A stretch of DNA of 64,000 nt from an uncultured Acidobacteriota bacterium (GTDB taxonomy: Bacteria; Acidobacteriota; Thermoanaerobaculia; UBA5066), in assembly GCA_963779415.1 (NCBI GenBank), contig CAVZYA010000003.1, positions 224,001 through 288,000 of the forward strand, written 5' to 3'. The notes under the pieces are model-generated. The model ran no database searches. It saw nothing but the letters and a program-made list of their open reading frames with translations, and had not been told where the DNA came from. Made by a program: the position numbers and the translations under genes. The first letter of the stretch is position 1, and the number at the start of each line of letters is the position of its first letter. Shown in pieces: positions 1-64,000 of the stretch.

Positions 1-279
1 GTTGAAGGTGGGATGGGGCCCGCCCATGATCGAGACGATCCGGTCGCCCCACGCCTCGCGCACCTCGCGGTTGACCTTGAAGAAGGTGTTGCTCTCCCCC
101 GTCTTGGCGCTGTACGCGACGATGTCGGGACGGATCGTCCGGAGGTCCCGGTCGAGGTCCGCGTGCTCGAGGACGTTCAGGAAGGTCTCGTGCCCTTCCT
201 CCTTCGCCAGCGCCGACAGAAGCTGGATGTTCAGCGGGTCGATATTCTCTTCCCGGATCATCACGAACAGGATCTTCAT
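1..279 (-). CDS. Cobalamin-binding domain protein, probably a B12-dependent radical SAM enzyme (5' part; runs off the window)
   Basis: Manual translation from ATG at 279: MKILFVMIREENIDPLNIQLLSALAKEEGHETF...PDIVAYSAKTG...IMGGPHPTFN. The GGPHPT motif is typical of B12-binding domains of class B radical SAM proteins. Not in the ORF track. Confidence 0.8.
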   Translation of the reverse strand, partial: MKILFVMIREENIDPLNIQLLSALAKEEGHETFLNVLEHADLDRDLRTIRPDIVAYSAKTGESNTFFKVNREVREAWGDRIVSIMGGPHPTFN

Positions 280-392
280 CGGTAGGCTCCCGGCGACCGC
301 GCCCCATTCTTGAGACGCTCTCTCACTATACACGCCCCTCTCCGACACCATGGGCCCGTCCGGCCCGACGAGCGTCGGCTATTCTCTCGCGG

Positions 393-1374
393 TTGGACCC
401 GAACGCCCCCCGGCCCCGCCGGACCGTCTCCCGCCTCCTCGCGCTTGCCGCCTTCGCCGCCATCGCACTCTTCGCCGTGGCCGCGGTCCGGAGCGCGCCG
501 GAAGGGACGTTTTCCCGGCTCCGGACGGCCGATCCGCTTCTCCTCGCGGCGGGCTCCGTGGCATACGGAGGCGCCTTCTTCTTCCGGGGCGCCCGTCTGA
601 ACTTCCTCCTTCCCGCCGAGACCCGTATCTCCGCGACGAGGGCGTGGTCTCTTTCCGCGGCGTCTCTTTTTCTCGTCCAGGTGCTTCCGCTCCGCGGGGG
701 CGAGATCGGGACGTGGGCGGCGATCCGGGCCGCGCTCGGGACCGGCTGGCTCCGATCCGGGGCCGTCTTCCTGACGGCAAAGCTCGTCGACAGCGCCGTC
801 CTCGTCCTCATCGGCCTCGCCGGGGGCGCCTCAGCGCTCGCCGCCGGGCGCGCCCCGGCCCTGAGCCTCGCGGCCGGCGGGGCGGCCGCCGCGGGGGCCG
901 TCCTGCTTCTTCTCGCTCCGCGCCTCGCGGGGAAGGCGGCCGGGCGCCTCGCGGCGCGCTTCCCGGAAGGGTCGCGCCGGGCGCGCTTTTCCCGCGAGAT
1001 CTGCCGAGGCGCTCGGGGTCGCGCACGACCATCCCGGCCGCTATCTCGCGGCGGTCGCCGCCGCGGCGGCCTGCGCGTCGATCCAGGTCGCCGCGCTTTC
1101 CCTGATGCTCCACGGCCTCGGAATCGATGTCTCCCCTGCCGGCGTGGCCGTGGCGCTCCTCATCTCGGCCCTCGCCTCCTCGTCGATCCCCTCGCCCGTC
1201 GGCAACTTCGGTCCGACGGAGACAGGTTTCACCGCGGGACTCGCCCTCGCCGGCGTCCCGCTCCCCGTCGGCCTCGTCGCGGCGGGGCTTCTCCACCTTC
1301 TCGCGGCGCTCGCGTGCGGCGCCGCCGGCCTTCCGTTCTTCGTCCGCCACGGCACGGCGGTTTTCTCGGCGTGA
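393..1374 (+). CDS. Lysylphosphatidylglycerol synthase TM-domain / UPF0104 flippase-like membrane protein (frameshifted near 1000-1050)
   Basis: Hydrophobic helices. FRGARLNFLL and VLPLRGGEI in ORF 393+, IPSPVGNFGPTE in ORF 1105..1374; these match the family's P..GE and P.PGG.G..E patterns. Confidence 0.7.
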
Positions 1375-1439
1375 AGCGTTCGCTTCATTTCCTCTCGCGC
1401 CCGGGCGCGATACCGTTCCGAACTCGACAAGGAGGTCCG

Positions 1440-3503
1440 ATGCGTCGCTCTCTCTTCTCGCCATCCTCGCCGTTCCAGCTCTCCTCACGGTCGTCGTGGC
1501 GCTGACCGCCCGTCGCCGCGGGCCCCGCCCGGGCGCCCGGCAAGGCCGATCGACTCCGCCAACTTCGACACGGCCGCGCTCCGTGCGCCGACTTCTACCA
1601 GTACGCGGACGGCGGCTGGCTGAAGGCGAACCCGATCCCGGCCGACAAGGGGCGCTTGGGGCTCGTTCGAGGAGGTCGTGGAGCGGAACCGCGCCATCGA
1701 GAAGACGATCCTCGAGGAGACCTCCGCGAAGACCGACTGGCCGAAGGGAAGCGTCCGGCAGAAGGTGGGCGACTTCTACGCCGCCGGAATGGACGAGGCG
1801 GCGATCGAGAAGGACGGCACGAAGTTTCTCGCCCCCTGGCTCGAAAAAGTGGACGCGCTCTCCTCGGCCGCCGACCTCCCGAAGCTTCTCGCCGAGCTCC
1901 ACTCCCGGCGCCTGCCGGCGGGCTTCGGCCTCTACATCGCGCAGGACCAGAAGGAGTCGACCCGGTACATCCCCATCCTGGGGCAGGGGGGCCTCGGCCT
2001 TCCCGATCGGGACTACTACCTCAAGGAGGACCCGAAGTCGAGGGAGATCCGCGAGCAGTACGCCGCGCACGTCGCACGGATGTTCGCTCTTCTCGGGGAC
2101 CCCTCCGACGCCGCGAGAGCGGAGGCGGACGCCGTCTTCGCATTCGAAACGAAGCTCGCGAGGGCCTCGCGGACGCGCGTCGAGCTGCGCGACCCGCAGA
2201 AGAACTACAACAAGCGGAGCCTCGCCGATCTCGCGAAGGAGGCGCCCGGCTTCGACTGGAAGGCGTACCTCGTCGCGGTCGGGATCCCGGAAGGGCAGGA
2301 GCTGAACGTCCGGCAGCCCGACTTCTTCAGGGCGTACGCGGAGATGGCCTCCGCAGAGCCGCTCTCCACCTGGAAGACCTATCTGAAGTGGCACATCCTC
2401 CACGGCTCGGCAACCCTTCTTCCGAAGCGGTTCGACGAGGAGAACTTCGACTTCTACGGCCGGACCCTGCGCGGCGTCCCGCAGCAGGAGGAGAGGTGGA
2501 AGCGCGTCCTCGCGGCGACCGACCAGGCGATCGGGGAGGCGCTGGGGCAGCTCTACGTCGAGAAGGCCTTCAGCCCGAAGTCGAAGGAGCGGATGATCGT
2601 CCTCGTCGAGAACCTGCGCGCCGCCCTGAAGGACCGGATCGAGGCGCTTCCCTGGATGGGGCCCGAGACGAAGAAGGCCGCCCTCAGGAAGCTCGCCGCC
2701 TTCGGCGTGAAGATCGGCTACCCCGACAAGTGGCGCGACTATTCCGCTCTCGAGATCACGCGCACCTCCTATTTCGAGAACGTTCTCCGCGCGCACGCCT
2801 TCGAGACGAAGCGGAACCTGGCGAAGCTGGGCAAGCCGATCGACAGGACCGAGTGGGGGATGACGCCCGCCACCGTCAACGCCTACTACAGCCCGACGAT
2901 GAACGAGATCGTCTTCCCGGCGGGAATCCTCCAGCCGCCGTTCTTCTACGCCGACGCGGACGACGCCGTGAACTACGGCGGCGATCGGCGGCGTCATCGG
3001 GCACGAGATGTCGCACGGCTTCGACGACTCCGGGAGCCAGTACGACGCCGACGGGAACCTGAAGAACTGGTGGAGCGGAGAGGACCGGAAGGCGTACGAA
3101 GTCGCGGACCGCCCTCATGGTGAAGCAGTTCGACGGCTACAAGCCCCTTCCCGACCAGGCGATCAACGGGAAGCTGACGCTCGGCGAGAACATCGGCGAC
3201 CTCGGCGGACTGAAGATCGCGTATGCCGCGCTCGCGAAGGCTCTCGGAAAGGATCCGGTCACGGCCGCGCCAATCGACGGGTTTACTCCCGCCCAGCGCT
3301 TCTTCCTCAACTGGGCGACCGTCTGGCGGAACCAGATCCGCGACGACACGCTCCGCGTCAACCTGAACACCGATCCGCACTCGCCGGGACGCTTCCGGGT
3401 CCTCGGGCCGCTCTCGAACCTCCCGGAGTTCCAGGCCGCCTTCGGCTGCGGGGCGGGGACCGCCATGAACCGCCCCGAGGCGGAACGTCCGAGCATCTGG
3501 TAG
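1440..3503 (+). CDS. M13 family metallopeptidase (PepO/neprilysin-like), exported; several frameshifts
   Basis: AGGAGG RBS before ATG 1440. [35 protein letters not shown] (HExxH) and GENIGD motifs are spread over ORFs 1678..3123, 3008.. and 3117..3503. Confidence 0.93.
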
Positions 3504-3507
3504 CGGC

Positions 3508-4969
3508 GTGACGCTCCTTCTCCGCTGGGGCCGCCGGCTCGCCGTCGCCGCCGTCCTCGTCTGGGCGACGCTCGTCGTCGGCGGGGCGTTCGGCGCCCGC
3601 TCCCGCCTCCCCGACCTGAAGCCGTGGCACCGGCTCGTCCCGAAGGCCGAACTGAGAGCCTCCGACCTCGGGGAGACGGCGACGCTCGCGGACTATCTTA
3701 AGCGCGAGGACGAGACCTTCGCCGAGGTCAAGACGCGAAATCGGGGCACGGCTCACGCCGGCGGACCGCGTCGTCTCGAACCGCTACTTCGACGGGAGCC
3801 CGCTCGACCCCGACAACGCGGCGAAGAACTGGAACCGGACCTTCGAGCTGGTCCCGGAGACGATTCGCGGCGGCGTCCTCCTCGTCCACGGCCTCACGGA
3901 CTCGCCCTACAGCGTCCGGGCGCTGGCCGAGATCTACCGGGCGAACGGCTTCTATGCCCTCGCTCTCCGGATGCCGGGACACGGCACCGTGCCGGGGGCG
4001 CTGACCGAGGCGACGTGGGAGGACTGGCTCGCGGCGGTGAAGCTCGGCGCGCGGCACGTCCGGTCGCGGATCGGCGAGAAGGCGCCGCTTCACCTCGTCG
4101 GCTACTCGAACGGCGGGGCGCTCGTCCTCTCGCACGCCCTCGAGGCGCTCGACGATCCGAAGCTTCCGAAAGCCGACCGCCTCGTCCTCCTCTCGCCGAT
4201 GATCGGCGTCACCCCGTTCGCCGCCCTCGCGCGGACGGTCGGCCGGCTCGGCGTCTTCCCGTACTTCGAGAAGGCGAAGTGGACCGACGTCCTCCCCGAG
4301 TACAACCCGTACAAGTACAACTCCTTCCCCGCGAACGCCGGATGGCAGACGTGGAAGCTGACCTCCCGGCTCGAGGGACGGCTGAAGAGGCTGGCGGAGG
4401 CGGGACGCGCGGGCGAGATCCCGAAGGTTCTGACCTTCCAGTCACTCGTCGACGCGACGGTCTCGACCCCCGCCATCCTAGACCGGCTCTATTCGCGCCT
4501 CACGAAGGAAGGGAGCGAGCTCGTCCTCTTCGACGTGAGCCGGACCTCGAACCTGAAGCCCTTCCTGAAGCCCGACGGCGACGCGCTCCTCTCCCGAATC
4601 GCCGGCGACAAGGGCCGGAGGTACGTTCTGACCGTCGTCACGAACGAGTCTCCCGATACCCGCGAGGTCGCCGCGAAGAGCTACGTGCCCGGGGCGGCCG
4701 AGCCGGACGTGAAGCCCCTCGGCCTCTCCTGGCCCGCCGACGTCTACTCCCTCTCCCACATCGCCCTCCCCTTCCGGCCCGACGACCCCCTCTTCGGGAT
4801 CGATCCGGCGCTCGCCGGGACGGGCGGGTTCCACCTCGGCCTCCTCGCGCCGCGCGGCGAGAAGTCGATCCTCGTCGTCCCCGAGGAGGTCCTGATGCGG
4901 ATCTCCTCGAACCCGTTCTTTCCTTTCGTCGAGTCCCGGGTTCGCGAGGCCATCCTGCCCGCGAACTGA
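3508..4969 (+). CDS. Membrane-anchored alpha/beta hydrolase (frameshift near 3735)
   Basis: N-terminal TM segment; [10 protein letters not shown] oxyanion motif, GYSNG nucleophile elbow and SLSHIALP catalytic His region. Confidence 0.85.
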
Positions 4970-4998
4970 CGCGCGACCGCCCCTCACTTCCTGACCGC

Positions 4999-6676
4999 TC
5001 AGCCTCCTCGCCCCGCCCGCTCGAGGAGCTGGTCCGCCGTCCGGAGGGCCAGAGCCGTTATGGTGAGGGAGGGCGAATCCCCCGCTCCCGCTCGAAGGGA
5101 CGAGCGATCCGTCGGCGAACGCCAGATTCGGGATCTCATGGCAGAAGCCGTCGGCGCCGGAGACCGAATCCGCCGGGCCAGTCCCCATCCGGCACGTCCC
5201 GAGGACGTGTGCGGTCAGAAAGCGATCGAGGGAGGAGTATTCCTCCAACGTCTCGGCTCCGGCGGCCGAAAGGAGCGCCCGCCCCCGCTCCACCATCTCT
5301 CTGAGAAGTCGCTTCTCGTTCTCTCCGAGGCGCGACGTGATGCGTGCCACGGGGAGCCCCTGCGCGTCCGTGAGGGACGGATCCAGATCGACGAGCGTCC
5401 CCGGGTTCGGCAGCCAGTCGCCGATTCCGAGGAGGCCGACGGCGCGCCCGAAGACTTCCGCCATCCGATTCTGGTGTTCCAGCCCGAAGCCCGGGACGAG
5501 CCTTCCTGCGTAAGCCGCCGGGCCGCGCAGCCCGGCCGCGCCGTGGGCCGTGGAGAGTCGGAAACCCCCGACCGCGCCGCTTCTTCGGAGGCTCGGGACC
5601 GACTCGTCCCAGGCCGTCCCGTCGATCGGGACGCCCCGGTGCGAGTCGACCCTTTCCGGCAGGAGAGCCGTGCTCTGCCAGAGAAGCGTCTCGGTCAGAT
5701 TCAAACCGACCTGACCGGAGCCGTTCGCGAGGCCCTGCGGGAAGAGTCTCGACCTGGAGAGCAGTAGGAGCCTCGGCGTCTCGACGGCGCCTCCCGCGAG
5801 AACGACGAACCTCGCTTCGAGCCTCTGAAGCGTTCCCTCCCGGTCCATGAAGACGACGCCGGATGCGCGGCCCTTTCCGTCGACCTCGATCCGCGTGGCC
5901 GCGCTCTCGGTTCGAAGCTCCAGCCGACCCGTCCGGAGCGCTTCCGGCAGGAAGGTCACGTCGGCGCTTCCCTTGTCGCCGATGGGGCACCCCTCGGTGC
6001 ACGAGTTGCAGTAATTGCATGCCGGCCGCCCCTCGAAGGGCTCGGAGAGGATCGCGAGCGAATTGGGGACGAGCGTCAGCCCGACGGCCGAGAATGCCTT
6101 CGAGAGTCGGGTGCTGGCATACGAGAGCCGGTGAGCGGGGAAAGGTGGAGCGTTCGCTCGCGGCCGGCAGCGGATTTCCATGGGCGCCGCCACCCCCATA
6201 CGCCGTTCGGCGAGTTCGTAGTACGGCTCGAGATCCTGATACGAGATGGGCCAGTCGACGCCCGCGCCGAGAAGCGAGGACATTCTCAGGGAGTCGGGGT
6301 GATACCGGTGCGCCTCTCCCTGGAAGCGAAGCGTGCTTCCCCCGACGCCCCGGACGTGCGCGTACTGAAGGTAGAGCCGCCGGTTCCCGCGCTGCCGACC
6401 CGCCACGAGGTCGTGAGAGCGGTAATCGTCCCAGCCCGCGTCGATCTCCTGGGCGGGCCCGAAGCCGTGGCGGGGCTTGCCGCGCTCGTCTGAGTCGGGG
6501 TCGAAAGGAAAACCGCGGATCTCGAAATCGGGCGACGTCTGCGGGTAGTCGCGTTCGGGCCGGTACCGCCTTCCCGCCTCCAGGAGCGTGACGCGCATCC
6601 CCCGGGTCGTCAGCCGCCAGGCCGCCGCGAGGCCGCCCGCGCCGGCGCCGACGACGATGACGTCCGTCTCAGACAC
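4999..6676 (-). CDS. GMC family flavoprotein oxidoreductase with Fe-S motif (frameshift near 5085)
   Basis: GTG start, DVIVVGAGAGG FAD motif, RGVGGST, CNYCNSCTEGCP, HVLGTCRMG. The C-terminus PSLTITALALRTAD follows a frame change, with TGA at 4999-5001. Confidence 0.92.
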
Positions 6677-7850
6677 CGGGCTTCTCGGCGAAGTCCGGAT
6701 AGCCCTCCGGCTGCGGGGCGTGCGTGAACCCCACGACTTTCCAGGCTGCCGGGCTTGCGTAATGGATCTCCATCGCCCGGTTCCGGACGCTCTCATAGAA
6801 GAAGCGCGGAAGAGTTCCTTCCCCGGCGCGGGCGATCTCTCGCACGAGATCGGCGCGCCTCGCAGGGTCGAGCTCGCGAAACGACGGCGACCCGGCGCGC
6901 TTCGCGCCGCGATCGAGGAGCTCGACGCCTTCGACGAGCGCCCGCCGCGTCTGGCGCCGCTCCTCCAGTTCGGGCAGAAGCTTCGGAAGGACTCCCGTCG
7001 CCCGATGCCCCGGGAACCGGCCGTCGGGGATCAGCGTGTCCAGAAAGGCTTCCAGCGTCCTCTGCCCCGAAGCGTCCAGTCGCCCCGGGAGAAAGACCCT
7101 CTTGAGGATCCAGGCTCCGACGGCGAACGCGGCCGTTCCCAGGAGACCCTGGAGCAGGTCGCGGCGCGACCATCCGGAGGACGCGGCCGGCTCGGAACGT
7201 GGAGCCACGCCGCCCGAGACGACGAGAAGAAGGGCGACGAGGAAGACGCCGCCGGCGCATCCCGCGACGAACAGCGCCCAGGCCGCCGGGGAGCCGAGCG
7301 AAGCGGCCCGCGCCGCGACCTTCGCCACGTCGTCTCCGCGCAGGTCGAACGCCGAGGAGAATCCCGCGACCCGGGCCAGCCTCGTGATCGGGATGGACGC
7401 GGCTTCGTACGCGTCTCCCGTCAGCGACGCGACGGGCTGGAGCGCCGCCGCGAGGGCTGCTCCGAAGAAGACCGCGCTCCTCGCTCGGGCGGCTCGACGC
7501 GCCAGCGCGGCCCCGATCGTGGCCAGGAGAACGTGAGGGAGGGCGACGGTCACGAAGTAGGACACGTCCCCGGCGGGAGCGAATCCGGAGAGCCGTCCCG
7601 CGTACTCTCCCCCCGCCGAGATCCACGAAAAGTGCCGCTCGAGGAGCCGTCCTCCGAAGGCAGGTGAGATCTCGAGGCGAGTGACGGAGCCCCCCGTCGC
7701 AGCGCACCCCGCCACATGGAGCAGCTCGTGGACGGGGACGAGAATCCAGAGGCTCGCGACGAATCCGGCGAGGAGCCACGCGAGTCGCAACGCCCTGTTC
7801 TGGAGGACGGCGCCCAGCGCCGAAAGCTGGTCTTCGAGAGTTCTCTTCAG
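6669..7850 (-). CDS. Fusion of a HExxH polytopic membrane (M50-like metalloprotease) domain and a gluconate 2-dehydrogenase subunit 3-like domain
   Basis: PVHELLHVAG in the first TM, a later LTGDAYE, about 4 TMs, then SRRDLL + hydrophobic segment, TLEAFLDTLIP...PG and HYASPAAWKVVGF (subunit 3 pattern). The probable start is CTG 7850, overlapping the upstream TGA; the start is uncertain. Confidence 0.65.
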   Translation of the reverse strand: MKRTLEDQLSALGAVLQNRALRLAWLLAGFVASLWILVPVHELLHVAGCAATGGSVTRLEISPAFGGRLLERHFSWISAGGEYAGRLSGFAPAGDVSYFVTVALPHVLLATIGAALARRAARARSAVFFGAALAAALQPVASLTGDAYEAASIPITRLARVAGFSSAFDLRGDDVAKVAARAASLGSPAAWALFVAGCAGGVFLVALLLVVSGGVAPRSEPAASSGWSRRDLLQGLLGTAAFAVGAWILKRVFLPGRLDASGQRTLEAFLDTLIPDGRFPGHRATGVLPKLLPELEERRQTRRALVEGVELLDRGAKRAGSPSFRELDPARRADLVREIARAGEGTLPRFFYESVRNRAMEIHYASPAAWKVVGFTHAPQPEGYPDFAEKPGV

Positions 7851-8020
7851 CGTTTCTTGCGTCGGATCGCGACCACGCCCGCCCCCATCAGCGCGAGCCC
7901 AAGGGTGATCAGCCCCGCCTCGCCGAGCGCCGGAATCCGATCCGCACGGGGCACGCCCGCCCACGACACGCCTGGCAGCAGGACGATCACGAGCAGCGCC
8001 AGCTTCACAGCCTTCTTCAT
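7847..8020 (-). CDS. 57-aa microprotein: signal peptide + IPTL-CTERM-like sorting signal
   Basis: MKKAVKLALLVIVLLPGVSWA-GVPRADR-IPALGEAGLITLGLALMGAGVVAIRRKKR*. AAGGGGGG RBS upstream. Below the ORF-track length cutoff. Confidence 0.8.
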   Translation of the reverse strand: MKKAVKLALLVIVLLPGVSWAGVPRADRIPALGEAGLITLGLALMGAGVVAIRRKKR

Positions 8021-8131
8021 GTCGGTCCCCCCTTTTCGGGGAGACTATCGTGAACGGGACCTCTCCGACAACGCGAGAAGTTCCGTTCCCGGAGAATCCC
8101 GGCCCACATCAGGAATGACCTGACCTGGCCA

Positions 8132-8839
8132 TCAGCTTTTCGGGGACCAGCGCTTGGTCCGGCCGAGGACGCCCTTGATCAGCCACGGAAGCACGGCCAG
8201 AAGCGCCAGAACGCCGACGAGCGGAAGGGACCAGAGATCGGCCGGGTTCTCGACCTCCCCGAGATGAGTCCCCGCGTAGACGTAGAGCAGATAGCGGGGC
8301 AGGAGCCCGAGGAGGGAGTAGACGAGGAACGGCACGAAACGGACCGGGCTGATCGCCAGGATCACGTTCGTCACGGAGAACGGAATCACGGGGAGCAGCC
8401 GCAGCGTCAGGATGAAGTAGGAACCCTCCCGCTCCAGCCCCTCCAGCAGGTGGGGAAACCGGCGCCGCATCCTCTCTTCGACGAGATCCCATAGCAGATA
8501 GCGAAACGAGACGAACGCCACCGCGGAGGCCAGCGTGCTTCCCACGGCCACCAGCAGCAGCCCCTCCCGGAAGCCGAACAGAAGCCCGGCGGAGAGATTC
8601 ATGACCGTGCTGCCGGGCAGGCCGAAGAGTCCGAGAACCAGGTAAGCAGCCATCCAGACGCCCGGCGCCATGAGCGGACGGGCGTCCGCCCACTCGATCA
8701 GGGCGTCCTTGTGCGCCACGAGGTTGTCGAAAGTCAGGAGGCGGAGGCCCCCTGCGAGAAGGAACGCCACCCCGCCGGCCACGATCAGCACCAGCATCAG
8801 CAGGCGAAGCGGAGTCAATTCAGGCCATGGCGGCTTCAT
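8132..8839 (-). CDS. TVP38/TMEM64 (VTT/DedA) family membrane protein
   Basis: LPGSTVMNLSAGLLFG, LRLLPVIPFSVTN and SLLGLLP family motifs. Confidence 0.92.
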   Translation of the reverse strand: MKPPWPELTPLRLLMLVLIVAGGVAFLLAGGLRLLTFDNLVAHKDALIEWADARPLMAPGVWMAAYLVLGLFGLPGSTVMNLSAGLLFGFREGLLLVAVGSTLASAVAFVSFRYLLWDLVEERMRRRFPHLLEGLEREGSYFILTLRLLPVIPFSVTNVILAISPVRFVPFLVYSLLGLLPRYLLYVYAGTHLGEVENPADLWSLPLVGVLALLAVLPWLIKGVLGRTKRWSPKS

Positions 8840-8949
8840 GGGAGGGCTCGAGACGCACGTCCTTTTTGAAGGCTGGGCTCAGGTCTTGCACCTGTAGTCT
8901 GTCGAGTCGCCGAAGTCAGGCTTCGGTTCGAAACCATTCAATTCTTTCC

Positions 8950-9333
8950 TCAGGAACCCTTCACCTCCCCGATCGCGCTGATCTCGATGAGCGCGCCGTG
9001 GTGGAGCGGGACGGTGGGGACGACGGCGCGGGCGGGCTTGTGGGGGCCCATCACCTCGGCGTACGCCGCGTTGACGCGCCCCCAGAGGGAGATGTCCGCG
9101 ACGTAGATCGTCACGCTTACGAGGCGATCGAGGCCGCTCCCCGCGGCGACGAGAATCGCCTCGACGTTCCGGAGCGCCCGCTCCGTCTGCTCTTCGATCG
9201 AATGCGGGAGGAAGCCGGGGCGCTCCGGATCCCACGGGAGCTGCCCCGCGACGAAGACGAATCCCCCCGCGACGATCCCCTGCGAGTAGTGGCCGGCCGG
9301 CTTCGGGGCGTCCTTCGTCTCGACGACTTTCAC
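8950..9333 (-). CDS. RidA/YjgF family enamine/imine deaminase
   Basis: APKPAGHYSQG, FVAGQLP, PARAVV (catalytic Arg) and LIEISAI. Confidence 0.93.
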   Translation of the reverse strand: MKVVETKDAPKPAGHYSQGIVAGGFVFVAGQLPWDPERPGFLPHSIEEQTERALRNVEAILVAAGSGLDRLVSVTIYVADISLWGRVNAAYAEVMGPHKPARAVVPTVPLHHGALIEISAIGEVKGS

Positions 9334-9351
9334 GGCCTGCCTCCCCCCGGC

Positions 9352-12300
9352 TCACTTCTCGTGGAAGAGCCGATCGGCCGGGACCGGCTCGAGCGGCTTG
9401 CCGGGGGCGTCCATCTTCAGCTCCAGGCCGACCATGTACTCGCTCTGGAACCAGCGGAGCTGGACCGGGTGGAGCCCGGGTTTCAGCGCCAGCTCGGCCC
9501 GGCGGCTGATGAAGTCGATCTGGTCGTTGAGGATCGCCCGCTCGCCGTCCACCTTCAGCTCGCTGGCATCCCGGGAACGAAGCGAGAGCGTGTAGAGCCC
9601 CTCGACGGGGATGGAGAGGAACCCCTCGCAGACGAGACCGAAGTGCCCTTTGGGGCGTTCGGCCGGAATGCCGACCTCCTTCATCGTGATCTTCCCCGTC
9701 GGCTTCAGCGCATCGAACTCCGGGAGCTTTCGCCATTCCCCTTCGTAGACCTTGCAGGAAAGGCCCGGGGCGAGCGATGCGGCCGGGACGGCTACGGACG
9801 CGTGCGGCGTCTCCTTCGTCACCTTCGCGGACGCGACGAACCGGTCGTCGAGCCCCGGCGCGAAGGCTCGCGCCTTCACGGTCGCCGTCCTGTCGAGAAC
9901 GAGAGGCCCACGGTAGACCTCCGACGTCGCGCCCGGCTCCGATCCGTCGAGCGTGTACCGGATCGTCGCCCCCGGTGTCGGGGACGTCAGCGTCATCGTC
10001 GTCCTGTCGATGAAGAGCTTCCCGGAGGCGTCGACGTGGACGAGGGTCGCGGTCGCCGGTTCGGTCAGGCTTCCGGCGAGGACGGCGTCGTCGTTCGGAC
10101 CCTTGACCGCGGTGACGGCCAGGATCCGGATCCGGTCGTCCTTCGGAAGCGTCAGCGTCTTCGCGCCGGGAGGAAGGTCGATCCGGAGGCGGAAGAGATG
10201 GGTGTAGACGTACGCCTCGTTTTCGCCGCGGGCGCCGTGCCGATGCGTCCCGACCCAGGCAACCGGGACGTCCTTCACATAAGCCGGGGCTATCTTCGCG
10301 GGATCTTCCTGCCGTTCGCCGCCGACGATGCGGCTGTTCCATTGGCCGACCGGCTCGGCCCAGTCCGGAACGGTGAGCGTCGTCGAGGTTCCGTCCACCT
10401 CGAAGCGGTCCGGCCGGTCGCCCCCCACGGCCGCGGCGAGAAGGTAGAGGCGGCTCCATTCCCCCTTCGGAAGCAGGATCTTCTGGCCGCGGCAGACCAG
10501 GACGTTCGGCTTCCCGGGCTCCTGCGGGCCGGTCCGGAGCGGGATGCCGCCCGAGACCACGGTTGCCGGAAGAAGCTCTCCCGCAATCGAGTGACCCGCG
10601 CCGTCGAAGTCGCCGTCACGGCGTGCCTCGTCGCGGCTGATGCCGTCGAGGTCGTACGGCAGGTCGACCGGCACGACCACGGGAGGAGCCACGGCGGCCG
10701 GCGCCGGCCCGAGCGTCACCGCCAGGGTCCGCGGCCGGTATGGCGCGAAGGAGAGATTCACGACCCCGTTCTTCAGCGCGAGAGCCGGGCGCGACGGCTC
10801 GGCGATGGCTCCCCCGGTGCCGTTCGGACCGAGCGGCTCCTCGGCGCCGTTCAGCTCACGAAGAGCGAGGACCGGCCTCGCGAACCGGAGCGTCACGCCG
10901 TCGACCTTCCTCCCGGAAAGCTCCTGCAGCCGGACGACGATCTCGTCGCTCTCCTCGGCTCTCTTCAGTGCGCGGACGGCTACGGAAGGCTCGCCGGCGC
11001 CAGCCCCTTCGAGCCGAAGAAGCGAAAACGACTTCCCGAGCGCCCCATCGTGCGACGGCGTCTGGAAGGCGAGGAGTGGCTGGTTCAGCCGGTCTCCTTC
11101 CGCGGCCACGCCGCTCCGGAAGTCGCCCGCGTGCCCGGCGACGGCCATCAGGACGTGGTGATGCCCGAGATCGTTCGACCCCTGCTCGGAGATCCAGCTC
11201 CAGCTCGGGATGACGCGCGGGGTGTGGACGAGCGAGAGGCGGAGCGTCCTCTCGTCGGGCCTGTCCCACCCGTGCCGGCTGTCGTTCAGGACCGCGACGC
11301 CGAACGCGCCGCCCGCGTCGGCGAGGTCCGCCCACTGCTGTGCCGGGACCTCGTAGAGGTTCGGCCGGTCCGTCCCCCGTTCGACGGTGCCGAGGCCGAG
11401 GTCGTACGTGGCGTTCCTGTTCGCCGCCGCGAGCGGGAAGGCGGCCTTGAGGAGCGTCCCCTTCGTCCGCCAGTCGACGTCGGTCGCGATCTCGACTCGG
11501 CTCCCCGCGCCGGCGGCCGCGAGCCGGATCCGCTGCGTGAAGGTCGACCCCGCGGCCCTCCGGACGACCTCGAGAGAGACCCGCGCCGGCCCGCTCTCGA
11601 CGACACGGATCGCGGCAGGGCCGGCGACGACCTCGCGCGGAGGCGCCATCAGGGGGGCGTACTCCACCTCCCACGCCGCCCACTTTCGGGGCTCGTCATC
11701 GAAGAGCTGCAGCCGAAGCGGCGCCGAGAGAAGCTCGCGGTTCAGGCTCTTGTCGAAGATCGAGGCCACGTCCCCCGCGTCGTCCAGTGCGACTCGGTAC
11801 CGCGCGTTCTCGAGTCCCTTCGCGCTCACGGAGAGTTCCCCCGCCGCCGGGGGTTTCCTCGAAGGAAGGATGCGAAAGACCGAAAAGGACAGAGAGGGAA
11901 CGTCGGCGAGGAAGACGATCCTGGCCGCCGAGCCGGTCACCCGCTCGATCTGCGCGGGGACGTCTCGTCCGTCAGGACCAATGACCCGCACGCCGTCCGG
12001 AGCTCCGCCTTCGAAGCGTATTTCCCCCTCGACGACGTCCTCTCTGGCAATCCCGAGCGGATTGAAAACGACGAGGGGAATCCCTTCCCCTCTCGTGTCG
12101 AGGACTCGGGATACGGAGCCGGCGGAGGTCGCGAGGACGTCCCCGAACTGGTTCGCCGCGATCGCCTCGTCGTTCCACGAAAAGACGTAGGCCTCGGGGA
12201 TGCTCGTCCCCGTCAGGTCGTCGTGGAACTGGTGCCAGAGGACGCGCGTCCACGCCTGGCGAAGCTCCTCGCGCGGATAGGGCGCCCCACCGAGCCACGA

Positions 12301-13323
12301 CGCGGCCACGGCCGCCCCTTCCGCCGCCGCGGCGAGACGCTGGTTCAGGCGGTTGTACGTCTTCATCGCCGCCTGCGAGGTGTAGCAGCCGGCGCCGTGC
12401 GACGTGAGGAGGAACTCGCCGCGGTACCGCTGAAGGCCCGCGACCCCCTTCCCGTCCTCGCGCGCCATCAGGTCGCGGGCGAGCCGGTCGGGTCCGTCGG
12501 AGAGGACGCGAAGCGGCCCCGGCCCCTGGAGGCTCTTCTCGAGATTCGCGACCGACGCGTCGTTCGGCGCCATCCCGACGTCGCCCGTCCCGAAGTACCG
12601 GAAGGCCGCCGGGAGCCCCGACATCGCCTTTTGCCGGTCGATCGTCGCGTAGACGTCCGGGTCGAGCGTCAGGTTTCCCTTGATCTCCGAGGCGTAGTCG
12701 CCCGGATTGAGCGCCGCGATCAGCGTCGACCCGTCGACCCCCTCCCAGAGGCCGATGTCGAACGGGATCCGGATCGACGAGCCCCACGTCAGCTTCTGCG
12801 TGGAGAAGGCGACGAGGCCGCTGTGCGCCGCGATCGCCGGGAGCGCGAAACCGAAGCCGAAGCAGTCCGGAAGGTAGACGTCGCGCGAGGTCACCCCAAG
12901 CTCGCGCCGGAAAAAGCCGTTGCCGTAGAGCGCCTGCCGGATGAGGGACTCCGGCGAAGGGAGGTTCGTGTCGACGGCGTCCACCCAGCTCCCGGCCACT
13001 TTCCAGCGCCCCGCGCGGACGTACGTCTTGAGCTTCTCCCACTCCGCCGGGTAGTACTCCTTCATGAGGCCGTACCGGAAAGCCCCCTCGAAGCTGAAGA
13101 CGTAGCCCGGGTACTTCTCGAAGAGGGCGAAATTGTCCCGGAGCGTCGCCGGAAGGAAGTCGTCGATCGTCTCCTGCACGGTCCAGCGCCACTGCGTGTC
13201 GAGGTGGGCGGTCGCGACGACGTAGAGTGACCGGTCGGGGGGAGAGGCCGGCGGCGCGTCCGCGGCCGCGAGGGGCCGAAGCGCGGAGAAGAGAAGCACG
13301 ACGAGCGCGAGACGGGATCGCAT
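9352..13323 (-). CDS. Secreted GH38 alpha-mannosidase with C-terminal Fn3-associated and PA14-like domains
   Basis: Signal peptide MRSRLALVVLLFSALRPLAAA; AHLDTQWRW, YLPDCFGF and HQFHDDLTGTS GH38 motifs; IRYTLDGSEP followed by a PA14-like tail. Confidence 0.92.
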   Translation of the reverse strand: MRSRLALVVLLFSALRPLAAADAPPASPPDRSLYVVATAHLDTQWRWTVQETIDDFLPATLRDNFALFEKYPGYVFSFEGAFRYGLMKEYYPAEWEKLKTYVRAGRWKVAGSWVDAVDTNLPSPESLIRQALYGNGFFRRELGVTSRDVYLPDCFGFGFALPAIAAHSGLVAFSTQKLTWGSSIRIPFDIGLWEGVDGSTLIAALNPGDYASEIKGNLTLDPDVYATIDRQKAMSGLPAAFRYFGTGDVGMAPNDASVANLEKSLQGPGPLRVLSDGPDRLARDLMAREDGKGVAGLQRYRGEFLLTSHGAGCYTSQAAMKTYNRLNQRLAAAAEGAAVAASWLGGAPYPREELRQAWTRVLWHQFHDDLTGTSIPEAYVFSWNDEAIAANQFGDVLATSAGSVSRVLDTRGEGIPLVVFNPLGIAREDVVEGEIRFEGGAPDGVRVIGPDGRDVPAQIERVTGSAARIVFLADVPSLSFSVFRILPSRKPPAAGELSVSAKGLENARYRVALDDAGDVASIFDKSLNRELLSAPLRLQLFDDEPRKWAAWEVEYAPLMAPPREVVAGPAAIRVVESGPARVSLEVVRRAAGSTFTQRIRLAAAGAGSRVEIATDVDWRTKGTLLKAAFPLAAANRNATYDLGLGTVERGTDRPNLYEVPAQQWADLADAGGAFGVAVLNDSRHGWDRPDERTLRLSLVHTPRVIPSWSWISEQGSNDLGHHHVLMAVAGHAGDFRSGVAAEGDRLNQPLLAFQTPSHDGALGKSFSLLRLEGAGAGEPSVAVRALKRAEESDEIVVRLQELSGRKVDGVTLRFARPVLALRELNGAEEPLGPNGTGGAIAEPSRPALALKNGVVNLSFAPYRPRTLAVTLGPAPAAVAPPVVVPVDLPYDLDGISRDEARRDGDFDGAGHSIAGELLPATVVSGGIPLRTGPQEPGKPNVLVCRGQKILLPKGEWSRLYLLAAAVGGDRPDRFEVDGTSTTLTVPDWAEPVGQWNSRIVGGERQEDPAKIAPAYVKDVPVAWVGTHRHGARGENEAYVYTHLFRLRIDLPPGAKTLTLPKDDRIRILAVTAVKGPNDDAVLAGSLTEPATATLVHVDASGKLFIDRTTMTLTSPTPGATIRYTLDGSEPGATSEVYRGPLVLDRTATVKARAFAPGLDDRFVASAKVTKETPHASVAVPAASLAPGLSCKVYEGEWRKLPEFDALKPTGKITMKEVGIPAERPKGHFGLVCEGFLSIPVEGLYTLSLRSRDASELKVDGERAILNDQIDFISRRAELALKPGLHPVQLRWFQSEYMVGLELKMDAPGKPLEPVPADRLFHEK

Positions 13324-13355
13324 ACAGGGCTCCCTTCGGAAGTTCCTTCGGTTCC

Positions 13356-15872
13356 TCACGGCGCCGCTTCGCGGATCCGGTCGACGACGAATGCCTCGTC
13401 CGTCGCGGCGAGAAGCGACTCCCGAAAGTCGTCGTTCATCAACCTCCGGGAGAGCGAGGCGATGAGGCGCAGGTGCGCGTCGTCCGCAGCGTCTTCGGCC
13501 ACCGCGATCAGGATCGCCATCCGGACCGGCTCTCCGTCCGCAGAGTCCCATTCGAGAGGGGGTTCGCACCCGAGGACGGCGACTGAAGTGACACGGACGT
13601 CCCGCGATCTCGCGTGCGGGATGGCGACACCGAAGCCGACGGCGGTCGAAGCGGTCGACTCGCGCCGCCAGACGGCTTCCTCGAACCGGTCCGGGTCGGC
13701 GACCCGGTTCGCGACGTGGAGAAGGTCGACCATCTCCCGGATCGCCTCTTCGCGGCTCCGGCTTCGCGCCCGGAGCCGGACCGTCCCGGCGGCGACGAGC
13801 GACCGGTCCCTCTTCGACTCGGCGAAGGCCCGGACGAGCGCCTCCACCTCGGCGGCGCTCTCCTTCGAGAGCGCGTCGTCGAGGAGGGCGCGGCACTCGC
13901 CGAAGCCGGAGCGGGCGAGCGCCGCCTTCACCGCCGGGATGCCCGGGGGCGCGAGGCTGATCTCGTCGAGACCGAGGCCCGCGAGAAGCGGCGCGGCCAG
14001 CGGGCCCCGTCCCATCTCGCCGCAGAGGCCGATCCACCGGCCGACGCGATGCGCGTCGTCGACGATCTGCTTCAGGAGCCGGAGAAACGACGGGTGGAGG
14101 GAGCTGTAGAGGCGCGAGACCCTCTCGTTGTCCCGGTCGGCCGCGAAGAAGTACTGCGCGAGGTCGTTCGAGCCGATCGAGAAGAAGTCGGACTCCTTCG
14201 AGAGAGTCCCGAGCGCGAAAGCCGCCGAAGGGATCTCGATCATGATCCCGACCTCGATTCCGGCATCGTGCGCCACGCCTTCCCGGGCGAGGTCGGCCGA
14301 AAGACGCCGGACGAGCGCGCGCACTTCCCGGATCTCCTCGACCGAGGCGACCATCGGGACCATGATCCTCACCCTTCCGAATGCCGACGCTCGGAGAAAC
14401 GCCCGGATCTGGGCGGAGACGACCTCCCGGTGCTCGCCGTACATCCGGACGGCCCGGTAGCCGAGAAACGGGTTCCGCTCCGCGGCGAGGCCGAGGTACG
14501 GGATCGGCTTGTCGCCGCCGGCGTCGAGCGTCCGGAAGATCACCGGCCTTCCCGCCGCCATCCGGACCGCCTCGGAATAGACGTGCGCCTGCTCTTCCTC
14601 CGAGGGCGCCTGCCGCCGATTCATGAACAGGAACTCGGTCCTGAAGAGACCGATCCCCTCGGCACCGCTCGCCAGCGCGGGACGGACCTCCTCGAGAGAG
14701 GCGACGTTGGCGGCCACCTCGAGGAGCCGGCCGTCGGCGGTCCGGCCGGGTGCCGACCGGAACGCTTCGAGGCGGCTCCGGATCCTGCCGAGCTTCTCCA
14801 TCTCGGCCTCGTAGAAACGGCGGACGGCGGGAGGCGGGTTCACGACGACGAGCCCGCGCTCGCCGTCCACGATGGTCTCGCTTCCCGGAGGAACGGCCGC
14901 GCGGACGTCGCCGAGGCCCGTCACGCACGGAATTCCCGCCGCGCGGGCCAGGATGACGGTGTGCGAAGTGCGGCCCCCCGCGCCGAGGGCGATCCCTTTC
15001 AGGTGTCTCCGGTCGAGGGAGAGAAGGCCGGACGGAGCCAGGTTCTCGGCCACGAGGACGGCGTCCTCGAAGAGGGTCAACGGCGCGTCTGCGGAGTCGC
15101 CGGAGAGAACGCGGACGAGCTGTCCCGCGAGGTCACGCAGGTCGAGGGCCCTCTCCTCGAGGGAGTCGCTTCCCGAAGCCCGGAGGATGCCGGCGAAGTG
15201 CCCGACGGTCACGAGGACGCCGCGCGAGGCCGCCACGCCGTTTACGCGAATCTCGTCCTCGATCCGCGACCGGAACTCGGGATCGTCGAGGATCGAGAGA
15301 TGGGCGGCGAGGATCGCCCGCTCCGTCTCGTTCGCGGCACGGGCCGAGCGCGCCTCGAGCGCCCCGGTCGTCCGGGCGAAGGCGCGATCGAGCTTCGCGA
15401 TCTCATCTTCGGCCGAGATGGCCTCCTCCGAAGAGAAGTCGGAGAAGGCCGCGATGCTCTCCCCGAAGACGGCGCGTCCCCGCGCGATCCCGCCGCTGAC
15501 CGCGACGGCGCGAAGGACGCATTCCCCCGCGGACGCGAGGGCGCGAGGGAGCGCCGAGGTGGCCTCGGGGCCGGGCGGAGCAACCGGGAGAGCCTCTCCG
15601 GAGATCGGAAGGTCGTCGCGAACGAAGCGGCCGAGCGCCTCGGCCGCGGCCTCGTCGTCGGGCCCCTCGACCCGGAGGACGCAGGGGTCTCCCTGCCGCG
15701 TCAGGGTTCCGACGAGCGCCAACGTGCTCTTCGCGTTGGCCGTCCGCCCGCTCCGGAGGTTCACGAACGTCGCCGCGGAGAGAAAGCCGGAGGCCGCGGC
15801 GCGAAGGAGGCTGGCCGGCCGCGCATGGAGACCGCCCGGAAGGGAAAAGGCGAACTCGATCTCTAAAGCCAC
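13356..15872 (-). CDS. ptsP: Multiphosphoryl transfer protein HPr-EI-EIIA(Fru), PtsA/FrwA-like
   Basis: GLHARPA (HPr His), GRTSHTVILAR (EI His), GIGLFRTEF, SIGSNDLAQY, GLCGE and a C-terminal GVAIPH (EIIA His). Confidence 0.95.
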   Translation of the reverse strand: MALEIEFAFSLPGGLHARPASLLRAAASGFLSAATFVNLRSGRTANAKSTLALVGTLTRQGDPCVLRVEGPDDEAAAEALGRFVRDDLPISGEALPVAPPGPEATSALPRALASAGECVLRAVAVSGGIARGRAVFGESIAAFSDFSSEEAISAEDEIAKLDRAFARTTGALEARSARAANETERAILAAHLSILDDPEFRSRIEDEIRVNGVAASRGVLVTVGHFAGILRASGSDSLEERALDLRDLAGQLVRVLSGDSADAPLTLFEDAVLVAENLAPSGLLSLDRRHLKGIALGAGGRTSHTVILARAAGIPCVTGLGDVRAAVPPGSETIVDGERGLVVVNPPPAVRRFYEAEMEKLGRIRSRLEAFRSAPGRTADGRLLEVAANVASLEEVRPALASGAEGIGLFRTEFLFMNRRQAPSEEEQAHVYSEAVRMAAGRPVIFRTLDAGGDKPIPYLGLAAERNPFLGYRAVRMYGEHREVVSAQIRAFLRASAFGRVRIMVPMVASVEEIREVRALVRRLSADLAREGVAHDAGIEVGIMIEIPSAAFALGTLSKESDFFSIGSNDLAQYFFAADRDNERVSRLYSSLHPSFLRLLKQIVDDAHRVGRWIGLCGEMGRGPLAAPLLAGLGLDEISLAPPGIPAVKAALARSGFGECRALLDDALSKESAAEVEALVRAFAESKRDRSLVAAGTVRLRARSRSREEAIREMVDLLHVANRVADPDRFEEAVWRRESTASTAVGFGVAIPHARSRDVRVTSVAVLGCEPPLEWDSADGEPVRMAILIAVAEDAADDAHLRLIASLSRRLMNDDFRESLLAATDEAFVVDRIREAAP

Positions 15873-15885
15873 CAGCGTCCTTCCG

Positions 15886-17220
15886 TCAGCCTCCGAGCCC
15901 CTTGAGAATCCCCTCGGGGTTCCGGATCGCCTCCTGTACGGAGACCTCGACGATCCGCTTGCCGTCGAACCGCTCGCCGTTCCGGACCGGGATCCCGGCG
16001 GCGAGAAGGACGACGTCCGCGAGCCTCACGTCTTCATCCGAGAGGGCGTTCTCGATCCCCATCGCCCCCTGCGTCTCGACCCGGATGGAGTGTCCGAGCT
16101 TCTTCGCGGCCTTCTCGAGGCGCTCGGCCGCCATGTAGGTGTGCGCGATCCCGGTGGGACAGGCGGTGACCGCGACGACCCTCATCCCGCCCTCTCGACC
16201 TTCCTCGCCTGCGACATACGCCTTGAGGCCGTTCATCACCAGCGCCACCGTCAGGGAGCCCGCCGCGATGGCGGCCACGTAGGCCCACCGGCCGTCGACG
16301 ACGGGGAGGACGATCGGCCCGCCGTGCGGAGCGTGGTCCCCGACGCCTCCGAGCATCGCGACGACGGCGCCGATCGCCGAGCCGGCCATGATGGTCGGGA
16401 TGACGCGGACGGGGTCGGCCGCCGCGAACGGGATGGCCCCTTCGGTGATCCCCACCATCCCCATCGCGAGGCCGGCGAGTCCGGCTTCCCGCTCCTCGTC
16501 GCTCCAGAGCGTTCGCGCAAGAAGCGTCGCGAGCCCGAGGCCGATCGGCGGGATGCAGATGGCCGCGGCGCAGGCCCCCATCACCGCGTAGTTCCCCTGC
16601 TGGATCATCGCCGCGCCGAAGAAGAAGGCGACCTTGTTCACCGGCCCGCCCATGTCGAAAGCGATCATGGCGCCGAGGACGAGCGCCAGAAGGACGCTCG
16701 AACCGGTGCTCATCACCTTGAGCCACGAGGAGAGGAACGTCATCGCCGACCGGATCGGGCTTCCGAGGACCTCGTACATGAGCAGACCGACCGCGAGCGA
16801 CGAGACGACCGGAATGACGAGGATCGGCATGACGGGACGGAGGACGGCCGGCACCTTCAGCCTTTTCAGTCCCCGGACGAAGAACCCCGCGAGAAAGCCC
16901 GCGACGAGCCCTCCCAGGAAACCCGCCCCAACCTGGTTCGCGATCGCGCCGCCGACGAATCCCGCCACCAGCCCCGGCCGGTCGGCGATGCCGAAGGCGA
17001 TGTAGCCGCCGAGAACCGGAACGAGAAGCGAAAAGGCCGCCGTCCCGACGTCGAGGACGAGCTTCCAGAACGGAGCGTGCGAGAAGTCGGGCCCCGAGGG
17101 GGTCATCGGGACGAAGGCGATGGCCGCCGCGATCAGGATCCCGCCGCACGCCACGAACGGAATCGCGTACGAGACGCCCGAGAGGAGGTACTGCCTTGTC
17201 CTGCCGAGATCTGCCTGCAC
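15886..17220 (-). CDS. PTS fructose/mannose-family EIIC and EIIB (FrwC/FrwB-like; read as one ORF)
   Basis: FDMGGPVNK and GITEGAIPFAAADP (EIIC); VAVTACPTGIAHTYMAAE and VETQG (EIIB from ATG 16185). GTG 17220 has a GGAGG RBS. Confidence 0.93.
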   Translation of the reverse strand: MQADLGRTRQYLLSGVSYAIPFVACGGILIAAAIAFVPMTPSGPDFSHAPFWKLVLDVGTAAFSLLVPVLGGYIAFGIADRPGLVAGFVGGAIANQVGAGFLGGLVAGFLAGFFVRGLKRLKVPAVLRPVMPILVIPVVSSLAVGLLMYEVLGSPIRSAMTFLSSWLKVMSTGSSVLLALVLGAMIAFDMGGPVNKVAFFFGAAMIQQGNYAVMGACAAAICIPPIGLGLATLLARTLWSDEEREAGLAGLAMGMVGITEGAIPFAAADPVRVIPTIMAGSAIGAVVAMLGGVGDHAPHGGPIVLPVVDGRWAYVAAIAAGSLTVALVMNGLKAYVAGEEGREGGMRVVAVTACPTGIAHTYMAAERLEKAAKKLGHSIRVETQGAMGIENALSDEDVRLADVVLLAAGIPVRNGERFDGKRIVEVSVQEAIRNPEGILKGLGG

Positions 17221-17305
17221 CGGCCCTCCCCGAACGACTCTAGCATCCGGGGGTTGAGGCATTCGCCGGGGTGACGGCGACCTCTTTCGGGGCTAGATTC
17301 CGACC

Positions 17306-18641
17306 ATGAGCACCGTCCTTTCGTCCCCCGTTCTCCACGGCGCGGCGCGCTGGGCCTTCTGGGACTGGTGGGTCGACCGGAAGAGCCGCTGGGTCCGCGA
17401 CGAGGTCCACCAGCTCGACGCCGAAAGGTTCCGGACGATCTCCGTCGGAACGGGGCTCCCTCCGATCTACCAGAAGTCGACCTTCGCCTTCCACAGCGTG
17501 AGGGACGGAGCCGACCGCTTCCTCGGGATGTCGAAGGGGGGAGAGCGCCCGTACGCCCGGATCTACACGCGCCTCGGGAACCCGACGACGGAGTACCTCG
17601 AGCGGGTCCTCTTCCGTCTCGAGGCGCAGCACGTCATCGACAAGGCGCTCGCCGAGGACGAGCGCGAGCCGACCATCGGCTGCCTCATCACGGCGTCGGG
17701 GATGGGGGCGATCTCGGCGCTCATCCTTGCGCTCACGAAGGCAGGCGACGCCGTCCTCGCAGGGAACATCTACGGCTGCACCGACAGCCTCCTCCGGAAC
17801 ATGTCGAAGTTCGGCGTGGAGGCGGTTTTCGTCGACATGGGGAGCGTCTCGCGCCGTCGAGGCGGCCCTCGAGGCGCACCCGAACGTCACGGCCGTCCTC
17901 CTCGAGTCGCCCGAGAACCCGACCCTCCGCCTGGCCGACATCGAGGCGATCTCGCGCCTCACCGAGTCGCGCGGCGTCGCCCTCGTCGTCGACAACACCT
18001 TCTGCTCCCCCTACCTCCAGCAGCCGTTCCGCCTCGGCGCGGACTTCGTCGTCCACTCGCTGACGAAGTTCATCAACGGCCACTCCACGTCCGTCGGAGG
18101 CGCCGTCCTCGGCCCCTTCCGCTTCATGAAGGAGGAGCTCTTCCCCTGGTACAAGGACCTCGGCTCCACGCCGTCCCCTTTCGACTCGTGGCTCGACTCC
18201 ATGTCGGTCCAGAGCCTCGCCGTGAGGCAGGAGGCCGAGAGCGCCTCGGCCGCGCGGATCGCCGACTTCCTCCGCCACCACCCGAAGGTCGCGAGCGTCG
18301 CCTACCCCGGCTTCCCCGACTTCCCGCAGGCCGGGATCGTCCGGAAGCAGATGCGAAACGGTGGCTCGCTCATCAGCTTCGAGGTGAAAGGGGGCGCGCC
18401 GGCCGGCGAGCGGCTGATGAACTACTTCGCCCGGAAGGAGACGCCGATGGAGCTGGCCGTCAGCCTCGGGGCGACCATCAGCTACATCCAGCACCCGGCG
18501 TCGATGACGCACGCCGTCGTCCCGGAGGCCGACCGCCTCGCACGCGGGATCACCCCCGGCCTCATCCGGATCTCGGTCGGCCTCGAAGGACCCGAAATCC
18601 TGATCGAGCACCTCGACCGCGGGCTGAATCTCCCCGCGTGA
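17306..18641 (+). CDS. PLP-dependent trans-sulfuration enzyme, methionine gamma-lyase-like (frameshift near 17850)
   Basis: PPIYQKSTF, YTRLGNPT, ASGMGAI, ESPENPTL, VDNTF, HSLTKFINGH, AVSLG and IRISVGLE. Confidence 0.9.
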
Positions 18642-19109
18642 GCGAGGCAGCTCTCGGCCTCGCCGCCTCGGCGGAGGAGATCGAGACCGCGCGAGACGCT
18701 CTTCCGCGAGTACGAGAAGAGCCTCGGAATCAGCCTCTGCTTCCAGAACTTCGCCGAGGAGGTCGCGACGCTCCCCGGCGCCTACGCGCCCCCCGAGGGC
18801 CGGCTCCTTATCGCCTTCGTCGACGGGCGGCCGGCCGGCTGCGTGGCGCTCCGAAAAATCGGCGAGGGCGTCGCCGAGATGAAGCGCCTCTATGTCCGCC
18901 CCGAATTCCGAGGCATGAAGCTGGGGCGAAGGCTGGCGGAGGCCGTTCTCAACGAGGCCAGGACAATCGGCTACTGCGCCGTCCGCCTCGACACGCTCTC
19001 CACCATGACGGAAGCGCAGGCGCTTTACGTCTCCATGGGCTTCGTCGACATCCCCCCCTACAACGACCACCCGATCGAGGGGACGAGGTTCATGGAGAAG
19101 CGACTCTGA
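18638..19109 (+). CDS. GNAT family N-acetyltransferase (frameshift near 18690)
   Basis: GTG overlaps the upstream TGA; [46 protein letters not shown] and LYVSMGF. Confidence 0.88.
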
Positions 19110-19131
19110 GAGCCGGATTCCCGCGATCCTC

Positions 19132-19169
19132 TTGACGCGGACTCGTTATGACCATATCCTCGTGACCAT
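19132..19169 (+). promoter_or_regulatory. Sigma70-type promoter of the TA operon with TGACCAT direct repeats (putative operator)
   Basis: TTGACG (19132-37), 17-nt spacer, TATCCT (19155-60); ATG 7 nt later. TGACCAT at 19149-55 and 19163-69. Confidence 0.65.
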
Positions 19170-19398
19170 GAGCAGGGCCGCTCGTTCAGTCCCGGCCGGC
19201 GAGTTCAAGGCGAAGTGTCTGGCCCTTCTCGACGAGGTCGCCGAGACGGGTCAGGAGGTCGTCGTGACGAAGCGGGGCCGTGCCGTGGCCCGGGTCGCCC
19301 CGATCGAGCCCGCGAAAGTTCGAAGTCTCAAAGGCAGCGTTCTCAGGGAGACCGACATCGTCAGCCCGCTCGGGGCGGACTGGGACGCCGAACGCTGA
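19168..19398 (+). CDS. Phd/YefM family antitoxin
   Basis: VPAGEFKAKCLALLDEVAETGQEVVVTKRGRAVARVAP, directly upstream of a PIN toxin. Confidence 0.93.
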   Translation: MSRAARSVPAGEFKAKCLALLDEVAETGQEVVVTKRGRAVARVAPIEPAKVRSLKGSVLRETDIVSPLGADWDAER

Positions 19399-19781
19399 TT
19401 CTCCTCGACACTCACGCCTGGGTCTGGTGGGCGGCCGAACCGAAGAAGCTCTCCGTCAGGGCGCGACAATCGATCCAGTCGGCGGACGACATCGGGGTGA
19501 GCGCGATTTCTCCCTGGGAGGTTGCGATGCTCACCTCCAAGGGCCGGCTCGAGCTCGATCGGGACGTTCTTCTCTGGGTCCGTCAGGCCCTGGCGCTCCC
19601 AAAGGTCAGTCTCGTCCCTCTCTCTCCTGAGATTGCGGTGGCCTCGGTCGCGCTGGGGAAGGGCTTTCCCGCAGATCCCGCCGATCGGATCCTCGCGGCC
19701 ACGGCCCTGCGTCTTCGTGCATCACTCATCACACGAGACAAAGGGCTTCGCTCCGTCCCCGAGCTCAGGACGATCTGGTAG
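19395..19781 (+). CDS. vapC: VapC/PIN-domain toxin
   Basis: ILLDTHAWVWW, VSAISPWEVAML, DPADRILAATA and LITRD. The apparent CTG start overlaps the antitoxin TGA. Confidence 0.93.
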   Translation: MILLDTHAWVWWAAEPKKLSVRARQSIQSADDIGVSAISPWEVAMLTSKGRLELDRDVLLWVRQALALPKVSLVPLSPEIAVASVALGKGFPADPADRILAATALRLRASLITRDKGLRSVPELRTIW

Positions 19782-19785
19782 GCAT

Positions 19786-21561
19786 TCACGGAGCCGACTT
19801 CGCCGACCGGATCCAGGCGTCGATCCTATCTTCGAGTACCGGGAGCGTGACCGTGCCACCCGACAGGACCCTGTCGTGGAACTCACGGATGTCGAAGCGC
19901 GGCCCCAGCGCCTCCTCGGCCCGCTTCCGAAGCTCGCGGATCTTCAGCTCGCCCATCTTGTAGGCGAGGGCCTGCCCCGGCCAGGAGATGTACCGGTCCG
20001 TCTCGGTCGTGCACTCGTGAAGGGAGAGCGCCGTGTTCGCGGCCATGTAGTCGATCGCCTGCTGCCGGCTCCAGCCCATGGCGTGGAGGCCGGTGTCGAC
20101 GACGAGGCGGCAGGCCCTCCACATCTCGTAGGTCAGACGCCCGAACTGGCTATAAGGATCGGCATAGAGGCCCATCTCCAGCCCGAGCCTTTCCGCGTAA
20201 AGCCCCCACCCCTCGCCGAACGCGTCGATGTAGAGATGACGCCGGAAGCTCGGCAGCTCATTCATCTCCTTGGCGAGCGCGATCTGGAGGTGGTGCCCGG
20301 GCACGGCCTCGTGAAGGGTCAGCGCAACGAGGACGTAGAGGGGACGGGTCTCGAGCGCGTAGGTGTTGACCCAGTAAGTGCCGGCCTTCTTTCCGTCGAG
20401 CGGCGCCGGGACATAGCGCCCTCCCGTGTATTTCGGGGCGATGTCCGCGGGAACCGGCTCGACGCCGTACGGCTGACGGGGAAGCCTCCCGAAGAGCGAC
20501 GGGAGCTTGCCGTCGATCTTCTTGGCCGTAAAGGACGCCTGCTTGAGCAGCTCCTCCGGAGTCTTCGCATAGAAGCGAGGGTCCGTCCGGAGGAACTTCA
20601 GGAACTCGGCGAAGCTTCCTTCGAAGGCGGCCTCGCGAATCACCGCCTCCATCTCGGCACGGATCCGCCGGACCTCCGCGAGGCCGATCGCGTGAACCTG
20701 CTCGGGCGTCACGTCGAGCGTCGTGAAGTGCCGGACGAGAAAGGCGTAGTACTCCTTCCCCCCCGGAAGGGCCGACGCGCCCACGGTCGGCCTCGCGCCC
20801 GGAATGTACTCACGGGTCATGAACTCCAGGAACTCCGAGTAGGCCGGGAGGACCTGCTCGCGGATCGCGTCCTCCCCCGCCGTCTTCAGCCGGGCCCGGT
20901 CGGCCTCCGGGACCCCCGGCGGAAACGAAGCGAAGGGGGCGTAGAGAGGGCTCTTTTCGGGCGATGCGACGATCTGAGCCCGGATCGGCCCGTCGTAGCC
21001 AGCCAGGACGGCGCGCGGAAGGGTCCACCCCGTCCGGAGGCCTTCGCGCAGGACGTCGATGTTCTGGCGGGCGAATCCGGGGAAGGCTCTGAGGCGTGCG
21101 ACGTAGTTCTCGTAGTCGCGCGTCGTCGCAAGTGGGACCTCGTCTGCCAGCCGGGCGAACTCGGTGTGAAACCCGCTGTCCGCGTTGATCGGAAACCGGT
21201 AGGTCCCCAGCTCAAAGGCGCGGATCGCGTCGTCCAGCTCCCGGCGAAAGAGAACGTAGCTCTCCCGGTCCTCTTCGTCGAGGGCGGCCGGGTCGATCTC
21301 GAGAAGGCGCCTCCGGAATTTCCGATACTCCCCGTCCCGCCGCGCCTCGTCGGCCACGCCGACGGAAGGGAGCTGGCCGTCGAAGCGGTGGTCGCCGACG
21401 GCGGTGGCGAAGAGCGGGTCCTCGCAAAGCCGCAGCTCCCACTCGTCGTCCAGAAGCGCGTGCAACCGCGTCCGCGCCTCCTTCGTCTCGGGTGAAGGAG
21501 TTGCGGCCTGCAGCAGAAGCGGGAAAACCAGCAGCACGCAAACGAGACTCTCGAGCCCCAC
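19786..21561 (-). CDS. DUF885 family exported protein (putative metallopeptidase)
   Basis: Signal peptide; LHEAVPGHHLQ, EGWGLYAE, RACRLVVDTGLH and RYISWPGQALAYKMG. Confidence 0.92.
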   Translation of the reverse strand: MGLESLVCVLLVFPLLLQAATPSPETKEARTRLHALLDDEWELRLCEDPLFATAVGDHRFDGQLPSVGVADEARRDGEYRKFRRRLLEIDPAALDEEDRESYVLFRRELDDAIRAFELGTYRFPINADSGFHTEFARLADEVPLATTRDYENYVARLRAFPGFARQNIDVLREGLRTGWTLPRAVLAGYDGPIRAQIVASPEKSPLYAPFASFPPGVPEADRARLKTAGEDAIREQVLPAYSEFLEFMTREYIPGARPTVGASALPGGKEYYAFLVRHFTTLDVTPEQVHAIGLAEVRRIRAEMEAVIREAAFEGSFAEFLKFLRTDPRFYAKTPEELLKQASFTAKKIDGKLPSLFGRLPRQPYGVEPVPADIAPKYTGGRYVPAPLDGKKAGTYWVNTYALETRPLYVLVALTLHEAVPGHHLQIALAKEMNELPSFRRHLYIDAFGEGWGLYAERLGLEMGLYADPYSQFGRLTYEMWRACRLVVDTGLHAMGWSRQQAIDYMAANTALSLHECTTETDRYISWPGQALAYKMGELKIRELRKRAEEALGPRFDIREFHDRVLSGGTVTLPVLEDRIDAWIRSAKSAP

Positions 21562-21641
21562 GATGCCCCCTTCGGTCCGAGAACCATGATAGCGGAGCGA
21601 AATCGTCCGGGAACTCCAATCCACCCGATGGCCCCCGGAAC

Positions 21642-23107
21642 CTACTTCGACTCCTTCACGGTCTCGCGCGCCAGGCGCCGCTCCTCTTCCTGCTCCGCGA
21701 TGAGCTTGTAGGCGACGTAGTACTTGTAGATGTTCGAGACGTACGTCACCGTCTCCCGGCCGATCTTTTCGGAGGCGACGCGCTCCACGTTGTTGAACCA
21801 GAGGTTCGGGTCGAGGCCCCTCTTCGCCGCTTCCTTGCGTAGCGACTGGATCCGGTTGGGGCCCGCGTTGTAAGCGGCGAAGGCGAAGAGGCCCTTGTTC
21901 AGCCGGTCCATCGGCTCGTTCGCGAAGTACTGGTCGATCATGAACCGCATGTACTTGACGCCAGCCTCGATGTTCGGCCCAAGCTGGGTGATGTCGCCGA
22001 CCTTCTGCTCCTGGCCGGTGGCCGGCATCACCTGCATGACGCCGATCGCGCCGACCTTGCTCTTCGCGTTCTGGTTGAGCTGCGATTCCTGATACCCCTG
22101 CGCCGCCATCAGGAGGAAGTCCATGTCGTACTTGTCCGAATAGGTCTTGAAGAACCGGACCATCTCCTGAAACTTCTTCCTCTCGCCGCTGGATGCCGCG
22201 TTCTTCACGAACTTGGTGCTCTTCAGGTACTTCTGGAAGAGCTGGTTCCGAATGGAGGATCCCTCGGGGTATTTCGCCAGGAAGGCGTTGATCTCGGCCT
22301 TCAGGAGTGGGCTGTTCTTCCGGATCGCCCACGCAATGTCGCCGCCCGTCCGGAGCGTCACGTCGGGGTGAAGCTTGATCGCGGGGAGGACTCCGCCCAG
22401 AAACGCGCCAGATAGTCGTCCACGACGACGTACTGGACGAGCCCTGCATTCAGCATTTCGAGGAGGTCCTCGTCCTCGAGGTTGTCCGGGGCGAACCGCA
22501 GCTTCGCGGGGGTCTTGCCGCGCTTCGCGAGGTCGGCGTTCAGCTTCTCCAGGCTCTCGTGCCAGATGGAACCCTTCCGGACGTAGACCTCCCTGGCCGA
22601 GAGGTCGTCGACGGAGGCGATGGGCGGCGATGCCGGTCCGGAGACGACGATCTCGGAAACGTTCTTCAGGGCCGGGTCCGAGAAATCCACCAGCTTCAGG
22701 CGCTCGGGCGTCACCGTCAGACCAGCCGCCGCGATATCTCCGCGCCCCTCGAGCAGTGCCGATGCGAGGTCCTTCCGGCCGACCGGAATGAAGGCGACGT
22801 GGATTTTCAGGTTTCCGGTCTTGTACTTCCTGTTGATCTCGTCCTCGAACAGCTTCAGCGCTTCATACGTGATGCCGCGCGGCGTCCCCTTGTCGATGAA
22901 GTAGTTCGTCTTGTTGTAGACGACGAGCGCCCGGATCACCCGGCGCTTCCTCATCGTGTCGAAATCGCCCCCCTGGCCGAGCAATCGGCGTCCACCGGCT
23001 GTCGGATCCTTCCCGGATTCTTTCTGGGCATGAACCGGGCCGGGCCGGCCGAGGACGAGGAGCAGCGGCACCGCTGCGAGAACCCGAAACCCATTCGATG
23101 AACGCAT
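21642..23107 (-). CDS. MltF-like lytic transglycosylase (substrate-binding domain + SLT domain; frameshift near 22385)
   Basis: SBP_bac_3-like N-terminal part (GDIAAAGLTVTPER); SLT motifs YQESQL, GAIGVMQVMPAT and AAYNAGP. Confidence 0.9.
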
Positions 23108-23323
23108 ATCTTCCTCCCGGAGATGTCGCCGTGACGGTTCATGTTAGTCCCGCCCCCGGGCCCGACGGATCAGCCACGGGATGGTCGAGAGCCCGGGTGG
23201 CCCGCTCGAACGCCGCTCGCGATCGTCCCGGTCGGGTCGTGATGCTTACGTCCCATTGCCCCGCCCCGCCGGGGGTGATACGAGCCCGAGAAGCAAACAC
23301 CGGGTCAGAGACAGGAGGACGCG

Positions 23324-25963
23324 ATGTCTTTCCGGACGTTTCTTCCGCTTCCCTTCTTTCTCGCCGTTGCCCTCGGGGCGCAAGCCTCCACCTTCACCGT
23401 GAACAGCACCCTCGACGCCGTGGACGTCAACCGGGGCGACGGCCTCTGCGCCGCGGCCGGCGGCGCCTGCACGCTGCGCGCGGCGGTCAACGAAGCCAAC
23501 GCGCTCGCCGGAGGGCCCCACACGATCAACATCCCCGCGGGCCACTACCTCCTGACGATCCCCGGGCCGAACGAGAACGCCGGTCTGACCGGGGACCTCG
23601 ATATCTCGAAGAGCATGACGATTCACGGGGCCGGCCCCGCCTCGACCGTCCTCGACGCGGGCGGTCTGGAACGTGTCTTCGAGATCATGCCTGGCGCGGA
23701 CGTGACGATCGACGGCCTGACGATCCGCGGCGGGAACGTCCTTGGCACCGAGTACCCCTGGGGGGGCGGAATCAGGAGCCTGGGAGGCCTGACGCTCCAG
23801 AACGTCGTCGTGACCGGAAACCGGGCAAACTCCGGCGGCGGAATCGAGGTCATCGGCAAGCCGCTTCAGATCGACCGCTCGACGATCGCCGAGAACGTCG
23901 CCTCCGACGACCGGGTCACGTCGGCCGACGGGGGCGGCGTGATCGCATGGAACTCCACGATCACGATCACAAACTCGACCGTCAGCGGGAACGTCGCGTC
24001 CGACTCGGGAGGGGGTCTCTACTTCCTGACCAGTACGGTGAACTTGACGAACGTGACGCTGTCCGGGAACGGCCGGGACGCCCTCTACGAATGGAACGAC
24101 GTCACGACCCTGACGAACGTCACGATCCTTGGCAATCGCGAGACCCAGGCCGTGAGGCATGCCGGCGCGAACGGCACCTACACATTGACGCTCCGGAACA
24201 CGGTCATCGCGAATACGGCGTTTGCAGACAACTGCTATGTCACTTCGACGCTGATCGTTTCGGAGGGCGGTAACCTCGACAGCGACGGGACGTGTCACCT
24301 CACCGGGCCCGGTGACCTCATCGGGGTCGACGCGCGTCTCGCTCCGCTCTCCTTCGCCTACGGCCCGACCGCGACGCACACTCCCCTCGCCGGCAGCCCC
24401 GTCGTGGATGCCGGGGCTCTCTCCGGCTGTCCGGCCCAGGACCAGCGCGGCTCGCCGCGGCCGGTGAACGGCCGATGCGATATCGGAGCTGTCGAGGTCC
24501 AGAACGGCGCCAGGTACACCGCAACGCGGACGATCCCGATTCTCGTCGACCGGACCGGCGCAGCCGGCTTCTCCTCGGAGATGACGATCGCGAATCGCGG
24601 CTCGCTGGCGGCAACGGTAGATTTGACGTACACCGCCGCATTGGCCCTCTCGTCGACCGGCACGGGCACGGCGTCCGAGTCGCTTCCTCCCGGTCGGCAA
24701 CTGACATTCGACGACGCCCTCGGCTACCTCCGGGGAAAGGGAATTCCGATCCCTTCGACCCCCGGACAGGGGGGGACCCTGAACCTTCAATTTTCCGGCC
24801 TCTCGTCGTCCGACGCCGGCTCCGCGAGCGCGCGGACGACCGCTCCCACGGGACCCGGCCGCGCCGGCCTGGCCTATCCCGCGCTGCGCGCCGAGGAGCT
24901 GACCGGCAACCCCGTCCACGTTTTCGGCCTGCGCGAAACGACGGACGACCGGACGAACCTCGCCCTCGCGAACACGGGAGCCTCCGGGACGATCACGCTC
25001 CGCGTGACCCTCTACTCGGGCAACACGGCCGCGGCCCCGGCCATCCTGCCGAACGTCACGCTGGGGCCCGGACAGTGGAGCCAGATCAACGCCCCGCACC
25101 TTCTGCGAGCGTCCGGCCTCACGAACGCCTGGGCCCGGGTGGAACGTGTCTCGGGGATCGAGCCGTTCCTCGCGTACGCCGTCTTCAACGACAACACGAC
25201 GGACGACGGATCCTACGTGCCGGCCGTCTCCGCCCTCCGGCGGGCGAGCCGGCTCTTCCTCCCCGTCCTCGTCGAGAGCGACCGGTACGAAAGCGAACTG
25301 ATCCTCGCGAACCCGGGAGATCTTCCGGTCCAGTTCGACCTGACCTACACGCAGTCTCGCGGACCCGGCGTCAGCGGGACGGCGATCGTCACGCTCGCAG
25401 CCCACGAGCAGCGGATCATTCCGGGCGCGATTGACTTCCTCCGGACGAGCGGCGTCCCCGTCGGTCCTTCCGGCCCGACTCTCGCGGGAATGCTCTGGGC
25501 GAAGCTGACCCCCGCGAGCGGTCTGGACGTGAACGGATTCGTCGGGGCCCGGACAGCCACCTCGGCGACCGGAGGGGACCCGTACGGCCTCTTCTACCCG
25601 GCCCTCACCTCGGGCGAGACGGCCCTCTCCGAGGCCTGGATCTATGGCCTTCAGCAGGATGGAGGGAACCGGTCGAATCTGGCCGTCGTGAACCTGGGCG
25701 CGAGCGCCGTCGGTCTCAGGATCGACGTCTTCGACGCGGCCACCGGAACCCTCGTGGGGACGTTGACCGACTCGCTCGGATCCTACGGCTGGAGCCAGCA
25801 CGACAGCGTCCTGGCGTCGTTCGGGATCTCCAACGGCTACGCGCGCGTCACGAAAAGCTCGGGGTCCGGGCGATTCGCGGCGTACGGCGTCGTCAACGAC
25901 GGGGCGAATTCCTCCCTCGGGACGAGCGACGGAAGCTACATCGCGATGACGGTCGTCGAGTAG
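23324..25963 (+). CDS. Secreted CSLREA / choice-of-anchor Q beta-helix protein with tandem C-terminal beta-sandwich repeats
   Basis: AGGAGG RBS; signal peptide; FTVNSTLD...CTLRAAVNEAN, GGGI repeats, GSPVVDAG...DQRG.PR...CDIGAVE; then four repeated units. Confidence 0.88.
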   Translation: MSFRTFLPLPFFLAVALGAQASTFTVNSTLDAVDVNRGDGLCAAAGGACTLRAAVNEANALAGGPHTINIPAGHYLLTIPGPNENAGLTGDLDISKSMTIHGAGPASTVLDAGGLERVFEIMPGADVTIDGLTIRGGNVLGTEYPWGGGIRSLGGLTLQNVVVTGNRANSGGGIEVIGKPLQIDRSTIAENVASDDRVTSADGGGVIAWNSTITITNSTVSGNVASDSGGGLYFLTSTVNLTNVTLSGNGRDALYEWNDVTTLTNVTILGNRETQAVRHAGANGTYTLTLRNTVIANTAFADNCYVTSTLIVSEGGNLDSDGTCHLTGPGDLIGVDARLAPLSFAYGPTATHTPLAGSPVVDAGALSGCPAQDQRGSPRPVNGRCDIGAVEVQNGARYTATRTIPILVDRTGAAGFSSEMTIANRGSLAATVDLTYTAALALSSTGTGTASESLPPGRQLTFDDALGYLRGKGIPIPSTPGQGGTLNLQFSGLSSSDAGSASARTTAPTGPGRAGLAYPALRAEELTGNPVHVFGLRETTDDRTNLALANTGASGTITLRVTLYSGNTAAAPAILPNVTLGPGQWSQINAPHLLRASGLTNAWARVERVSGIEPFLAYAVFNDNTTDDGSYVPAVSALRRASRLFLPVLVESDRYESELILANPGDLPVQFDLTYTQSRGPGVSGTAIVTLAAHEQRIIPGAIDFLRTSGVPVGPSGPTLAGMLWAKLTPASGLDVNGFVGARTATSATGGDPYGLFYPALTSGETALSEAWIYGLQQDGGNRSNLAVVNLGASAVGLRIDVFDAATGTLVGTLTDSLGSYGWSQHDSVLASFGISNGYARVTKSSGSGRFAAYGVVNDGANSSLGTSDGSYIAMTVVE

Positions 25964-26056
25964 GGGGGGGCCGCCGGCGCCCCGAAACTACGCCGGCCCC
26001 CGCCCCGGTCAGAACAAAGCCGCCCGGTTCATCGTAATCTGTTCGAAGGGCGATCT

Positions 26057-27316
26057 ATGACGAAGAAGATGAAAGTGACGCTCATTGCCGGGGGAGGCGT
26101 GGTCGTGGCTCTCGGCGCCTGGTGGTTCGTCTCCTCCCGCGACAAGGGAGTCGTCCCGGTCACCTCCGCCCCGGTCCGGGAGCAGGACATCGTCGCCAAG
26201 GTCACCGCCACCGGGAAGATCCAGGCCGAGAACCGGGTTGAGATGTCGGCGCTCGTCATGGGCCAGATCGTCAATCTCCGCGCCAAGGAAGGGGACCGCG
26301 TCAAGAAGGGGGACTTCCTCCTCCAGATCGACCCGAACCGCGCGGCCGCCGACACGGCGGGCTCCGCCGCCGCCGTGCAGGCCAGCGAAAAGGACCGGGA
26401 CTCGGCCAAGTCCGCCATGGACCAGGCCCAGCTCGACTTCGACCGGGCGAGGAGCAACTACCAGGCGAAGATCGCCTCCGAGGCCGACTACCAGAAGGCG
26501 CAGTCGACGCTCGAATCCGCCCGGGCGGCGCACGCCGCGGCGCAGCACCGGATCGACCAGAACCGGGCCGGCCTGACCGCTAACCGCGACACCCTCTCGA
26601 AGACGACCGTCCTCGCCCCGATCGACGGGATCGTCACCACCCTCCGGGTCAAGGCCGGGGAGGTGACGGTGATCGGGACGATGAACAACCCCGGGACCCA
26701 GCTCCTGACGATCTCCGACATGTCGATCGTCCAGGCGGTCCTGATGGTGGACGAGACGGACACGCCGAGCGTCCAGGTGGGGCAGAAGGCGCTCCTGACG
26801 ATCGACTCCTACCCCGGGAAGACGTTCGAGGGGACCGTCACGGAGGTCGGAAACTCCCCGATCCTGAAGGACGACGCGGACCTCGTGGGACTCACGACGA
26901 CCTCCGACGCGATCAACTTCAAGGTCAAGGTGAACCTCGCCGCGCCGCCTCCTGGCATCCGGCCCGGCTTTTCCGTCACGGCCGACGTCGTCACCGGCTC
27001 CAGGCCCAAGGTGGCCGTCGTACCGCTCGCGGCCGTCATCGTCCGCGACTCCCCAAAGGGCGAGAAGACCGAGGCGGGGAGGCTGAAGACCGAGGACGGG
27101 GTCTGGGCGATCGAGGGCGGAAAGGTGAAGTTCGTGCCCGTCCGGACCGGGCTCGCCGGCGAGCTGATGGTCGAGGTCGAGGGGATCAAGGTCGGGCAGC
27201 AGATCGTCACGGGGCCGTTCAAGGCGCTCCGCGAGGTCAAGGACGGAGATCGGGTGAAGGTGATGTCCGAGAAGGAGAAGAAGGCCGCCGAGGCCCGCGC
27301 GAGCGGCTCCGGATAA
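26057..27316 (+). CDS. Efflux periplasmic adaptor subunit (MacA/HlyD-like)
   Basis: N-terminal TM, KEGDRVKKGDFLLQID, coiled coil, APIDGIV and VDETD. Confidence 0.92.
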   Translation: MTKKMKVTLIAGGGVVVALGAWWFVSSRDKGVVPVTSAPVREQDIVAKVTATGKIQAENRVEMSALVMGQIVNLRAKEGDRVKKGDFLLQIDPNRAAADTAGSAAAVQASEKDRDSAKSAMDQAQLDFDRARSNYQAKIASEADYQKAQSTLESARAAHAAAQHRIDQNRAGLTANRDTLSKTTVLAPIDGIVTTLRVKAGEVTVIGTMNNPGTQLLTISDMSIVQAVLMVDETDTPSVQVGQKALLTIDSYPGKTFEGTVTEVGNSPILKDDADLVGLTTTSDAINFKVKVNLAAPPPGIRPGFSVTADVVTGSRPKVAVVPLAAVIVRDSPKGEKTEAGRLKTEDGVWAIEGGKVKFVPVRTGLAGELMVEVEGIKVGQQIVTGPFKALREVKDGDRVKVMSEKEKKAAEARASGSG

Positions 27317-27327
27317 GGGGGCGGGCC

Positions 27328-28541
27328 ATGAAGCTCTCCGAGCTCTTCTCCGTCGTCGTCGACGCCCTTCGCGTCAACAAGCTGAGATCCTCTCTGACGC
27401 TCCTCGGCGTGATCATCGGAGTCACGACGGTCGTCTCGGTGCTCTCGATCATCACGGGCCTGAACGACTACGTGATGAGCAAGGTGATCAACCTGAACCC
27501 GGATGTCATCATCTTCACGAAGTACGGGATCATCCGGAACCGCCAGGAGTTCATCCTGGCGCGCAAGCGCAAGCCGATCACGATGCGCGACCTGAAGCTC
27601 GTCCGGGCCGAGTGCCTCTCCTGCGGAGCCGTCGGGGGACAGGGGGACCAGGTCGCGAACGTGAAGGCGATGGGCCGGAAGCTCTCCGGCGTCCCGATCA
27701 CGGGCTACACCGCGAACGCCGCCACCCTCCTGAACGTCGACCTCGAGGCCGGCCGCTTCTTCACGCCGGCCGAGGAGGACCACTCGGCCGCGGTCGCCGT
27801 CATCGGGTACGACGTGAAGGACCAGCTCTTCCCGACGCTGGATCCGATCGGCCGGACGATCTACGTCAACGGCTACCCGCTGACGGTCATCGGCCTCCAG
27901 AGCAAGCTCGGCAACGTCCTCGGCCAGAACCGCGACAAGGTCGCCTTCGTCCCCCTCTCGTTTCTCCAGAAGGTGATGACGTCGGACGAGGGAATCTCGA
28001 TCCTCGTCCGCCCGGTCGCCGGCATGAAGGGCCTCGACGAGGCCGAGAGCGAGGTGCGGACCGTCCTGAGGTCGCTCCGGCGGACCCCGTTCCGCAGCGA
28101 CGACCCCTTCGGCGTCGTCGGCGCCGAGGCGATCCAGTCGCTCTGGCGGTCGATCTCGGCGGGGGCCTTCGCGGTGATGATGCTCGTCTCCGGCATCTCC
28201 CTCGTCGTCGGCGCCATCGTCATCGCGAACATCATGTTCGTGTCGGTCGTCGAGCGGACGACGGAGATCGGGGTGAGACGGGCTCTCGGGGCACGGCGGC
28301 GCGACATCAAGCGCCAGTTCCTTGTCGAGGCGGCCGCCCTCGCCACGCTCGGGGGCGCCGTGGGGGTGATCGGGGGGCGCTCGTCTCTCTCGCGGTCAGC
28401 CAGGTCTTTCCGGCCACCGTCCAGCTTCGCTACGTGATCCTCGGCCTCGTGACCTCGACGCTGACCGGCGTCCTCGCGGGGCTCGCTCCCGCGTCTGCGG
28501 CCGCCCGGCTGACGCCGATCGAGGCGCTCCGCCATGAGTGA
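27328..28541 (+). CDS. ABC transporter permease, MacB/FtsX family (frameshift near 28375)
   Basis: NKLRSSLTLLGVIIGV, NIMFVSVVERTTEIGVRRALGA; C-terminus PASAAARLTPIEALRHE in another frame. Confidence 0.92.
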
Positions 28542-28550
28542 GGACGCCCC

Positions 28551-29822
28551 GTGAGCCCCCTCGTCTTCGCGATCGGCCGGGGCTTCGGCTCGAGCGTCCG
28601 CTTTGCGGCGGTCGCGATCTGGGAGCACAAGCTCCGCTCCTCGCTCACGATCCTCGGGATCGTCGTCGGCGTGACGACCGTGATCGCCATGGTCGCGATC
28701 GTCACCGGTTTCAACAACAACGTCATCGGGAACGTGCAGGCCTTCGGGGCGAACCGGGTCGAGTTCCAGAAGTACGACGACCGCTTCGGCCCCGGCGGGC
28801 CCAACGACGACGAGGAGCGGCGCCGGAGGAACCTGACCGTCGAGGACGCGGGGGCGCTGCGGGACGAGGTCCCGGAGGCCGCGGCCGTCTCGACCCTCTG
28901 CGCCTACGACGACGCCGAGGTCCAGGTCAAGAACGGCAATCTCCTCGCGAACAACCCCTACGTCCTCGGGGCGGACGAGTTCTACCCGGTCGCGACGGCG
29001 TACGGTGTGGGACGGGGCCGCTTCTTCACCGCGGCAGAGGTTGCGCACAACGCGCTCGTGACCGTGCTCGGGTCCGAGGTCGAGGAGGCGATCTTCCCGA
29101 GCGAGGACCCGATCGGCAAGGATGTCACGGTGAACGGGATGCGGTACCGGGTTGTCGGCGTCCTGGCCCGGAAGGGGGCGCAGTTCGGCTACTCGCCCGA
29201 CAACAAGATCCTCCTGCCGAGCGGGATCTTCGCGCGGCAGTTCGGCTTCCGGATCCGGCGGGACGGCGTCCGGATCTGGATCGTGCCGAAGCGGAACGAG
29301 GGCCTCGAGACGGTCATCGAGAAATCCGTCGCGGTCCTCCGGATGCGCCGGAAGGTCCCGTTCAACAAGCCGAACGATTTCGCGATCGTCACGCCCGATC
29401 AGCTCATCTCCCAGTTCCGCGCCATCACGGGGGGCGTGACCGGCGCGATGGTCTTCATCGCGCTCATCTCGCTCGTCATCGGCGGCGTGGGCGTCATGAA
29501 CATCATGCTCGTCTCCGTGACGCAGCGGACGCGCGAAATCGGCCTCCGCAAGGCGGTCGGGGCGCTGCGCCGCGACATCGTCACGCAGTTCCTCGTCGAG
29601 GCGATGACCCTCACGAGCATCGGGGGCGCGATCGGCGTCGCGCTCGGGATCGCGATCTCGGCGACCATCAAGGCGCTCGTCCCGTCGCTCCCCACGGCCG
29701 TCCCGCTCTGGTCCCCCGTCCTCGGCCTCGCGGTCTCGGCAGCCGTCGGCGTGTTCTTCGGCGCCTGGCCCGCCGTCAAGGCCTCCCGCCTCGACCCGAT
29801 CGAGTCACTCCGCTACGAATGA
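28551..29822 (+). CDS. ABC transporter permease, MacB/FtsX family
   Basis: HKLRSSLTILGIVVGV, GGVGVMNIMLVSVTQRTREIGLRKAVGA and PAVKASRLDPIESLRYE. Confidence 0.94.
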   Translation: MSPLVFAIGRGFGSSVRFAAVAIWEHKLRSSLTILGIVVGVTTVIAMVAIVTGFNNNVIGNVQAFGANRVEFQKYDDRFGPGGPNDDEERRRRNLTVEDAGALRDEVPEAAAVSTLCAYDDAEVQVKNGNLLANNPYVLGADEFYPVATAYGVGRGRFFTAAEVAHNALVTVLGSEVEEAIFPSEDPIGKDVTVNGMRYRVVGVLARKGAQFGYSPDNKILLPSGIFARQFGFRIRRDGVRIWIVPKRNEGLETVIEKSVAVLRMRRKVPFNKPNDFAIVTPDQLISQFRAITGGVTGAMVFIALISLVIGGVGVMNIMLVSVTQRTREIGLRKAVGALRRDIVTQFLVEAMTLTSIGGAIGVALGIAISATIKALVPSLPTAVPLWSPVLGLAVSAAVGVFFGAWPAVKASRLDPIESLRYE

Positions 29823-29869
29823 GCGCGGGGGGTCGGCCTCCACTCCGGTGACGCCGGGCCAGGCCGCCC

Positions 29870-31156
29870 TTATCCCGGGATCCGCTCGATGGAGGCGCCG
29901 AGGGAGCGGAGTTTCGCGTCCATCCCGGCGTAGCCGCGGTCGAGGTGATAGATGCGGCGGACGCGCGTCTCCCCCCGCGCCGCGAGACCGGCGAGGACGA
30001 GAGCGGCCGAGGCCCGGAGGTCTGATGCCGTGACGGGAGCCCCTTCGAGCGGTGTCGGACCCCGGACCACGGCGGCGTGGCCGGCGAGCCGGACGTCGGC
30101 GCCGAGGCGATCCAGCTCGGCGACGTGCAGAAACCGGTTCTCGAAGACCGTCTCCTCGATCCGGGAGGTTCCCCGGCCCTGCGTCATCAGGGCGAGGAAC
30201 TGGGCCTGCAGGTCCGTCGGGAAGCCCGGATGGGGCGCCGTCCGGACGTCGGTCGCGCGGAGCGGGCCATCCCGCGAGACGCGGATCGATCCCGGCCCGG
30301 TCTCGACGTCGACTCCGGCGCGGCGGAGGGCGTCGAGGAACGCCGTCAGGTCGTCGGCCACGGCGCCCGTGACGGTGACGTCGCCCCCGCTGATCGCGCC
30401 CGCCGCGAGGTAGGTTCCCGTCTCGATCCGATCGGGGAGGATGACGTGAGGGCTCGGACCCGTTCCGCCGAGCCGCTCCACCCCCTCGACCCCGATCGTC
30501 GCCGTCCCGGCTCCCTCGATCCGGGCCCCCATCGTGGTGAGAAGCCGCGCGACGTCGACGACTTCGGGCTCGACGGCGGCGTTCTGAAGCACCGTCCGGC
30601 CCCGGGCGAGCACCGCGGCGAAAAGGACGTTCTCGGTCCCCGTGACCGTCGGCTGCGGGAAGGTGATCTCGGTTCCGACGAGCCGTCCCGCTGAGGTGGA
30701 AACGCGCGAGACGTGGGCGTGGATATACCCTTTCTCGACGGCGACCCGCGCCCCCATCGCTTCCATCGCCGCGATGTGGAGATCGACCGGCCGGACGCCG
30801 ATCGCGCATCCACCCGGCAGCGACACGCGGGCTTCGCCGAAGCGGGCGAGAAGGGGCCCGAGGACGAGGATGGAGGCCCGCATCGTCCGGACGAGGTCGA
30901 ACGGGGCTTCCGTCGAGGAGACCTCGTCGGAGCGGAGCGTGAGCCTCCCGCCTTCTTCCCGCCGGACGGCGACGCCCATCTGCTCGAGGAGAACCCCCAT
31001 CGTCCGGACGTCCACCACGTCCGGGACGTTCTCCAGCACCACGGGCTCGGCGGTCAGGAGGGCCGCCGCGGCGGCCGGCAGGGCGGCGTTCTTCGCGCCG
31101 CTCGCTGCGACGGTTCCGGCGAGGCGCGACGGGCCGCGGATGAGAAAGGCGTCCAC
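29870..31156 (-). CDS. murA: UDP-N-acetylglucosamine 1-carboxyvinyltransferase
   Basis: SGAKNAALP, MRASILVLGPL, LPGGCAIGVRPVDLH (active-site Cys), PGFPTDLQAQ and DLRASA. Confidence 0.97.
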   Translation of the reverse strand: MDAFLIRGPSRLAGTVAASGAKNAALPAAAAALLTAEPVVLENVPDVVDVRTMGVLLEQMGVAVRREEGGRLTLRSDEVSSTEAPFDLVRTMRASILVLGPLLARFGEARVSLPGGCAIGVRPVDLHIAAMEAMGARVAVEKGYIHAHVSRVSTSAGRLVGTEITFPQPTVTGTENVLFAAVLARGRTVLQNAAVEPEVVDVARLLTTMGARIEGAGTATIGVEGVERLGGTGPSPHVILPDRIETGTYLAAGAISGGDVTVTGAVADDLTAFLDALRRAGVDVETGPGSIRVSRDGPLRATDVRTAPHPGFPTDLQAQFLALMTQGRGTSRIEETVFENRFLHVAELDRLGADVRLAGHAAVVRGPTPLEGAPVTASDLRASAALVLAGLAARGETRVRRIYHLDRGYAGMDAKLRSLGASIERIPG

Positions 31157-31234
31157 GCGAGTGGAAGTCTACCGGCCCGCCGACACCGGCTGCGGACGAG
31201 AGTGCCGCTTTCTTCCAAGATAGGATCGCTTTCG

Positions 31235-32320
31235 ATGAATTCGGTCTCTCCTCCGAGGATCCGGGAGAACGTCTCTCTCCTCCGGCACCACACCTTTCGA
31301 CTCGACGTGCGTGCCCGGTACTTCGCCCAGATCCGATCCGCCGCGGAACTGCAGCTCTTCGTCGGTGAGAGACTTCGTCCCGGACGACTCCTGGTTCTCG
31401 GGAGCGGCGCCAATCTTCTCTTCACGGGGGATTTCGACGGCCTCGTCCTCAAGATGGAGCTTCTCGGCAGGCATGTCGTCTCCGAAGATTCGGAGAGCGT
31501 CGTCCTCGACGTTGCCGCCGGCGAGGACTGGCCGCGCCTCGTCGCGGACGTCGTGAAAAGGGGATGGGGCGGCATCGAGAACCTGGCGCTCGTCCCCGGC
31601 ACCGTCGGCGCCGCCCCCATCCAGCACATCGCGGCCTACGGGCACAACCTTCAGGACGTCTTCGTCTCTCTCGAGGCTTTCTCCGTCAAGGACGGGGCCG
31701 TCCGGACTTTCTCGCACGATGACTGTCAGTTTGGCTATCGGGAGAGCGTCTTTCGCCGGGAGCTTCGCGGGGCGTACGTCGTCACGAGCGTCCGGCTTCG
31801 CCTCAGCAAGCGTCCCTCGTTGAATACGAGCTATCGATCCCGGTACGAGTCGCTGGAGGACGAACTCGCGAAGGGCGGGAGCGGGCCCTGGGGCGTCCGC
31901 GACGTTTACGGGGCCGTCGTCGCCATCCGAAAGCGGAAGCTGCCCGACATCAAGCGAATCGGAACCGCGGGGAGCTTCTTCAAGAACCCCGTCGTCTCGC
32001 GCGACCACTATCTCGCGCTGAGCCGATCCTGCCCGGGCCTTCCGTTCTATCCCGTCCAGCAGCTCTCATACGAGGTGTCCGGACCGACCAGTGAGCCGGC
32101 CGAAGATCGCGTCCGCGTTCCCGCCGGCTGGCTGCTCGAGCAGCTCGGGTGGAAGGGGAAGAGAGTGCGTCACTGCGGCCTCTGGCCGCAACAGGCGCTC
32201 ACCATCGTCAACTACGGCGGTGCGAGCCCGCGTGAGGTTCTGGACCTCGTCGAAAGCATCCGCGAAGCTTTCCTCTCGCGATACGACATCGCGCTCGAGA
32301 ACGAGGTCGAGATCATTTAG
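31235..32320 (+). CDS. murB: UDP-N-acetylmuramate dehydrogenase (long, E. coli-like type)
   Basis: LGSGANLLF, ENLALVPGTVGAAP, FGYRESVF, AGSFFKNP and LENEV. Confidence 0.95.
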   Translation: MNSVSPPRIRENVSLLRHHTFRLDVRARYFAQIRSAAELQLFVGERLRPGRLLVLGSGANLLFTGDFDGLVLKMELLGRHVVSEDSESVVLDVAAGEDWPRLVADVVKRGWGGIENLALVPGTVGAAPIQHIAAYGHNLQDVFVSLEAFSVKDGAVRTFSHDDCQFGYRESVFRRELRGAYVVTSVRLRLSKRPSLNTSYRSRYESLEDELAKGGSGPWGVRDVYGAVVAIRKRKLPDIKRIGTAGSFFKNPVVSRDHYLALSRSCPGLPFYPVQQLSYEVSGPTSEPAEDRVRVPAGWLLEQLGWKGKRVRHCGLWPQQALTIVNYGGASPREVLDLVESIREAFLSRYDIALENEVEII

Positions 32321-32337
32321 GGGACAGGGCAACCCCC

Positions 32338-32558
32338 TCAGTACGGCATCTCCTCGTCGTCAAGGCCGAAGTAGTGGCCCAGCTCGTGGACGACGGTGTC
32401 CTTGATCTCGTTCACCGCCTCCCGGTTCGATCGGGTGCAGCGAAGGATGGGGCCGCGGAAGACGGCGATCTCCGGGGGGAGGCCGGGAATGTCGGACCAG
32501 GTCATCTCGGTCCGCATCGGGCCGCGGTAGATGCCGAAGAGTTCCTCGTCGTCGGGGG
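32338..32558 (-). pseudogene. Orphan 3' fragment duplicating the zincin gene end (33347-33567)
   Basis: 221-bp imperfect direct repeat encoding PDDEELFGIYRGPMRTEM...HELGHYFGLDDEEMPY*, with the N-terminus missing. Confidence 0.9.
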
Positions 32559-32567
32559 CATATAATT

Positions 32568-32580
32568 GGGGTCAGACCCC
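32568..32580. repeat. GGGGTC-A-GACCCC palindrome at the duplication junction
   Basis: Perfect 6-bp inverted repeat preceded by AT-rich TATAATT, immediately where the duplicated fragment ends. Confidence 0.7.
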
Positions 32581-32585
32581 TCTCC

Positions 32586-33242
32586 CTAGTTCGCCTGCGC
32601 CCGGGCCTTCTCTTCGATCGTCGCCTTGCTCTTCAGGATCGTGTCGACGATCTCGGCGGCCAGCTTCTTGATGTCGGCGCTCGACTCCACCTTGCCAATG
32701 ACGAACTTGGCCGCCACGACGTACGGGTTCCACCCGACCGGCGGGCCCTGCCCGCGAAGCGCCTCGGCCGTCCCGAAGACGATGAAAGGGGCGGCAGGGT
32801 TCACGGCGAGATCGGCCACGCTGACGGTGACCTGCGTGTTCGCCGGGTCGGGTTTTCCCGTCAGAAACGACGGCATCTGCATCCTGCCGGTCTGACTGTC
32901 GATCGCGTAGAAGATCCCCGTGACGAGCCAGCCGGCCTTGGGAAGCGCCGCCTCACGGGAGATGCGCTGCGCCGTATAGCCCGCGGACTTGAACGCGTCG
33001 GCAACCGCGCCGGAGAGCGATCCCGCGCTCGTCACGGCCTTCTCGCTGGCACGGTTGCCGCGGAGGGAAGAGTGGGGACCCTTCCGGGACGAGCCGCCCT
33101 GGTCGCCGGTATGGGCCTCGAAGTCCCGGACGTAGATCGTGCGCGGCGCCGGCGTCGCCTCCGCAGGCACCTGAGCCTGCGTTTTCAGGGCGCAGCCCAG
33201 TCCGAGCAGTACCAACGGGCCGACTCGCATGATGCTCGTCAC
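32586..33242 (-). CDS. Exported hypothetical protein, DUF4410-like
   Basis: Signal-like N-terminus; IYVRDF, GWLVTGIF and NPYVVAAKFV. Family assignment from recall only. Confidence 0.6.
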   Translation of the reverse strand: MTSIMRVGPLVLLGLGCALKTQAQVPAEATPAPRTIYVRDFEAHTGDQGGSSRKGPHSSLRGNRASEKAVTSAGSLSGAVADAFKSAGYTAQRISREAALPKAGWLVTGIFYAIDSQTGRMQMPSFLTGKPDPANTQVTVSVADLAVNPAAPFIVFGTAEALRGQGPPVGWNPYVVAAKFVIGKVESSADIKKLAAEIVDTILKSKATIEEKARAQAN

Positions 33243-33346
33243 GTCCCGCCTCCTTCGCGCATCGAGGAGCGATCATAGATCACGGCCCCACGCATGAAGA
33301 GGGAATCGAATCGCTCCGGTACGAGTAGGCGTCCCCGGGCGCACTC

Positions 33347-33730
33347 TCAGTACGGCATCTCCTCGTCGTCGAGGCCGAAGTAGTGCCCCAGCTCGTGGAC
33401 GACGGTGTCCTTGATCTCTTTCACCGCTTCCCGGTTGTTGCGGGTACAACGGAGGATCGGGCCGCGAAAGATGGCGATCTCGGAGGGGAGGCCGGGCAGG
33501 TCGGACCAGGTCATCTCGGTCCGCATCGGGCCGCGGTAGATGCCGAAGAGCTCCTCGTCGTCGGGGGTGTCGGTCAGGACGCAGTCGTCCTCGGTCGGCT
33601 CCTCCTCGACGGCGATGACGACGTTCTCGAGCCGGTCCTTGAATTCCTTCGGCAGCTCCTCGAGGGCTTCCTCGACGAGCTTCTCGAACTGGGCCATCGT
33701 CAGGCGGGGAGGGCGGCCGGCGCGTCTCAT
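33347..33730 (-). CDS. Zincin-like (Zincin_1) small metallopeptidase
   Basis: FEKLVEEALEELP, LFGIYRG, IAIFRGPI and TVVHELGHYFG. Confidence 0.9.
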   Translation of the reverse strand: MRRAGRPPRLTMAQFEKLVEEALEELPKEFKDRLENVVIAVEEEPTEDDCVLTDTPDDEELFGIYRGPMRTEMTWSDLPGLPSEIAIFRGPILRCTRNNREAVKEIKDTVVHELGHYFGLDDEEMPY

Positions 33731-34548
33731 GGCGTCCGGAAGAGGCGGCGGAAGTTGGCCGTCGTGACCGCCGCGACCTCGGCGACCGGGACCCCCTTCA
33801 CCTCGGCGAGGCGCTCCGCCGTCCGAGGAAGGAGCGACGGCTCGTTCGGCTTTCCGCGGAAGGGGGCGGGGGCGAGGTACGGCGCGTCGGTCTCGACGAG
33901 CATCGAGTCGAGCGGCAGGACAGCGGCGGAGGCGCGGACGTTGTCGGCCGCGCCAAAGGTGATCATCCCCGAGAACGAGACGAGATAGCCGAAGGCGATC
34001 GCGCGGCGGCCCGTCTCGACATCCGCACAGAAGGAATGGAGGACCCCACGAAGGGCCCCCGGATCGCCCCGGTACTCCCCTTCGAGGATCGGGAGGAGAT
34101 CGCCCTCCGAGTTCCGGTTATGAAGGAGCACCGGAAGGCCTCTCTCCCGCGCAAACCGGAGCTGGGCCGAGAGGACGCGTTTCTGAACGTCGCGCGGGGA
34201 GTGGTCGTAGTGGTAGTCGAGGCCGATCTCCCCCACCGCCACGACCTTCTTCGAGGCGCAAAGCTCGTCGAAGAGCCGGAGGTCGGCGTCCTCGTCGAAG
34301 TCCTTCGCTTCGTGAGGGTGGATGCCGACCGCCGCGAAGACCCCCTCGTACGCCTCTGCGATCTCCACCGCGAGACGAAGGTCTCCCCGGCAGGTCCCCG
34401 GCACGAGCATCCGCGTGACGCCGGCGTCACGCGCGCGGCCGACAAGGCCCGCGACCTCGGGGGCGGAGGGCGCCCGAGGGCGCTCGCGCGTCGTGCCGCC
34501 CTCGAAGACCATCGTCAGATGGCCGTGCGAGTCGGCCAGCTCGACCAT
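33727..34548 (-). CDS. tatD: TatD family deoxyribonuclease
   Basis: DSHGHL, VGIHPH, VGEIGLDY, GVLHSF and VETDAPYLAP. Confidence 0.93.
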   Translation of the reverse strand: MVELADSHGHLTMVFEGGTTRERPRAPSAPEVAGLVGRARDAGVTRMLVPGTCRGDLRLAVEIAEAYEGVFAAVGIHPHEAKDFDEDADLRLFDELCASKKVVAVGEIGLDYHYDHSPRDVQKRVLSAQLRFARERGLPVLLHNRNSEGDLLPILEGEYRGDPGALRGVLHSFCADVETGRRAIAFGYLVSFSGMITFGAADNVRASAAVLPLDSMLVETDAPYLAPAPFRGKPNEPSLLPRTAERLAEVKGVPVAEVAAVTTANFRRLFRTP

Positions 34549-34550
34549 CG

Positions 34551-35456
34551 TCAGCGGGGCGTGACCACCGGCACGCCGCCCTGGCTGTAGAACTCGAGGA
34601 TCTTCTGCCACGCCTCGGCCCCCGTCTCGGCCCAGCTGACGAGGCGGAGGTCGTCCGCTCCGACGAGCCCTTCCTCGAGGAGGAACTCCCAGTCGATCAG
34701 CTTTTCCCAGAACTCGCGCCCCACGAGGATCATCGGGATCCGGTCCATCTTCCCCGTCTGGATCAGCGTGAGTGCCTCGAACAGCTCGTCCAGCGTGCCG
34801 AATCCCCCCGGGAAGGCGACGAGCGCCTTGGCGCGGACGAGGAAGTGCATCTTCCGGATGCCGAAATACTGGAAGAGGAAACAGAGGTCCGGCGAGATGT
34901 AGGGGTTCGGCACCTGCTCGCGCGGGAGGAGGATGTTGAGGCCGATGCTCTTGGCGCCGACGTCCCAGGCGCCGCGGTTGGCGGCCTCCATGATCCCCGG
35001 CCCGCCGCCGGTCGTGACGACGAAATCGCAGAAGCCCCCCTTCTGGCAGGTGGAGGAGAGGATCCGCGAAAACTCACGCGCCTCCTCGTAGTAGCGCGCG
35101 CCCGCGGCGAGGCGCCGCGCCGTCTCGAGGGCGCGCGCGGCCGTCGGGTCTCCCGGATGGGCCGCCGCGGCGGCCTCGGCCACCTTGACGCGCGCTTCGG
35201 CCACGTCCTTCTCGACGACACGGGAACTGCCGAAGACGACGATCGTGGAGCGGACGTTCTCCTCCCGAAGCGCCATCTCCGTCTTCTCCAGCTCGAGCAG
35301 CAGGCGGACGCCCCGAAGCTCCGGCCGGGAGAGAAAAGCGAGGTCTTCCTGCACCTTGAGGTAGGTCGACGAGGAGAGAATCCGCGAGAGGTTCTCCTTC
35401 GAGGCCGAGTCGGCCCCGATCTTCGGGCCCTTCAGGTCCTCCGGGTCCACTTTCAT
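34551..35456 (-). CDS. LOG family protein (TIGR00730-like)
   Basis: TGGGPGIMEAANRGA, FGIRKMHF and PGGFGTLDE. Confidence 0.92.
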   Translation of the reverse strand: MKVDPEDLKGPKIGADSASKENLSRILSSSTYLKVQEDLAFLSRPELRGVRLLLELEKTEMALREENVRSTIVVFGSSRVVEKDVAEARVKVAEAAAAAHPGDPTAARALETARRLAAGARYYEEAREFSRILSSTCQKGGFCDFVVTTGGGPGIMEAANRGAWDVGAKSIGLNILLPREQVPNPYISPDLCFLFQYFGIRKMHFLVRAKALVAFPGGFGTLDELFEALTLIQTGKMDRIPMILVGREFWEKLIDWEFLLEEGLVGADDLRLVSWAETGAEAWQKILEFYSQGGVPVVTPR

Positions 35457-35460
35457 CCCG

Positions 35461-37544
35461 TTACTTCACCTTCGCGCCGGAGGGGACCGCCGGGTCGACC
35501 ATCAGGAGCGAGGGCTCGCCGCTCTCCGGAAACGTCGCCGCGAGGATCATCCCGTTCGACTCGACCCCCATCAGCTTCGCCGGCGCGAGGTTGTAGACGA
35601 AGGCGAACTTCTTCCCGACGAGCTGCTCCGCCACGTAGGCCGTCGCGATGCCTCCCACGATCGTCCGGACCTCATCGGCGAACTTCACCGTCATCTTCAT
35701 CAGCTTCTTCGACTTCTCGACCTTCTCCGCCGCGATCACCTCGCCGACGCGGAACTCGATGCGCGAGAACTCCTCGATCGTGATCCGCGCCGCCTGCGGC
35801 GCCGCCGAGGGCACCGGGAGATTTTGCTTAGAAAGGGAATCGGGCAGACCCGCCGCCGGAGCCGCGCCTGCCGGCGTAGGCGCTGCGGCTGGCTGATTAC
35901 CCTTCGAAGCATCGGTGCTCTTTTCGTCTATCACTTTGGTCTCCTTACTGATGCTGGGCCCGCCCTCGCCTCTGGAAGCAAAGAAAGCTTTCGTGTCGGC
36001 CCTCGGGAAGAGCGGCGGCGCGGGCTCGAGCGGGGCGCCGAGGGGGAGCTGTCCCCAGGCGAGGTCCTTCTCGGTGACGTCCGCCGACGCGCTTCGGCGC
36101 GCCGAGCCGGCGGAGGATCTCCTCGGCGGTGCCGGGCGCGATCGGCGAAAGGAGCACCGCCGCGATCCGGAGGCCTTCGAGGCAGTCATAGAGGATGTGG
36201 TGAAGCTGCGGCGTCGACCCCTTGAGTCTTCGCGATCTTCCAGGGCTCGTTCGTCGAGATGTAGCCGTCGATGGCCTGAAGCAGCAGACGGATCGGCTCC
36301 CGCGGCGTCCTGGAGCCGGTACTCCTCGAAGGCGTCGTTCCAGAGCCGCGACGCGACGCTTCGGCCGCGCGGCGGGAAGATCGATTCGGATTTCCCCGCT
36401 CCGACGGCGTCTTCCCGCCGAAGGCGTCCGCCGCCATCCGGACGGCGCGTGAGAGGGTGTTCCCGAGGCCGTTCGCGAGGTCCGCGTTGTAGGCGGTCAG
36501 GAAGGCCTCATCCGAGAAATTCGCGTCCTGCCCGAACGCCATCTCCGAGACGAGGTGCCACCGAAGCGGGTCGACGCCGAAGGTGGCGACCAGCTCGTCG
36601 GGGCGGACGACGTTTCCGACGGTCTTCGACATCTTCCGGTCGTCCTTCAGCCAGAAGCCGTGGCTCACGACCTGCGTCGGAAGCGGAAGGCCCGCCGACA
36701 TCAGGAACGCGGGCCAGAAGACGGCGTGGAAGCGGAGGATGTCCTTGCCGACGACGTGGACGGCCGTCGCGTCGCTTCCGCTCGAAGGCCAGAAATCCCG
36801 ATAGAGCGCGTCGCCCGTCCCGCCGAAGCCGAGCGCGCTCAGGTAGTTCGTCAGGGCGTCCAGCCAGACGTAGACGACGTGCCCCGGGTAGCCCGGAAAC
36901 GGGATCCCCCAGGAGACGCTCGTCCGCGAGACCGAAAGGTCCTTCAGCCCCGCGGCGACGAACGACCTGACCTCGTTGAGACGACTCTCGGGGAAGACGA
37001 AAGGGACCCCGCCGGTTCCCTTCTCGTAGAGCGCCAGAAGCGGCGCCTCGTACTTCGAGAGGCGGAAGAAGACGTTCTCCTCCTTCTCCCAGTCGAGCTT
37101 CGTCCCGTGGACGGGGCAGACCCCCTCCGCGAGGTCTTTTTCCGGGTAGAACGCCTCGCACGGCGCGCAGTACCAACCCTCGTGCGACTTCACGTAGAAG
37201 TCCCCCGCGGCCGCGATCCGCCGGATGATCTCCTCGACGCCGGCACGATGCCGCGCTTCGGTCGTCCGGATGAAGTCGTCGTTCGAGATCCCGAACGTTC
37301 TCCAGAGCGTCTGGAACGTCGGCGCGTTCCGGTCCGCCACCGCGATCGGCTCGATTCCTTCCTTGCGGGCCACCTTCTCGATGTTCTGGCCGTGCTCGTC
37401 AGTCCCCGTCAGGAACCGGACGGTGTCGCCCCCGAGGCGCTGCCGGCGCGTCAGGACATCCGTCACGACCGTCGTGTAGAGGTGCCCGATGTGCGGCCGG
37501 TCGTTGACGTAGTAGATCGGCGTCGTGAAGTAGCGGTGAGCCAT
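35461..37544 (-). CDS. metG: Methionine--tRNA ligase with C-terminal tRNA-binding domain (frameshifts around 36100-36400)
   Basis: TTPIYYVN, HIGH, GTDEHG, YVWLDAL, GKDILRFH and KMSKT; C-terminal OB domain with NLAPAKLMGVESNGMIL. Confidence 0.96.
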
Positions 37545-37579
37545 GAGCCGCCGAAGGATAGCCCCAAAGCGCCCCGTCT

Positions 37580-38293
37580 TTAGCGCGGGAGGAGGCCCCG
37601 CCTGAGGAACGAGACCCAGCCCCCGCGTCCGACGACGAGATGGTCGCGGACCGCGATGCCGATCTCTCTCCCTGCAGCCGCGAAGCGCGCCGTCGTGGCG
37701 ACGTCGTCGGGCGAGGGCTCCGGGTCGCCGGAGGGGTGGTTGTGCCAGAGGACCACGCCGATCGCCCCGGCGAGGATCGCCTGCCGGAAGAGAGGCGACG
37801 GCGAGACCGCCGCATGCGCCCCGCCCCCGGAGAAGACGATGGCGTTCTTGAGGAGACGGTTCTTCGCGTCGAGAAGGAGCGCCCCCATCTGCTCGCGCGT
37901 CTCGCCCGCGAGGAGGCGCATCAGGAACTCCGAAGCCGCCTCCGGGTCGGCGATTACGTCGCGCGAGGCGAGGTCGCTCCGGCCGATCCGGGTGGCGATC
38001 TCGAGAACCGCCGCGACACGCGCCGCCTTCGCGTCGCCGATCCCCGTCACGTGCTTCCGGAGTTCGTCCGCTCCCATCCGGAAGAGGCCGTGGAGACCGC
38101 CCGGGGCGAGCAGCTCGGACGCCAGCTCGAGGACGCCGCGCCCCGCCCGCCCCGTCCCGAGGATCACCGCCAGAAGCTCCTCGTCGGCGAGGGCGGATGC
38201 GCCCTTCGCGAGAAGCTTCTCGCGCGGCCGGTCCTCTTTCGGCACTCCGGCCAGCCGGCCGGTCTTCGGCCCGGAGGGACGGCGCGCCGTCAC
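37580..38293 (-). CDS. radC: RadC (JAB/MPN domain) protein
   Basis: EDRPREKLL, GIGDAKA, HNHPSGDPEPSPDD and DHLVVG. Confidence 0.93.
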   Translation of the reverse strand: MTARRPSGPKTGRLAGVPKEDRPREKLLAKGASALADEELLAVILGTGRAGRGVLELASELLAPGGLHGLFRMGADELRKHVTGIGDAKAARVAAVLEIATRIGRSDLASRDVIADPEAASEFLMRLLAGETREQMGALLLDAKNRLLKNAIVFSGGGAHAAVSPSPLFRQAILAGAIGVVLWHNHPSGDPEPSPDDVATTARFAAAGREIGIAVRDHLVVGRGGWVSFLRRGLLPR

Positions 38294-39039
38294 CGCGCGC
38301 CGAGCGCGTGCGCGAGGGCGGCCATCACCTCCGAGGCGCTCGTCCGGAAGACCCCTTCGGCGAGGGGGGCGATCGGCGTGGCTTCCGGGTTGATCTCGAA
38401 GAGATGCGCCCCCGCCCGCGCCGCCATGAGCCCGAGAGAGGAAGCCGGCGCCACGACGGAGGAGGTGCCGACGACGAGGAAGACGGCGCTCTCCTCGGCG
38501 GCCGTCTCGGCAGCGTGCCAGGCCTCCGGGGGAAGCGACTCCCCGAACCAGACGACGTCGGGACGGAGAAGCGCGGCGCAGAGCGGGCAATGGGGCGGGA
38601 GAGCCTCGAACGGGCGATCGGGCGCCGGCGAGACGTGCCCGCACCCCGAGCACCGGTCGCGGAGGATGTTTCCGTGAAGCTCGATCGGATGGCGACTCCC
38701 GGCCGCGCGGTGAAGGCCGTCCACGTTCTGCGTGATCAGCGTCATCCGCGGGATCATTGTCTCGAGGCGCGCGAGAGCGAGGTGGGCTTCGTTCGGCTTC
38801 GCCTCACGCAGCTTCTCCCGGCGCCATTCGTAAAAACGCCAGACCTTCACCGGGTCGCGGGCGAAGGCGCCGGGCGTCGCCAGCTCCTCGGCGCGCTGCC
38901 CCTCCCAGAGGCCGCCGGCTCCGCGGAAGGTCGGCAGGCCACTTTCGGCCGAGACCCCCGCGCCCGTCAGGACGGCGAGAGGCCGTCCGGCGCGTAGGTC
39001 GGAGAGGTACGGGAGGATCGGCGCGAGGTCGACGGTCAT
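38290..39039 (-). CDS. cobB: NAD-dependent protein deacylase (class III sirtuin)
   Basis: GAGVSAESGLPTFRG, FYEWRR (YxxR), TQNVDGLH, ELHG, CxxC...CxxC and RPDVVWFGE. Confidence 0.95.
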   Translation of the reverse strand: MTVDLAPILPYLSDLRAGRPLAVLTGAGVSAESGLPTFRGAGGLWEGQRAEELATPGAFARDPVKVWRFYEWRREKLREAKPNEAHLALARLETMIPRMTLITQNVDGLHRAAGSRHPIELHGNILRDRCSGCGHVSPAPDRPFEALPPHCPLCAALLRPDVVWFGESLPPEAWHAAETAAEESAVFLVVGTSSVVAPASSLGLMAARAGAHLFEINPEATPIAPLAEGVFRTSASEVMAALAHALGAR

Positions 39040-39878
39040 CGGGGAAGCGGCTCCTGGGTTCTCGTCCGCTCCAGCGGCCGGAAATGATACGACTCCGGAA
39101 CGGTGAACGCCGAAGCGTCCGCTCTCGTGGCGGCGCGGCGCTCGAGCCCTGACACGGTGCGCGTCGTCGTCCAGGTGGCGCGGGCGGGAGGCGCGGCACC
39201 TGCCGCGGCGCCCGTTCCGACTCCTTCCGAGAGCGCCTCGGTCGACGCCTCCAGCCGGACCCGCACCGGAAGCCCGGTCACCTTCGCCAGCTCGGTCGAG
39301 AGGGCCGACCGGGCCGCGCCCCGGACCCGGAAGAGGCGGATCAGCCCGTCGAACGGTGTCGGGATCGACGGGTCTCCCAGGTCCACCGTCTCGACGACGC
39401 CGCTCGACTCGTGCTTCAGCCTCACCACACGCCCGGACTGCGCCGAGACGAGGACGAAGGAGACCGAGACCTTCCAGCGCGAAGTCGGCCGGCCTTCGAA
39501 CGAAAGCCCGTCGCCGCTCCGGGCGGCCGAGGCCAGAACGTCCTTCAAGTCGGAGGTCGCGAGGCCTTCCGGGCCGGGGCCCGGCTGGAAGAGCGCATCG
39601 AACTCCTCGCCCGAGACCGGCGTCGCGAGCGACGCTTCCGGGTCGAGAAGAACGAGCGTGCTTCCATCCGCGATCGCGGCCCGGGCGGCGACTCCCGGAA
39701 ACCGCCCTCCCGAAAGCTCCCAGCGGGCCTTCCCGCCGAGTGCCGAAACCGTCCCGGCGAGCGCGAGGTCCCGCGGCCCCGAGGGGGTCAGGGCCCTCGT
39801 GGCCTCCACGACCTCGTAGCGGACGAGCGTCGCGGGCGGGGCGCCGAGGGCGGCCGCGAGAAGGAGCGCCGGCAGCAC
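39036..39878 (-). CDS. Hypothetical exported protein
   Basis: Signal-like MLPALLLAAALGA; beta-rich; ATGA overlap with cobB. Confidence 0.65.
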   Translation of the reverse strand: MLPALLLAAALGAPPATLVRYEVVEATRALTPSGPRDLALAGTVSALGGKARWELSGGRFPGVAARAAIADGSTLVLLDPEASLATPVSGEEFDALFQPGPGPEGLATSDLKDVLASAARSGDGLSFEGRPTSRWKVSVSFVLVSAQSGRVVRLKHESSGVVETVDLGDPSIPTPFDGLIRLFRVRGAARSALSTELAKVTGLPVRVRLEASTEALSEGVGTGAAAGAAPPARATWTTTRTVSGLERRAATRADASAFTVPESYHFRPLERTRTQEPLPR

Positions 39879-39921
39879 GGAACGATGATCGCACGCGGCC
39901 GCCGCCCCCTAGAATGGAAGC

Positions 39922-41631
39922 GTGACCGCCGCCTTCGACGTCCAGGCTCCGCCCCGCTTTTCGCGCCTCCGGAAGGTCCGTCTCGTCGGCCGGCCCGAGC
40001 CGGTCACCTGGGTCGCGCGGATCCTCACGGCCGCGGGGCTCCTCGTCGAGCGCGTCGAGGAGAGCGCCCTCGCCGATCCCGCCGCCCTCTCGATCTGGCC
40101 GACAGTCTGGGTCGCGCGCCCCTCTGACTTTCTGGATCCACCCGAGACGGTCTGGAACTCCGGCATCCTGTCGCGCCCGGACGGGCCCCCCTGCCTCATC
40201 GTCGTCGCGCCCGGCGCCGGCGTTAACGAAGCACTTTTCCCGCGGATCCCGCTCGAGACGTTCGAGGTCGTACGGGAAGACGAGGACTCGATCCTCCTCC
40301 CGATGCGCCTCGAGCGCCTTCTCCTTCTCCACCGAAAGCGGTCGCAGGGGGAGGAGACCGCTTTCCGCGAGCGGCTGCGGGCCGAGGCGAAGCACAACGA
40401 GACGCTGGCCGCGATCGCCCTCGCCGTGCGCGACTCGCTCGATCTGGACGAAGTCCTCGGCGCGGCGGCCTCTCTCCTCGGGACGCGCCTTTCGGCCCAC
40501 TCCGTCGAGATCTGGGTCCTCGACGAGGTCGAGCCGGTCTGCCGCGTCTTTCACCACTGGAGGCCCGACCCGTCGCTCCGCACGCACGAGGTCACGGAGC
40601 GACCCCTTCCCGAGAGCGGCGCGTTTCGCCGGATCCTCGAGGACCAGGTCACCTACGTCGTCTCCGACCGCGCGGAGCTTCCGGCCGACTCGACGGAATT
40701 CGTCGGCCTCGAGCAGCTCGGCGCGCGGAGCTTCGTCGGCATCCCGATCCAACGCGAGGGACAGACGCTCGGCGTCCTCGGCCTCTCGTGGGACGAAGCG
40801 CGTCCCCTCCCTCCGGAGGAGCTTGTCTTCTTCCAGCGCGCGGCCGACCAGCTCGCCCTCGCCGTCCGCGCGGCCTACCTCTATGGCAGCCTCCAGCGCC
40901 AGGTGGAAGCGCTCGCTCTCGAGCAACGCCGGCGGGAGCTGGCCGACCGCGACCGCGAGCGGCTCACGGCGATGCTCGTCCACGACATGAAGAGCCCGCT
41001 CTCCGCCCTCTCGGCCGCGCTCGAGCTGACGCGGGACATGGAGCGCAAGCGGGGCGACGAGCGGCTCGCGAAGATGCTCGACAGCTCTCTCGCGAGCGCC
41101 CGCGGCCTCCAGGGCCTCATCGCGGACGCCCTTCTCGTCTACCGCGGCGAAGACGCCCCGGACACCGAACGCCGCCCCGTCTCGCCGGCCGAGGCGCTCG
41201 CCCTTCCGCTCGAGGAGGCCCGCTGGCTGGCGAAGGCGCGCCGCGTCGTCTTCGAGGCGGACGTCGACCCGAAGCTCCCGCCGGTCCGGATGGACGTCGG
41301 GATGCTCCGGCGCGCCGCGGCGAACCTCCTCGGAAACGCCGTGAAGTTCAGCCCGCCGGCCGGCCTCGTCACGGCGAAGGGGGAGATCGTCGCTGAGGAC
41401 GACGCGCGCTACTTCCGCTTCTCCGTCGCCGACCACGGCCCGGGCTTTCCGGCCGCCGAGCGGGCACGTCTCGCGACGCCCTACCTCCGCTTCTCCGGCT
41501 CGGAGAGCGTGCCCGGCACCGGTCTCGGCCTCACGGTCGTCCAGAAGGTGGTCCGCGCCCACCGCGGCCGCCTCGACGTCGCGCCGAACACGCCGACCGG
41601 CTCCGTCTTCAGCCTCTGGATCCCGGCGTAG
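39922..41631 (+). CDS. GAF-domain sensor histidine kinase
   Basis: GAF (DSLDLDEVL...GVLGL), H-box VHDMKSPL, NLLGNAVKFS, DHGPG and GTGLGL. Confidence 0.93.
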   Translation: MTAAFDVQAPPRFSRLRKVRLVGRPEPVTWVARILTAAGLLVERVEESALADPAALSIWPTVWVARPSDFLDPPETVWNSGILSRPDGPPCLIVVAPGAGVNEALFPRIPLETFEVVREDEDSILLPMRLERLLLLHRKRSQGEETAFRERLRAEAKHNETLAAIALAVRDSLDLDEVLGAAASLLGTRLSAHSVEIWVLDEVEPVCRVFHHWRPDPSLRTHEVTERPLPESGAFRRILEDQVTYVVSDRAELPADSTEFVGLEQLGARSFVGIPIQREGQTLGVLGLSWDEARPLPPEELVFFQRAADQLALAVRAAYLYGSLQRQVEALALEQRRRELADRDRERLTAMLVHDMKSPLSALSAALELTRDMERKRGDERLAKMLDSSLASARGLQGLIADALLVYRGEDAPDTERRPVSPAEALALPLEEARWLAKARRVVFEADVDPKLPPVRMDVGMLRRAAANLLGNAVKFSPPAGLVTAKGEIVAEDDARYFRFSVADHGPGFPAAERARLATPYLRFSGSESVPGTGLGLTVVQKVVRAHRGRLDVAPNTPTGSVFSLWIPA

Positions 41632-41672
41632 GGACTCGTCATCCCTTCGACGTGATCCTCGTCGCGTCGGTC

Positions 41673-42707
41673 TCAGCCGACGGAGAAGACGATCTTCCCG
41701 AACCCCTCCCCGCTCTGAAGGCGTTCGTACCCCTTCTTCGCGTCGGCGAGGGGGAAGACTTCGTCCACGACCGGGTCGAGGCGCCCGGCCGCAACGTCGC
41801 GGAGCATGGCGCCGAACTCGTGGTCGGTTCCCATCGTCGAGCCGAGGATGGCGAGCTGCTTCCAGAAGATGAGGCGGATCTCCTCCTCGGGGTTCGGGCC
41901 GCTCGTCGCGCCGCAGGTGACGATCCGCCCCCGCTTCGCCGCGGCCGTGAGCGAATGGCGCCACGTCGCCGCGCCGACGGAGTCGACGACGACGTCGACG
42001 CCCCGCTTCTTCGTGATCTCGCGGACCTTCTTCCCTACGTCCACCTGCGTGTAATCGAGGACGACGTCGGCGCCGAGCGCCTCGGCCTTCCTCCGTTTTT
42101 CCTCCGACGAGGAGGTGACGATGACGAGCGAGGCCCCCGCGAGGCGGGCGATCTGAAGGGCGAACGTGGAGACGCCGCCGCCCACGCCGTGGATCAGGAC
42201 CGTCTCCCCGGGACGGAGCGTCGCGCGCGTGACGAGCATCCGCCACGCCGTGAGCGCCGCGAGAGGAAAGGCCGCCGCCTTCTCGGGCGAGAGGCTCGGC
42301 GGCGCCGGGAAGACGTTCCGGCGCGGGACGGCGATCCGCTCGGCGAACGTGCCGAGGAGATGCTCCCCGAGGATCCTGAAATCGACGCAGAGCGGCAGGT
42401 CCCCCGAGAGGCAGAACTCGCAGCGGCCGCACCCGAGGCCCGGCTGAAGGACGACGCGGTCGCCCGGCGCGAGGTCCGAGACGCCGGAGCCGACCGACTC
42501 GACGCGCCCGTAGCCGTCGGCGCCCGGAATGTGGGGAAGGGACGGCGGCAGTCCCGGAATCCCGTGGAGGACGAAGAGGTCGAGTCGGTTCATCGCGGCC
42601 GCCTCGATCCGGACGACGACTTCCCCCGGCCCCGCCGTCGGGTCCGGACGGTCACCGTAGAGCAGGACGTCTGGCTTGCCGTGGCGGTCGAAGAAGACGG
42701 CTTTCAT
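41673..42707 (-). CDS. Zinc-binding alcohol dehydrogenase / MDR family oxidoreductase
   Basis: HIPGADGYG, CGRCEFC...C structural Zn site, HGVGGGVS and GFGKIV. Confidence 0.92.
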   Translation of the reverse strand: MKAVFFDRHGKPDVLLYGDRPDPTAGPGEVVVRIEAAAMNRLDLFVLHGIPGLPPSLPHIPGADGYGRVESVGSGVSDLAPGDRVVLQPGLGCGRCEFCLSGDLPLCVDFRILGEHLLGTFAERIAVPRRNVFPAPPSLSPEKAAAFPLAALTAWRMLVTRATLRPGETVLIHGVGGGVSTFALQIARLAGASLVIVTSSSEEKRRKAEALGADVVLDYTQVDVGKKVREITKKRGVDVVVDSVGAATWRHSLTAAAKRGRIVTCGATSGPNPEEEIRLIFWKQLAILGSTMGTDHEFGAMLRDVAAGRLDPVVDEVFPLADAKKGYERLQSGEGFGKIVFSVG

Positions 42708-42785
42708 GGCGGCCTCCCGATGAAGAGCGTAGCGCAGCCCGGGGCGGCCGGCGCGCCGTACACTCGGACGAAACGGAGGTCCTCG

Positions 42786-45370
42786 ATGCCGCGTGCCGCC
42801 CGGATCGCGTTCGTCCTCGTCCTCGCGACGGCTCTTTCCCTTCCGGCGCTCGCCTCCGGCCTCCCCTCGCCTTCCGATTTCCTCGGGATGAAGGTCGGCG
42901 CGGACCGGACGCTCGCCGACTACCGGCAGATCGTGTCGTACCTGAGAGCCGTCGCCGCGGCCTCGCCGCGCGTGCAGCTGGAGCTGCTCGGGAAGACGAC
43001 GCTCGGAGAGGAGTTCGTCCTCGCCGTCGTCACCTCCGAGGAGAACATGAAGAACCTCCCCCGGATCCGCGAGATCGCGAGAAAGCTCGCGGACCCGCGG
43101 GGCCTCTCGGACGCCGAGGTCTCGGCTCTCGCCCGCGAGGGGAAGGCGGTCGTCCTCGTCAGCTGCAACATCCATTCGACCGAGATCGGCTCGACGCAGA
43201 TGGCGATGGAGTGGGTCCACGACCTCGCGACCGCGACGGACCCCGTGACGCTCGCGCGCCTCTCCAGCGTCGTCCTCCTCCTCGTCCCGTCCGTCAACCC
43301 GGACGGCCAGATCATGGAGACCGAGTGGTACCGGAAGTGGCTCGGAACGAAGTACGAGGGGGGCCGGATGCCGTGGCTCTACCACCCGTACGTCGGCCAC
43401 GACGACAACCGCGACTGGTGCATGCTGACCCAGAGGGAGTCGAAGGAGCTGACCCGCGCCGTCTACCACGAGTGGCTCCCCCAGGTCTGGCTCGACGAGC
43501 ACCAGATGGGAGGGACGGGGCCGCGGATCTTCATGCCCCCCTACTCCGAGCCGGTCGACCCGAGCATCCACCCGCTCGTCTGGCGCGAGGTGAACGTCAT
43601 CGGCGCGAACATGGCGCTCCGGCTCGAGCAGGCCGCAAAGTCGGGCGTCATCTACGGCTACTCCTTCGACGCGTACTGGCCCGGCGGGACGAAGAACACG
43701 GCGTGGTGGAAGAACGTCTCCGGCCTCCTGACGGAGGTCGCCTCGGCCCGGATGGCGACGCCGGTCTTCATCGAGCCGGGCGAGCTTTCCGGAGGCGGGC
43801 GCAAGGGGCTGATCGACTACAGGCCGCAGGTGAACTTCCCGAACCCGTGGCCGGGCGGCTGGTGGCGACTCCGGGACATCATGGATTACGAGCGGATCGT
43901 CTCGGACGCGCTCCTCGAGACCTGCGCGAGCCGGCGCGAGGACCTCCTCCTCGACATGGCGACGCGGGCGCGCTCCGCGATCGCCTCCTTCCCGCCGGAC
44001 GCGGCGTACGTGATTCCCGCCGCACAGCGCGACCCCGCCTCCGCCCGCCGTCTCGCGGCCCTCATGGCCGAGCATGCCGTGGAGGTGCGAAGCGCACCGA
44101 ACGGAGACGTCTGGATCCCGCTCGCGCAGCCCTACGGCCGCTTCGTAAAGGAGATGTTCGAGCCCCAGCGCTACCCCGAGGTGAAGCTCGTCCCCGGAAA
44201 GGAGATCGTCCGGCCGTACGACGTCGCGGCCTGGACGATGCCGATGATGATGGGGGTGGAGGTGCGACGGGCGCCCCTTCCAAAGGACCTTCCGCTCCTC
44301 TCGGCGGAGGCGAAGGCGAGCCTCCCCCTGCCGGTCCCATCGCGATCCTCCCCGGCCGCCCCGAGAGCGCGAAGGCCGTCAACGCGGCGCTTCGGTCGAA
44401 GGGCGGGGTGGCCATCGCGAGAACGTCGATGACCTTCGAAGGAAAGACCTGGCCGGCCGGGACCGTCTTCCTCGACGAGACGGCGGCGAAAGCCGCCGCA
44501 CCGGCGGCGGTGGAGGCAGGCGTCCCCTTCTCCTCCCTTTCAAAGACCCCTCTCGGAATCTCTTCCGAGGTGGTCCCTCTGCACGCGCCCCGTGTCGGCC
44601 TCTACAAGGGATGGAACGCCTCCATGGACGAGGGGTGGACACGGTGGATCCTCGAGCAGTACGGCTTCGCGCCGAAGAGCCTCGACCCGAAGGCCGTCCG
44701 CGCCGGGAGGCTGCGCGAATCCCTCGACGTCATCGTCCTTCCGGACACGGGGACGGAGACGATCCTGACCGGAAAGCCGAAGCGCGACGAAGGAGAGATG
44801 CGTTACTCGGTCGATCTCCCGCCCGAGTACCAGGGGGGGATCGAAAAGGAAGGGGCGAAGGCTCTCAAGGAGTTCGTCGAGGCCGGCGGGACGATCGTCG
44901 CCCTGTCGCAGGCCTCGGAGTTCCTGATCTCGGAGTTCAACATCCCCGTCCGGAACGTCCTCGGACGAACAAAGCGCGAGGAGTTCCAGTGCCCGGGCTC
45001 GCTCCTCAGGGTCAGTGTGAGCGGCGATCACCCGGTCACGTGGGGGCTGCCGCGTGAGGCCGCGATCTTCGTGGACGAGGCCGTCGCCTTCCAGACGGTA
45101 CCGCCGGGGCCGGAGCTCTCGCGATGGGACCTCGCCTCCTATCCCGACGACGAGCGCGACGTTCTCCTCTCCGGATGGATCAGCGGCGCGGAGAAGCTCC
45201 TCCGGCGCTCGGCCGCGGTCGCGACGACGTTCGGGAAGGGGAAGCTCGTCCTCCTCGGCTTCCGCGCGCAGTTCCGGGCGCAGACTCCCGCCACCTTCCC
45301 GTTCCTCTTCAACGCGCTCTGGTGGTCGACGGAAGACGGACCTCACCCGGGTCGCGCCGGAGCGCCGTAA
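42786..45370 (+). CDS. Secreted M14 zinc carboxypeptidase family protein (frameshift near 44330)
   Basis: Signal peptide; IHSTE, NPDG, DDNRD, DEHQMG; C-terminal SMDEGWTRW glutamine-amidotransferase-like domain. Confidence 0.9.
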
Positions 45371-45386
45371 GGTTCGGCGGCGAGCC

Positions 45387-48300
45387 TCACTTCTCCGAGA
45401 TCGAGAGGACCGCTCCCGAAGAGAAGGCGTTGAACTCGGGGGCGTACATCGACTGCACCGTGGCGGGACCGACTCGGAAGGCGCCGCCCATGGCGGCCCG
45501 GATCCGGTACCTGAAGGTGTACTCCCCGACCGGGAGGCGCTCGAAGAAGAAGTTCGCGGCGCTGTCGCGGATCTCCTCGTAGTACGGAAGGCCGAGGTCC
45601 CACATCCAGCGCGAGGCCGTGGAGACCGGTTCGAAGCCGGCGCCCCGCGGGTCGCGAAGCTGGACGTACTCCGCCTCGTGTTTCGTCCGGAGAGAGAGCT
45701 GCACCTCCACCTCGTCTCCCGGGTGAAGGGCCGCTCCGTCGGAAAGAGGCTTCAGGACCCATTCGCGCCCCGTGTTCTCCCGGAGGAAGTAGTGCCGGGA
45801 GACACTGAAGAAGTCGCCGCGCCCCTCCGCGGGGAGCTTCTCCGTCGAGTAGTGCCACGCCGCCGAGGCGAAGAGGAACCCCTTCCCTTCCTTCTCGACG
45901 ACGACCGTCGAGGTGGTCTTCGGGTCGACCTGCGACTCCGGGAATCACGATCCGGTTCTTCTCGCCGGTGTAGCGGTCCGGCTCGAAGGTGAACGTCACC
46001 TTCCGGTTCCCCACGGTGACCGTCGCGTCCTCGGGGATTCCGAGGGCCCCCGTCCTCTTCAGGTAGTGGACGAGCGAATAGATCACCTCGGCCGTGGCGC
46101 GCGTCGACTTCCACTGGTTCAGCTTCTTGTTCAGGAGGAGCCACTGGACGAGGCCTTCGGCGCGCGGGTCGGAGGGGGAAAGCTCCATCAGCGTCCGGAG
46201 CGCGAAGGCCTGCGTCTCAACCGTGTCGTTGTACCAGAGCCACGACCGCTCCTCGGGGGCGAAGAAGGTCCCCTGCTCGTCGTTCGTCTTCGCCGAGTCC
46301 ATGACGGAGCGCCAGACGAGCGCCGCATCGGCGGGGCGCCCCATCCGCGAGAGGGTCAGCGCGAGATACCCCTTCAGCATCGGCGAGTGCTTCTTCCAGT
46401 GCCGGAAGCTGAAGTCGAGCATCTTCGTCCGCTCCTCCGGCGTGAAGGCCCCCTCCGACCAGGTCGGGTCGGGGAAAGCGGTCGCGACGTAGTTGAGGAA
46501 GGTGATCGACTCCCAGCAGCCGTCCTTCGCCATGCACGACGTCCAGTCGGAACGGTAGTGGGAGGCGACGTACCCCCACGCCCGCTGGACCATCTCCTTC
46601 GGCACCTCGATGCCGAATTCGGTCGCTCTCGCGAAGCCGTGGAGGAGGTAGAGCGTCATGTAAGGCGAAGGGGGACCGCCCGGCCACCAAGGGAATCCGC
46701 CGACCGAGGTCTGGGCCTTCTTCAGCTTCGCGAGCGCCGCCTCGCGGTCGGCCTTCGCGATCCGGGGGTCGAGAACGTTCGTCAGGCCGTGCCCGGCGTC
46801 GCGCCCTCCGGTCGCCTCGGCGAGCCACGGCATCTCCTCGAGGGCCATCTTCCGGTTCGGGTCGGCCGCGTCCCAGCTCTCGAGACGGGTCGTCCGTTTC
46901 GAGAACTCCGCCGCCATCTTCGCGACGGCCGGATAGTCGCGGTAGAGCGACGAGACGATTCCGGTCGAGAGGAACCGGTTCAGCGTCTGCTCCGTGCACT
47001 CGTACGGGAAGTTGACGAGGTACGGCAGCGCCTTCAGGACCGAGAAGAAGAGCTGCGCGTCGACCGTCACGACCATCTTTTCGTTCACGAGCGTCGGGTC
47101 TGGATTCGTCGCGAGGGCGGCAAGGTCCTCGAACCGGAGCGTCCTTGAGTCCCGGTTCTTCAGCGTGACGAAGCGCGACTGGACGAGATGCATCCGCCCC
47201 GGGAGGATCGGCAGCGGACGAAGCTCGCCGTCGGAAAAGTCGCCGGCCGTCGCGACGACCTTGAAGGCGACCGTCTTCACGCCGGAAGGAGCCTTGAGTC
47301 GGAACGAAAGGCTCGTCCCGCCGCCGGCCTTCGCGGAGAAGGGCTGAGCCGCGCTTCCAGCCGAGAACGCCGAATTCGGAGAGGAGACTCGCGTTCGTCT
47401 CCGGATCGATCACGTCGAGAACGACTCGTCCCGCGAGGTCTCTCTCGGAGGCGTTGTTGACGACGACCTTCAGCTCGGCCTCGTCCCCTTCGCGCAGGAA
47501 GCGCGGGACGTAGGGGCGGACCATCAGCTCCTTGACGGTGCGCGTCTCGCGGTGGAGCGAGCCGCTCCGGAGATCGCGCGTCAAGGCGTGGACCCAGACG
47601 TTCCACGACGTGACGGAGTCGGGAACGGTGAACTCGATCGTCGCCGAGCCGTCGGGCCCCGTCAGGAGCTGCGGCATGAAGAACGCCGTCTCGGAGAAGT
47701 CGCTCCGGAGGGTGACCGGTGAAGGCGGTTCCGCCGCAGTGACCGCCTTTCCCCCTCGCTCGTCTTTCTCTTTCTTCCTAAGAGAATCTTCCGGTCTCCC
47801 CTCTTCGGCCAGCAGGCTGGACGGCGCGTTCACTCCCTGATCGCCGCGGGCGGCCTTCATCGCCATCGCCGGCGCCGGGACACCGCCGGCCACGCCCCCC
47901 ACGACGCGACCGCGCAGCCCCGGCCCGCCGATCCCGTACCCCTCCTCGAACTTCAGCCGGTCGGGGCGGGGGACCGGCCACCCCGGGACGCCGCCGAAAC
48001 CGGTGCTTTCGAGGAAGAGCGTCTGTCCCTGCCCGAGCGTGACGCGGCTCGTGACGGGGCGCGTCCTCGTCGGATAAAGGGAGAGGGGCGAAGGGGGCTG
48101 GTGCGGCGCGAAGAGGTCGAGGCTCCGGTCGTACATGTAGGCGAGGAGCTCGGCCGATCCCGTGAGCGGGTGGTCCGGCGTCGCGCCGGTCACCGTCACG
48201 CGCCACGTCTCCTTCACGCCCGGGCGAAGCCGGTCGCGGAACGTCGCGAAGGAGACCTTCAGCTCGCGGTCGTCCCACGGGACGAAGACGGTCGCCGTCT

Positions 48301-51300
48301 GCTGGAGAAGCTGATGGTCGCGAACGGCGGTGAGCGTCGCGGCGAGGCCGCCCCGGTCGCTCTCGGTCACCGGGATCTCGATGAGCGCGGCGTCCTTTCC
48401 CGCCGTCAGGATCCGCCGCTCGGCGAGATGCCCCGCGCGGACGACGTCGAAAAAGAGCGTCTCCCCGGGGATCCCCGACGTCGCGACGAGCCGCACCGTT
48501 CCCCCCACCGTCACCGACGGCGACTCGGCGAGGAGAAGCGCCGGCATCGGGAGCGTGGCCGAAGGCGAGGCGACGAGGAAGTCGTGCGGAAGGGTGAACC
48601 GGCCACCGAAACCGTCCTCCGTCTCGTAGAGAAGCCGGTACGCGCCGGCGCGGAGCTTTCCGAATTCGATCCGTGCCTCTCCCTTCGCATCGTGCTCCGT
48701 GGCGCCGGACGCCACTTCGGCCCCCTCGGGCCAGTCGCGCATCCACTCCTCTGCCGAGAAGCGGGTGTCCCATCGCGGCCGCAGCCGGTCGCCAGGAGTC
48801 CGAACACCCTGCTGTTGGCGTCCCGGTTCGTCCGCGTCGTTCTCGCCCCGGGAAGCGCCGTATTCGGGATTCTTAGAAGGAAGATCGGCCGGAAGAAGCG
48901 TCTTCTCCGGAGGTACGAGCCTGATCAGGCGCCAGACGCCCTTCCCAGCCCTGAGCCCGCCATCAAGATCGGTTCTCGCGATCGAGACGGAGGCTGTCTT
49001 TCCCTCCAAGAAGAAATTGGTGCTCCTCTCGATTCGCGCCTCGACCGCCACGAACCCGAGGCGGAAGCGGCGGTCGGCCGAGCGGGTCTCGCCCCCCTCG
49101 TCGGTGACGTCGGCGCGGACCGCGTACCGCCACGTCACATCCCTGTTCGCACCCGGTCCTTCCGCGCTCTTCTCGTCGGCTTTCGGCGTGAACGTCATCT
49201 CGAACGACCCGTCCTCGCGGAGTGTTGCGGTCCCCGTCGCCACCGTCTGGACTTGGACGCTCGGCGCGCTCCACCGCCACCACCCCCACGAAGGCCAGAC
49301 CGGCTCGCGCGTCACGCGCCAGCGGACGAGGCCGCTCGCGACGGGGAGGCCGAAGTAGTACCGCGCCTCGCCTCGCAACGTCGCCGGGCGGTTCAGCCGG
49401 AGCGCTTCGGCCGGCTCCTTGAGCGTCACCTCGAAGGTGGGCCTCTTGTATTCCTCGACCTGGACTCCAGCCGAGCCCCCGAGGGAGGTCCGAATCGACC
49501 ATCCGCCCAGGAGCCGTCCCGCCGGGATCGCGAACTCTCCCGCCGCCGTTCCGAAGCCGTTCGTCTTCACGCTCTTCGTCTCGACGGCCTGGCCGTTCGC
49601 GTCGTGGAGAGAGACCGTGAGAAGCGTTTCGGGGAGCGTCGAGAAGCGTGCCTCGTGCCCGCGATACGCGACGACCTTCCAGAGAATCTCCTGGAGCGGC
49701 CGATAGACGCTCCGGTCCGTGTAGACGAGGGCCGCGGAGCGTTCGGGCGGCGGCGTCGATCTCCAGAAGCCCGAGGCGCTCGGATCGAGGGCGGCGTCCG
49801 CTCCCTTCTTCGCGACGAGGAAATAGCTCCCGCCCCGGTCGGAAGGCGGCTCGAACGTCACGAGGCCGTCCGTCCCCGAGATCGCCGAGTCAAGCCGGTG
49901 GTGGCCGCTCTGCCAGTCGAGCTTCCAGAGAGCGACGGAAGCCCCGGCGACGGGCGTTCCGCGCGAGCCCGAGACGACGCGCGCCTCGATCCCGCCCCGA
50001 TCGGTCTGGCGTACGGCCATCACGAGGTCGCTCACGATGAGGTGAACGCCGAAGAGACGGTTCCCGTCCTTCGCGAAGTCCTGACGGGCCGAGGCGACGA
50101 TCGCGTACGCGCCCGGCGACGGAAGCGGCGGCGTCACGAAGGTCCGGTGGGTCCGGAGATCGGGCGTCGGCGGAAGCTCGACGCTCCACGCCTCGACGGG
50201 CTTTTCGCTACGGACGATCTGTTCGAGCTCGCGCCACGCGGGGAGGAGGTTGTAGTCCTTCGCGGCAGCGAGCCGCGTCTCGAGATCGAACCGGTAGGCG
50301 CGGAAGAAGAGCGCCGGGAGGTTCCGGTGCTTCACCTCGATCGAGCGCTTTTCGGGGCCGTCGCTCGACATCGAGGCGATCTGGTAGTCCGGCGCGTCGA
50401 GGCCGGCGACGATCGACTCGCACCGGCGGCCGCCGACGGAGTGGGGAAATGCTCTTGCCCCCTCCCGCGCGATCGCCCGGGCCCGGACGAGCGCGTCCGG
50501 CCGGTCCTCGGCGCGGACCATCTCCGAAAGCTCCGCCTCCCCCATCGCCCACCAGGCGACGCCGCGAAAAGCGGGGAGCCTTCGCTCCAGATCCGCCCGG
50601 ATCGCGTCCCGGTCCGAGGCGTCCGTGAAGGAACCGCCGAGGCGCCGGAGGCGCTCGAGCCGCGCCTCCAGCTCGGCCTCCCGCTCTCCGCGCGAGCGGT
50701 GCCACTCCTCGAGGTCGTCGAGGATCGCCCCGATCCGAAGGAGCGGGTGAACCGCGGGGTCGTCCAGCTTCACGGCGGCCGACCCGGCCGGATTCCCGGC
50801 GATCAGGGCCTTCCGGTCGAGGGCGAAGAGCTCGTTTGAATCCTCGGGGCGCCATCCGGCGGTGTCGGCGAGAAAGGCGACGAAGAGGTACGAGACCGCG
50901 TCGCGCACCGTGCCGCGGACCGTGCGCGGATAGTCGTTCACCTCGACGAATTCCGAGAGGGTGGAGACGTCTTCCTTCCCGAGCGATTCGCGCTCGTTCC
51001 AGACGGCGGCGAATGCCCGGGCCGCTTCCGCCATGATCTGGTCGCGCGTCCACGCCCTCAGGTCGACGACCCCTCTCGTCTCCACCTTCTCCCGCCGGCC
51101 GATCTCCCACGAATAGTCGCGGGCGTACGTGACGAGGGCGTCCGCGTAGAAGAGGTTCAGGATCGCCTGCGACCGCACCCCCTTCGGCCACGGCTCTTCG
51201 CGAAGAAAGCGGACGGCCGTCTCGTAGCCGTGCAGGGCCTCCCGGAGCTGGACCTCGCGGACGAGGGCCTTCGTCTCCTCTCCGGCGTCCCCGCGCCCGC

Positions 51301-51439
51301 GCGCCTCGGCCCGGATGGCGGCCACGGCTTTCGAGGCTTCTTCCAGCTTCTGCTCGGAGACGAGACGGTCGATTTCCTTCCAGTTCGGGGCCGCGAAGCC
51401 GAGAATGACCAGAAGAAGAGGGATGGCGGCTCTTTTCAT
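45387..51439 (-). CDS. Bacterial alpha-2-macroglobulin family protein (frameshifts near 47350 and 45935)
   Basis: Signal peptide; YTDRSVYRP, VEEYKRPTFEV, RSDFSETAFFMP, PRFLREGD, thioester motif YECTEQ, GGFPWW and QSMYAPEF. Confidence 0.93.
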
Positions 51440-51526
51440 TTTCTCTCCCGCAAGTCTAGGACTCCGAAGGCCTGACGAAGGTTCCCGGGAGGGCCTCGGG
51501 GGCCGGACGCGGGATACTTCCGCCCG

Positions 51527-53524
51527 ATGAGCCCCCCGACGGGAGGAGCCTCCGGATACGGTCTCGAGGCGCTCGCGACCCGGCATTTTCGGGCGCTTCT
51601 CGCCGCGGCCGCCGTTCTCCTGCCGCCGCTCGTCTTCGTCCGGACGGCGACGGCGCCCCTCTCGCGGATTCCGTGCGAGGTGACGACGCCGAATTGCCTG
51701 AACGGGGACCCGCTCCTCGTGACCTCGATGATGGCCCGGGCCTGGAGCCGCTTCGACCGTGGCGACGTCGCCTCCCATGACGACCGTGTCTTCGCCCCGT
51801 ACCCCGACGCGTGGGCCATGGGCGAGCCGTTTCTCCTTCCGTCCCTCGCCGGCTACCCGTGGGCCCGGCTCTCGGGCGCCCCCTCGGCGGGCTACAACCT
51901 CGCGCTTTTTTTCGCATCCGCGGCTACGCTGATCTCCGCTGGCGCGCTCTTCTCGCGCCTTTCGGGCCCCGGCCTGCCGGCCATTCTCGGCGCCGTCCTC
52001 TGGGCGTGGGGGCCGGCGCGGATGAACAACCTCGGCGTTCTCTCGGTCCTCTGGGCGGGCCTCGTTCCTCTCGTCCTCGCCTTCGGCCTCGACGCGCTCG
52101 ACGGCCGGCGCCGCGCCCTACCCCTCTTCGCCGCCGCGTGGCTCGCGCTCGGCCTCGGCAGCCTCTACGGCCTTCTGATGGGCGCGCTCGTCTCGGCGAT
52201 CGTTCTCCCCCTCGCCGCGTTTCCGCTTCGGGACCGGCGGCGACGTCTTCCCGCGGCCGCCGGCGCGGCGCTCCTCGCGGCTCTACCGCTCCTCCTCGTC
52301 TACCTGCCGTTCTTTCATCTCGAGCGGGACTTCGACGCCCGCGTCTCGCGCGAGCTGATGGAGGGACAGTCGGCCGACCTCCTGTCGCTCCTCCACGCGG
52401 GAGCCTTCACCGGACCGGTCGGGGCATTCCTCTCGCGATACGGTCCCTCGTTCCCGGGAGGGAGCGCGGCTCTCTTCCCCATGTTCGCCGTCCTCTTTGC
52501 CCTCGGGCTTCTCGCCGCGATCCGGCCGGCGGCCGCCGACTCCGCGGGGGGAGTGCCGGAGAGACGCCTCGGGCTCTGGAGCGTTCTGGCCGCCGCGAGT
52601 CTCCTCTTCGCCCTCGGGCCGACGATCCGGATCGCGGGAGCCGCCGTCGCGCCCGGGCCCTGGGCTCTCCTCGGCCCGCTTCCCGTCTTCCGGTCGCTCC
52701 GGGGCCTCTTCCGCTGGGACCAGTGGTGGGACCTCGCCCTCGCCGCTCTCTTCGTCCTCGCGCTTTCGCGGGCTCTTCGGTTTCTCTCCGGCCGTGCGAG
52801 AGTCGCGGCCCTTTCCGTCGCGGCGGCGCTCGTCGCGCTCGACGTCTGGCCGCGTCCGGTACCGGCTGCCGACGTCCCGGCCGCGGCCCCGTTCACCGAG
52901 GCGATCCGCGCCCTTCCCGAAGGCGCGATCGTGGCCGTCCATCCGTACGTCCGCGAGACCGCGACGCGCGGCACCTTCGAGCAGACGCTTCACGGCCGGC
53001 GGCTCCTGGACAGCTACCAGACCTTCGCGCCGCCCGTCCACCGCTGGCTCTTCTCGAAGACCGCCGCCGCACCGCTCGCGGAGAGTCTCGCGCTCTACCG
53101 CGAGCTGGGCGCTTCGGCCATCGACGTCGACAGGAGCCACCTCGACGCCGGCAGCCGCGCGGCGCTCGGGGAGATTCTCCGGGATCCCGCGTCCCACGGC
53201 GTCTCACGCGCCGTCGAGGCGGGGACGCGCGTCCTCCTCGTCGTGCCGCCGCGCCGGCCGATCCTCGTCGATCCGATGGCCGCCACCGGCCTCGTCTTCC
53301 AGGGCGGCGCCGCGACGATCCCGGCGACGCCGGGGCGGCTCGTCTTCCGCCTCCGATCGGAGTCCTGGCCCGCGACCGTCATCGCCGGCGGCGGCGCGTC
53401 GAAGGCCACGCTGACCTTCGACCTCGTCGGAGCCGGCGGCCTTCGCGTCCACATCGCGCCTCCCCCTCCTCCGGGCGCCGAGGTGCGGGACAGCCACGGC
53501 CGCGTCATCGGGAGAGCCGAGTAG
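51527..53524 (+). CDS. Polytopic membrane protein, GT-C/YfhO-like putative glycosyltransferase
   Basis: Many TM helices; GDP near the N-terminus, FAPYP, LFALGP, FRSLR and HGRRLLDSY. Confidence 0.6.
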   Translation: MSPPTGGASGYGLEALATRHFRALLAAAAVLLPPLVFVRTATAPLSRIPCEVTTPNCLNGDPLLVTSMMARAWSRFDRGDVASHDDRVFAPYPDAWAMGEPFLLPSLAGYPWARLSGAPSAGYNLALFFASAATLISAGALFSRLSGPGLPAILGAVLWAWGPARMNNLGVLSVLWAGLVPLVLAFGLDALDGRRRALPLFAAAWLALGLGSLYGLLMGALVSAIVLPLAAFPLRDRRRRLPAAAGAALLAALPLLLVYLPFFHLERDFDARVSRELMEGQSADLLSLLHAGAFTGPVGAFLSRYGPSFPGGSAALFPMFAVLFALGLLAAIRPAAADSAGGVPERRLGLWSVLAAASLLFALGPTIRIAGAAVAPGPWALLGPLPVFRSLRGLFRWDQWWDLALAALFVLALSRALRFLSGRARVAALSVAAALVALDVWPRPVPAADVPAAAPFTEAIRALPEGAIVAVHPYVRETATRGTFEQTLHGRRLLDSYQTFAPPVHRWLFSKTAAAPLAESLALYRELGASAIDVDRSHLDAGSRAALGEILRDPASHGVSRAVEAGTRVLLVVPPRRPILVDPMAATGLVFQGGAATIPATPGRLVFRLRSESWPATVIAGGGASKATLTFDLVGAGGLRVHIAPPPPPGAEVRDSHGRVIGRAE

Positions 53525-53537
53525 CCGGCCGGAAGAG

Positions 53538-55913
53538 CTACGGGGTCAAACGGAACGCCACGGCCGCATCGAGCCGGAAGAGCGTCGACGGGGGGCGCGC
53601 GACGGCGGCGAGGCGCGTGACGATGTCGGGCCAGACGGCCTTCCGGAACGGGTCGGGCCTCCCCGAGCGAAGGTCGTGCCGCCGTTCGACGAGGAGCGTC
53701 GCCCACTCGGGACGGGGGGACCCGTCGAGCGCTACCGCCTGAAAGTCGAGATCGGAACCCGAGCGGCTGGCGAAGAAGATCCCGGCGCCGGAAAGGCCCG
53801 TTCCGGCGAGCGTCACGACCGCCGCGCGCCCGCGCGAGCCGTCGGCCAGCTCGGCGAAGAGTCCCTCGACGAGCGGGTGGCCCGAGGAGAAGAAGTCGAT
53901 CTCCTCCTTGAGGACCGCTTCGCCCCGGTCGAACGTCCCGAGGAATCGCGAGCCCGAGGGGACGCCGGGGAGATGCTCGACGAGCGCGTCTCCCCCCAGC
54001 TCGAAGTGCCACGTCCGGAGACCGGTGCGCTCCCCGATTTCGAGGTCGAACTGACGTGCCGCGCCGAGGACGAACTGCTCCATTCTTGCGTCGAGATCCG
54101 GAGGGATCCGAGCGAGAACGTCGTCCGCCATCCCGGCCCGGAATCCGTCGACGTGGAGATGGCGGTAGACGGCCTCCTGCCTCGCGCGGGTCGCCTCGAG
54201 CACTTCGGCAGCCAGCTCGTCCATGGGGAGATGCTGCCCCGCCTTCCAGAGTCGCTCCGCCTTTCGAACGGCCTCCTCCACGTGGGCGAGGGAGCGCTCG
54301 AAGCCGCCGAGCGGCTCCCGAAAGAGGCCGATCCGCTCGTAGAGCGCGACGAGCTCTCTCCCGAAGCCGTCCGGCGGCCGGAAGTAGACGATCTCGACCG
54401 GGCTCGTCCGGCTGATCCGGTCGAGCCGCCCGATCCGCTGCTCCACCGCGGCCGGATCGGTCGGGAGGTCGAAAAGAACGAGCCGCCGGCAGAACTCGAA
54501 GTTGCGCCCTTCGCCCCCCGCCTCGGTCGAGACGAGGAACGACGGACCTCCCTCGCGCCGGAACTCTGCCACCTCGAGGTCTCCGCGCCCGGAGGTCATC
54601 TCCTCGTGAAAAACGGCGACGCGCCGCCGCGTCCGGGTCTCGAGACGCGCCTTGAGAGCCTGAACCGACGGCAGATCGTGGACGAAGACGAGCGTCTTTC
54701 CGGGGAGAGGCGTCTCCGCGAGCCACGTCACGCGCGGGTCGGCGAGGTCGGCCTTCTCGTCGCCCGAGAGCCCCGGCTGCAAGGGCGAAGACGGGAGATC
54801 GACGGGGACGGGTGTGCGCGGCGGGAGCCCCCCGAGATCGGCGCGGCGCGTTGCGCTCGTCACGGGGGGGAGCGGCCGCCCTTTGGCGAGCGATGCCGCG
54901 AACTCCAAAAGGGTGCGGTACGCGTCGGGGCGAAGGAGGGAGAGGAGGTCGAAGAAGCCGGCGACGTCGGCCTCGAGTGGCGTTGCGGTCAGAAGCAGGA
55001 CGTGCCGCGACCGCTCCGCGAGCGGCGCGACCGCGCGCCATGCGTCGTTTCCCCCCGAGCCCGCCGGCCGCTCCAGCCGGTGCGCCTCGTCCACGACGAG
55101 GAGATCGAAGCCCGCGCTCCGGGCGCGCTGGGCGAGGTCCCGCTCCTCCGCCAGCTCCTCGAGCGAGACGACGAGGCTCCGATGGGCTTCGAAAGGATTG
55201 AATCCGGCGCCGTGTTCCTTCGCCACGTCCTCGCGCCTCTTCCGGTCGAGGAGGACGAAGGTCTGGTGGAACTTCCGCCAGAGCTCGCCCAGCCACTGGA
55301 CCGTCAGGCTCGCCGGCGCCACCACGAGAGTCCGCTCGGCACGCCCCGTCCGGACGAGGCGCGACAGGATGAGACAGGCCTCGACGGTCTTTCCGAGCCC
55401 CACCTCGTCCGCGAGGAGCCATCGGACCGGATCGGCGGCCGTCGCGCGTTCGGCCACGTGAAGCTGGTGAGGGAAGATCCGGATCCTCCCGCCGAGAAAC
55501 GAGCCGAGGCCCCGCGCCTGCCGCACCCTTTCGAGAAGGAGGCCGTCCAGCCGGTTCACGAACGCCGCCACGCCGTCCACGTCGAGCGCGGCGAGGCGCT
55601 CCAGCGGGGCGCTCGGCGGCTCGAGGGGCCAGACCTCCGGGAGCGGAATCCGCCTCCCGTCCGCAAGGACGGCCATCCCCTCCTGAAGCGCCGAGAGGAT
55701 CGCCGGCTCGCCGCCGAAGCCGGCGGTCACCCTCTGGCCCGGTGAAAGAACGACGGGGCGGAGCGCCGAATCGGCCGCCGCGAGCGTCAGGAGGACCCCG
55801 GTCTTCGGAAAGCGGACGACGAGGAGCCGGCCAGAGGCCTTCTCGACACGCCCCGGCCCGAGGTCGGGATTGAAGCGGTGGAAGAGCGCGTCCCCCGGCC
55901 GGAGCGTCCGCAT
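53538..55913 (-). CDS. rapA: RapA/HepA-like SNF2 ATPase
   Basis: PHQLHVA, LLADEVGLGKT, VVDEAH, LLLTATP, STEAGGEGRNFEF and EQRIGRLDRI. Confidence 0.85.
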   Translation of the reverse strand: MRTLRPGDALFHRFNPDLGPGRVEKASGRLLVVRFPKTGVLLTLAAADSALRPVVLSPGQRVTAGFGGEPAILSALQEGMAVLADGRRIPLPEVWPLEPPSAPLERLAALDVDGVAAFVNRLDGLLLERVRQARGLGSFLGGRIRIFPHQLHVAERATAADPVRWLLADEVGLGKTVEACLILSRLVRTGRAERTLVVAPASLTVQWLGELWRKFHQTFVLLDRKRREDVAKEHGAGFNPFEAHRSLVVSLEELAEERDLAQRARSAGFDLLVVDEAHRLERPAGSGGNDAWRAVAPLAERSRHVLLLTATPLEADVAGFFDLLSLLRPDAYRTLLEFAASLAKGRPLPPVTSATRRADLGGLPPRTPVPVDLPSSPLQPGLSGDEKADLADPRVTWLAETPLPGKTLVFVHDLPSVQALKARLETRTRRRVAVFHEEMTSGRGDLEVAEFRREGGPSFLVSTEAGGEGRNFEFCRRLVLFDLPTDPAAVEQRIGRLDRISRTSPVEIVYFRPPDGFGRELVALYERIGLFREPLGGFERSLAHVEEAVRKAERLWKAGQHLPMDELAAEVLEATRARQEAVYRHLHVDGFRAGMADDVLARIPPDLDARMEQFVLGAARQFDLEIGERTGLRTWHFELGGDALVEHLPGVPSGSRFLGTFDRGEAVLKEEIDFFSSGHPLVEGLFAELADGSRGRAAVVTLAGTGLSGAGIFFASRSGSDLDFQAVALDGSPRPEWATLLVERRHDLRSGRPDPFRKAVWPDIVTRLAAVARPPSTLFRLDAAVAFRLTP

Positions 55914-57028
55914 CAGGAAAGGGCTTGAACGAGGTCCGAAACGAGGTCGTCCGGGTGTTCGAGGCCGATGGAGAGGCGGACGAGGTCGCGGGGCGCCGTC
56001 CCTCCCGGGCCTTCGCTCGAGGCCCGGTGCTCGATGAGGCTCTCGACCCCCCCGAGCGAGGTGGCCCTCGTGAAGAGCCTCGCGCGCGCCACGCACCGGA
56101 GCGCCGCATCTTCGCCCCCCTTCACCCGGAAGGAGAGCATTCCCCCGAACCCGCTCATCTGGCGCGCCGCGACCGGATGGCCGGGGTGGGAGGAAAGCCC
56201 GGGGTAGTGGACGGCGGAGACCGCGCGAAGCGCTTCCAGCGCTCGCGCCACGGCGAGGCCGCTCTCGCTCTGCCGTGCCATCCGGCAGGCGAGCGAGCGG
56301 AGGCCGCGAAGGACGAGCCATGAATTGAACGGGGCCGCCACGGCGCCGAGAAGGTGCCGGACGTGGCGCACCTTTTCGAAGAAGGCGTCCCGGCTCCGGA
56401 AGACGAGCGCCCCCCCCTGCACGTCGCTGTGCCCGCCGAAGTATTTCGTCGTGGCATGGAGGACGATGTCCGCACCGAGCGCGATCGGACGCTGCAGGGC
56501 CGGCGTCGCGAAGGTCCCGTCGACGAGGACGAGGGCCCCCGCGGCACGCGAGAGGCGGGAGGCCGCCTCGAGATCCGTGATGGAAAGAAGCGGGTTCGAC
56601 GGAGTCTCGAGCCAGACGAGGGAGGCGCCTCCGCCGAGATCCCGCTCGAGCGCGGTGAGATCCGTCATGTCGCAGAAGGCGGCCGAAAGTCCCCACTGCG
56701 GAAGGAACTCGAGGGCCGCCGCGCGATATCCGTAGTAAACATCCTCTGGGAAGAGCACGCGCTCACCCGGCGGGAGCGCCTGGAGGACGGCGATGCCAGC
56801 CGCCATCCCCGACGCGAAGGCAAGCGCCGCCTCGCCGCCGTCGAGCGGCGCGAGCGCGGCCTCCAGAAGGTCGTGCATCGGATGCGACTCGCGGATGTAG
56901 GTGTGGCCGCCGAAGGGAACACCCGCTTCGTTCCGCTCGAAGGAAGTCGCGAGGTGGATGGGGGGGGCCACCCCGCCGGTCTCGTCAGGGGTGCGGCCTG
57001 CGTGTACGGCGATCGTTTCGAAACGCAC
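55913..57028 (-). CDS. Cystathionine gamma-synthase/lyase family PLP enzyme
   Basis: PPIHLATSF, FASGMAA, WLETPSNP, HATTKYFGGHSD and ATSLGGVESLIEH. Confidence 0.92.
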   Translation of the reverse strand: MRFETIAVHAGRTPDETGGVAPPIHLATSFERNEAGVPFGGHTYIRESHPMHDLLEAALAPLDGGEAALAFASGMAAGIAVLQALPPGERVLFPEDVYYGYRAAALEFLPQWGLSAAFCDMTDLTALERDLGGGASLVWLETPSNPLLSITDLEAASRLSRAAGALVLVDGTFATPALQRPIALGADIVLHATTKYFGGHSDVQGGALVFRSRDAFFEKVRHVRHLLGAVAAPFNSWLVLRGLRSLACRMARQSESGLAVARALEALRAVSAVHYPGLSSHPGHPVAARQMSGFGGMLSFRVKGGEDAALRCVARARLFTRATSLGGVESLIEHRASSEGPGGTAPRDLVRLSIGLEHPDDLVSDLVQALS

Positions 57029-57077
57029 GGATCCTCCCCGAGCGGAGACGCGCCGGACATGGAACAATCGGCGCGTG

Positions 57078-57809
57078 ATGCACCGGCTCCTCGGAAGCGC
57101 GCTCGCCGCCCTCCTCCTCGCTCATACAGGTCCCCTCCTCGCTTTGCAAGCTCCCGCAACGGACGAGAAGAGCGCCGGCGAAGGGCTGAAGCGCGAGCGC
57201 GAGCTTCTCGCGAACTACCGCTGGAGACTGAAGACGGAGATGAGGGTGGACGGCCTCCTCCGGCTCACCCGCCTCGAGGACGTGAACCTCGGTCCGACCG
57301 GCGGGTTCCAGAAAAAGCTCGTGAGGTTCGAACGCGCGCCGGAGCCGACGCCCGTGCCGCTCTCCGACCCCCGGGCGGGCAAGGCGCCCCCTTCGCAGCA
57401 GGATGACGACCGCTTCTTCGACTCGGCGCAGTCCCTGATGGAGCTGTATGCCCGGCTCTCCCCCGAGCGGGTGAACGAGTGGAAGGCCCGCGCGACTCTG
57501 CTCACTCCCGACCCGGACCGCCCGGGACTCCTCCGGATGGAGGGGCACGGCCTCGGCCGGCCGCAGGACGACGCCGTCGTCTACATCGACCCGAAGAGCC
57601 GAAGGGCGGCGGAGATCGAGGTGAAGACCACCGTCGGACCGGAGGTAAAGGAGATCGCGTTCATCCGGGCCTCGTTCGAGCAGCTCAAGCCCGCCTCTCC
57701 CGAAGCCCCGAGTGTCCTCGTCCCGAAGAGGATCTTCATGAACCTGAGCCGGGGCGGGCACAGCATCATGCTCGAGATGGAGACGTCGGACTGGAGGCTC
57801 TGGCGCTGA
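57078..57809 (+). CDS. Hypothetical exported protein
   Basis: Signal-like N-terminus (MHRLLGSALAALLLAH...), host-like codon use, beta-rich. Confidence 0.65.
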   Translation: MHRLLGSALAALLLAHTGPLLALQAPATDEKSAGEGLKRERELLANYRWRLKTEMRVDGLLRLTRLEDVNLGPTGGFQKKLVRFERAPEPTPVPLSDPRAGKAPPSQQDDDRFFDSAQSLMELYARLSPERVNEWKARATLLTPDPDRPGLLRMEGHGLGRPQDDAVVYIDPKSRRAAEIEVKTTVGPEVKEIAFIRASFEQLKPASPEAPSVLVPKRIFMNLSRGGHSIMLEMETSDWRLWR

Positions 57810-57825
57810 CGCGACGGACGGGGCT

Positions 57826-59049
57826 TCAGAGCGAAAGGACCCCGACGCGGCTTCTCCGGAACAGCACCCCCCCGCAGAAGAGCATCAGGACGACGCCGTT
57901 CCCGGCGAGGACCCACGGTGCCGTGAAGACCGCCGCGAGGCTCCCGGCGGCGAGGTTCCCGAGCGGCATCGCCCCGCGGAACGCGAGCGTGTAGACGCTC
58001 ACGACGCGCCCGCGCATCGCCTCCTCGACGTTCGTCTGGACGAGCGTCATGAAGGTCGCGAAGACGGCCACCATCGCGGCCCCGGCGAGGAAGAGGACGA
58101 CGAAGGAGAGGGGGAGGCTCTTCGAAGCCGCGAAGGCGACGGAGAGGACGCCGAAGACGGCGAGCATCGTGACGCCGGCCCGTCCCCGGTGGGAGACGCT
58201 CGCGAGCCCCGCCACGGCGATCGCCCCGGCGACCGCCCCGAGACCGAATGCCGCGAGAAAATGGCTGTATCCCTTCACATCTCCGCCGAAGACGTCCTTC
58301 GCGAAGACCGGCAGGAGCGTCACGAGCGGAAGGGCGCAGAAGCTGGAGAGAAAGGCGATCCCGACGAGGCCACGCAGGGACTTCGAGCCGTGGACGACCT
58401 TGACGCCGGCGCGAAGGCTCTCGAGGACCGAGCCGGTCTCCGGGGCCTCCGTGAGGGCGCCGCGCCTGAGGAAGAGGAGCGCCGCGATGACGGCGAGAAA
58501 GGAGACGCCGTTCAGGGCGAAGCAGGTGGCCGCGCCGAGGGCGTAGAACGCCCAGCCGCCGAGGACCGGGCCGATGACCCGCGCCAGGTTGAACTGGATC
58601 GAGTTCAGCGCGACGGCGTTCGGGAGGTCCTCCCGGTCGACGAGCGTCGGGACGAGCGCCTGGTAGGCCGGGCCGCCGAACGACTGGGCGAGGCCCACGA
58701 CGAGGGACAGGGCGAGGATGTGCCAGACGTGGACCTTGCCGAACGCGACGAGGGCCGCGAGGAGGAAAGCGGAGGAGAGCTGGACGACCTGCGATCCGAG
58801 GAGGATCCGACGCCTGTCGACCCGGTCCGCGAGGACCCCGCCGAAGAGCGAGAAGACGAGGAACGGGGATTCCTGCAGGAAGGCGGAGAGGCCGAGGTAG
58901 AACGGCGAGCCGGTCAGCGTCAGGATCAGCCAGTTCTGCGCGACCGTCTGCATCCAGGTCCCGACGCTCGACGTGAAGGCTCCCGCCCAGAGAAGACTGA
59001 AGTCGCGGTACGTGAAAGCCTTGAAAACCCGTCTCAACCTGTCGAGCAC
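57826..59049 (-). CDS. MFS transporter (EntS/MFS_3-like)
   Basis: About 12 TMs; GTWMQ, GGVLADRVDRRR, NLARVIGP and MRGRVVS. Confidence 0.93.
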   Translation of the reverse strand: MLDRLRRVFKAFTYRDFSLLWAGAFTSSVGTWMQTVAQNWLILTLTGSPFYLGLSAFLQESPFLVFSLFGGVLADRVDRRRILLGSQVVQLSSAFLLAALVAFGKVHVWHILALSLVVGLAQSFGGPAYQALVPTLVDREDLPNAVALNSIQFNLARVIGPVLGGWAFYALGAATCFALNGVSFLAVIAALLFLRRGALTEAPETGSVLESLRAGVKVVHGSKSLRGLVGIAFLSSFCALPLVTLLPVFAKDVFGGDVKGYSHFLAAFGLGAVAGAIAVAGLASVSHRGRAGVTMLAVFGVLSVAFAASKSLPLSFVVLFLAGAAMVAVFATFMTLVQTNVEEAMRGRVVSVYTLAFRGAMPLGNLAAGSLAAVFTAPWVLAGNGVVLMLFCGGVLFRRSRVGVLSL

Positions 59050-59132
59050 GATCCGAGTCTCGCACGCCGCCGCGGATCCCCCCGGGAGGGACCCAAAAAG
59101 GCGGCCTTTCGTAGTATAAGAACGCGCCGAAG

Positions 59133-59789
59133 ATGCCCCAGATCTTCCCCAAGAGCGCGAACACTCTCGTCCGGTCGACGCTGATCGGCGCGGTCGTCCT
59201 CGCCGGTGCCCTCGGAGGGGCCGGATGGGAGATCGCCCGGTCGGGATTCGTGACCGGACAAGGGGTGACGGTGTCGCAGCCCGTCCCGTTCAGCCATGAC
59301 CACCACGTGACCGGGCTCGGCATCGACTGCCGCTACTGCCACACCTCCGTCGAGACCTCTTCCTTCGCCGGCATCCCCCCCTCGGCGACCTGCTTCAACT
59401 GCCACAAGATCATCTGGAAGGACGCCCCGATGCTCGAGCCGGTGCGCGAGAGCGTCCGGACGGGGCGGCCCCTCGTCTGGAACCGGGTTCACGACCTCCC
59501 CGACTTCGTCTACTTCGACCACTCCATCCACGTGGCGAAGGGGGTCGGCTGCGTCTCCTGTCATGGTCGGATCGACCGGATGAAGCTCGTCCAGCAGGCG
59601 GAATCGCTCCAGATGTCCTGGTGCCTCGATTGCCACCGGAACCCGGAGAACTTCCTCCGGCCGAAGAGCGAGATCTTCAGCTTCGCATGGAAGGCGGACG
59701 ACCAGCGCGCGCTCGGGGAACGGCTCGCCCGGGAGAACCACCTTCGACCGCGATTTGCCCTGACGAACTGCAGCACGTGTCATCGCTGA
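59133..59789 (+). CDS. actA: Alternative complex III pentaheme cytochrome c subunit
   Basis: MPQIF start, one TM, QPVPFSH and five CxxCH (CRYCH, CFNCH, CVSCH, CLDCH, CSTCH). Confidence 0.93.
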   Translation: MPQIFPKSANTLVRSTLIGAVVLAGALGGAGWEIARSGFVTGQGVTVSQPVPFSHDHHVTGLGIDCRYCHTSVETSSFAGIPPSATCFNCHKIIWKDAPMLEPVRESVRTGRPLVWNRVHDLPDFVYFDHSIHVAKGVGCVSCHGRIDRMKLVQQAESLQMSWCLDCHRNPENFLRPKSEIFSFAWKADDQRALGERLARENHLRPRFALTNCSTCHR

Positions 59790-59814
59790 GGCGAGAGAGG
59801 GTTTGATTCAGAGG

Positions 59815-62800
59815 ATGTCCACGACGAGAAAATCGGACGTGTCGGCCGCCGCGACTCCCCTCGAGAAGGGGGATCTGCAGGAGCGGGTGGACGCAGCGAT
59901 CCCGGCCGCCTCCCCGGACGTCGACGCCCTGAAGGCGAAGCTGGAGGGGCGGTCGGGCCGCGCCTTCTGGCGGAGCCTCGAGGAGCTTTCCGGGAGCCCG
60001 GAGTTCGCGCGACTCCTCGAGCGGGAGTTCCCGAGCCATGCGGCCGAGTGGGAAGAGGGGCTCTCGCGGCGCCGCTTCTTCGAGCTGGCCGGCGCCTCCC
60101 TCGCGCTCGGAGGCCTGGCGGCCTGCACGCGCCAGCCGCGGGAACAGATCGTCCCTTACGTCAAGCAGCCCGAGGAGGTCGTTCCCGGGAGGCCGCTCTT
60201 CTTCGCCACCGCGTTTCCACTCGCGGGCTACGCGACCGGACTCCTCGTCGAGAGCTACACCGGACGTCCGACGAAGATCGAGGGGAACCCCGACCACCCC
60301 TCCAGCCTCGGCGCGACCGACGCCTTCGCGCAGGCCTCGATCCTCGGCCTCTACGACCCCGACCGCTCCCAGACACTCACGCAGTTCGGCCGGATCAGGA
60401 CGTGGCAGGCGCTCGGCGACGCGGTCGGCGCGCGGATGAAGTCGCTTCGGGGCCTTCAGGGGGACGGCCTCCGGATCCTGACCGGGTCGGTCACTTCGCC
60501 GACGCTCGCGGGCGAGCTGAAGGCCCTTCTCGCCGCCCTGCCGAAGGCGAAGTGGCACCAGTGGGAAGCCGCCGGCCGGGACCGCGTCCGCGAGGGAGCC
60601 CGGATCGCCTTCGGACAGCCCATCGAGATCCGGTACGACTTCGAGAAAGCCGACGTCCTCGTCACCCTCGACGCCGACCCTCTCACCGAAGGGCCCGGAA
60701 AGCTCTCGAACGCCCGGCAGTTCGCGGGGCGGCGGCGGGCGATGGCGAAGGACCCGAAGGCGCCCGCGGTCCGCTACTTTGCGTTCGAGACCGCCCCGAC
60801 GGCGGGGGGCGTCCTCGCCGACCACCGCGTGCCGGTCTCCGCGGCGAATCTCCCGGCCGTCGCGGCTGCCCTCGCGGCCGCTGCCGGAGTCCCCGGAGCG
60901 GCGGCTCCCTCCGGCCTCGACGAAGCGACGCGGACGCTCGTCTCCACGGCCGCGGGCGACCTCCGGGAGAGCCCGGGCCGGGCGATCGTCGTCGCCGGCG
61001 AGTACGCGCCACCGGGCGTCCAGGCACTCGCCCACGCGATCAATCGCGAGATCGGAGCCTTCGGGACGACGGCCCTCGTGACCGATCCGGTCGAGGCGAT
61101 CCCTCTCGACCAGGCGGCTTCGTTGAAGGAACTCGCGGCCGACCTCGCCGCCGGGAAGGTGGACCTCCTCGTCCTCCTCGGAGTGAACCCCGTCTTCGAC
61201 GCCCCCGCCGACCTCGATTTCGCGTCGGCCATGAAGAAGGCGGCCCTCGTCGTCCACCTCGGCCTCTACGCCGACGAGACGGGCGCGTTCGCCGAGTGGC
61301 ACGTCCCCGAGGCCCACTACCTCGAGACGTGGGGCGACTCGCGCGGCCACGACGGGACGGTCGCGATTCAGCAGCCCCTCGTCGACCCGCTCTACGACGG
61401 CAAGTCGGCGCTCGAGATGGTCCAGCTCCTCCAGATCGCCGGAACCGAGACGCCGCCGAAGACGCCGCTCGAGATCGTGAAGAGCCACTGGAACAAGGCC
61501 CGCGGCGGGGCCGACTTCGAGGCCTTCTTCCGGAAGTCGCTCCACGACGGCGTCGTCGCGGGGACGGCGCTCGCGCCGAAAGCGGTCGTCCCCTCGCCGG
61601 ATGCCGCCGTGCGCGCACTGGCGACGCTTGGCGTATCCGCGCGCGCCGTCCACGCCGAAGCGGATTCGCTCACCGTCCTCTTCCGTCCCGACCCCGGCCT
61701 CTTCGACGGCCGCTTCGCGAACAACGGGTGGCTCCAGGAGCTGCCGCGCCAGCGGACGACGGTCGTCTGGGACAACCCCGTCCACGTCTCCCCCGCCACG
61801 GCGCAGAGGCTCGGCGTCGCGACCGGCGACGTCCTCGCCCTCACCGTCGGCGGGAAGAGAGTCGAGATCCCGGCCGTCGTCGTCCCCGGACAGCCCGACG
61901 GAACGCTGACGCTCCATTTCGGATACGGCCGGACCCGGGCGGGCCGCGTCGGCAACGGAACGGGCTTCGACGTCTTCCCTCTCCGGACGACCGGCGCCCT
62001 CTGGGAGGCGCCGGCCACGGCGACGAGGACCGGAGGGACGTACGACGTCGTCACGACGCAGCACCACTTCAACATGGAGGGACGGAACCTCGCCCGGGCC
62101 GGCACCTTCGGGGAGTACCGGAAGAACCCCGCCTTCGTCGCCGAGATGAGCGAGGGCGACGGTCCGCCCGTCTCGCTCTATCCCGGGTTCGCCTACCCGA
62201 ACCACGCGTGGGGGATGGCCGTGAACCTCTCGGCGTGCATCGGCTGCACGGCGTGCGTCGTCGCCTGCCAGGCCGAAAACAACATTCCGGTCGTCGGCAA
62301 GGACCAGGTCCGCCGCGGCCGCGAGATGCACTGGATCCGGATCGACCGGTACTTCGAGGGCTCGCCGGAGAACCCGACGGCGCTGAACCAGCCCGTCTTC
62401 TGCATGCACTGCGAGAAGGCGCCCTGCGAAGTCGTCTGCCCGGTCGCCGCCACGACGCACAGCGAGGAAGGTCTCAACGAGATGACCTACAACCGCTGCG
62501 TCGGGACGAGGTACTGCTCGAACAACTGTCCCTACAAGGTCCGGCGCTTCAACTTCTACGAGTTCAACGAGGACAAGAAGCTCCCGAGCCTGACCGCGAT
62601 GGCGAACCCGAACGTCTCCGTCCGGACACTCGGCGTCATGGAGAAGTGCACCTACTGCGTCCAGCGGATCAACCGCGCCCGGATCGACGCCGAGCGCGAG
62701 AACCGCCCGCTCAGGGACGGCGAGGTCCGGACGGCCTGCCAGCAGGTCTGCCCCACCGAGGCGCTCGTCTTCGGCGACATCAACGACCCCTCCTCGAGGG

Positions 62801-62952
62801 TCGCGGCTCTGAAGAAGGAGCCCCTCAACTACGCGCTCCTCGGCGAGCTGAACACCCGGCCGCGGACGACGTATCTCGCGAAGCTGTCGAACCCCCGGCC
62901 GGAACTCGAGTCTCCGTCCACGCCCGGGCCGCAGAAGGAAGGGAAGGGCTGA
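59815..62952 (+). CDS. actB: Alternative complex III subunit B (Tat-exported molybdopterin-oxidoreductase-like domain + Fe-S domain)
   Basis: [16 protein letters not shown]...[50 protein letters not shown] and CTYC...CQQVCP. Alternative start TTG 59803. Confidence 0.95.
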
Positions 62953-64000
62953 TGTCCGCCGCGCTGCCGCGCCCGCCCCTAATCGCACCCGGGCACACGC
63001 CCGCCACGGTCACAGACAAGATCGCGGCGACGGTCCTCGACCGGACGCCGCGCTGGTGGATCCTCGGATTCGCCTTTTCCTTCAGCCTCCTGAGTGTCTT
63101 TCTCGTCGCGGTGACCTGGCTCTTCGCGAAGGGGGTCGGAATCTGGGGAATCAACATCCCGGTCGGATGGGGCTGGGCCATCATCAACTTCGTCTGGTGG
63201 ATCGGCATCGGCCACGCCGGGACGCTCATCTCCGCGATCCTTCTCCTCCTCCGGCAGCAGTGGCGGACTTCGATCAACCGGTTCGCCGAGGCGATGACCC
63301 TCTTCGCCGTGGCCTGCGCCGGCGTCTTCCCGATCCTCCACCTCGGCCGGCCTCAGGTCTTCTACTTTCTCTTCCCCTACCCGAACACGATGGCCGTCTG
63401 GCCCAACTTCCGGAGTCCCCTCGTCTGGGACGTCTTCGCGGTTTCGACCTACGCGACCGTCTCGGCGCTCTTCTGGTTCATGGGGCTGATCCCCGACCTC
63501 GCGACGCTCCGCGACCGGGCCGGCAGCCCCTTCGCGCAGAAGGTGTACGGCATCTTCGCGATGGGCTGGCGGGGCTCGGCGCGGCACTGGCACAACTACG
63601 AGACGGCGTCTCTCCTCCTCGCCGGCCTCTGCACGCCCCTCGTCCTCTCCGTTCACACGGTCGTCAGCTGGGACTTCTCCGTCGGCATCATCCCCGGCTG
63701 GCACGCGACAATCTTCCCCCCCTACTTCGTCGCCGGCGCCATCTACGCCGGCTTCGCGATGGTCATCCTCCTCGCCGTGCCCCTCCGGGTCGCCTTCGGC
63801 CTTCAGGACTTCATCACGATGCGCCACCTCTCGAACATGGGGAAGGTGATGCTCGCGACGGGGATGATCGTCGTCTACGGCTACGCCATGGAAGCTTTCA
63901 TGGCGTGGTACAGCGGCAACAAGTTCGAGTGGTACATGCTTGCGAACCGCGCCACGGGACCCTACCGGAACTACTGGATGACGCTGATGTTCTGCAACGC
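62952..64000 (+). CDS. actC: Alternative complex III subunit C (NrfD/PsrC family), runs off the window
   Basis: Manual translation from ATG 62952: [62 protein letters not shown] and PLVLSVH. Confidence 0.95.

Follow-up and report, generated by a model that had tools for sequence, protein, structure and literature searches.

The window analyzed here, a 64,000-nucleotide stretch of DNA from an uncultured acidobacterium, contains three overlapping genes on its minus strand, all of them at the places where the initial annotation had put them. In 5' to 3' order they encode a miniprotein of 57 amino acids, a membrane protein in which an HExxH domain is fused to a gluconate 2-dehydrogenase subunit-3 domain, and a GMC flavoprotein. 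The features of the locus are listed below by their positions in the window.

8026-8034, minus strand: G-rich Shine-Dalgarno-like run, 6-14 nt 5' of the miniprotein ATG (read from the sequence)
7847-8020, minus strand: miniprotein gene, 57 aa (sequence and curated HMMs); residues 1-21 form the predicted signal peptide, which ends between Ala and Gly and is followed by a 7-residue variable spacer
7856-7936, minus strand: IPTL-CTERM-type tag, miniprotein residues 29-55, with a basic tail after it
7847-7850, minus strand: CTGA junction, in which the TGA stop of the miniprotein gene overlaps an in-frame CTG of the HExxH frame
6669-7850, minus strand: middle gene, HExxH domain fused to Gluconate_2-dh3
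7206-7850, minus strand: four-helix HExxH membrane domain, residues 1-215 (alignments, hydropathy, models and fold matches)
7716-7730, minus strand: HELLH motif within the HExxH domain
Residues 145-149 and 170-174 of the HExxH domain: conserved Asp/Glu motifs (alignment)
About 7152-7169, minus strand: internal twin-arginine motif, residues 228-233 (sequence)
7089-7169, minus strand: twin-arginine motif together with the fifth helix (residues 231-254, then Lys/Arg; sequence and hydropathy)
6669-7064, minus strand: gluconate 2-dehydrogenase subunit-3 domain, up to the stop codon (Pfam match at residues 263-375)
4999-6676, minus strand: GMC flavoprotein gene, starting with GTG at 6676 and overlapping the gene before it by 8 nt (HMMs)
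5987-6019, minus strand: Cys-rich 3Fe-4S-type segment of the GMC gene (alignment to solved relatives)
5079-5083, minus strand: run of five G; the related locus L007 has one fewer, and the extra G throws the GMC gene out of frame 27 codons ahead of the natural stop

The ribosome-binding site proposed ahead of the three genes corresponds to the run at 8026-8034. The possible promoter at 8044-8071 was left unsupported, as a scan of positions 4700-8400 yielded no sigma-70-like site (0 found, 0.0 expected); the same scan placed two terminator-like sites inside the middle gene, a number matching the shuffle expectation.

The Miniprotein and Its Sorting Tag

The 57-aa frame, described earlier as a signal peptide joined to an IPTL-CTERM-like segment, is real and passed both curated IPTL-CTERM models, PF18203 with 22.1 bits (cut-off 20.8) and TIGR04174 with 24.4 bits (cut-off 20.5; 25.1 bits in the whole-genome scan). 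The midcut-by-XrtH model NF033207 was matched at its positions 26-64 only, with 17.0 bits against a cut-off of 45. Hydropathy reveals two hydrophobic segments, and among the 25 family members collected from the loci described below all retain the N-terminal one together with the Ala-Gly site. The spacer has a variable sequence and a constrained length (as parsed, 18 of the 25 copies have one of 7 residues); beyond it, the alignment displays a conserved P-x-L-x-E-x-G motif, conserved Gly residues along the tag helix and a near-invariant acidic residue beside this helix.

The Middle Protein: HExxH Domain, Internal Tat Motif and Subunit-3 Domain

The fusion noted in the initial annotation was borne out, the HELLH motif being followed, after the membrane helices, by a region (residues 263-375) that passes PF13618 (Gluconate_2-dh3) with 34.8 bits against a cut-off of 23.4. 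The peptidase M50/M50B assignment sought for the first part did not reach significance: the HExxH domain of the window lies below every Pfam cut-off, its sole match being PF02163 (E 0.73, 9.6 bits against 27.2). Its relatives come closer: of 114, 86 show a match to PF13398 with an E-value no higher than 1 (1.3e-5 at best) and 68 a match to PF11667 (0.028 at best). A protein atlas returned Acidobacteriota clusters only, plus a weak M50B lead for the HExxH protein. In the PDB, Foldseek found no match at E ≤0.001 for either structural model, the profile built from the HExxH-domain alignment gave 0 matches at E up to 10 among the sequences, and the subunit-3 part alone gave a chance-level match only. 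Residues H41, E42 and H45 are invariant across 107 HExxH-domain sequences. The coupling of the subunit-3 domain to a four-helix HExxH domain, by fusion or as a neighboring gene, can be regarded as established or very nearly so; the core of the HExxH domain is putatively site-2-protease-like.

The hydropathy values of helices 1-4 are 2.0, 2.0, 1.6 and 2.75, and the fifth helix, at about 1.5, is the least hydrophobic and directly followed by Lys and Arg; together with the twin-arginine motif it is read as a putative Tat-type signal-anchor. The loop between TM2 and TM3 of the HExxH domain is short and Arg-rich.

The GMC Flavoprotein

The GMC gene and its overlap with the middle gene at 6669-6676 are present, and both GMC domains are matched in the product (PF00732, GMC_oxred_N, 52.7 bits; PF05199, GMC_oxred_C, 48.2 bits). 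Three Cys residues of the protein align with the Cys-rich segment of the large subunits of glucose and fructose dehydrogenases, and we take them to be the ligands of a 3Fe-4S cluster. The closest solved relatives are the Burkholderia FAD-glucose dehydrogenase alpha subunits 8hdd_A and 6a2u_B (E 6e-46), with the fructose dehydrogenase large subunit also among the best. Judging by these alignments, the protein almost certainly belongs to the FAD plus 3Fe-4S glucose/fructose-dehydrogenase type, and its partner can be identified with the same firmness as a Tat-signal small subunit.

The gene lies where it had been predicted, with a frame that is not intact in the assembly: the run at 5079-5083 contains five G versus four in the 92%-identical locus L007, and one base has to be deleted for the frame to run through to its stop at 4999. 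The extra G is probably an assembly error, because a nearby M13 peptidase gene contains two further single-base frame breaks, at roughly 2975-2985 and 3095-3110.

Conservation of the Gene Set

The module was found at 17 loci, which carry 25 miniproteins in total (1-3 tandem copies per locus) and belong to Acidobacteriota (Thermoanaerobaculia) and to Binatia-type genomes and metagenomes. The arrangement of the window recurs at 16 other loci, which is far beyond chance, and the gene set is rare but conserved in bacteria. Within the clade nearest to the HExxH domain of the window, the miniprotein stands immediately upstream at 16 loci. Of all 17 loci, 16 have the HExxH gene directly 3' of the miniprotein gene(s), and a neighboring GMC gene was seen wherever the flanks are long enough (15 of 15 loci). 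The refuting condition set in the initial annotation, homologs that never have these neighbors, is contradicted by this synteny, which favors the idea of a module. The subunit-3 part forms one protein with the HExxH part in the window and in L007-L010; the two are adjacent yet separate in L100, and parted by the GMC and miniprotein genes in L012, L098, L099 and L102. The G166 locus comprises three miniproteins, subunit 3 and GMC without an adjacent HExxH gene, the sole HExxH family member of this genome being on a different contig; hence the link between miniprotein and dehydrogenase needs no protease gene in cis. No cytochrome c gene occurs at any module locus, and the neighborhood has no conserved gene for a radical-SAM enzyme, a cyclase or a transporter. 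The combination of miniproteins, a protease-like anchor and a sugar-type dehydrogenase appears to be undescribed.

The loose-filter matches L020, L120 and L142, situated 161-773 nt from the HExxH motif and lacking the miniprotein build, were dropped. The tree of HExxH domains leaves out L147 and L150 (<170 residues available) and represents the distant family by 45 rows chosen at random. At 75 more distant HExxH loci in the genome contigs searched, no miniprotein was found. The distant stand-alone family has its own neighbors: at 28-34 of 74 loci, the other strand carries genes that resemble those of amidases, PilZ proteins and actins (names taken from reading of example sequences rather than from a family scan). 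This looks like lineage synteny and offers no hint of function.

The CTGA Junction

The overlap of the miniprotein and middle genes at 7847-7850 is present, and the middle gene occupies its expected position without an ordinary start: codon 7850-7848 is CTG, a noncanonical opening, and the only canonical in-frame start codons are GTG 7964, deep within the miniprotein gene, and TTG 7790. CTGA is found at 16 of 16 miniprotein/HExxH junctions, compared with three of six for the non-terminal miniprotein copies, and five of 13 loci offer no ATG, GTG or TTG anywhere from the preceding in-frame stop to the HExxH motif. The miniprotein stop precedes this motif by 108-111 nt at each of 16 loci. The residues encoded immediately past the CTG are conserved in the alignment, and this stretch takes the form of a high-confidence helix in both models (residues 2-16; block pLDDT 85 and 92). 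We infer from these sequence features that the CTG probably serves as a termination-coupled CUG start. Such a start would explain the truncation of the HExxH genes in public annotation, which misses the HExxH motif; this part is frequently left out. If our reading is true, the locus would be a conserved case in which a CUG start and a stop codon overlap.

The miniprotein and HExxH frames differ by -1, and the topology of a fused product would work. A programmed -1 frameshift from the first frame into the second was considered and is unlikely, since 12 junction sequences share no common slippery heptamer.

Exosortase H in the Module Genomes

IPTL-CTERM proteins are attributed to exosortase H (XrtH), which had been reported as absent from the window. 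It is indeed missing there and present in the genome, where the search elsewhere for xrtH succeeded: the gene lies at G000:C3:360010-360435, about 72 kb beyond the window, and scores 123.9 bits with TIGR04177 (cut-off 86). Consequently, the premise of an orphan signal fails. Exosortase H or a close relative was detected in 11 of 11 module-bearing genomes checked, and XrtH exceeded the TIGR04177 cut-off in seven of the 10 other than the source genome (named genomes over the cut-off: G000, G001, G005, G014, G141, G166 and G111). In three Binatia-type module genomes, the best exosortase matches were at 65-77 bits, below the XrtH cut-off. Exosortase H could be the enzyme acting on the tag.

A literature search for IPTL-CTERM, exosortase H and XrtH found few mentions. 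To our knowledge, neither the acceptor of exosortase cargo nor the manner of its attachment is known. No smaller probe of exosortase processing is conceivable than a natural cargo of about 7-14 residues, since the acceptor would follow directly from the mass of the processed miniprotein.

Proposed Function of the Module

Tentatively, and with somewhat less than even confidence, we propose that the module acts as an accessory operon serving a periplasmic dehydrogenase tethered to the membrane, one with a built-in protease-like anchor and small membrane clients of its own. The HExxH domain would be oriented N-in, given that the twin-arginine motif has to be on the cytoplasmic side and that the TM2-TM3 loop is rich in Arg; this topology is derived from hydropathy and loop charges. 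The HExxH motif, the beta-strands and the Asp/Glu motifs would then be located at the periplasmic face, inverted in comparison with RseP. Helices 1-4 would be inserted by Sec or YidC, and the fifth helix with the folded subunit-3/GMC pair by Tat. Without its signal peptide, the miniprotein would be a roughly 36-residue N-out/C-in peptide, with the P-x-L-x-E-x-G motif on the side of the membrane where the metal site would lie and an orientation relative to TM1 equal to that of RseP substrates. The miniproteins, with their own ribosome-binding site and 1-3 gene copies, would be produced in excess, and the HExxH protein at a low level via re-initiation on the CUG overlapping the miniprotein stop. 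Taken together, these predictions suggest that the HExxH domain has the miniprotein as its client, which would most likely be a substrate cut near the juxtamembrane motif and, less likely, a bound helix plugging or completing the anchor. Cleavage would release a 9-15-residue peptide and leave a stub. The initial interpretation, a dedicated peptide or glycan processing module, is thus partly supported: the linkage of the genes is borne out, processing or binding of the miniprotein by the HExxH domain is conjectural, and glycan processing is speculative. Several points weigh against our proposal: the variable sequence of the spacer suggests no sequence-specific role for the released peptide, G166 has its HExxH gene elsewhere, the exosortases of the module genomes are rival candidates for acting on the tag, the HExxH domain of the window stays under the Pfam cut-offs, and the GMC frame of the window is broken.

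Several other explanations have to be weighed against this proposal. The miniprotein may be a minimal cargo of exosortase H, which would cut the tag and transfer the 9-15-residue N-terminal peptide to its usual acceptor, the HExxH domain only anchoring the dehydrogenase or clearing the N-out stub. Agreement of the tag with both curated models points this way, as do the match of the miniprotein profile to the C-termini of many large proteins in the class (86 of 201 genomes), the seven named genomes with XrtH over the cut-off, the G166 locus with its non-adjacent HExxH gene, and the label 'IPTL-CTERM sorting domain-containing protein' that NCBI gives to several module miniproteins. Co-occurrence, however, is uninformative as a test, because XrtH exceeds the cut-off in 154 of 201 genomes of the class; the three Binatia-type genomes fall below it, and neither the invariant CTGA coupling to the HExxH gene at 16 of 16 loci nor the constant GMC and subunit-3 neighbors of such minimal cargoes are explained. 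We therefore consider this reading rather unlikely. Slightly less probable still is an uncut miniprotein acting as a stable membrane partner. Such a role has a precedent in BofA, whose second helix is reported to lie in the SpoIVFB cleft (bioRxiv 10.1101/2021.07.09.451828), and BofA likewise has two hydrophobic segments. It would also suit the conserved Gly residues of the tag helix, the acidic residue beside it and the need for some other membrane partner that follows from the missing cytochrome c gene; besides, 17 of 114 HExxH relatives match fumarate reductase anchor subunit D (best E 7.7e-4), although these matches are weak and may reflect composition only. Nevertheless, 1-3 copies with their own ribosome-binding site facing a CUG-started partner are more in keeping with an excess substrate than with a 1:1 subunit, the invariant Ala-Gly site argues for removal of the first hydrophobic segment, and redox-cofactor ligands are not conserved in the miniprotein.

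Small periplasmic peptides resembling ribosomally made natural products, released from miniprotein precursors by the HExxH protease and modified or used by the tethered flavoprotein, are suggested by a conserved leader and follower with a variable core, by tandem genes (1-3 copies per locus), by the constrained length of the spacer between the Ala-Gly site and the conserved motif, and by the protease-like and oxidoreductase genes that are always adjacent. The core, on the other hand, has no conserved modifiable residue, the nearby genes include no conserved radical-SAM, cyclase or transporter functions, and this GMC subfamily is known for sugar substrates, all of which makes such precursors very improbable. 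A bolder combination of these ideas, in our opinion improbable as well but to a lesser degree, is an exosortase-independent system in which an inverted site-2-protease-like enzyme would recognize IPTL-type tags at the periplasmic face and cut them from mini-precursors; the short Gly-starting peptides, originating from tandem precursor genes with variable cores, would be modified or used by the dehydrogenase on the same anchor, and obligatory CUG re-initiation at the precursor stop would set the enzyme level. As for an artefact of gene calling or assembly, the single-base frame errors (one in the GMC gene and two in the M13 peptidase gene) and the frequent absence of the HExxH part from public annotation could raise this suspicion with respect to the miniprotein frame or the fusion. 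It is already refuted by the comparative data and retains a negligible probability, as the miniprotein occurs at 17 loci with motifs and frame conserved, such proteins form 40 clusters in a set of 5.8 billion proteins, and the fusion is found also in the independent assemblies L007-L010. We continue to prefer the reading in which the protease-like anchor has the miniprotein as its client and probably as its substrate.

Comparison with Known Systems

The FAD glucose dehydrogenase of Burkholderia cepacia (6a2u, 8hdd) and fructose dehydrogenase (7w2j) consist of a GMC large subunit, a Tat-signal small subunit and a cytochrome c subunit. The GMC protein of the window matches their large subunits at full length (E 6e-46 to 3e-41); unlike them, the module has a cytochrome c gene at none of its loci, a protease-like domain of four helices is fused or linked to its small subunit, whose Tat motif is internal as a result, and miniprotein genes always accompany the dehydrogenase.

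As in the site-2 proteases of family M50 (RseP, SpoIVFB, M. jannaschii S2P), the HExxH motif of the window appears to lie in the first core helix, with beta-strands separating helices 1 and 2 and an Asp-bearing motif behind a Pro of helix 3; many relatives of the domain weakly match Peptidase_M50B/DUF3267, the domain of the window itself being under all curated cut-offs. It differs from the site-2 proteases compared in having no PDZ or CBS domain, in its link to a redox enzyme, in the inverted topology that we predict, with the metal site towards the periplasm, and in its candidate N-out/C-in substrate. RseP is reported to have an N-out topology, a cytoplasmic beta sheet and N-in substrates (PMC11864173). 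If our reading is true, a site-2-protease-like enzyme would act on N-out helices from the outer side of the membrane. BofA is described as a small membrane inhibitor of SpoIVFB with a helix in the active-site cleft (bioRxiv 10.1101/2021.07.09.451828). The module resembles this pair in combining a small protein of two hydrophobic segments with a site-2-protease-like enzyme, and departs from it in gene order and coupling; moreover, the miniprotein bears no sequence relation to BofA and carries a sorting tag behind a signal peptide that looks cleavable.

With the IPTL-CTERM/exosortase H system (TIGR04174, TIGR04177) the module shares a tag that passes the models, XrtH in the genome, and the same type of tag at the ends of many large proteins of the class. 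In contrast to that system, the cargo is near nil (about 7-14 residues from the predicted signal-peptidase site to the tag) and the miniprotein genes stand beside dehydrogenase and protease-like genes instead of xrtH.

Finally, polytopic proteins of dual Sec-Tat insertion, namely the actinobacterial Rieske protein, Sco3746, polyferredoxin and the YkuE family (PMC5449189), are resembled by the middle protein in the even number of helices, the twin-arginine motif, the weakly hydrophobic last helix with its positive charges and the extracytoplasmic domain after this helix. The word 'gluconate' is absent from the main text of PMC5449189. Unlike the proteins described there, the subunit-3 domain binds no cofactor itself and would have the folded GMC protein as its passenger. 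The middle protein, if our reading is true, would represent a new class of Sec-plus-Tat-inserted proteins carrying a passenger enzyme.

Gene content of the locus

The three overlapping minus-strand genes proposed in the initial annotation were found at their predicted positions in a genome of 4.36 Mb (three contigs, ~70% G+C; window at C3:224001-288000), the nearest matches of the window being metagenome-assembled genomes of Thermoanaerobaculia (Acidobacteriota):

7847-8020, minus strand: miniprotein gene (57 residues); hydrophobic N-terminal segment to Ala|Gly, seven residues, IPTL-CTERM segment
7964 to 6669 (open frame), minus strand: second gene; HExxH part, then subunit-3 part
6676 (GTG start), minus strand: GMC flavoprotein gene, with an 8-nt overlap with the stop of the second gene

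The miniprotein, previously described as IPTL-CTERM-like, exceeded both curated cut-offs for this tag (PF18203, 22.1 bits vs 20.8; TIGR04174, 24.4 vs 20.5), and a G-rich ribosome-binding run lies upstream of its gene. The possible promoter suggested earlier was not recovered, as a promoter scan found no sigma-70-like site at the locus. The proposed fusion of a HExxH membrane protein to gluconate dehydrogenase subunit 3 was confirmed by the occurrence in one frame of HELLH and a Gluconate_2-dh3 match (residues 263-375; 34.8 bits vs cut-off 23.4), with a twin-arginine motif between the two parts. No Pfam or NCBIfam model matched over its cut-off in the first ~215 residues, within which HELLH lies. 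Conservation among relatives starts at codon 7850-7848, a CTG overlapping the miniprotein TGA. The closest solved relatives of the GMC protein are the alpha subunit of Burkholderia FAD-glucose dehydrogenase (E 6e-46) and the large subunit of fructose dehydrogenase, with whose Cys-rich segment three of its Cys align; in those enzymes this segment binds a 3Fe-4S cluster.

The GMC frame of the window is broken, with five G at 5079-5083 vs four in the 92% identical comparison locus L007, and the GMC-type C-terminus with its stop at 4999 is reachable only with one base removed. The nearby M13 peptidase gene (1678-3503, plus strand) is also split, into three frames with single-base shifts near 2975-2985 and 3095-3110, yet is one uninterrupted open frame in L007, which suggests that all these shifts are indel errors of this assembly. 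Upstream of the module, on the same strand, lie genes of a DedA/VTT-domain membrane protein (8132-8839, PF09335) and of the RidA type (8950-9333, PF01042), and a very long ORF (9352-14928), the first several hundred codons of which look out of frame; L007 retains this large gene, with neither the RidA nor the DedA gene observed beside it.

Identity of the HExxH domain and its relatives

Across 107 sequences, H41, E42, H45, C49, D146 and E149 never vary, and R171-D174 are almost as constant. Foldseek searches with the predicted full-length and domain-only structures (pLDDT 90.7 and 95.7, respectively) gave no significant match; in an all-against-representatives structural search, four site-2 proteases ranked top for both models, namely Kangiella RseP (7w6z_A), SpoIVFB (8vjl_A), M. 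jannaschii S2P (3b4r_B) and Aquifex RseP (9j83_A). Other features point in this direction too: helix 1 carries the invariant HExxH, helices 1 and 2 are separated by three beta-strands, and weak Pfam matches among 114 relatives were to Peptidase_M50B (86/114 at E<=1, best 1.3e-5) and DUF3267 (68/114). We call it site-2-protease-like, and not an M50 member, because the window protein was over no cut-off.

Both fusion proteins (350-440 aa, 50-81% identity) and many HExxH proteins standing alone (220-280 aa) were recovered in a protein search. In a quick maximum-likelihood tree of 61 rows (16 near and 45 distant, the latter kept at random), the miniprotein-linked HExxH domains fell into a single clade of 15 rows (SH-aLRT 100), which also includes L095, its upstream region being cut by the contig end, and a sister sub-branch of L011 (4070-7818), L097 (2953-6653) and L096 (3-1157). 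The latter loci have no miniprotein, and downstream they encode a molybdopterin oxidoreductase of ~990 aa with a twin-arginine signal; in L096 a NikR-type nickel regulator precedes the HExxH gene. Having either GMC or molybdopterin neighbours, the domain in this clade therefore always stands beside a Tat-exported redox enzyme. At 75 more distant HExxH loci of species-representative genomes no miniprotein was found, and their conserved neighbours gave no lead on function. At 19 examined loci in the range L013-L086, the stand-alone HExxH gene is accompanied by a second paralogue, downstream and in the same orientation.

Conservation and gene orders of the module

Loci were collected from species-representative genomes (80) and metagenomes (73), and 201 genomes of the class were surveyed with a miniprotein profile; the 201-genome tallies (miniprotein, XrtH) take in a few genomes flagged unpublished, all described loci coming from others. 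Genes for miniproteins of one common architecture were identified at 17 loci (the window; L007-L010, L012; L098-L102, L147, L150; L169-L172), with near-duplicates L098/L099/L169, L101/L170 and L008/L147. They encode 25 miniproteins (24 distinct) in one to three tandem copies, all with a hydrophobic leader, Ala|Gly, a variable spacer, x-P-[ATV]-[LM]-x-[EDQ]-x-G, then a Gly-rich helix, and finally a basic tail. As parsed, the spacer is 7 residues long in 18/25, the other spacers reaching at most about 11-14. Proteins of this type (45-93 aa) form 40 clusters in a 5.8-billion-protein set, several bearing the NCBI name of IPTL-CTERM sorting domain-containing proteins. The synteny check proposed with the initial annotation was positive for both neighbours of the HExxH gene: a miniprotein gene directly precedes it at 16 loci, and a GMC gene adjoins in 15/15 loci with enough flank, a count outside which L147 and L150, contigs of roughly 1 kb, fall.

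Gene orders observed
Order 1: miniprotein(s), HExxH::subunit-3 fusion, GMC (window, L007-L010)
Order 2: miniprotein, HExxH, subunit 3, GMC in separate frames (L100)
Order 3: subunit 3, GMC, miniprotein(s), HExxH (L012, L098, L099, L102; partly seen in L101, L169, L170, L172)
Order 4: three tandem miniproteins, stand-alone subunit 3, GMC, no HExxH nearby (L198, G166:C150:14000-21800, minus strand)

In the 7.8-kb stretch of order 4, from genome G166, no HExxH motif was found on the module (minus) strand, and a whole-genome profile search placed the sole HExxH family member of G166 on a different contig. The module is rare, with full-length miniprotein matches in 5/201 genomes of the class; the same-genus genome G057 (99% complete) has XrtH, no full-length miniprotein match and no HExxH family member.

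A second mini-ORF of the window's genome (C2:1273036-1273209; L004 1483-1776, minus strand) encodes an IPTL-like tag (20.8 bits) separated by a short spacer from a hydrophobic leader, without an Ala|Gly site and without a HExxH or GMC neighbour. In metagenome locus L099, a homologue of the protein encoded downstream of this mini-ORF stands beside the module (3983-4939, minus strand).

The CTGA junction

At 16/16 loci where the HExxH gene comes next, the final miniprotein gene stops in TGA preceded by C, so that an in-frame CTG, located 37-38 codons upstream of the V-P-x-H-E motif, shares two bases with the stop codon. Among six non-terminal copies, three end in CTGA and two in TAG. At 5/13 loci the HExxH frame contains no ATG, GTG or TTG from its upstream in-frame stop down to the motif; at the others of the 13, canonical codons past the stop appear only 11-24 residues ahead of the motif. 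Such starts would delete the conserved N-terminal helix (residues 2-16), confident in both models. As no slippery heptamer was common to the junction sequences compared, we infer that the HExxH protein would be made by post-termination re-initiation on CUG and not by frameshifting. A consequence can be seen in public annotation, where proteins of 265-298 aa, with P0004, P0005 and P0019 (265-294 aa) as examples, start at a GTG past the HExxH motif and are named only as subunit-3 family, leaving the protease-like half unannotated in these records.

Topology

Hydropathy analysis located helices at 20-38, 99-117, about 124-144 and 193-211, with a weaker fifth at 231-254; three of the five residues in the helix 2-3 loop are Arg, and the twin-arginine motif lies within the loop ahead of helix 5. 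As this motif must face the cytoplasm for Tat to read it, the N-terminus is predicted to be cytoplasmic, and the periplasmic side would hold the strands, both acidic motifs and the HExxH motif. According to PMC11864173, E. coli RseP is N-out/C-out, its beta sheet being on the cytoplasmic side and the N-terminus of its substrates cytoplasmic; compared with it, the N-in HExxH domain with its periplasmic metal side would thus be inverted. After loss of the signal peptide the miniprotein would be N-out/C-in, in the same orientation to helix 1 as an RseP substrate, and its conserved motif would lie, judging from sequence geometry, at the membrane face holding the metal site.

Possible role of the miniprotein

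The linkage is conserved, its parts fuse and separate among loci, and the junction is coupled, which makes it very likely that the module is a physical and functional unit. We favour the miniprotein as a client of the protease-like anchor, probably as its substrate, because its gene dosage is high against an enzyme with a weak start, and because the two match in membrane face and orientation. The strongest fact against a protease-centred reading is the G166 form with no adjoining HExxH gene.

Processing of the miniprotein by XrtH alone is one of the main rivals. This exosortase is absent from the window, as stated in the initial annotation, and was found on the same contig ~72 kb past the window end (TIGR04177, 123.9 bits vs cut-off 86). 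XrtH is also over the cut-off in G001, G005, G014, G141, G166 and G111 in addition to the window's genome, G000, and related exosortases of the three Binatia-type genomes score 65-77 bits; XrtH co-occurrence with the module is uninformative, since 154/201 genomes of the class possess it. Two other IPTL-CTERM matches over the cut-off were found in G000, one at the end of a large protein and one ending the contig-2 mini-ORF. The miniprotein profile matches C-termini of large proteins in 86/201 genomes, which makes this tag the usual type in the lineage. The other main rivals are an uncut miniprotein acting as a BofA-like plug, with a precedent in bioRxiv 10.1101/2021.07.09.451828, or as an anchor subunit, and a miniprotein serving as a precursor of small peptides.

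Comparison with known systems

Among the papers searched for IPTL-CTERM and exosortase H/XrtH, none was found that describes comparable miniproteins or the gene set; IPTL-CTERM appears there in an S-layer protein of Methylomirabilis, and a myxosortase preprint mentions neither IPTL nor XrtH. The word "gluconate" is absent from the main text of PMC5449189, devoted to dual Sec-Tat-inserted proteins. The HExxH/subunit-3 protein matches the features given in that article: its four helices lead to a twin-arginine motif and a helix of weak hydrophobicity, after which come positive charges and an exported domain.
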